A DNA stretch of 20,000 nucleotides from an uncultured virus (IMG/VR IMGVR_UViG_3300009432_000684) (Duplodnaviria > Heunggongvirae > Uroviricota > Caudoviricetes), in the IMG/VR virus record IMGVR_UViG_3300009432_000684, one strand, 5' to 3'. Shown piece after piece: positions 1 through 20,000 of the stretch. A model generated the notes under the pieces. It ran no database searches and was not told where the DNA came from. It saw only the letters and a program-made list of their open reading frames with translations. Numbering within the stretch: position 1 is the first letter of the stretch; each line of letters opens with the position of its first letter. A program made the position numbers and the translations under genes.

Positions 1-3000
1 GAAAGATCGTTATAAGCTACTGAATAAACTGTTTTAAGTTCACCTGTTCTATCTTTAATTTTAGGAGGTTGTGCTGTTCCTAGTACGTCATTGTATGTAT
101 CATTAAGAGCGTTAACTGTAGCTCCAAGTTGACCCGATGGTGATTTAAGATCTGTAAATGCTGCACCAAACGACGGAACTGCTTTTATCAAAGAATTATT
201 AACTAACGTTGATGTATCGCCAATTAAATCAGTACTTTGAATTCCTTCAAATCCATCGCCAATGTCATCAACAAAGTCTTTTGCTGAAAAACTATTGCCA
301 GCAAATTTATTTGCCATTTGATTAGCTGTTGTTCCTGAACTAAATTTAGCTATATCTCCAGTTACATTATTCTTTAAAGATGTTATTGCTGCAGATGCTT
401 GCGAACCAGTGTTTGATAGTTTAGCAACTATATTTTGATTTATTTTAGCTGCGTTAGCTATTGAACCAGTTAAATTATTTGTTAAAGAACCTGAAGAGTT
501 TTTAACCTGTTCCATTAGTAGAGCAGCTTGATTAGTTGAACGTGTTTCTTCATTAGGGTTTACACTATTAGATTTTTGACTTTCTAGTACTTTAGCATTA
601 GTTGGTAGATCTTCTTTTAATATCGTTTTATCTACTACTTGTACTATTCCTACGTTTCCAGGAGTAGACTTTGACGATTGTCCTGGCCTTCTCATTAAAC
701 TTATTGTTTGTGTAAACTGTCCTTGTCTAAACATGCTTGATACTTTCCAAACACTGTACAATCCACTAAATTGAGGAATTACTAACGGCGTATCCATTAA
801 CGCTCCTGATTCTTGGTAATCAAAAGGAGTTCTAAAATTAACAACTACAAACACTTCGCCCCTAGTATAGGTCATTGTGCCGTCATCTGTAGTATTTGGA
901 GAAGCACCTGATTGCTTAGGAGCATAATTTCCTATTTCTTGTGGAAGAAAAAATGGGTCTCCCCAAATGTCCATTTCAACAGCAATCATATCAGTTACTT
1001 GATTCATTATTGAATCATGAAATTGTTCAGCAATTTGACGTCTGATATCAAGACTTCTACTAGCATGTGCATTACCCGATGCTATTACTTCAACAACAGT
1101 TGCCGAAGCTTCTGTATTTAATTTCATTTTATCTGTATTGCCTGCGGCTATCGCGCCTTGGGGCAACGCATCACTAATGACTGTAGAGTTTGCAGCCTTA
1201 GATTGAGCTGCGCCTGAGTTGTTACCGTAACCAGCTAGTGCAGTTTTCATAAAGGCAGTATTAAACATGATATCAAATCTAAGTACATCTTCGTTAGAAC
1301 CTGTATATAGGTAATCGTATTGTTTAGCTGCTGCAGCTTTTAATCCTGGAGTATTCTTAGGAACTTGTCCGTTACCTAATGTTTTTGCTTCATCTGTTTC
1401 GTAAGGAATAACAGCATAAACAAAAACAGCAGGAGGTCGTCCAATTTTTTGTTCTGTTTCTTTGTTTTCATCTAGATAACAATGTGTGTCAATTCTAAAC
1501 CATTTCTTTATACCCTTATCATCACTCTCTTTGGTTGCATTGTCTTTACAATACTCACTGTTTAATAAAGTTTTTTCGATAGATTTTGTTATTTGGGCAC
1601 CTTGTTCAAATTGATTAATTCTGCCTTTAGTTCCAGTTTGTGTTGAAACAGCATCTTTTCTAATTAACTGAGATTTTGCAGGATCAGAAAGTCCGTCGGC
1701 GCCAGTATATGATCCATTCAAGCTGGACATTTTTTGGTCGCCACCTTCTGCGTCATCTTGAACTAACGTTGATTTTCCAATCTCATTCATTTGTGCAACA
1801 TCAGAGGCAAATGCTAGTAAGGTTTCAAACATATCTGTAACTGGTTTTAATCCAGTTGCACTAGTAACATTTTCTTGTCCAAACATTAAATCTTCAGTAA
1901 CATCTGCACCTGCATTAAATTGAGTTGTTTCTTCTTCCGTCATACCCTTTTCGGTCATTACTTGTTGTAGCTTTGTTGTTGTTTCAGGTTTACGTAATCC
2001 AGTTGATAGATACTTAAGAATACTATCTGGATCTTTTGGAAAGCAAATAATATAACGATCGTAGCCCGGAATAATATTAGAATCTTCCAAAGCTTCAATT
2101 CTTTTGTTCATGCTTGCTGTTAAAGATTCATTACCTGTTTGCAAAATTTCATGAACTAAGTTTCCAGGCGCATTAATGTTTGTCATAATCTTATTAACAT
2201 TATCTGATAGACCTAAATCAGTGTATGGTATTGCTTGAACATCATACTCGCAACCTTTGCCTGTTACCCGCATGTCCATTTGATTTATTTTTAAAGGAAG
2301 GTATATAGGTTTGAGAGTTGAAGGAGTTCCTGATTCGTCCCATCCAGTAAAATCAATTCTTATGCAAAAAGGACATGAGTAATAATTTTTGTATCCTGAT
2401 TCTATTGCTGCGCCAACAATTGCTTGGGGGAAGTTTCCCATCGAAAACGGTTCAATAACTTTAAAAGTAATTTTCATACCTGCGGAAACACCCGTGGCAG
2501 GGTTCGGAGCAATTAGAGCATCATGCTGAAAGTCTTCTATGAAATATTCACCGTGACCTCCACGTTCTTTTTCGTCAAGAACTTGGTATCTTTTTTCAAG
2601 AGAGCCGCCACTGCTTTTTATAACATATTTTGCAAAGCCACCGGCTTCTCTATATAAATTAGGATTATTAAATTCTTTTGCACTTAATACTCCCATAGTA
2701 AATTTATAATTATATGAACTAAAATCACGTAAAGGATTTGGAATTCTGCTTTTAGCGTTACCGCTATTAATTTCTGGCATTCCTTGCATGCGAGGGTCTA
2801 CATAGTTGTCATCAACAAACTCACTGAACGCACTTAGTATACTATTATTTTCAGCAGCTTCTCTTAGCTTAGAAAATTTACCAACAGCGCCATCCATAAT
2901 TTCGGCAGCACCTCTTTCTATTATTCTTATTTTACTATCAACTAAGCCTGCTAGCTCTGGGGCGTTATCTGTAATTCTTTTTAAACCTGCTTGAATCCCT

Positions 3001-3290
3001 TCAAAACCGTCTCCAATATCGTCGCCTAAGTAATCACTAGCATCAAACTTTATATTAGATAAGGCTGCTGTAGCTTTTTTCCCGCCAAATCCTGTTATAG
3101 AATTAATTTGGCTTGCAACATTACTATTTCCAGTAGCTGTTTTTATTGCTGCATTAGCAATAGTTCCAGGAAGCCCAGATGTAAGACTAGAAGTAACACT
3201 ACTAGCTGTAGCCCGGGCATTGTCTACCGAATTTACTGCATTTGATACTTTTGAGTCAAAGCTTTTTAGCTTAGAGATAAAGCTTGCCAT
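1..3290 (-). CDS. Large baseplate hub protein (gp27/gpD-like), truncated at the left window edge, >=1096 aa
   Basis: ATG at 3290 directly follows the stop of the gp53-like gene. Parts translated by hand: MASFISKLKSFDSK..., PNPLRDFSSYNYKFTMGVL, FKVIEPFSMG, YDYLYTGSNEDVLRFDIMFN, EMDIWGDPFFLP, FSGLYSVWKVSSMFRQGQFTQTISL. The last two resemble the C-terminal GDP / SGxYxIxxVxxxF pattern of hub proteins. No stop in the parts read; its absence from the ORF track fits it running off the edge. Confidence 0.7.
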   Translation of the reverse strand, partial: MASFISKLKSFDSKVSNAVNSVDNARATASSVTSSLTSGLPGTIANAAIKTATGNSNVASQINSITGFGGKKATAALSNIKFDASDYLGDDIGDGFEGIQAGLKRITDNAPELAGLVDSKIRIIERGAAEIMDGAVGKFSKLREAAENNSILSAFSEFVDDNYVDPRMQGMPEINSGNAKSRIPNPLRDFSSYNYKFTMGVLSAKEFNNPNLYREAGGFAKYVIKSSGGSLEKRYQVLDEKERGGHGEYFIEDFQHDALIAPNPATGVSAGMKITFKVIEPFSMGNFPQAIVGAAIESGYKNYYSCPFCIRIDFTGWDESGTPSTLKPIYLPLKINQMDMRVTGKGCEYDVQAIPYTDLGLSDNVNKIMTNINAPGNLVHEILQTGNESLTASMNKRIEALEDSNIIPGYDRYIICFPKDPDSILKYLSTGLRKPETTTKLQQVMTEKGMTEEETTQFNAGADVTEDLMFGQENVTSATGLKPVTDMFETLLAFASDVAQMNEIGKSTLVQDDAEGGDQKMSSLNGSYTGADGLSDPAKSQLIRKDAVSTQTGTKGRINQFEQGAQITKSIEKTLLNSEYCKDNATKESDDKGIKKWFRIDTHCYLDENKETEQKIGRPPAVFVYAVIPYETDEAKTLGNGQVPKNTPGLKAAAAKQYDYLYTGSNEDVLRFDIMFNTAFMKTALAGYGNNSGAAQSKAANSTVISDALPQGAIAAGNTDKMKLNTEASATVVEVIASGNAHASRSLDIRRQIAEQFHDSIMNQVTDMIAVEMDIWGDPFFLPQEIGNYAPKQSGASPNTTDDGTMTYTRGEVFVVVNFRTPFDYQESGALMDTPLVIPQFSGLYSVWKVSSMFRQGQFTQTISLMRRPGQSSKSTPGNVGIVQVVDKTILKEDLPTNAKVLESQKSNSVNPNEETRSTNQAALLMEQVKNSSGSLTNNLTGSIANAAKINQNIVAKLSNTGSQASAAITSLKNNVTGDIAKFSSGTTANQMANKFAGNSFSAKDFVDDIGDGFEGIQSTDLIGDTSTLVNNSLIKAVPSFGAAFTDLKSPSGQLGATVNALNDTYNDVLGTAQPPKIKDRTGELKTVYSVAYNDL

Positions 3291-3590
3291 TTAGAATCCT
3301 AATACTTGTTTTAGATTTGAGCCTTGTGGGCAATATATTTGTGTGCCAGCAACAAAATCAAAAATAGGGTCCTTTAACACGTCTAAATTTCTTTGTGCAA
3401 AGATCCACCATAGTTCTTTTTTGCCGTAAAGATCAAATGCTAGTAAATCAGGCCTATATGTATAAGCTGGAAGTATTTCGTATAACACATCATTTGTTGC
3501 AACAGGAATTGCAATAGGCGTTAGTATGTCTAAGTATCCTGAATTAGTTATTTCAGTATTTCCGTACGGACTAAGTTTTGAATTTGCCAT
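3291..3590 (-). CDS. Baseplate wedge protein, gp53-like / LysM-like
   Basis: 99 aa with YRPDLLAFDLYGKKELWWIFAQRN, matching the RPxxLAxxLYGxxxLxWV motif of T4 gp53-type proteins; lies between tube initiator and hub. Confidence 0.8.
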   Translation of the reverse strand: MANSKLSPYGNTEITNSGYLDILTPIAIPVATNDVLYEILPAYTYRPDLLAFDLYGKKELWWIFAQRNLDVLKDPIFDFVAGTQIYCPQGSNLKQVLGF

Positions 3591-4528
3591 TATACAAATC
3601 CCTCCTTGCCATTAACAAATCCACCTTTAGCAAACGTATTAAGATTAAACTTAGCAGTTGTTCTTCTTGAGTATTGTGGAGTTACTGTTATTGTAAACTG
3701 AGATTGTACTGGAACCATATTCTTTTCGCCTGAAGGCAGTGTTACTTCAATATAATCAACATCGGCTGGTAAGTCAGTTGTAAAGTTAGAAATTACAATT
3801 GGAATATTATTTAATACATGCGGACCGTATCCGTTTAGTCGACATACCGGAGGCGGATTACCTTGCGGAGCACTATCACCATAAAACATCTTAGTAACTG
3901 TTCTTAAAAAGTGTAATACTGCAATCCAGTATAATCCATCTTTTTGGTTTTCATTGTAAAACTCGCCTGTAATTGTTATATTGTCAACTGAGCTGTTTTC
4001 ATAAGCATTGTAAGCATAGTTTGTATGAGTTGGAACTATTTGAGAATAACTTGCACTATGCCCTAGTAGTATTGTAGGATTAAAAGGAAATACCATTTTA
4101 CCACCTGAAGTAGCGCCGGTAGTAGCTCCTAATGAATCTTCCGATTTTAAGGGTTGTAATATTGGTCCTTCTGCAATCTCATTAGGAACACTAATAGAAA
4201 CTCTCCAATCCATATTATCAAAGTTTGTATCTATGTTTTGAGAAAGTATAGCCACCGCAGCTTTTTTATCTGGGGGTGCAGCCATATACGCAAGCCCTTG
4301 CTGTGCGTTTCCTTGCATTCTAATAGAACTGCCAAAGCCTCCTGTAGTGCTTCCACCAAAGGTATTCCTTACTGCGGCTTGTGCTCCACTGCCAATTGAC
4401 CCACTTCTGTTAAAATTTCGGTCTGCAGAGAGGTTTCTATTAAAAGAACGAATAGATTGGGCGGTATTACTACTGCCTACAGCGGACGCTAGCCTGCTTG
4501 TTAATTGGTTAAAACCGTTAGTTGCCAT
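3590..4528 (-). CDS. Tail tube initiator / baseplate-tube junction protein (gp48/gp54-like, CIS tube family)
   Basis: Motifs MVFPFNPTI, ITITGEF, GNPPPVCRLNGYG, IPIVISNFTTDLP. Start moved from TTG 4537 to ATG 4528 because GGAGA (4539-4543, minus) is 10 nt upstream of 4528 but only 1 nt from 4537. Confidence 0.65.
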   Translation of the reverse strand: MATNGFNQLTSRLASAVGSSNTAQSIRSFNRNLSADRNFNRSGSIGSGAQAAVRNTFGGSTTGGFGSSIRMQGNAQQGLAYMAAPPDKKAAVAILSQNIDTNFDNMDWRVSISVPNEIAEGPILQPLKSEDSLGATTGATSGGKMVFPFNPTILLGHSASYSQIVPTHTNYAYNAYENSSVDNITITGEFYNENQKDGLYWIAVLHFLRTVTKMFYGDSAPQGNPPPVCRLNGYGPHVLNNIPIVISNFTTDLPADVDYIEVTLPSGEKNMVPVQSQFTITVTPQYSRRTTAKFNLNTFAKGGFVNGKEGFV

Positions 4529-4548
4529 TATTTTCAAATCTCCACTAG

Positions 4549-4554
4549 TATTTA
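4549..4554 (-). promoter_or_regulatory. Late-promoter core (ACTAAATA variant of TATAAATA) for the baseplate operon
   Basis: TAAATA on the minus strand just upstream of the RBS of the tube-initiator gene; a gp55 homologue is encoded next door. Confidence 0.6.
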
Positions 4555-4555
4555 G

Positions 4556-4584
4556 TTGACAAAGTTAACATAGTAGTTTATAAT
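4556..4584 (+). promoter_or_regulatory. Perfect sigma70-type promoter for gp55
   Basis: TTGACA (4556-4561), 17-nt spacer, TATAAT (4579-4584); GGAGA RBS at 4605-4609, ATG at 4614. Confidence 0.85.
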
Positions 4585-4613
4585 AGTATATATACTATAA
4601 GCCTGGAGAAGAC

Positions 4614-5465
4614 ATGAGAAAAAAGAACTATTTAAATAACAAAGATATATTGAAGCAAATACACAAATCTAAAAATACGTTTAACAGCTACACAGCGCCT
4701 GAACACGGCAACTATGATATAATCCTATTAGACGTAGATAAGATTAATATGAGAACACTTGCCGAAGCAAAGCGTAACAAAGCTAAAAGACTTAGCGGTG
4801 AAGAATACGAACGAAGGAAAATGGCTGGAGAAAAGGTAAAACAAGCTGAATGTGAAACTCCTTATAAGAGTATTACTAAAGAAGAGATTATCTTTAGAGT
4901 TATGACATTCGATCATATTCCGGAAGAGCCTGGCAGGAAGAAAAATCCAAAAACTGTTGCCGATACTAAAGAAAAATTAAACTTTCCTCCTTTTGTGCAT
5001 TACAAGTACAATGACGAAGGAGAGCTAATAGTAGTTGGTAAGAGTCATTGGCAAGGTGGTATGGAAAACGGACACTATTCTAGGTCACATGGTAAAGCTA
5101 ATGATGAGTTAGCTATGATGTGGATTAAATTATGTGAAAGATACGCAACGAGAGGCAATGTACGTGGTTACACTTACAATGACGAAATGCGTGGACAAGC
5201 TATTTTACAGTTAACACAAATTGGTTTGCAGTTTGATGAGTCTAAAAGTCAAAATCCGTTTGCATATTATACAGCCGCAGTTACTAATAGCTTTGTACGA
5301 GTTATCAATATTGAAAAACGCAACCAAAACATAAGAGATGACATCTTAGAGATGAATGATCTTAATCCGAGTTATACTAGACAGCACCAAGGTGAGTGGG
5401 AAGCTAGTGTAAAACGCAACGAAGAAGCCGGTACTAGCGTTTATACTGATAAAACTTCAAAATAG
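4614..5465 (+). CDS. gp55: T4-type late-transcription sigma factor with a large insertion
   Basis: N-terminal NYLNNKDIL and C-terminal RGNVRGYTYNDEM...QFDESKSQNPFAYYTAAVTNSF match the T4 gp55 pattern (NYVNNKEL...NFSGYT...NFDETK..NPHAYITQACFNAF); directly upstream of gp47-gp46 as in T4-like phages. Confidence 0.88.
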   Translation: MRKKNYLNNKDILKQIHKSKNTFNSYTAPEHGNYDIILLDVDKINMRTLAEAKRNKAKRLSGEEYERRKMAGEKVKQAECETPYKSITKEEIIFRVMTFDHIPEEPGRKKNPKTVADTKEKLNFPPFVHYKYNDEGELIVVGKSHWQGGMENGHYSRSHGKANDELAMMWIKLCERYATRGNVRGYTYNDEMRGQAILQLTQIGLQFDESKSQNPFAYYTAAVTNSFVRVINIEKRNQNIRDDILEMNDLNPSYTRQHQGEWEASVKRNEEAGTSVYTDKTSK

Positions 5466-5468
5466 AGG

Positions 5469-5497
5469 TTGACAGGCGTACAAAAATACTATATAAT
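5469..5497 (+). promoter_or_regulatory. Perfect sigma70-type promoter for gp47-gp46
   Basis: TTGACA (5469-5474), 17-nt spacer, TATAAT (5492-5497); AGGAGA RBS at 5522-5527 before TTG 5536. Confidence 0.85.
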
Positions 5498-5535
5498 GTT
5501 ACTATAGGATTACTATAGAATAGGAGATAGTAAAT

Positions 5536-6549
5536 TTGTTTAAGAAAGCAGCAGTCTTTACAGATATTCACTTTGGATTAAAAGGGAATAGCCGTATACA
5601 TAACGATGATTGTGAAGACTTTATTGATTGGTATATAGAAACTGCAAAAGCCGCTGGTTGTGAGACTGGTATCTTTTGCGGTGACTGGCACCATAATAGA
5701 AATTCACTTAATCTTACCACTATGGATGCAACTATCCGTTCAATGGAAAAACTAGGTCAAGCATTTGATCAGTTTTTCTTCTTTGATGGTAATCATGACT
5801 TATATTACAAAGACAAGCGTGATGTTAACAGTACAGCGTTTGCAAAACATATTCCCGGTATTACTTTTGTAGATCAAATTACTACAATCGAGGATGTAAC
5901 TATTGTTCCTTGGTTAGTTGGTGATGAATGGAAACAAATTAGTGATATTAAATCGAAATACCTATTTGGACACTTTGAACTTCCTAGCTTCTATATGAAT
6001 GCGTTAGTTAAGATGCCCGACCATGGTGATTTAAAGCCTGAACACTTTAAACACCAAGAATACGTGTTTAGTGGACACTTTCACAAACGGCAGCATCAAG
6101 GAAAAATTAATTATATTGGAAATGCCTTTCCGCACAACTATGCAGATGTGTGGGATGATGATAGAGGCATGATGATATTAGATCGTGAGAACAATAAAGA
6201 GCCGGAGTTTATTAATTGGCCTGATTGTCCTAAATATCGCACAATTGGATTGAGAGCATTACTAGAAGATACTGAAAACTTAATTAAACCTAAGATGTAT
6301 TTGCGTGTTACTATTGATGTGCCAATATCTTACGAAGAAGCTAGTTTTATTAAAGAAACATTTGTTAAAGACTATCAATGCAGAGAACTTACACTAATTC
6401 CACAGAAGCAAATTGATGAAATGACTACAGACTTAGATATTTCAGCGTTTGTTAGTGTAGATCAAATCGTAGCTGGTGAAATTGCAGAACTTGATACTGA
6501 CAGTTTTGATAAAGTAACCCTTATGGACATTTATAACGGACTCGAATGA
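5536..6549 (+). CDS. gp47: Recombination endonuclease subunit, Mre11/SbcD-like metallophosphoesterase
   Basis: Phosphoesterase motifs DIHFG, GDWHH, GNHD, GHFE, SGHFH; TTG start with RBS; ATGA overlap with gp46. Confidence 0.92.
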   Translation: MFKKAAVFTDIHFGLKGNSRIHNDDCEDFIDWYIETAKAAGCETGIFCGDWHHNRNSLNLTTMDATIRSMEKLGQAFDQFFFFDGNHDLYYKDKRDVNSTAFAKHIPGITFVDQITTIEDVTIVPWLVGDEWKQISDIKSKYLFGHFELPSFYMNALVKMPDHGDLKPEHFKHQEYVFSGHFHKRQHQGKINYIGNAFPHNYADVWDDDRGMMILDRENNKEPEFINWPDCPKYRTIGLRALLEDTENLIKPKMYLRVTIDVPISYEEASFIKETFVKDYQCRELTLIPQKQIDEMTTDLDISAFVSVDQIVAGEIAELDTDSFDKVTLMDIYNGLE

Positions 6550-8318
6550 TAAAAATTAAAGACCTAACGGTAAAAAACTTCATGAGTGTGGGCAATCAAA
6601 CCCAGGCTGTAGATTTTGATCAAGCACAGCTAACACTTGTACTAGGTGAAAACTTGGACCAAGGTGGTGACGACAGTGGAAGTAGGAATGGTACTGGTAA
6701 GACAACTATCATTAATGCATTAAGCTATGCATTGTATGGTATGGCGTTGACTAACATCAAACGTAACAACCTTATTAACAAAACTAACGGCAAAGGCATG
6801 GTAGTTACCCTGCAATTCGAAAAAGACGCTACAGCCTACCGTGTTGAGCGTGGCAGAGGCCCTAATTTCCTTAAATTCTATATCAATGACAGAGAACAAG
6901 AGTTAATTGACGAGTCACAAGGTGATTCACGTAAGACACAGGAAACAATTAACGAATTACTTGGTATGAGTCACGATATGTTCAAACATATTGTAGCACT
7001 AAACACATATACCGAACCTTTCCTAAGCATGCGGTCAAATGATCAACGTGCAATCATTGAACAACTGCTTGGTATTACTATACTCACTGAAAAGTCTAAC
7101 TCTCTTAAGGATAGGATTAAAGAAACTAAAGATGCTATTACTGTAGAGACACTAAAGATTCAAGCTGTTGAAACATCTAATGAAAAAATTAAAGCAAGTA
7201 TTGAGCAACTAGCTCAACGGCAACGTGCTTGGAAATCAAAGCACCGTAAAGACAGTCAAGATCTTAGTAGTGCAATAGATGAACTAGAACATTTAGATAT
7301 TGACACTGAACTAGAATCACATGAAAAGTTAGCTAGTTGGACACAGCATAACAATACTATTTTGGCTCTTAGAAAAGAACTTAGTACATTAGAGCCTGCA
7401 TTATTACGTGCTGACAAGTCTGTAGAAAAGTTAACTAAAGATATCGCAGATCTTGAAGATGCTACTTGTTATACATGCGGTCAAGAGCTACATGCAGACA
7501 AAAAAGCAGAGATTGAAGGACGTAAAACTAAAGAACTTGCTGATGCTATTGCATATCAAAAAGAAATAGGTGATAAACTAGTTGGAGTTAGTAAAGGTCT
7601 TGAAGATATTGGTGATATTAACGGAAAGCCTAGTACATACTACGAAACTGCAAAAGAAGCATACGATCACAGAAGCAATGTAGAAAACTTAAAGGCATCT
7701 TTAACTAGAATTGCAGAAGAAGATGATCCTTACCAAACACAAATTAATGATTTAAACGACACAGCTATGCAAGAAATTAACTGGGGTGCAGTTAATGATC
7801 TAGTTAGTTACAAGGACCATCAAGAATTTCTAATGAAGCTACTTACTAACAAAGATAGCTTCATTCGTAAGAAGATTATTGATCAGAACCTAGCATACTT
7901 AAACAACAGACTTACATATTATCTCGATAAGATTGGTTTGCCGCATCAAGTACTATTTTTAAACGATTTAAACGTTGAAATTACACAACTAGGACAAGAC
8001 TTAGACTTTGATAACTTGTCAAGAGGCGAACGTAATAGGCTTATCTTAGGCTTGAGCTTTGCATTCCGTGATGTTTGGGAAAGTTTATATCAAAATATTA
8101 ATTTGTTGTTTATTGACGAGTTAATTGATAGCGGAATGGATACTGCTGGCGTTGAAAACTCTCTAAGCATACTTAAAAAGATGGGCAGAGAGCGAGACAA
8201 GAACATATATCTTATTTCGCACAAGGATGAGTTAATTGGTAGAGTTAATCATGTTCTTAGAGTTGTAAAAGAAAATGGTTACACAAGCTATGCTAATGAC
8301 TTAGATGTGGTAGAATGA
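6546..8318 (+). CDS. gp46: Recombination ATPase subunit, Rad50/SbcC-like
   Basis: KNFMSVG N-terminus, Walker A NGTGKTT, coiled coil with zinc-hook CYTCG, signature LSRGE, Walker B LLFIDE, H-loop ISH. Confidence 0.93.
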   Translation: MIKIKDLTVKNFMSVGNQTQAVDFDQAQLTLVLGENLDQGGDDSGSRNGTGKTTIINALSYALYGMALTNIKRNNLINKTNGKGMVVTLQFEKDATAYRVERGRGPNFLKFYINDREQELIDESQGDSRKTQETINELLGMSHDMFKHIVALNTYTEPFLSMRSNDQRAIIEQLLGITILTEKSNSLKDRIKETKDAITVETLKIQAVETSNEKIKASIEQLAQRQRAWKSKHRKDSQDLSSAIDELEHLDIDTELESHEKLASWTQHNNTILALRKELSTLEPALLRADKSVEKLTKDIADLEDATCYTCGQELHADKKAEIEGRKTKELADAIAYQKEIGDKLVGVSKGLEDIGDINGKPSTYYETAKEAYDHRSNVENLKASLTRIAEEDDPYQTQINDLNDTAMQEINWGAVNDLVSYKDHQEFLMKLLTNKDSFIRKKIIDQNLAYLNNRLTYYLDKIGLPHQVLFLNDLNVEITQLGQDLDFDNLSRGERNRLILGLSFAFRDVWESLYQNINLLFIDELIDSGMDTAGVENSLSILKKMGRERDKNIYLISHKDELIGRVNHVLRVVKENGYTSYANDLDVVE

Positions 8319-8527
8319 AACAGGTAGATGATGTACATGACCAGTTAGTAAAGGCATACTTGGCGTATTTTTCTGAAAACGAGAAGTTTGAAGATCGAAA
8401 CTCAGTACGTACACATCGGTCTGTTAGAAAAGCATTAAGAGATATTAGGACATTTGCAAAATTAAGAGCAGATGAAATTCACGAAAAGCACATAACAACA
8501 AGAGTAACTCACAAAGGCGACAAATAA
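8315..8527 (+). CDS. Small basic helical protein, possibly histone H1-like Hc1 family
   Basis: 70 aa, ATGA-coupled to gp46; ENEKFEDRNSVRTHRSVRKALRDIRTFAKLRADEI resembles the KF..GN.AA..RARKAL.E.....K..R..I pattern of Hc1-like proteins (recognised by eye). Confidence 0.45.
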   Translation: MKQVDDVHDQLVKAYLAYFSENEKFEDRNSVRTHRSVRKALRDIRTFAKLRADEIHEKHITTRVTHKGDK

Positions 8528-8540
8528 ACTTAGGCAACGG

Positions 8541-8546
8541 TAAGTA
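8541..8546 (+). promoter_or_regulatory. Candidate late promoter variant (TAAGTA) giving a leaderless GIY-YIG mRNA
   Basis: TAAGTA-N5-ATG(8552) with no Shine-Dalgarno; same geometry as TAAATA-N5-ATG at 18714-18725. Confidence 0.45.
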
Positions 8547-8551
8547 TACTC

Positions 8552-9001
8552 ATGCAGTGGACTTACGAAGGCAACAAGATTGACCAAATACCGGACGACT
8601 ACGAAGGATTTGTTTATCTTATTACCAACACCACTACAGGTCAGAAATACATAGGCAAGAAACTAGCAAAGTTTAAAACTACTAAGCCACCACTTAAAGG
8701 CAAGAAAAATAAACGTCGTGGAACTAAAGAAAGTGACTGGAGAGAATATTATGGCTCCAGTGATAGACTGAACGCAGACGTTGAAACACTAGGCGAAGAT
8801 AAGTTTACAAGAGAAATACTATACCTATGTAAAGGTAGGGGCGAAATGTCCTACATAGAGGCAAGAGAACAGTTTGATAGGCGTGTACTTGAAACAGATG
8901 ATTACTATAACGGTATCATAAATGTTAGAGTCGGTGGATCAGACAAACTCAAACAGGCACTGCTAGAACATCACATACAGGCAAAACATTCCAACACATA
9001 A
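8552..9001 (+). CDS. Stand-alone GIY-YIG (Seg-like) nuclease domain protein
   Basis: GFVYLITNTTTGQKYIGKK (GIY-YIG), YYGSS, FTREIL, candidate catalytic E in SYIEARE and N in YYNG; 149 aa with no C-terminal DNA-binding domain. Confidence 0.85.
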   Translation: MQWTYEGNKIDQIPDDYEGFVYLITNTTTGQKYIGKKLAKFKTTKPPLKGKKNKRRGTKESDWREYYGSSDRLNADVETLGEDKFTREILYLCKGRGEMSYIEAREQFDRRVLETDDYYNGIINVRVGGSDKLKQALLEHHIQAKHSNT

Positions 9002-9390
9002 GGTTGGCGGGCCAGATTATAATACCGCTGTGGAAAAAGCTCTCGTATAGAAGCACACGTACATATTGATTGACACACCAGAGTGTGGAAGCCACCAAAC
9101 AAATTGGGCTCACTAGTTGATATAGATTGAATTGTTGGCAGTCGAAAAACACTATATAGTTTGTAGAAACCCCTTAGCAACAGGAACGAAGCGGGGGAAT
9201 ATTGTTACATATAATGTACATTGTATATTATAAGCAACATAATGTCGACGTAGGTTGGGAAAGGTCAGAGCCCATCAAACTTGTGTATAAACAAATACCT
9301 ACTTCCAATGTCTTGGCGAATGTGCGACTCACATGAGGTTTTAAGATTAGGTGGGACTAGAAATAGTTCCGTCTGACAAAAACAATCTAC
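8991..9390 (+). ncRNA. Candidate large structured non-coding RNA (family not recognised)
   Basis: No credible ORF; many helices found by eye, including G-U-rich stems, a GAAA tetraloop (9347-9376), a three-way junction (9250-9302) and long-range pairings (9123-9129/9383-9389, 9105-9111/9268-9274, 9141-9145/9245-9249). Boundaries approximate. Confidence 0.6.
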
Positions 9391-9402
9391 ATGAAGTTAA
9401 CA

Positions 9403-9509
9403 CATTATCATTTACATGATAATGCTTTAATGTATTCAATAACTACTATTAATAACGAAGTGTAAGTAGTTTGAGCGTTAGCGAAAACTTGTATGAGCTT
9501 GCTCATACA
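9403..9509. repeat. Cluster of short inverted repeats
   Basis: CATTATCAT-ttac-ATGATAATG (9403-9424); AACTACT...AGTAGTT (9441-9447/9465-9471); GTTT-GA-GC-gtta-GC-GA-AAAC (9469-9488); TGTATGAGC-tt-GCTCATACA (9490-9509). Confidence 0.85.
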
Positions 9510-9542
9510 TTAATAGTTTATCTAAGTTTGAAATAAATATGT

Positions 9543-9550
9543 TATAAATA
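9543..9550 (+). promoter_or_regulatory. T4 late promoter TATAAATA
   Basis: Exact consensus; flanked by AATAAATA (9532-9539) and TATAAGTA (9553-9560); upstream of the two MKINE genes. Confidence 0.8.
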
Positions 9551-9584
9551 CATATAAGTAACTATAGTGCTTAAAGGAATAGAT

Positions 9585-10097
9585 ATGAAGATTAATGAAT
9601 TATCGAGATCACAGCAAGTTGATGAAGTACCTGCTGGTGGCTTATCTCAACTAGGTAATAAACTTGGTGCAAAGATATTAAGTAAGATACCTGGTGGTGC
9701 TGCAAAGTCCAAAGCTGGCAACATGGCTGGCAAAGCTGACTTAGGTGATACAGCAAATAACTTACACAAAGAGTTTAATACATATCTAGGTACTCAGGGC
9801 AAAAAAATGGCCCAAGCAACTGGCGAAGAGCTAAGTGCGTTTTTACAATCTAAAAAACATAAAACATCTGCTACTATTCCTAGTGGTGTTTTACAAAAGA
9901 AACAACTTGATGCTGTACTAATGCAAGCTGCCAAAGAAGCACTAGCTGGTAAAGGCGGAGTACCGGGCACAGCAGGAGCACCTGTTAAAGGTGGAGCAGG
10001 CGGTAAAGGCAAAGCAGTAATACCTGATAACATATTAGCTCAACTAAAGCAAATGAATCCTGAGCAAAAACAACAATTGGCAGGAATGTTACAATGA
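9585..10097 (+). CDS. Hypothetical late protein (A/G/K-rich), probable virion head-associated
   Basis: AAAGGA RBS (9573-9578) favours ATG 9585 (MKINELSR...) over GTG 9567; downstream of a late promoter; ATGA-coupled to the next gene. Confidence 0.7.
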   Translation: MKINELSRSQQVDEVPAGGLSQLGNKLGAKILSKIPGGAAKSKAGNMAGKADLGDTANNLHKEFNTYLGTQGKKMAQATGEELSAFLQSKKHKTSATIPSGVLQKKQLDAVLMQAAKEALAGKGGVPGTAGAPVKGGAGGKGKAVIPDNILAQLKQMNPEQKQQLAGMLQ

Positions 10098-12316
10098 AAA
10101 TTAATGAAGTAGCACTATACGAAAACAAATCACACAGAATTCTTAAAGAAGGTTGGCAAGACCTAACAGAAAGTCAACAGAAGCACATAGGGCGTTGGGA
10201 AACAGAACTTTGGCCTTTACTAGAGCAGTACCAAAAACTTTCTGAAGCAGAACTTACTAAAGATCAAATTCTAGCTATCTTTAAAGGTGCTGAAGAAAAT
10301 GCAATGGCCACAGGTAACAATAAAAATGCATTAGGTAAAGCTGGTGCAGGCGTTGCAGCAGCTGCTAAACTTCCAGTTGACCTTGCTAAAAAGATTGATG
10401 CTAAAATTAAAGAACTTGGCGCAATGGCTAAAAAATCTGGTCCTGTTAAAAATATGGACGCTAAGTTTGCTGAACTTAAGAAAGATATTAGTGCTAAAAA
10501 TAGCGACAGTAAAGTTGTACAAGGTATACAAACAATAAGCGACTGGGCAAAAGAAAATCCCGGCAAAGCTACACTAGCTGTTGGTATCTTAACTACTATT
10601 GCAGCATTTGCAGGCGGTCCAGCAGGAGGTGCAGCCGCAGGTTTAATACTACGGGCAACAAAAGATCTATTACAAGGTGAAGACCTTTCAAGTGCTATTG
10701 GTAATTCAGTTAAAACAGCAGCTTATGGTGCTATTGCAGGTTGGGCTATTAACGGACTTGGTGATTGGCTTGGAGGCATTAGAGCAGATGCAGTTCCGTT
10801 TGAAAAAGCCGAAGGCGTGTCTACAGTTAATTTAGACTTTACTAAGACAGTATCAAGTTGGGGCATGACTCACGAACAACAATTAGTTAATATGATTGTT
10901 CCAGATAGTATGGCTGAAGAAATTACAGGCATGGTTGCTGAAATGAGTAAAGCAACAGCCGCAGGTGATCATGCTGGCGGCATAGATATTTTTGATAAGC
11001 TATGGGCACAGGCTAAAGAATTTAATACAGGCAGTGACGCATATAAGCAGTTTGTTGAAGATGCAGCTTTTACAAATGAGGTTGCTGCGGCAGTAGCACA
11101 AGCTAACGACACTGCACTACAAGCGATTAAAGGTGCAACAGAGGTTATGGCCGCAACTGCACAAGGTTCATTGCAAGCATCAGGTGATGATGCTAAAGGT
11201 GAAATGAAAGTTGACGGTAAAGAAGTTGAACCTGAGCAAGGCGAATTAGATCTTAAAGGTGGCGAAAACCCTAAAGGTACAGAGTCTATTGAAGAAATGA
11301 CAGCAAGATTAGATTTGTATCTTGCTGAAGCTGATCCTGAGCAAGGTGAATTAGGTTTAGACAATCCAAACACATTTGGTGCAAAACTAAAGCGTGGCGC
11401 AGGAGCCTTAGCAGGTAAAGCAAAAGATGCGGCTGCTTCCGCTACAGGCGCAGTTAAACAAGTTGGTAAAGACTTAGGCAACAAAGTAACTGCTAATAAA
11501 TTACAAAAAGCTTGGAAAAAAGCTGGAGAGCCAATGGACACTGGTTCGATCATGAACATAATGCAAGACGCAGGTATGGACGATGATCAAATTTCAGCAG
11601 TTGGACAAGCAAACAAAATTGAATTAACACCTAGTGCGGCAACTAGTGCAGATCCTGCTCAAGCAGATACCGATAAAGATGGTAAAGATGATGCAACCGG
11701 TGAGCCAATGAAAGCAACTGGCAAAGTTGTACCTCAAGCAGATACCGATAAAGATGGTAAAGATGATGCAACCGGTGAGCCAATGAAAGCAAAAGCCCCA
11801 GGTGCAGACGCAGGTAAAGTAGCTAAAGCTAGTGATGGTCAAGAATATACTTGGTTAGGTGCCCAGTGGCAAAACAATACTTCAAAGAAGATGGCAACTA
11901 AAGCTATTGCACAAGAATTAGGAAATCCTGCTAAGGATGGAGCTGCCAAAGATACAGCACCGCCACAAGCAGACACTGACCAAGACGGTAAAGATGATGC
12001 AACTGGTCAGCCAATGAAACCCGCTGGTGCTGGACAACCTGCAACTGCTGGTGACCCAGGAACAACAACAGCTATAGACTTAAAAACATTGGCAGGCGAA
12101 ATTAAACAAGCAGGTCCAGAAGTAGTAGCACTAGTGATAGCTCAACTTACAGCTAAAGCTCCTGCAGCACCTGCTAAAGCTCCTGTAGCTAAAGCTAAAG
12201 CACCTGGAGCGCCTACTCAAGCAGCTAATGTTGCAGCTAGGCGTAAGAAAGTTTCCGCAAGTATAGATACTGAAATTGATTCGTTGATTGCTGAATTAGA
12301 CGCAGTTATGCGTTAG
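10094..12316 (+). CDS. Large hypothetical late protein with glycine-zipper hydrophobic segment and DxDxDG repeats; possible internal/ejection protein
   Basis: 740 aa, MKINE start; hydrophobic ATLAVGILTTIAAFAGGPAGGAAAGLIL; three QADTD[K/Q]DGKDDATG[E/Q]PMK repeats. The ORF is clear; the function is inferred. Confidence 0.75.
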   Translation: MKINEVALYENKSHRILKEGWQDLTESQQKHIGRWETELWPLLEQYQKLSEAELTKDQILAIFKGAEENAMATGNNKNALGKAGAGVAAAAKLPVDLAKKIDAKIKELGAMAKKSGPVKNMDAKFAELKKDISAKNSDSKVVQGIQTISDWAKENPGKATLAVGILTTIAAFAGGPAGGAAAGLILRATKDLLQGEDLSSAIGNSVKTAAYGAIAGWAINGLGDWLGGIRADAVPFEKAEGVSTVNLDFTKTVSSWGMTHEQQLVNMIVPDSMAEEITGMVAEMSKATAAGDHAGGIDIFDKLWAQAKEFNTGSDAYKQFVEDAAFTNEVAAAVAQANDTALQAIKGATEVMAATAQGSLQASGDDAKGEMKVDGKEVEPEQGELDLKGGENPKGTESIEEMTARLDLYLAEADPEQGELGLDNPNTFGAKLKRGAGALAGKAKDAAASATGAVKQVGKDLGNKVTANKLQKAWKKAGEPMDTGSIMNIMQDAGMDDDQISAVGQANKIELTPSAATSADPAQADTDKDGKDDATGEPMKATGKVVPQADTDKDGKDDATGEPMKAKAPGADAGKVAKASDGQEYTWLGAQWQNNTSKKMATKAIAQELGNPAKDGAAKDTAPPQADTDQDGKDDATGQPMKPAGAGQPATAGDPGTTTAIDLKTLAGEIKQAGPEVVALVIAQLTAKAPAAPAKAPVAKAKAPGAPTQAANVAARRKKVSASIDTEIDSLIAELDAVMR
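11658..12019 (+). repeat. Intragenic direct repeats encoding QADTDKDGKDDATGEPMK
   Basis: Exact 60-nt copies at 11658-11717 and 11733-11792; diverged third copy at 11966-12019. Confidence 0.95.
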
Positions 12317-12519
12317 AAGAATGGGAGACCGCTTGTTTTAGTTGTTTCTAAATTTTCTTTAACAATGTCACTCATTAATGATCTATCATCATGACAAGTA
12401 GCGAAGCCTTCATCAAGAGTCATACCTCCACGCATATACCAACAAAGTTTCATAACTTCTGATCTAATCTCTTTTTGTTGGTTTTCCATATGCTTAACTT
12501 CTTCTAGGATCTCAGCCAC
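12313..12519 (-). CDS. gp51-like baseplate/tail assembly chaperone segment, probably expressed as a -1 frameshift extension of gp26
   Basis: Follows gp26; KLCWYMRGGMTLDEGFATCHDDRSLM resembles the gp51 / T-region pattern; the GTG start has no well-spaced RBS; the frame is open back to 12558, across the gp26 stop. Confidence 0.65.
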   Translation of the reverse strand: MAEILEEVKHMENQQKEIRSEVMKLCWYMRGGMTLDEGFATCHDDRSLMSDIVKENLETTKTSGLPFF

Positions 12520-12552
12520 CGACCAGGCTAGGATCCTTATGCGAAAAAATTT
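12507..12552 (-). other. Candidate -1 programmed ribosomal frameshift signal
   Basis: Minus strand A AAT TTT TTC (12552-12543), 6-nt spacer GCATAA, hairpin GGATC-C-TAGCC-(8 nt)-GGCTG-A-GATCC (12536-12507). Confidence 0.7.
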
Positions 12553-13406
12553 GATTGATCAAAGGTAATTGGAATTTCCCACTCAGCAGGAGCACCTGCT
12601 TCGATATCTTCTTTGGAAGATTTAACTTGGATAGGTTCAAGACTAAACTTAGCTCTTTGAATATCAAGATGATCTGTAATAAACTTAAAAAACTCTTTGT
12701 CAGTATTTTTAATAAATTCGTCAATGTGTTCTCTATCACTAACAATAGTATCACCAATCTGAATTGAATGAATACTTTTAGCAAGAACTGTAATTGTAAG
12801 ATCTGTAAGTTTCTTAAAGCTTTGATTAAACTTGCCTAATTTTTCTTCATCGGGCATTGTTTCGTCATTAACTAACGCAAAGATACGTTGCTCTTCAAAC
12901 GTTTTTAAACTACTATCGGTAAATTCTCTATAGCTTAATGGTCTAATAGTAACTTGCATATCGTTAATAGTAACAACGTTTTCGTATTCAACAGTTACTA
13001 GCTTGTTAAGCATTTGACGTAAATCTACTCCAAAAGTTTTATCTTCGCCTGTGCCAGGCTCTTTAGTAGTAATCTCCATGTCGTCACCGTAAGTTGCAAT
13101 ACGTATAGCAATTAATGAAGCATCTAGATCAATACTAGGCATTTGCCAAGGATCAACAATGCTTGGAATGCAACTTTTAATCATTTCAACAGTAGCTTGC
13201 CCATTAAGCAAAGCATCTGGAGTCTTCATAGTAAGTTCATCTCTTGCTGTCATTGCGTACACTGGTAATTCGCCATTCTCTGGCAGGTTAAGTGTACCAT
13301 CTGTGTAGAATTTACCTTTACTAGGTAAAGTAATATATACTTTAGGTTGCCTAAAGTATTTTTTTAATGGATTTGCTTCCATTGAAGTCTGGTTCGAATC
13401 TGCCAT
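12537..13406 (-). CDS. gp26: Baseplate hub assembly / tail assembly chaperone, gp26-like
   Basis: P(K)VYITLPSKG, MTARDELTMK, IDLDASLIAIRIATYG and C-terminal NFF match T4 gp26-family patterns; GGAGA RBS at 13413-13417; divergent from the tape measure gene. Confidence 0.75.
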   Translation of the reverse strand: MADSNQTSMEANPLKKYFRQPKVYITLPSKGKFYTDGTLNLPENGELPVYAMTARDELTMKTPDALLNGQATVEMIKSCIPSIVDPWQMPSIDLDASLIAIRIATYGDDMEITTKEPGTGEDKTFGVDLRQMLNKLVTVEYENVVTINDMQVTIRPLSYREFTDSSLKTFEEQRIFALVNDETMPDEEKLGKFNQSFKKLTDLTITVLAKSIHSIQIGDTIVSDREHIDEFIKNTDKEFFKFITDHLDIQRAKFSLEPIQVKSSKEDIEAGAPAEWEIPITFDQSNFFA

Positions 13407-13418
13407 AACATTTCTCCG

Positions 13419-13426
13419 TATAAATA
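13419..13426 (+). promoter_or_regulatory. T4 late promoter TATAAATA for the tape measure-portal operon
   Basis: Exact consensus; a second TAAATA at 13434-13439. Confidence 0.75.
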
Positions 13427-13450
13427 CAATATGTAAATACTTATGTTAAT

Positions 13451-13458
13451 TATTTATA
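13451..13458 (-). promoter_or_regulatory. T4 late promoter TATAAATA for gp26-gp51
   Basis: Plus strand TATTTATA equals the exact consensus on the minus strand, upstream of the gp26 RBS. Confidence 0.75.
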
Positions 13459-13484
13459 TACGTAGTTAACTTGGATGATAGAAC

Positions 13485-16400
13485 GTGGCAGAACAAACAG
13501 AAATTAGTAATGTAGGCGGTGATGGTGTAGCTAGTGAAGTTACTCTATTAAGGCTTGTCAGCACGATCGAAGCGTGGGCAAAGAAATCTGGCGTTGATCC
13601 GAAGGCCGAAGCTGCTAAATTACAGAAGCTACATAATGAAGCAGTTAAAAGCGGCATTACTACATTCGATGATACTAGAACAGGTTTAAACAAGTTTGGC
13701 AAATCTACTGGTAAAGCTACAACAAGCTTAAATAAATTTTCTAGAGCAGCTATGGGTGCAACTTTAGGAGCATTGTCTCAAGTTGCAGGCGCACTTAAAG
13801 GAATAGGCAACGAGTTACTACAAGGTGGCGATAACGTTGGCGACTTTACTAAACACATTCCGTTACTTGGTTCTGCTCTTGCACCTCTTGCTGGATTAAT
13901 TGATAATAGTGTTGAATCTTATAGACAGCTATCTAGTGTAGGTGGTAACTTAGGAAATAGTATAACAGGTGTAAGAAAAGCTGCTGCGGCTATGGAAATG
14001 AACATGGATGAGTATAGTTCCTTTATTGTAGGAAACTCAGAAGCGTTAAGGATGCTAGGCGGAACAGTAGGGCAAGGACAAGAACGTTTTAAAAGGATGA
14101 ATGAGAATATAAAGAAGTCGGGAGACTTTTCATCTTTAAAGAATTTAGGTTTTACTGTTACTGAAGTTAACGAAGGTATGGCAGACTATATTCAATTGCA
14201 GAGAAACTTAGGTACGCTTGAAAAGAAAACTGATGAAGAACTAGCTGCAGGATCAGCTGATTATTTAAAACAAATTGATATGCTTGCAAGAGTAACAGGC
14301 ATGACCCGGAAAGAAGCAGAAGCTTCATTAGCATCGCAGGCTACTGAAGCAGGACTAAGGGGAATGCTAAATGCATTTAGAAATGCTGACGGCACCTTAA
14401 GTGAAGGTGGTAAAAATCTTCAAATTAGTATGGGACTACTTGACAAAGTCGGCGGCGTTGCAGGTGACGCTATGAAAGACATGATAGATGGCACCATGAA
14501 CCACGAAGCAACCGGTAAGTTTTTAGCGGCATTAGGTGACGGCGGTCCAGCAGTTCAAGAAGCTTTAAAACAAATAGGACAAGGTGCTGATCCGCAAGTC
14601 TTACTAGATGCGTTTAAGACTGCTGGTGGCTCCTTAGAAGAATTTGCTAAGATTGACACTGGTGATAAAATTGCAGATGCACAATCTAGAAGAGCATTTA
14701 TTGAAAGCATAAGACAGTCACAACCTGAGGTAGCCGCTGCATTAGATGCTGCTGTTCAGATGAAAGAATTAGGGGGAATGAACCTCAAGCAAGCTAAAGA
14801 AGATCAAAAGAAAGCAGACGCAACAACAAAGTCTATGACTACGTTCGAAGACTCTATTAAGGGATTACGCGGCACTATTCAAACAGCACTTATGGATAGT
14901 GGATTATTTGAAATGCTTGGCACAGCAATGGGCGAACTTGGAGATCTGTTTGCTTCACCAGAAATGAAAGAAAGTATTCAAGATATTGCAAAAGTTATTA
15001 AAACTACTATCGGCGAATGGATGGCTGTCTTTAAAGAAGGCGGACTAAAAGCTGTTTGGGATAAAGCAATTGGTGGCTTAAAAGATATGCTTGGCGATAT
15101 ATTCAGCTCAATGTTTTCAAGCGGAACAGTAATTAAAGGACTTGTAATTGCAGTTGGAGCATTGTTTGCAGCCAAGTTAGTTAAAAATGCCCTGTCAAAA
15201 TCACTTGGCGGTATCGGCAAATCATTAGGCTTTGGAGGCAATCCTGCAACATCAGGTAAAACTCTTCCTATGGGTGGAGGCGGCGGTGGCGGCATGGGCG
15301 GCGGTGGCAAAGCTGGTGGCGGTGGTGGCCTTGGAAAAAGCATTGGCGGCATCGGTAAAGGAATAGGTAAAGGCCTTGGCGGCATACTAAAAGGTCTAGC
15401 AGGAGGTATTTCAGCATTTGCTAATCCAGCAGTTGTATTAGGTGCAGCGGCATTAGGTGCAGCAATAGTATTAATAGGTGGCGCAATTGCAGGCGCTGTT
15501 TGGATGGTCGGTAAATCATTGCCTACTATGGCAGACGGCATGCAGTCTTTTGAACAATTAGACGGTGCTAAATTAATATCAGCAGGAAAAGGCATGGGAG
15601 CAATTGCTCTTGGTATGGCTGCATTTGGTGCAGGGTCAGCAATTAGCGGACTAGGAAGTTTAGTAGGAGGTATTGCAGGAGGTATTGGTAAACTGTTTGG
15701 AGCAGATGATCCATTAAGTAAAATGGAAGAGTTCTCTAATGCTAATATTGATGGAGCAAAGGTTAAAACAAATGCAGAAGCACTAACAGCATTTAGTACT
15801 GCTATGTCAGCAGCGTCTAGTGCATCTAATGCAGGACTTTCAGATATTGCCGGTGCAATTGCCGGTGGTATTGCAGGATTCTTTGGAGCAACAGATCCAG
15901 TAGATCAATTAAAGAAGTTTGGCGACGCAGTAATTGATACTAAGAAAGTTGAATTAAATGCAGCTGCGATGATAGCATTTAGTACAGCGATGGCTACTGC
16001 TACAAAACCTCCAGAAGGTGTAACATCAGCAATTGGTAGTGCAATTGCTGGATTCTTTGGCGCCACTAATCCAGTAGAGCAATTAAAACTATTTGGTGAC
16101 ACTAAAATTAATTCAGCCCAGGTTGCTACTAACGCTGGCGCTATGATAGCGTTTAATACAGCAATGAGCGGTGCAGTAACTATTGACCAAACTATTTCAG
16201 GAGCTATCGGCGGCGCAATAAACACCTTAATGGCAAATAGTCCAATAGATCAACTTGTTAAGTTTGCAGCAGTAGCTATTGACGGTGTTGCAGTTAAGTC
16301 AAATGCAGAATCTATGATAGCATTTGGAACAGCAATGTCAGCAATGCCTGGTAAGATGCCAGGTGATGGAGCGTTTGCATCTTTTGGTAAAGCTATTGCT

Positions 16401-16946
16401 GGCTTCTTTGGTGCAGACACCCCGTTTGATCAAGTAAAAGATTTTGGTGATATGGATCTTAACTCTGCAAAGGTTAAAATAAATGCAGAAGCTATGGTAT
16501 CGTTTGGTAACGCAATGTCTTCACTTCCAACTGGAATGGGAGAAATAACCTTACACAAGCACTTTGCTAGTAGAATGCAAGACTTAGGCGAGACTAACCC
16601 AGACGGAATAAAAGCTGTAGGCGTAGCATTAGCAAGTCTTGGATCTGCTCCTGGACTAGAATCAAGCTTAAAAACATTAAAATCTGCATTAGATGCTGAT
16701 GCAGCTGACGATTATAAAGATTCTATTGTAGAACTAAAGGATGAATTCAAAAAATTAAACGATGAAATGGCTAAGTCAAACAAACTTGCCAACACTCGTG
16801 CTGGCAGAGCTGCCAGCAAGGCGGCCTCAGAAAGCTCAGATCAGTTAAATACTACGATGACAAACATACAGACTATTTTGTTAGAACTGAGTTCTGATGC
16901 AAAGGATACTCGAAAGTTTACTAAGCAACTTGCTGATGAAGTATAG
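13485..16946 (+). CDS. Tape measure protein (T4 gp29-like position)
   Basis: 1153 aa, A/G-rich helical character, hydrophobic segments, Gly-rich linker, internal ~58-aa repeats; adjacent to the gp26/gp51 chaperones. GTG start with weak RBS. Confidence 0.75.
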   Translation: MAEQTEISNVGGDGVASEVTLLRLVSTIEAWAKKSGVDPKAEAAKLQKLHNEAVKSGITTFDDTRTGLNKFGKSTGKATTSLNKFSRAAMGATLGALSQVAGALKGIGNELLQGGDNVGDFTKHIPLLGSALAPLAGLIDNSVESYRQLSSVGGNLGNSITGVRKAAAAMEMNMDEYSSFIVGNSEALRMLGGTVGQGQERFKRMNENIKKSGDFSSLKNLGFTVTEVNEGMADYIQLQRNLGTLEKKTDEELAAGSADYLKQIDMLARVTGMTRKEAEASLASQATEAGLRGMLNAFRNADGTLSEGGKNLQISMGLLDKVGGVAGDAMKDMIDGTMNHEATGKFLAALGDGGPAVQEALKQIGQGADPQVLLDAFKTAGGSLEEFAKIDTGDKIADAQSRRAFIESIRQSQPEVAAALDAAVQMKELGGMNLKQAKEDQKKADATTKSMTTFEDSIKGLRGTIQTALMDSGLFEMLGTAMGELGDLFASPEMKESIQDIAKVIKTTIGEWMAVFKEGGLKAVWDKAIGGLKDMLGDIFSSMFSSGTVIKGLVIAVGALFAAKLVKNALSKSLGGIGKSLGFGGNPATSGKTLPMGGGGGGGMGGGGKAGGGGGLGKSIGGIGKGIGKGLGGILKGLAGGISAFANPAVVLGAAALGAAIVLIGGAIAGAVWMVGKSLPTMADGMQSFEQLDGAKLISAGKGMGAIALGMAAFGAGSAISGLGSLVGGIAGGIGKLFGADDPLSKMEEFSNANIDGAKVKTNAEALTAFSTAMSAASSASNAGLSDIAGAIAGGIAGFFGATDPVDQLKKFGDAVIDTKKVELNAAAMIAFSTAMATATKPPEGVTSAIGSAIAGFFGATNPVEQLKLFGDTKINSAQVATNAGAMIAFNTAMSGAVTIDQTISGAIGGAINTLMANSPIDQLVKFAAVAIDGVAVKSNAESMIAFGTAMSAMPGKMPGDGAFASFGKAIAGFFGADTPFDQVKDFGDMDLNSAKVKINAEAMVSFGNAMSSLPTGMGEITLHKHFASRMQDLGETNPDGIKAVGVALASLGSAPGLESSLKTLKSALDADAADDYKDSIVELKDEFKKLNDEMAKSNKLANTRAGRAASKAASESSDQLNTTMTNIQTILLELSSDAKDTRKFTKQLADEV

Positions 16947-16964
16947 TACGGAGAAAAATAAAAG

Positions 16965-18716
16965 ATGAGCTGGAAAAAATACTTTACACCTGTTCCAACA
17001 GGCGATAATCAAAACGGTAGTTACAGCCCATTCACTGCTCGTAACAGTGGCAACCTTGCAGGCCCTGCAAAAACAAATTATTCTAGCTACTTGCCAGATG
17101 TATATGTTGGCAGTCCAAACAGAGTTGAGCGTTATAGCCAATATAACACTATGGACCAAGACAGTGAAGTTAATGCTGCACTTGACATCCTTGCTGAGTT
17201 TTGTTCGCAGAAAAATAAGTCTAACAATACACCTTTCCTTGTTGAATATAAAAATAAAGCAACCAACAGTGAAATAAACATTATTGGACAGTACTTACAG
17301 CAATGGAATAAACTACAACACTTTGAAACAAAGATTTTTAGAATACTTCGTAACGTATTTAAATATGGAGATCAGTTTTTTGTAAGAGATCCAGAAACTA
17401 AACGCTGGTTTCATGTTGATCCAGCAAACGTAACACGTATTATTGTAAACGAAAGCGAAGGCAAAACTCCTGAGCAGTATGTTATTAAGAATGTAAACTT
17501 TAATTTTAAAGACGGTATTGCTACTACTCCGTATAACACAAACGGAAACATTGGAAACGCAGGAACTAATCCAGGAAGCACACTAACTGGCGGCCGTGGA
17601 CAAGTAGGACAGCCTAATGCATCAGCTAGCGGAAGTAGATTTACTACTGACGATGGTGAGATGACAGTAGATGCAAAAGATGTAGTGCATTTAAGTTTAT
17701 CAGAAGGATTAGACAACAACTATCCGTTTGGTAATAGCTTACTTGAAACTATCTTTAAAGTATACAAGCAAAAAGAATTATTAGAAGATGCTATTATTAT
17801 TTACAGAGTACAACGTGCTCCAGAAAGAAGAGTATTCTATGTTGATGTGGGTAATATGCCATCTCACCTTGCTATGCAATTTGTAGAGCGTGTTAAGACG
17901 GAAATTCATCAAAGACGAATTCCATCGCAGACTGGGGGCGGAACTAATGTCATAGACAGTTCATACAATCCTTTGTCAATCAACGAAGATTACTTCTTTC
18001 CACAAACTGCTGAAGGGCGTGGATCAAAAGTTGAAACATTACCAGGCGGTACTAACCTTGGAGAAATTGATGACCTTAGATATTTTACTAATAAGCTCGT
18101 ACGTGGTTTACGAATCCCTAGCAGCTATCTACCAACCGGGGCTGACGACAGTGCTGCTCAATACAATGATGGAAGAGTCGGAACAGCCTATATACAAGAA
18201 TTAAGATTTAATACATATTGTGAAAGGCTACAAAACTTAGTTGTTGAAGAGTTTGATCAAGAGTTTAAACGATATATCCTTGAAAGAGGAATTAATATCG
18301 ACACAGCAATGTTTGATCTTAAATTCCAACCACCACAGAACTTTGCAAGCTATAGACAAGCTGAAATAGATAATGCTCGTGTACCAACATACACACAAAT
18401 GGCAGCTATTCCTTACATGTCAAATAGATTTGCACTTAAACGTTTCTTAGGTATGAGTGACGAGGAAGTTGCAGAGAATGAACGTATGTGGCGAGAAGAA
18501 AATGAAGAGAACTTAGAGCCTATTCCAGGTGAAGCATCAACTGAAATGAGAGATGCTGGTATTAGTCCATCAACAATTGGTGGCGATCTCGGCGGCATGG
18601 AAGACGAAGTTGAAGGCGATGGCGAAATGCCAGTAGACGGTGGCGAAGGTGCATCACCGGATACAGTTACAGGCGCTGAATTAGGTGCGGCACCGGCAAC
18701 GGACCAAACGGTATAA
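16965..18716 (+). CDS. gp20: Portal vertex protein
   Basis: LEDAIIIYRVQRAPERRVFYVDVGNMP, EDYFFP, GRGSKVETLPGGTNLGEIDDLRYF, IQELRF are hallmark T4 gp20 motifs; GGAGA RBS at 16950-16954. Confidence 0.95.
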   Translation: MSWKKYFTPVPTGDNQNGSYSPFTARNSGNLAGPAKTNYSSYLPDVYVGSPNRVERYSQYNTMDQDSEVNAALDILAEFCSQKNKSNNTPFLVEYKNKATNSEINIIGQYLQQWNKLQHFETKIFRILRNVFKYGDQFFVRDPETKRWFHVDPANVTRIIVNESEGKTPEQYVIKNVNFNFKDGIATTPYNTNGNIGNAGTNPGSTLTGGRGQVGQPNASASGSRFTTDDGEMTVDAKDVVHLSLSEGLDNNYPFGNSLLETIFKVYKQKELLEDAIIIYRVQRAPERRVFYVDVGNMPSHLAMQFVERVKTEIHQRRIPSQTGGGTNVIDSSYNPLSINEDYFFPQTAEGRGSKVETLPGGTNLGEIDDLRYFTNKLVRGLRIPSSYLPTGADDSAAQYNDGRVGTAYIQELRFNTYCERLQNLVVEEFDQEFKRYILERGINIDTAMFDLKFQPPQNFASYRQAEIDNARVPTYTQMAAIPYMSNRFALKRFLGMSDEEVAENERMWREENEENLEPIPGEASTEMRDAGISPSTIGGDLGGMEDEVEGDGEMPVDGGEGASPDTVTGAELGAAPATDQTV

Positions 18717-18719
18717 ATA
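18712..18719 (+). promoter_or_regulatory. T4 late promoter TATAAATA overlapping the portal stop codon
   Basis: Exact consensus; ATG 18725 lies 5 nt downstream with no RBS. Confidence 0.75.
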
Positions 18720-18724
18720 ACAGT

Positions 18725-18967
18725 ATGATACTACGAGAATTATTTTATTTTGATAAAGAGTCTGTTGAGGCAGTAGACGATAAACGCTACGAGCCGGAGT
18801 ATGACGATTCACCTATGAAAAAGAGCGACACACGTAAGACTCGTTTAAAACTGTTTCAAATTAACAGGTTACGTAAATCATCTGAACTACATACAGAGGA
18901 AAAGCAAAAAGAACTTGAGTTCGTTAAGCAAATGTATGGTATTGCAGCTAACGCAGAAGCTGTATAA
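18725..18967 (+). CDS. Small hypothetical protein in the head module
   Basis: 80 aa, MILRELF..., acidic N-half and basic TRKTRLKLFQINRLRK; follows the portal and a late promoter. Confidence 0.7.
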   Translation: MILRELFYFDKESVEAVDDKRYEPEYDDSPMKKSDTRKTRLKLFQINRLRKSSELHTEEKQKELEFVKQMYGIAANAEAV

Positions 18968-18975
18968 AGAGATGA

Positions 18976-19677
18976 ATGAAAAAATATATTCCTGGTGAAA
19001 CTAAAGCACAGCGTAAAGTCCGCAAAAATCTAAACAAAAACCCTAACACAACAAAACAAACTACTGTAGAGACAGTTAAGACTGTAACTAATCAACATAA
19101 CATTGCATTTGTAATTGGCAATGGTACCAGTAGAAATCCAATAAGCTTAGAAAGTTTACGACCATTAGGCGAAATATACGGATGTAATGCTGTATACAGG
19201 GATTTTATGCCTGATCATCTTGTAGCAGTTGATACAAAAATGGTTCTTGAAATTAACAAGGCAGGAATACAACATCGTGTTCCTACATGGACTAATCCTA
19301 ATCGTGCATACAATGAAATGACAGGATTTAACTTCTTTCAACCATCAAAAGGTTGGAGTAGCGGCCCTACAGCACTATGGTTAGCATCTGATACAACAAA
19401 ATATGATACTATCTATATTTTAGGATTTGATTACGAAGGAACAGGTACATTAGTAAATAATATTTACGCAGGCACACAAAACTATAAGGCACCAACAGAA
19501 AAAGCAACGTATTATGGCAATTGGCTCAAGCAGACCATAATTACTTGCCAGAATAATCCAGAAAAGAGATATATAAGAGTAGTAGGAGACAGTTTTATTA
19601 CTCCTCCGGAGTTATTGAAACTAGAAAATATCGAGAATATGTATGTTAAGGATTTTAAAAATTCCTTTAATATCTGA
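18976..19677 (+). CDS. DUF115/Maf-like (CstII-fold) putative glycosyltransferase
   Basis: AFVIGNGTSR, YGCNAVY, PDHLVAVD, SSGPTAL, IYILGFD follow the GNGPS...N...D...S...IYLxGxD pattern of this fold. Confidence 0.65.
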   Translation: MKKYIPGETKAQRKVRKNLNKNPNTTKQTTVETVKTVTNQHNIAFVIGNGTSRNPISLESLRPLGEIYGCNAVYRDFMPDHLVAVDTKMVLEINKAGIQHRVPTWTNPNRAYNEMTGFNFFQPSKGWSSGPTALWLASDTTKYDTIYILGFDYEGTGTLVNNIYAGTQNYKAPTEKATYYGNWLKQTIITCQNNPEKRYIRVVGDSFITPPELLKLENIENMYVKDFKNSFNI

Positions 19678-19735
19678 CAAAATATTGAAATGGTTCGTTT
19701 TGAGCCTATAACTACGTGCTTTTCTGTGAATAGAG

Positions 19736-19741
19736 TAAATA
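19736..19741 (+). promoter_or_regulatory. Late-promoter core TAAATA upstream of the acidic head gene
   Basis: AGTAAATA, followed by leader hairpin CATACC-caatc-GGTATG (19755-19771) and AGGAGA RBS (19787-19792). Confidence 0.5.
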
Positions 19742-19798
19742 TATTATGACAGCCCATACCCAATCGGTATGTACAATACATTTAATAGGAGAGTAAAA

Positions 19799-20000
19799 AT
19801 GGCAGATCGCAATAAATTTGAACATATGCTAGAATTGCTTGTCAATGAAGACAAGGAAGCAGCAGAAAAATTATTCCACGAGATTGTGGTAGAAAAATCC
19901 AGAGATATCTATGAAGGTCTTTTAGAAGACGACAAAGATGTTGATGAAGCATCAGACGAAGAAGTTGAAGAAGCTTCTAAAGATGATGACGAAGATGAAG
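19799..20000 (+). CDS. Acidic prohead core/scaffold-like protein, truncated at the right edge
   Basis: Not in the ORF track. Translates MADRNKFEHMLELLVNEDKEAAEKLFHEIVVEKSRDIYEGLLEDDKDVDEASDEEVEEASKDDDEDE; strong RBS; sits downstream of the portal where T4 has gp67/gp68. Confidence 0.65.
   Translation, partial: MADRNKFEHMLELLVNEDKEAAEKLFHEIVVEKSRDIYEGLLEDDKDVDEASDEEVEEASKDDDEDE

Follow-up and report, generated by a model that had tools for sequence, protein, structure and literature searches.

A previously undescribed structured RNA family next to a GIY-YIG gene in uncultured marine T4-like phages

Few new RNA classes reach 400 nt with several pseudoknots, and those described before turned out to be ribozymes, riboswitches or unexpected RNA machines. 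GOLLD, ROOL, HEARO and OLE are several hundred nucleotides long, contain many covarying helices, were discovered by comparative analysis, are phage-borne in some cases and have no known function. The RNA described here is like them in these respects, but it matches none of those Rfam families and is confined to one marine T4-like clade. To our knowledge, covariation between direct repeats of the type found here (R1 and R2) is not known from GOLLD, ROOL, HEARO or OLE.

ColE1 RNA II (about 550 nt) is comparable to this RNA in size. Like ColE1 RNA II and the transcripts of T4 oriF/oriG, the RNA is non-coding and heads toward an A+T-rich stretch; in ColE1 RNA II an upstream segment can also pair with the template near the RNA end, and here R1 equals R2. 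Unlike these origin transcripts, to which it has no sequence or Rfam relation, the RNA is highly constrained (three pseudoknots, an invariant core) and its locus lacks a skew signal in the window; the locus is also not known to have an RNase H site, an antisense regulator or a replication start. According to PMC3016281, the T4 family initiates replication from R-loops, and its origins comprise a promoter and an A+T-rich unwinding element where the transcript makes the R-loop. The same review states that no specific RNA sequence or fold is needed, which sets these origin transcripts apart from the RNA.

The RNA shares a GIY-YIG neighbour, a P3/P7-like pseudoknot order and a variable hairpin at the place of P6 with the GIY-YIG-associated group I introns of T4-like phages, but it has no P8, exons or Rfam match. 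GIY-YIG endonucleases and group I introns travel together in these phages. In lambdoid nut and put RNAs a linear motif occurs twice, with a hairpin after each copy; the copies covary between phages and lie upstream of terminators, just as R1 and R2 covary upstream of terminator-like hairpins. Lambda nut sites consist of boxA plus boxB, and lambdoid nutL and nutR are two sites that vary together and are bound by one factor. Such elements are 30-70 nt long and lie in two separate operons, whereas R1 and R2 lie within one 400-nt fold.

Genomic context and distribution

The window was a 20,000-nt stretch of an uncultured Caudoviricetes genome (IMG/VR IMGVR_UViG_3300009432_000684). A check of the ORF list bore out the initial annotation that it has only one long stretch without a plausible gene, at 9002-9584, between the end of a GIY-YIG gene (9001) and the start of the next gene (9585). 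The ORFs within this gap were one of 44 aa on the plus strand and two of 67 and 69 aa on the minus strand. The nuclease was of the SegE type (Pfam PF19835, SegE_GIY-YIG, E = 1.2e-36) and also matched phrog_447 (E = 6.8e-41). Its translation contains FVY...YIG, Arg, Glu and Asn motifs, and the catalytic motifs look intact; a PDB sequence search gave no significant match. Among 131 loci, 101 have a nuclease homologue 5′ of the RNA, and many others are too short to judge. The locus lies where an early block (gp55-like sigma factor, gp47, gp46) meets late genes. The next gene has its own late promoter, which places the RNA outside that gene's late mRNA leader.

The region was kept in more than 200 related loci of uncultured marine T4-like phages, with at least 120 loci recovered with each of two independent anchors. 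It defines an RNA family not described before, whose plus-strand members are about 410-440 nt long and lie just 3′ of the small GIY-YIG gene. The host phages probably have genomes of about 380 kb. In the genomes searched, the RNA was confined to a single marine T4-like clade. No match to a covariance model of the 3′ domain was obtained for PA5oct, Phosso, Vibrio phage 2.275.O or Melnitz, whether the syntenic 14 kb or the complete genomes were searched. In a blastn search of 50,697 phage records the nuclease gene alone was matched and the gap never; in Melnitz phages the nuclease is present at 67.6% DNA identity and the RNA is absent. Matches in prokaryote genomes were confined to three contigs of two MAGs, which resemble mis-binned phage. 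Four 13-nt strings of the RNA had no match in the supplements, other than the alignment and model files, of a survey of 10,000 csRNAs (PMC10690425); parts of the RNA may be among the 29-151-nt candidates of that survey.

Contigs from four RNA libraries (four studies) cover 8930-9309, which supports a real RNA only weakly, as DNA carry-over is possible. Positions 9344-9427 were uncovered in all four runs, which is uninformative, since contigs break where strains share sequence. No joint across 9000-9400 was found in these contigs, which cannot prove its absence.

Covariation and architecture

The minimum free energy of 8991-9390 was -96.2 kcal/mol, against a shuffle mean of -89.3 (sd 5.65; z = -1.22), and 16 of 100 shuffles folded as well or better; the minus strand gave z = +0.27. 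A folding energy beyond that of shuffles was thus not obtained. The initial annotation had listed, as findings that would speak against the RNA, an energy indistinguishable from shuffles and a lack of conservation or covariation among relatives. The first was observed, whereas both conservation and covariation were found, and because these outweigh the ordinary folding energy the fold was accepted.

A 12-helix model was evaluated on alignment A2 (86 sequences). Pairing was seen in 89.5% of cells, against 35-41% with the partners slid, and 49 of 79 pairs had changes on both sides. Double-change cells numbered 598, compared with 196 in shuffles, and none of 500 shuffles was as high; relatedness of the sequences inflates such shuffle tests. 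With 12 covarying helices and a 3-bp loop-to-junction pseudoknot, the RNA has the ribozyme-like complexity that had been proposed. The proposed strand also held. Many G-U pairs (for example 124/153, with GU 46 and AU 27; 205/301, with UG 65; 206/300, with GU 68) would be A-C mismatches on the opposite strand, which fixes the strand as plus.

All helices listed in the initial annotation are present as complementary letters in the window; six were retained and six were not. TGGCGG/CCGCTG, CCCC/GGGG and GTAGGT/ACCTAC are supported by covariation as Pa, the outer five pairs of X, and Y, respectively (Table 1). The long irregular stem was confirmed with variable length (B), and CACAC/GTGTG is supported by eye in only those relatives that have the sub-domain. 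Eleven pairs of the GAAA-capped 13-bp stem (9349-9359/9364-9374) were kept and the remaining two were dropped. CCAAC/GTTGG, CCAA/TTGG, ATGTG/CACAT and all three proposed long-range pairings (TAGATTG/CAATCTA, TTGTTGG/CTGACAA and GTCGA/TCGAC) lacked covariation in a joint test: 69.8% were paired, equal to the shuffled mean of 69.8%, 253 of 500 shuffles were at least equal, and the covariation score was 0.051 against 0.052 for shuffles. The bases concerned pair instead in 8991-8996/9133-9138, 9125-9129/9139-9143 and 9310-9316/9341-9347. Two long-range helices suggested by RNAalifold on the MAFFT alignment were rejected as well. For GUAGGUUG/CAAUCUAC, relatives with GCAGGU keep AUCUAC and change ACCUAC to ACCUGY; for GGUCAGA/UCUGACU, the Z-loop variants GCACAG, GAUCAG and GACUAG leave CUGAC unaltered and covary with the junction GAC.

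Table 1. Coordinates of the RNA, its elements and flanking features in the window (MI, mutual information)
Feature	Position	Strand	Remarks
Stand-alone small GIY-YIG nuclease gene, 149 aa	8552-9001	+	Syntenic neighbour of the RNA
Structured RNA	8985-9397	+	Approximate extent, from conservation and pairing (101 unique relatives profiled)
J, 5′ strand (CCAACA)	8991-8996	+	Pseudoknot with 9133-9138 in the Pe loop; 99.1% paired
Pa (9006-9010/9025-9029), Pb (9030-9032/9056-9058), Pc (9039-9044/9050-9054)	9006-9058	+	Covariation
Pd (9064-9072/9114-9122)	9064-9122	+	Closes peripheral domain; 86% paired; both-side changes in 7/9 pairs
Pe hairpin (9125-9129/9139-9143)	9125-9143	+	89.9% paired; both-side changes in 5/5 pairs
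K, 5′ strand	9153-9163	+	Long-range partner 9276-9287; pseudoknot together with Y; MI
X (9170-9174/9193-9197 plus 9177-9178/9191-9192)	9170-9197	+	Nearly invariant loop GGAACGAAGC; 95.4% paired
B, variable-length hairpin	9199-9243	+	Alignments; MI 0.67-1.02 for 9203-9206 with 9236-9239
PKz, 5′ strand (GAC)	9247-9249	+	Partner 9264-9266 (GUC) in the Z loop; 98.9% paired; both-side changes in 3/3 pairs
Y (9250-9255/9297-9302)	9250-9302	+	Encloses Z (9256-9259/9271-9274) and K 3′ strand (9276-9287); variants
W arm (9310-9316/9341-9347)	9310-9347	+	R1 at tip; 78.2% paired; both-side changes in 4/7 pairs
R1 (ACTCACATGAGG; core 9331-9337)	9327-9338	+	Apical part of W; core shared with R2
F hairpin	9349-9374	+	90.4% paired; both-side changes in 6/11 pairs
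R2 (AATCTACATGAAG; core 9389-9395)	9384-9396	+	Single-stranded tail; core shared with R1
H1 hairpin	9403-9424		Candidate terminator, possibly bidirectional; in 101/122 unique downstream sequences
GUUU-GA-GC-loop-GC-GA-AAAC hairpin (9469-9488) and H2 hairpin (9490-9509)	9469-9509		Motif in 88/119 sequences
T4-type late promoter TATAAATA of the next gene (9585-10097)	9543-9550	+	Kept in 7/7 sequences of alignment A1

The RNA almost certainly consists of three parts: a 5′ domain closed by J, a compact core, and a 3′ domain with the arms W and F. Pseudoknots are formed by J, by K crossing Y, and by PKz, in which the junction before Y pairs with the Z loop. Five of the six J pairs change on both sides (CG/AU/GC, AU/GC; MI 0.96 for 8991/9138), and the J 5′ strand overlaps the last codons of the nuclease gene. 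Pa, Pb and Pc were 93.8%, 88.5% and 77.6% paired, with both-side changes in 4/5, 3/3 and 5/5 pairs. The interior of Pd differs by lineage in the alignment and is a hairpin (9074-9078/9083-9087) in the window. K gave the highest MI of the whole RNA (9161/9278, 1.23; 9159/9280, 1.11; 9160/9279, 1.07), its five inner pairs each occurring as 3-4 pair types. In X, 4 of 7 pairs change on both sides (UA/CG, CG/GC), and in the shortest relatives B is a mini-hairpin with a GNRA cap. PKz occurs as GAC/GUC, GAU/AUC, GUG/CAC and AGU/ACU, Y also as GCAGGU/ACCUGC and GGAGGA/ACCUCU, and Z as AGGGA/UCCCU and UGGA/UCCA. W varies from UCUCGG/UUGAGA to UCUUGG/UUAAGA and to UCUCGG/UCGAGA; its alignment is weak, with 64.5% paired in a second helix test. 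The F loop is GAAA in the window and variable, frequently GNRA-like, among relatives. Relatives freely exchange the peripheral domains (the Pd interior, B and, in the L006 type, the entire 5′ domain) around a constant core.

The initial annotation had been unable to assign the RNA to tRNA, tmRNA, RNase P or group I/II introns, and searches agreed. Rfam 15 (4227 models, including group I/II introns, tmRNA, RNase P, GOLLD, ROOL, HEARO, riboswitches and small ribozymes) gave no match at the gathering score over the whole window, none at E<=10 over 8800-9700, and none at E<=1 in 20 diverse relatives; ARAGORN found nothing in the window. The topology also misfits group I introns, tmRNA and RNase P RNA. 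A one- or two-piece tmRNA, which would have a tag reading frame and a tRNA-like acceptor with T arm, was rejected on the Rfam and ARAGORN results; the two-piece tmRNA of Melnitz sits elsewhere, upstream of the coactivator gene (PMC9004378). RNase P RNA, which is marked by a P4 built from the conserved CR-I and CR-V, was rejected with no Rfam match, and 'GGGAAAGGUCAGAGCCC' pairs locally as Z and PKz. This string bears only a loose resemblance to CR-I.

Parallel variation of R1 and R2 and the downstream spacer

The R1 and R2 cores matched exactly in 97 of 101 unique relatives, including 28 of 32 whose core departs from the consensus, a level reached by none of 10,000 shuffles; the number of independent changes is at most that of the non-consensus haplotypes. 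Nine haplotypes are shared between the two sites (ACAUGAA, ACAUAAU, ACAUGAU, ACGUGAA, GCAUAAA, GCAUGAA, ACAUGAG, GUAUGAA and ACAUAAA). The MI of matching R1/R2 columns was the top or near-top value for each column. Spacing was 58 nt in the window and 54-68 nt overall. At core position 8, R1 has G in 99 of 101 relatives, while R2 is mixed (56 A, 40 G, 5 U); G is able to pair with the complement of either A or G.

Pairing of R1 with R2 was rejected by hand, as the variants CAUA, GCAU and GUAU break every antiparallel register. No complement of R was found in cis: the reverse complement of the R2 7-mer was absent within +-1.5 kb in 19 of 20 loci examined. In four records of 116-138 kb, searched on both strands, neither the R motif nor its complement exceeded a control pattern, and no trans partner emerged. 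The window has no further copy of the R motif besides R1, R2 itself being one base short of the search pattern. A translational bypass of the gene 60 type, leaping from R1 to R2, was rejected, with no conserved ORF and a stop after both sites.

GC content is 0.21-0.30 at 9400-9600, compared with about 0.38 across the window; an intergenic promoter region would look alike. In 51 of 101 sequences the 9 nt after H1 contain 5 or more T, so that a T-rich run is present in about half of relatives. Its plus-strand loops are mostly TTC, ATTC and TAC, with 22 A-C against 9 G-U on that strand. H2 has the plus-strand loops GAA (40) and GTA (14) and scores as a minus-strand terminator. The conserved hairpins share one type, with C-GNA-G triloops, and are placed on opposite strands.

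Possible functions

The parallel variation of R1 and R2 suggests that the RNA reads its own locus. Pairing of R1 with the antisense strand of R2 is the most economical reading, because the cores are kept identical and no complementary partner lies nearby. Acting in cis, the fold would present R1 at the tip of W to the template strand of the locus itself, or perhaps to an antisense transcript. The transcript would remain hybridised to, or re-invade, the template at the edge of the A+T-rich spacer, and the R-loop formed there could serve as a replication primer or origin. We give this reading, in which R1-R2 antisense pairing starts an R-loop or primer at the hairpin-bearing spacer, a probability of roughly 0.3. 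The A+T-rich spacer, the opposite-strand hairpins and the early/late boundary make the setting origin-like. As in a preprimer or R-loop origin, an A+T-rich element is present, together with a segment (R1 = R2) that would be able to pair with the template DNA. GC skew tracks gene orientation in the window and flips near 4500, not near 9400, and so gave no support for an origin.

Several points speak against an R-loop. With its 400 nt, three pseudoknots and long invariant single strands, the RNA seems far more elaborate than R-loop priming would require, and is more reminiscent of a core for catalysis or for binding a ligand or protein. H1, which resembles an intrinsic terminator in about half of relatives, would free the RNA just past R2. 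The nascent R2 segment, identical in sequence, is already on the template, which leaves the need for R1 unclear; ColE1 provides a precedent. Parallel variation of two sites also arises when one factor binds both, as at nutL and nutR.

The latter point leads to a tentative alternative, in which R1 and R2 bind one phage factor, either a protein like the 70-aa syntenic protein p70 or a small RNA encoded elsewhere in the ~380-kb genome. The fold would then be a scaffold; where early genes give way to late ones, the RNA would act on RNA polymerase or transcripts by processive antitermination of the nut/put kind, or it would work as a free RNP. As in a nut site, each R motif is followed by a hairpin (F after R1, H1 after R2), and the locus lies directly before one or two terminator-like hairpins (H1 and H2) and a late gene. 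p70 was located upstream in 68 of 131 loci and is confidently predicted to be an arginine-rich two-helix hairpin (pLDDT 90.6) with invariant arginines. MI with the R haplotype was higher for p70 columns (median 0.40, top 1.03 of 1.35) than for those of the GIY-YIG protein (median 0.11), values that carry no correction for phylogeny and that are inflated by the fast evolution of p70. Both p70 subtypes that accompany haplotype ACAUAAU have 'RP[AS]E' in place of the consensus 'RNSV', whereas one locus (L046) combines the variant R ACGUGAA with the consensus p70 motif. The variation of p70 along with the R haplotype counts against the R-loop reading. The p70 fold is generic, its best PDB structure matches having E about 1 (best ~0.9), and a PDB sequence search gave no significant match. 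Nine R haplotypes among otherwise very similar RNAs would demand frequent drift of protein specificity, which base pairing achieves more easily, and the four large records yielded no RNA partner.

It is unlikely that the RNA is a new ribozyme or ligand-sensing RNA, with the pseudoknotted core (K, Y, Z and PKz, with invariant GGAACGAAGC, AAAGG..AGAG and UUCC) as the catalytic or binding pocket and R1 and R2 as substrate or processing sites recognised alike. The size, the three pseudoknots and the long invariant unpaired stretches are typical of ribozymes and large riboswitches, and the exchange of peripheral domains around a fixed core fits such an RNA. No ribozyme or riboswitch model of Rfam 15 matched, however, and an internal guide complementary to R1 and R2 is absent. 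The RNA-library contigs, which cannot show ends, have no end or joint at R1 or R2.

Very little probability is given to a guide RNA for the GIY-YIG neighbour, that is, an RNA-guided homing or defence nuclease with R1 as guide and R2 as cognate DNA site, analogous to TnpB/IscB omega RNAs or IS110 bridge RNAs. TnpB omega RNAs likewise start inside the 3′ end of the nuclease gene, as this RNA does, and bridge-RNA guides were recognised by a loop covarying with a nearby DNA site, as is seen here. The frequent upstream position of the nuclease and its apparently intact catalytic motifs also fit a guide. The obligate association of RNA and effector that marks RNA-guided systems fails in both directions, the RNA occurring in L054 with no GIY-YIG homologue within 1.5 kb upstream and the nuclease occurring in Melnitz phages without the RNA. 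An extra ORF lies between nuclease and RNA in L028, L036, L065 and L084, where the RNA 5′ motif is still kept. A protein of 149 aa is small for holding a 400-nt RNA, no TnpB, IscB or IS110 gene was found in the window, and none of the papers listed in a literature search tied GIY-YIG to RNA guidance.

A degenerate or atypical group I-like mobile intron with a GIY-YIG homing endonuclease, as in T4 td and nrdB, is hardly credible: K crosses Y in the strand order of P3/P7, with X and B placed as P4-P6 would be and Z as P7.1 of subgroup IA would be, an order that does not by itself identify the helices, but Rfam group I models are silent even at E<=10, P8 is replaced by a short A-rich linker (9288-9296; 7-13 nt between the K and Y 3′ strands in most relatives, with no conserved hairpin), the flanking genes are complete with no host gene interrupted, the downstream gene has its own late promoter, and the RNA-library contigs, which cannot prove absence, contain no joint spanning the element.

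Returning to R1-R2 antisense pairing, its broadest form is doubtful: a new class of large phage RNA whose fold positions a programmable 7-8-nt R1 loop against the antisense strand of R2, giving these giant marine phages a replication origin that RNA specifies and sequence addresses, or letting RNA direct some other event on the DNA, for instance nicking by the GIY-YIG neighbour. The RNA is abundant in ocean viromes (hundreds of loci), is specific to an uncultured clade of very large T4-like phages, and shows an unusual pattern, in which two short motifs vary in step as direct repeats and not as complements. The family merits an entry in RNA family databases, as such gaps in phage genomes are now left blank. 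Even with an ordinary function, it offers a well-defined consensus structure for probing and cryo-EM. If the loop does address its own DNA, this would be a new RNA-based way to specify an origin or other DNA site; a structured RNA would then mark the site naturally and independently of protein, in a manner different from that of CRISPR, omega and bridge RNAs.

Evidence for the RNA and its fold

The only long gene-free stretch within the window was 9002-9584; the initial annotation, which also described an only long ORF-free gap here, placed a structured RNA at 8991-9390. Folding energy did not single it out. The minimum free energy of 8991-9390 was -96.2 kcal/mol; of 100 dinucleotide shuffles (mean -89.3, sd 5.65; z = -1.22), 16 folded as well or better. 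The minus strand gave z = +0.27. On the window alone, a structured RNA was not convincing. It was accepted as real because relatives show conservation and covariation, not because of the energetics of the window.

A search of viral contigs with the downstream protein yielded 13 loci. Where the flank was long enough, the gap aligned end to end at 73-77% identity and 9245-9415 was nearly invariant, with conservation above that of the flanking genes. A 21-nt core pattern was found in at least 120 viral contigs, as was a second, independent anchor built on the short twin motifs R1 and R2. Among the second-anchor matches listed, 113 contigs had at least 95 nt upstream; 38 of these lacked the 21-nt pattern, and they supply the variation within the core. 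The pattern occurred on three contigs in prokaryote genomes, all in MAGs. A search of 50,697 phage records returned matches to the nuclease gene only and none to the gap. Contigs from four RNA libraries (four studies) covered 8930-9309 at ≥90% identity, being assembled, without strand or end information, and with DNA carry-over possible; they contained no joint across the element. Many viral contigs (L016, L029, L044, L075, L110, L117 and others) stop within the RNA or ≤300 nt away, at scattered positions. Rather than physical genome ends, these are most likely assembly breaks at a stretch that co-occurring strains share in hyper-conserved form.

Mutual information between columns of an alignment of 101 unique sequences recovered the local hairpins and three long-range pairings. 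A 12-helix model was then tested on an independent MAFFT alignment (A2; 86 sequences from 118, k-mer redundancy filter). In A2, 89.5% of cells were paired versus 34.7-40.6% with the 3' partners slid by 1-3 columns, both sides changed in 49 of 79 pairs, and double-change cells numbered 598 versus 196 ± 14 in shuffles; none of 500 shuffles attained any of five measures. This covariation among relatives, with many G-U pairs that assign the RNA to the plus strand, bears out the earlier proposal of a complex plus-strand RNA. Half of the helices on which that proposal drew are nevertheless absent from the model and without covariation signal. CCAAC/GTTGG, CCAA/TTGG, ATGTG/CACAT and all three of its long-range pairings fall outside the model; these six were 69.8% paired, equal to the shuffled mean, with a covariation score of 0.051 versus 0.052.

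Features of the window and of the RNA (helices as 5' strand / 3' strand)
Feature	Position	Remark
gp55-type late sigma factor	4614-5465	phrog_12791, E 3e-78
gp47/Mre11-like and gp46/Rad50-like proteins	5536-8318	
70-aa protein	8315-8527	
SegE-type GIY-YIG nuclease	8552-9001	149 aa; PF19835, E 1.2e-36
J	8991-8996 / 9133-9138	
Pa	9006-9010 / 9025-9029	
Pb	9030-9032 / 9056-9058	
Pc	9039-9044 / 9050-9054	
Pd	9064-9072 / 9114-9122	
Pe	9125-9129 / 9139-9143	
K	9153-9163 / 9276-9287	
X	9170-9174 / 9193-9197	
B	9199-9243	variable hairpin
PKz	9247-9249 / 9264-9266	junction triplet with Z loop
Y	9250-9255 / 9297-9302	
Z	9256-9259 / 9271-9274	
W	9310-9316 / 9341-9347	
R1 core	9331-9337	tip of arm W
F	9349-9359 / 9364-9374	
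R2 core	9389-9395	tail after F
H1 hairpin	9403-9424	after R2; 101/122 unique sequences
Hairpin with tandem G-A pairs	9469-9488	conserved; motif in 88/119
H2 hairpin	9490-9509	
T4-type late promoters TATAAATA	9543, 13419, 13451(-), 18712	upstream of structural genes

In pseudoknot J the 5' end of the RNA pairs with the Pe loop, and in a second K crosses Y. A third, PKz, was uncovered by the second anchor set. In 63 sequences (from 236, redundancy filter, divergent ones placed first) 98.9% of its cells were paired and 3/3 pairs changed on both sides, as GAC/GUC, GAU/AUC, GUG/CAC and AGU/ACU. Compensatory changes in the same set gave GCAGGU/ACCUGC and GGAGGA/ACCUCU for Y, and AGGGA/UCCCU and UGGA/UCCA for Z. 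Lineages swap peripheral parts around a fixed core, namely the Pd interior, the length of B and, in the type of related locus L006, the entire 5' domain, closed there by GGAC/GUCC in place of J. A divergent relative (L238, 210-363) kept R1, R2 and a GUAUGAC tail; F was replaced by a different hairpin and the Y/Z region was unrecognisable. The family may thus have a second branch, more remote than the rest, to which this relative belongs.

Phage and neighbouring genes

The window comes from a T4-like phage and also encodes baseplate proteins and a T4-type portal. The nearest cultured relative of gp46 (Pseudomonas jumbo phage PA5oct) was only 49% identical. Four RNA-carrying relatives (G002-G005) of 116-138 kb were rated 31-36% complete and another RNA-carrying contig, in a MAG binned as Neomarinimicrobiota, was 335 kb, so the phage genome is probably ~380 kb; a further MAG contig with the RNA was binned as Crocinitomicaceae.

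The order gp46, 70-aa protein, nuclease, RNA was kept among relatives. Among 131 loci, tblastn detected an upstream homologue of the nuclease at 101, of gp46 at 71 and of the 70-aa protein at 68, most remaining loci having a flank of only 300 nt. The link between nuclease and RNA is not obligatory. One locus (L054) had no nuclease homologue in the 1.5 kb upstream of the RNA, four had an additional small ORF between the two with the 5' motif of the RNA still kept, and in Melnitz phages the nuclease adjoins ribonucleotide reductase and the RNA is absent. In the L006 type a conserved AGGCAAA immediately upstream falls in another reading frame, so its conservation is that of a nucleic acid and not of a protein. 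The block upstream of the RNA also varies: in some relatives (L010, L012, L013; ~2275-3025) an extra 239-aa ORF separates a 63-aa protein from the nuclease gene.

The downstream gene (9585-10097) is variable, its product p170 having a homologue at only 30 of 131 loci, and it possesses its own late promoter, so the RNA does not act as the leader of this gene. Contigs of two RNA libraries carried a 30-nt in-frame insertion in this gene at 9973-9974, and one RNA-library contig there 'goes back 52', which suggests a length-variable Gly/Ala-rich repeat in the protein. Cultured Sinorhizobium phage Phosso (L260, 469 kb) had a 1-kb gap without annotated gene (9410-10425) in the same gp47-gp46 neighbourhood, GC-richer, with many complementary runs and immediately preceding an RNase HI gene. 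No match to Rfam or to the covariance model of the RNA's 3' domain was found in this gap, which may hold an unrelated structured RNA.

Twin motifs and downstream hairpins

R1 and R2 vary in parallel as direct repeats. Of 101 unique sequences, 97 had two identical cores; among the 32 with a non-consensus core the figure was 28, and nine haplotypes were shared. One of the four exceptions (L054) was an alignment slip, both motifs being ACAGAAA by eye. In 10,000 shuffles of R2 across sequences, identical pairs averaged 50.9 (maximum 63), a test inflated by relatedness, with independent events numbering at most the non-consensus haplotypes. Matching columns were mutual best or near-best partners in mutual information, and spacing was 54-68 nt. 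The reverse complement of the 7-mer was absent within 1.5 kb in 19 of 20 loci examined, no alignment column covaried with R1/R2 as a complement, and four records of 116-138 kb showed no enrichment of the motif on either strand.

H1 and H2 flank the tandem G-A hairpin. In plus-strand sequence the H1 loop is TTC, ATTC or TAC (minus strand: GAA, GAAT or GTA) and the H2 loop is GAA or GTA; the two are thus the same hairpin type, a C-GNA-G triloop, on opposite strands. H1 stems held 22 A-C versus 9 G-U on the plus strand by a crude script count. A T-rich run followed H1 in 51 of the 101 sequences bearing it, and H2 scored as a minus-strand terminator. The pair could be convergent terminators, or hairpins forming in single-stranded DNA. 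Spacer GC was 0.21-0.30 versus ~0.38 window-wide.

Known RNA classes and candidate functions

Rfam 15 gave no match for the whole window (gathering score), for 8800-9700 (E ≤ 10) or, with Rfam, for 20 diverse relatives (E ≤ 1), and ARAGORN found no tRNA or tmRNA in the window. The novelty implied in the initial annotation stands, as does its statement that the RNA could not be assigned to tRNA, tmRNA, RNase P or group I/II introns. The K/Y crossing resembles the P3/P7 order of a group I intron, but P8 and exons are absent and no model matched. A tmRNA was rejected for want of a tRNA-like domain (ARAGORN); the two-piece tmRNA of Melnitz sits elsewhere in that genome (PMC9004378). RNase P, GOLLD, ROOL, HEARO, riboswitches and small ribozymes were rejected without an Rfam match, and omega or bridge RNA because the window has no such effector gene and the RNA occurs without the nuclease. 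Literature listings and abstracts contained no description of the RNA. A survey that mined IMG/VR intergenic regions for motifs of 29-151 nt lists 10,006 viral candidates for structured RNAs (PMC10690425). Four 13-nt strings of the RNA were absent from its searchable supplements; its alignment files lay outside that search, and fragments may therefore be among its candidates.

Two sites of the same sequence need a common partner, and only the antisense strand of R2 changes automatically with it; antisense pairing is therefore favoured. The partner of the R1 loop would be either the template DNA at R2 or an antisense RNA, and the RNA would then act in cis on the locus that encodes it (probability roughly 0.45). 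The most concrete version, itself less likely than not, is a preprimer RNA that would establish an R-loop in the spacer with its hairpins and high A+T content. In ColE1 RNA II, an upstream stretch of the RNA reportedly pairs with the template near the origin. Origins of T4 combine a promoter with an A+T-rich unwinding element; the transcript forms an R-loop there, and viral RNase H processes it into a primer (PMC3016281). Against this version, T4 origins need a far less elaborate fold, GC skew gave no signal within the window, and H1 may release the RNA.

The main rival, that one phage factor binds both R motifs, is slightly less probable. The 70-aa neighbour is a candidate. It is arginine-rich, some of its arginines being invariant, its two-helix hairpin fold is predicted with confidence (pLDDT 90.6), it has no relative in Pfam, PHROG or PDB, and its variable positions follow R haplotype more closely than those of the nuclease (median mutual information 0.40 vs 0.11). 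However, it evolves fast, its fold is generic, and one variant R haplotype accompanied its consensus motif. A putative catalytic or ligand-binding role of the invariant core is improbable. Pairing of R1 with the antisense strand of R2 remains preferred. The RNA represents a genuine and new phage family of large size and complex topology, and the best-supported idea of its function is that it reads its own locus.
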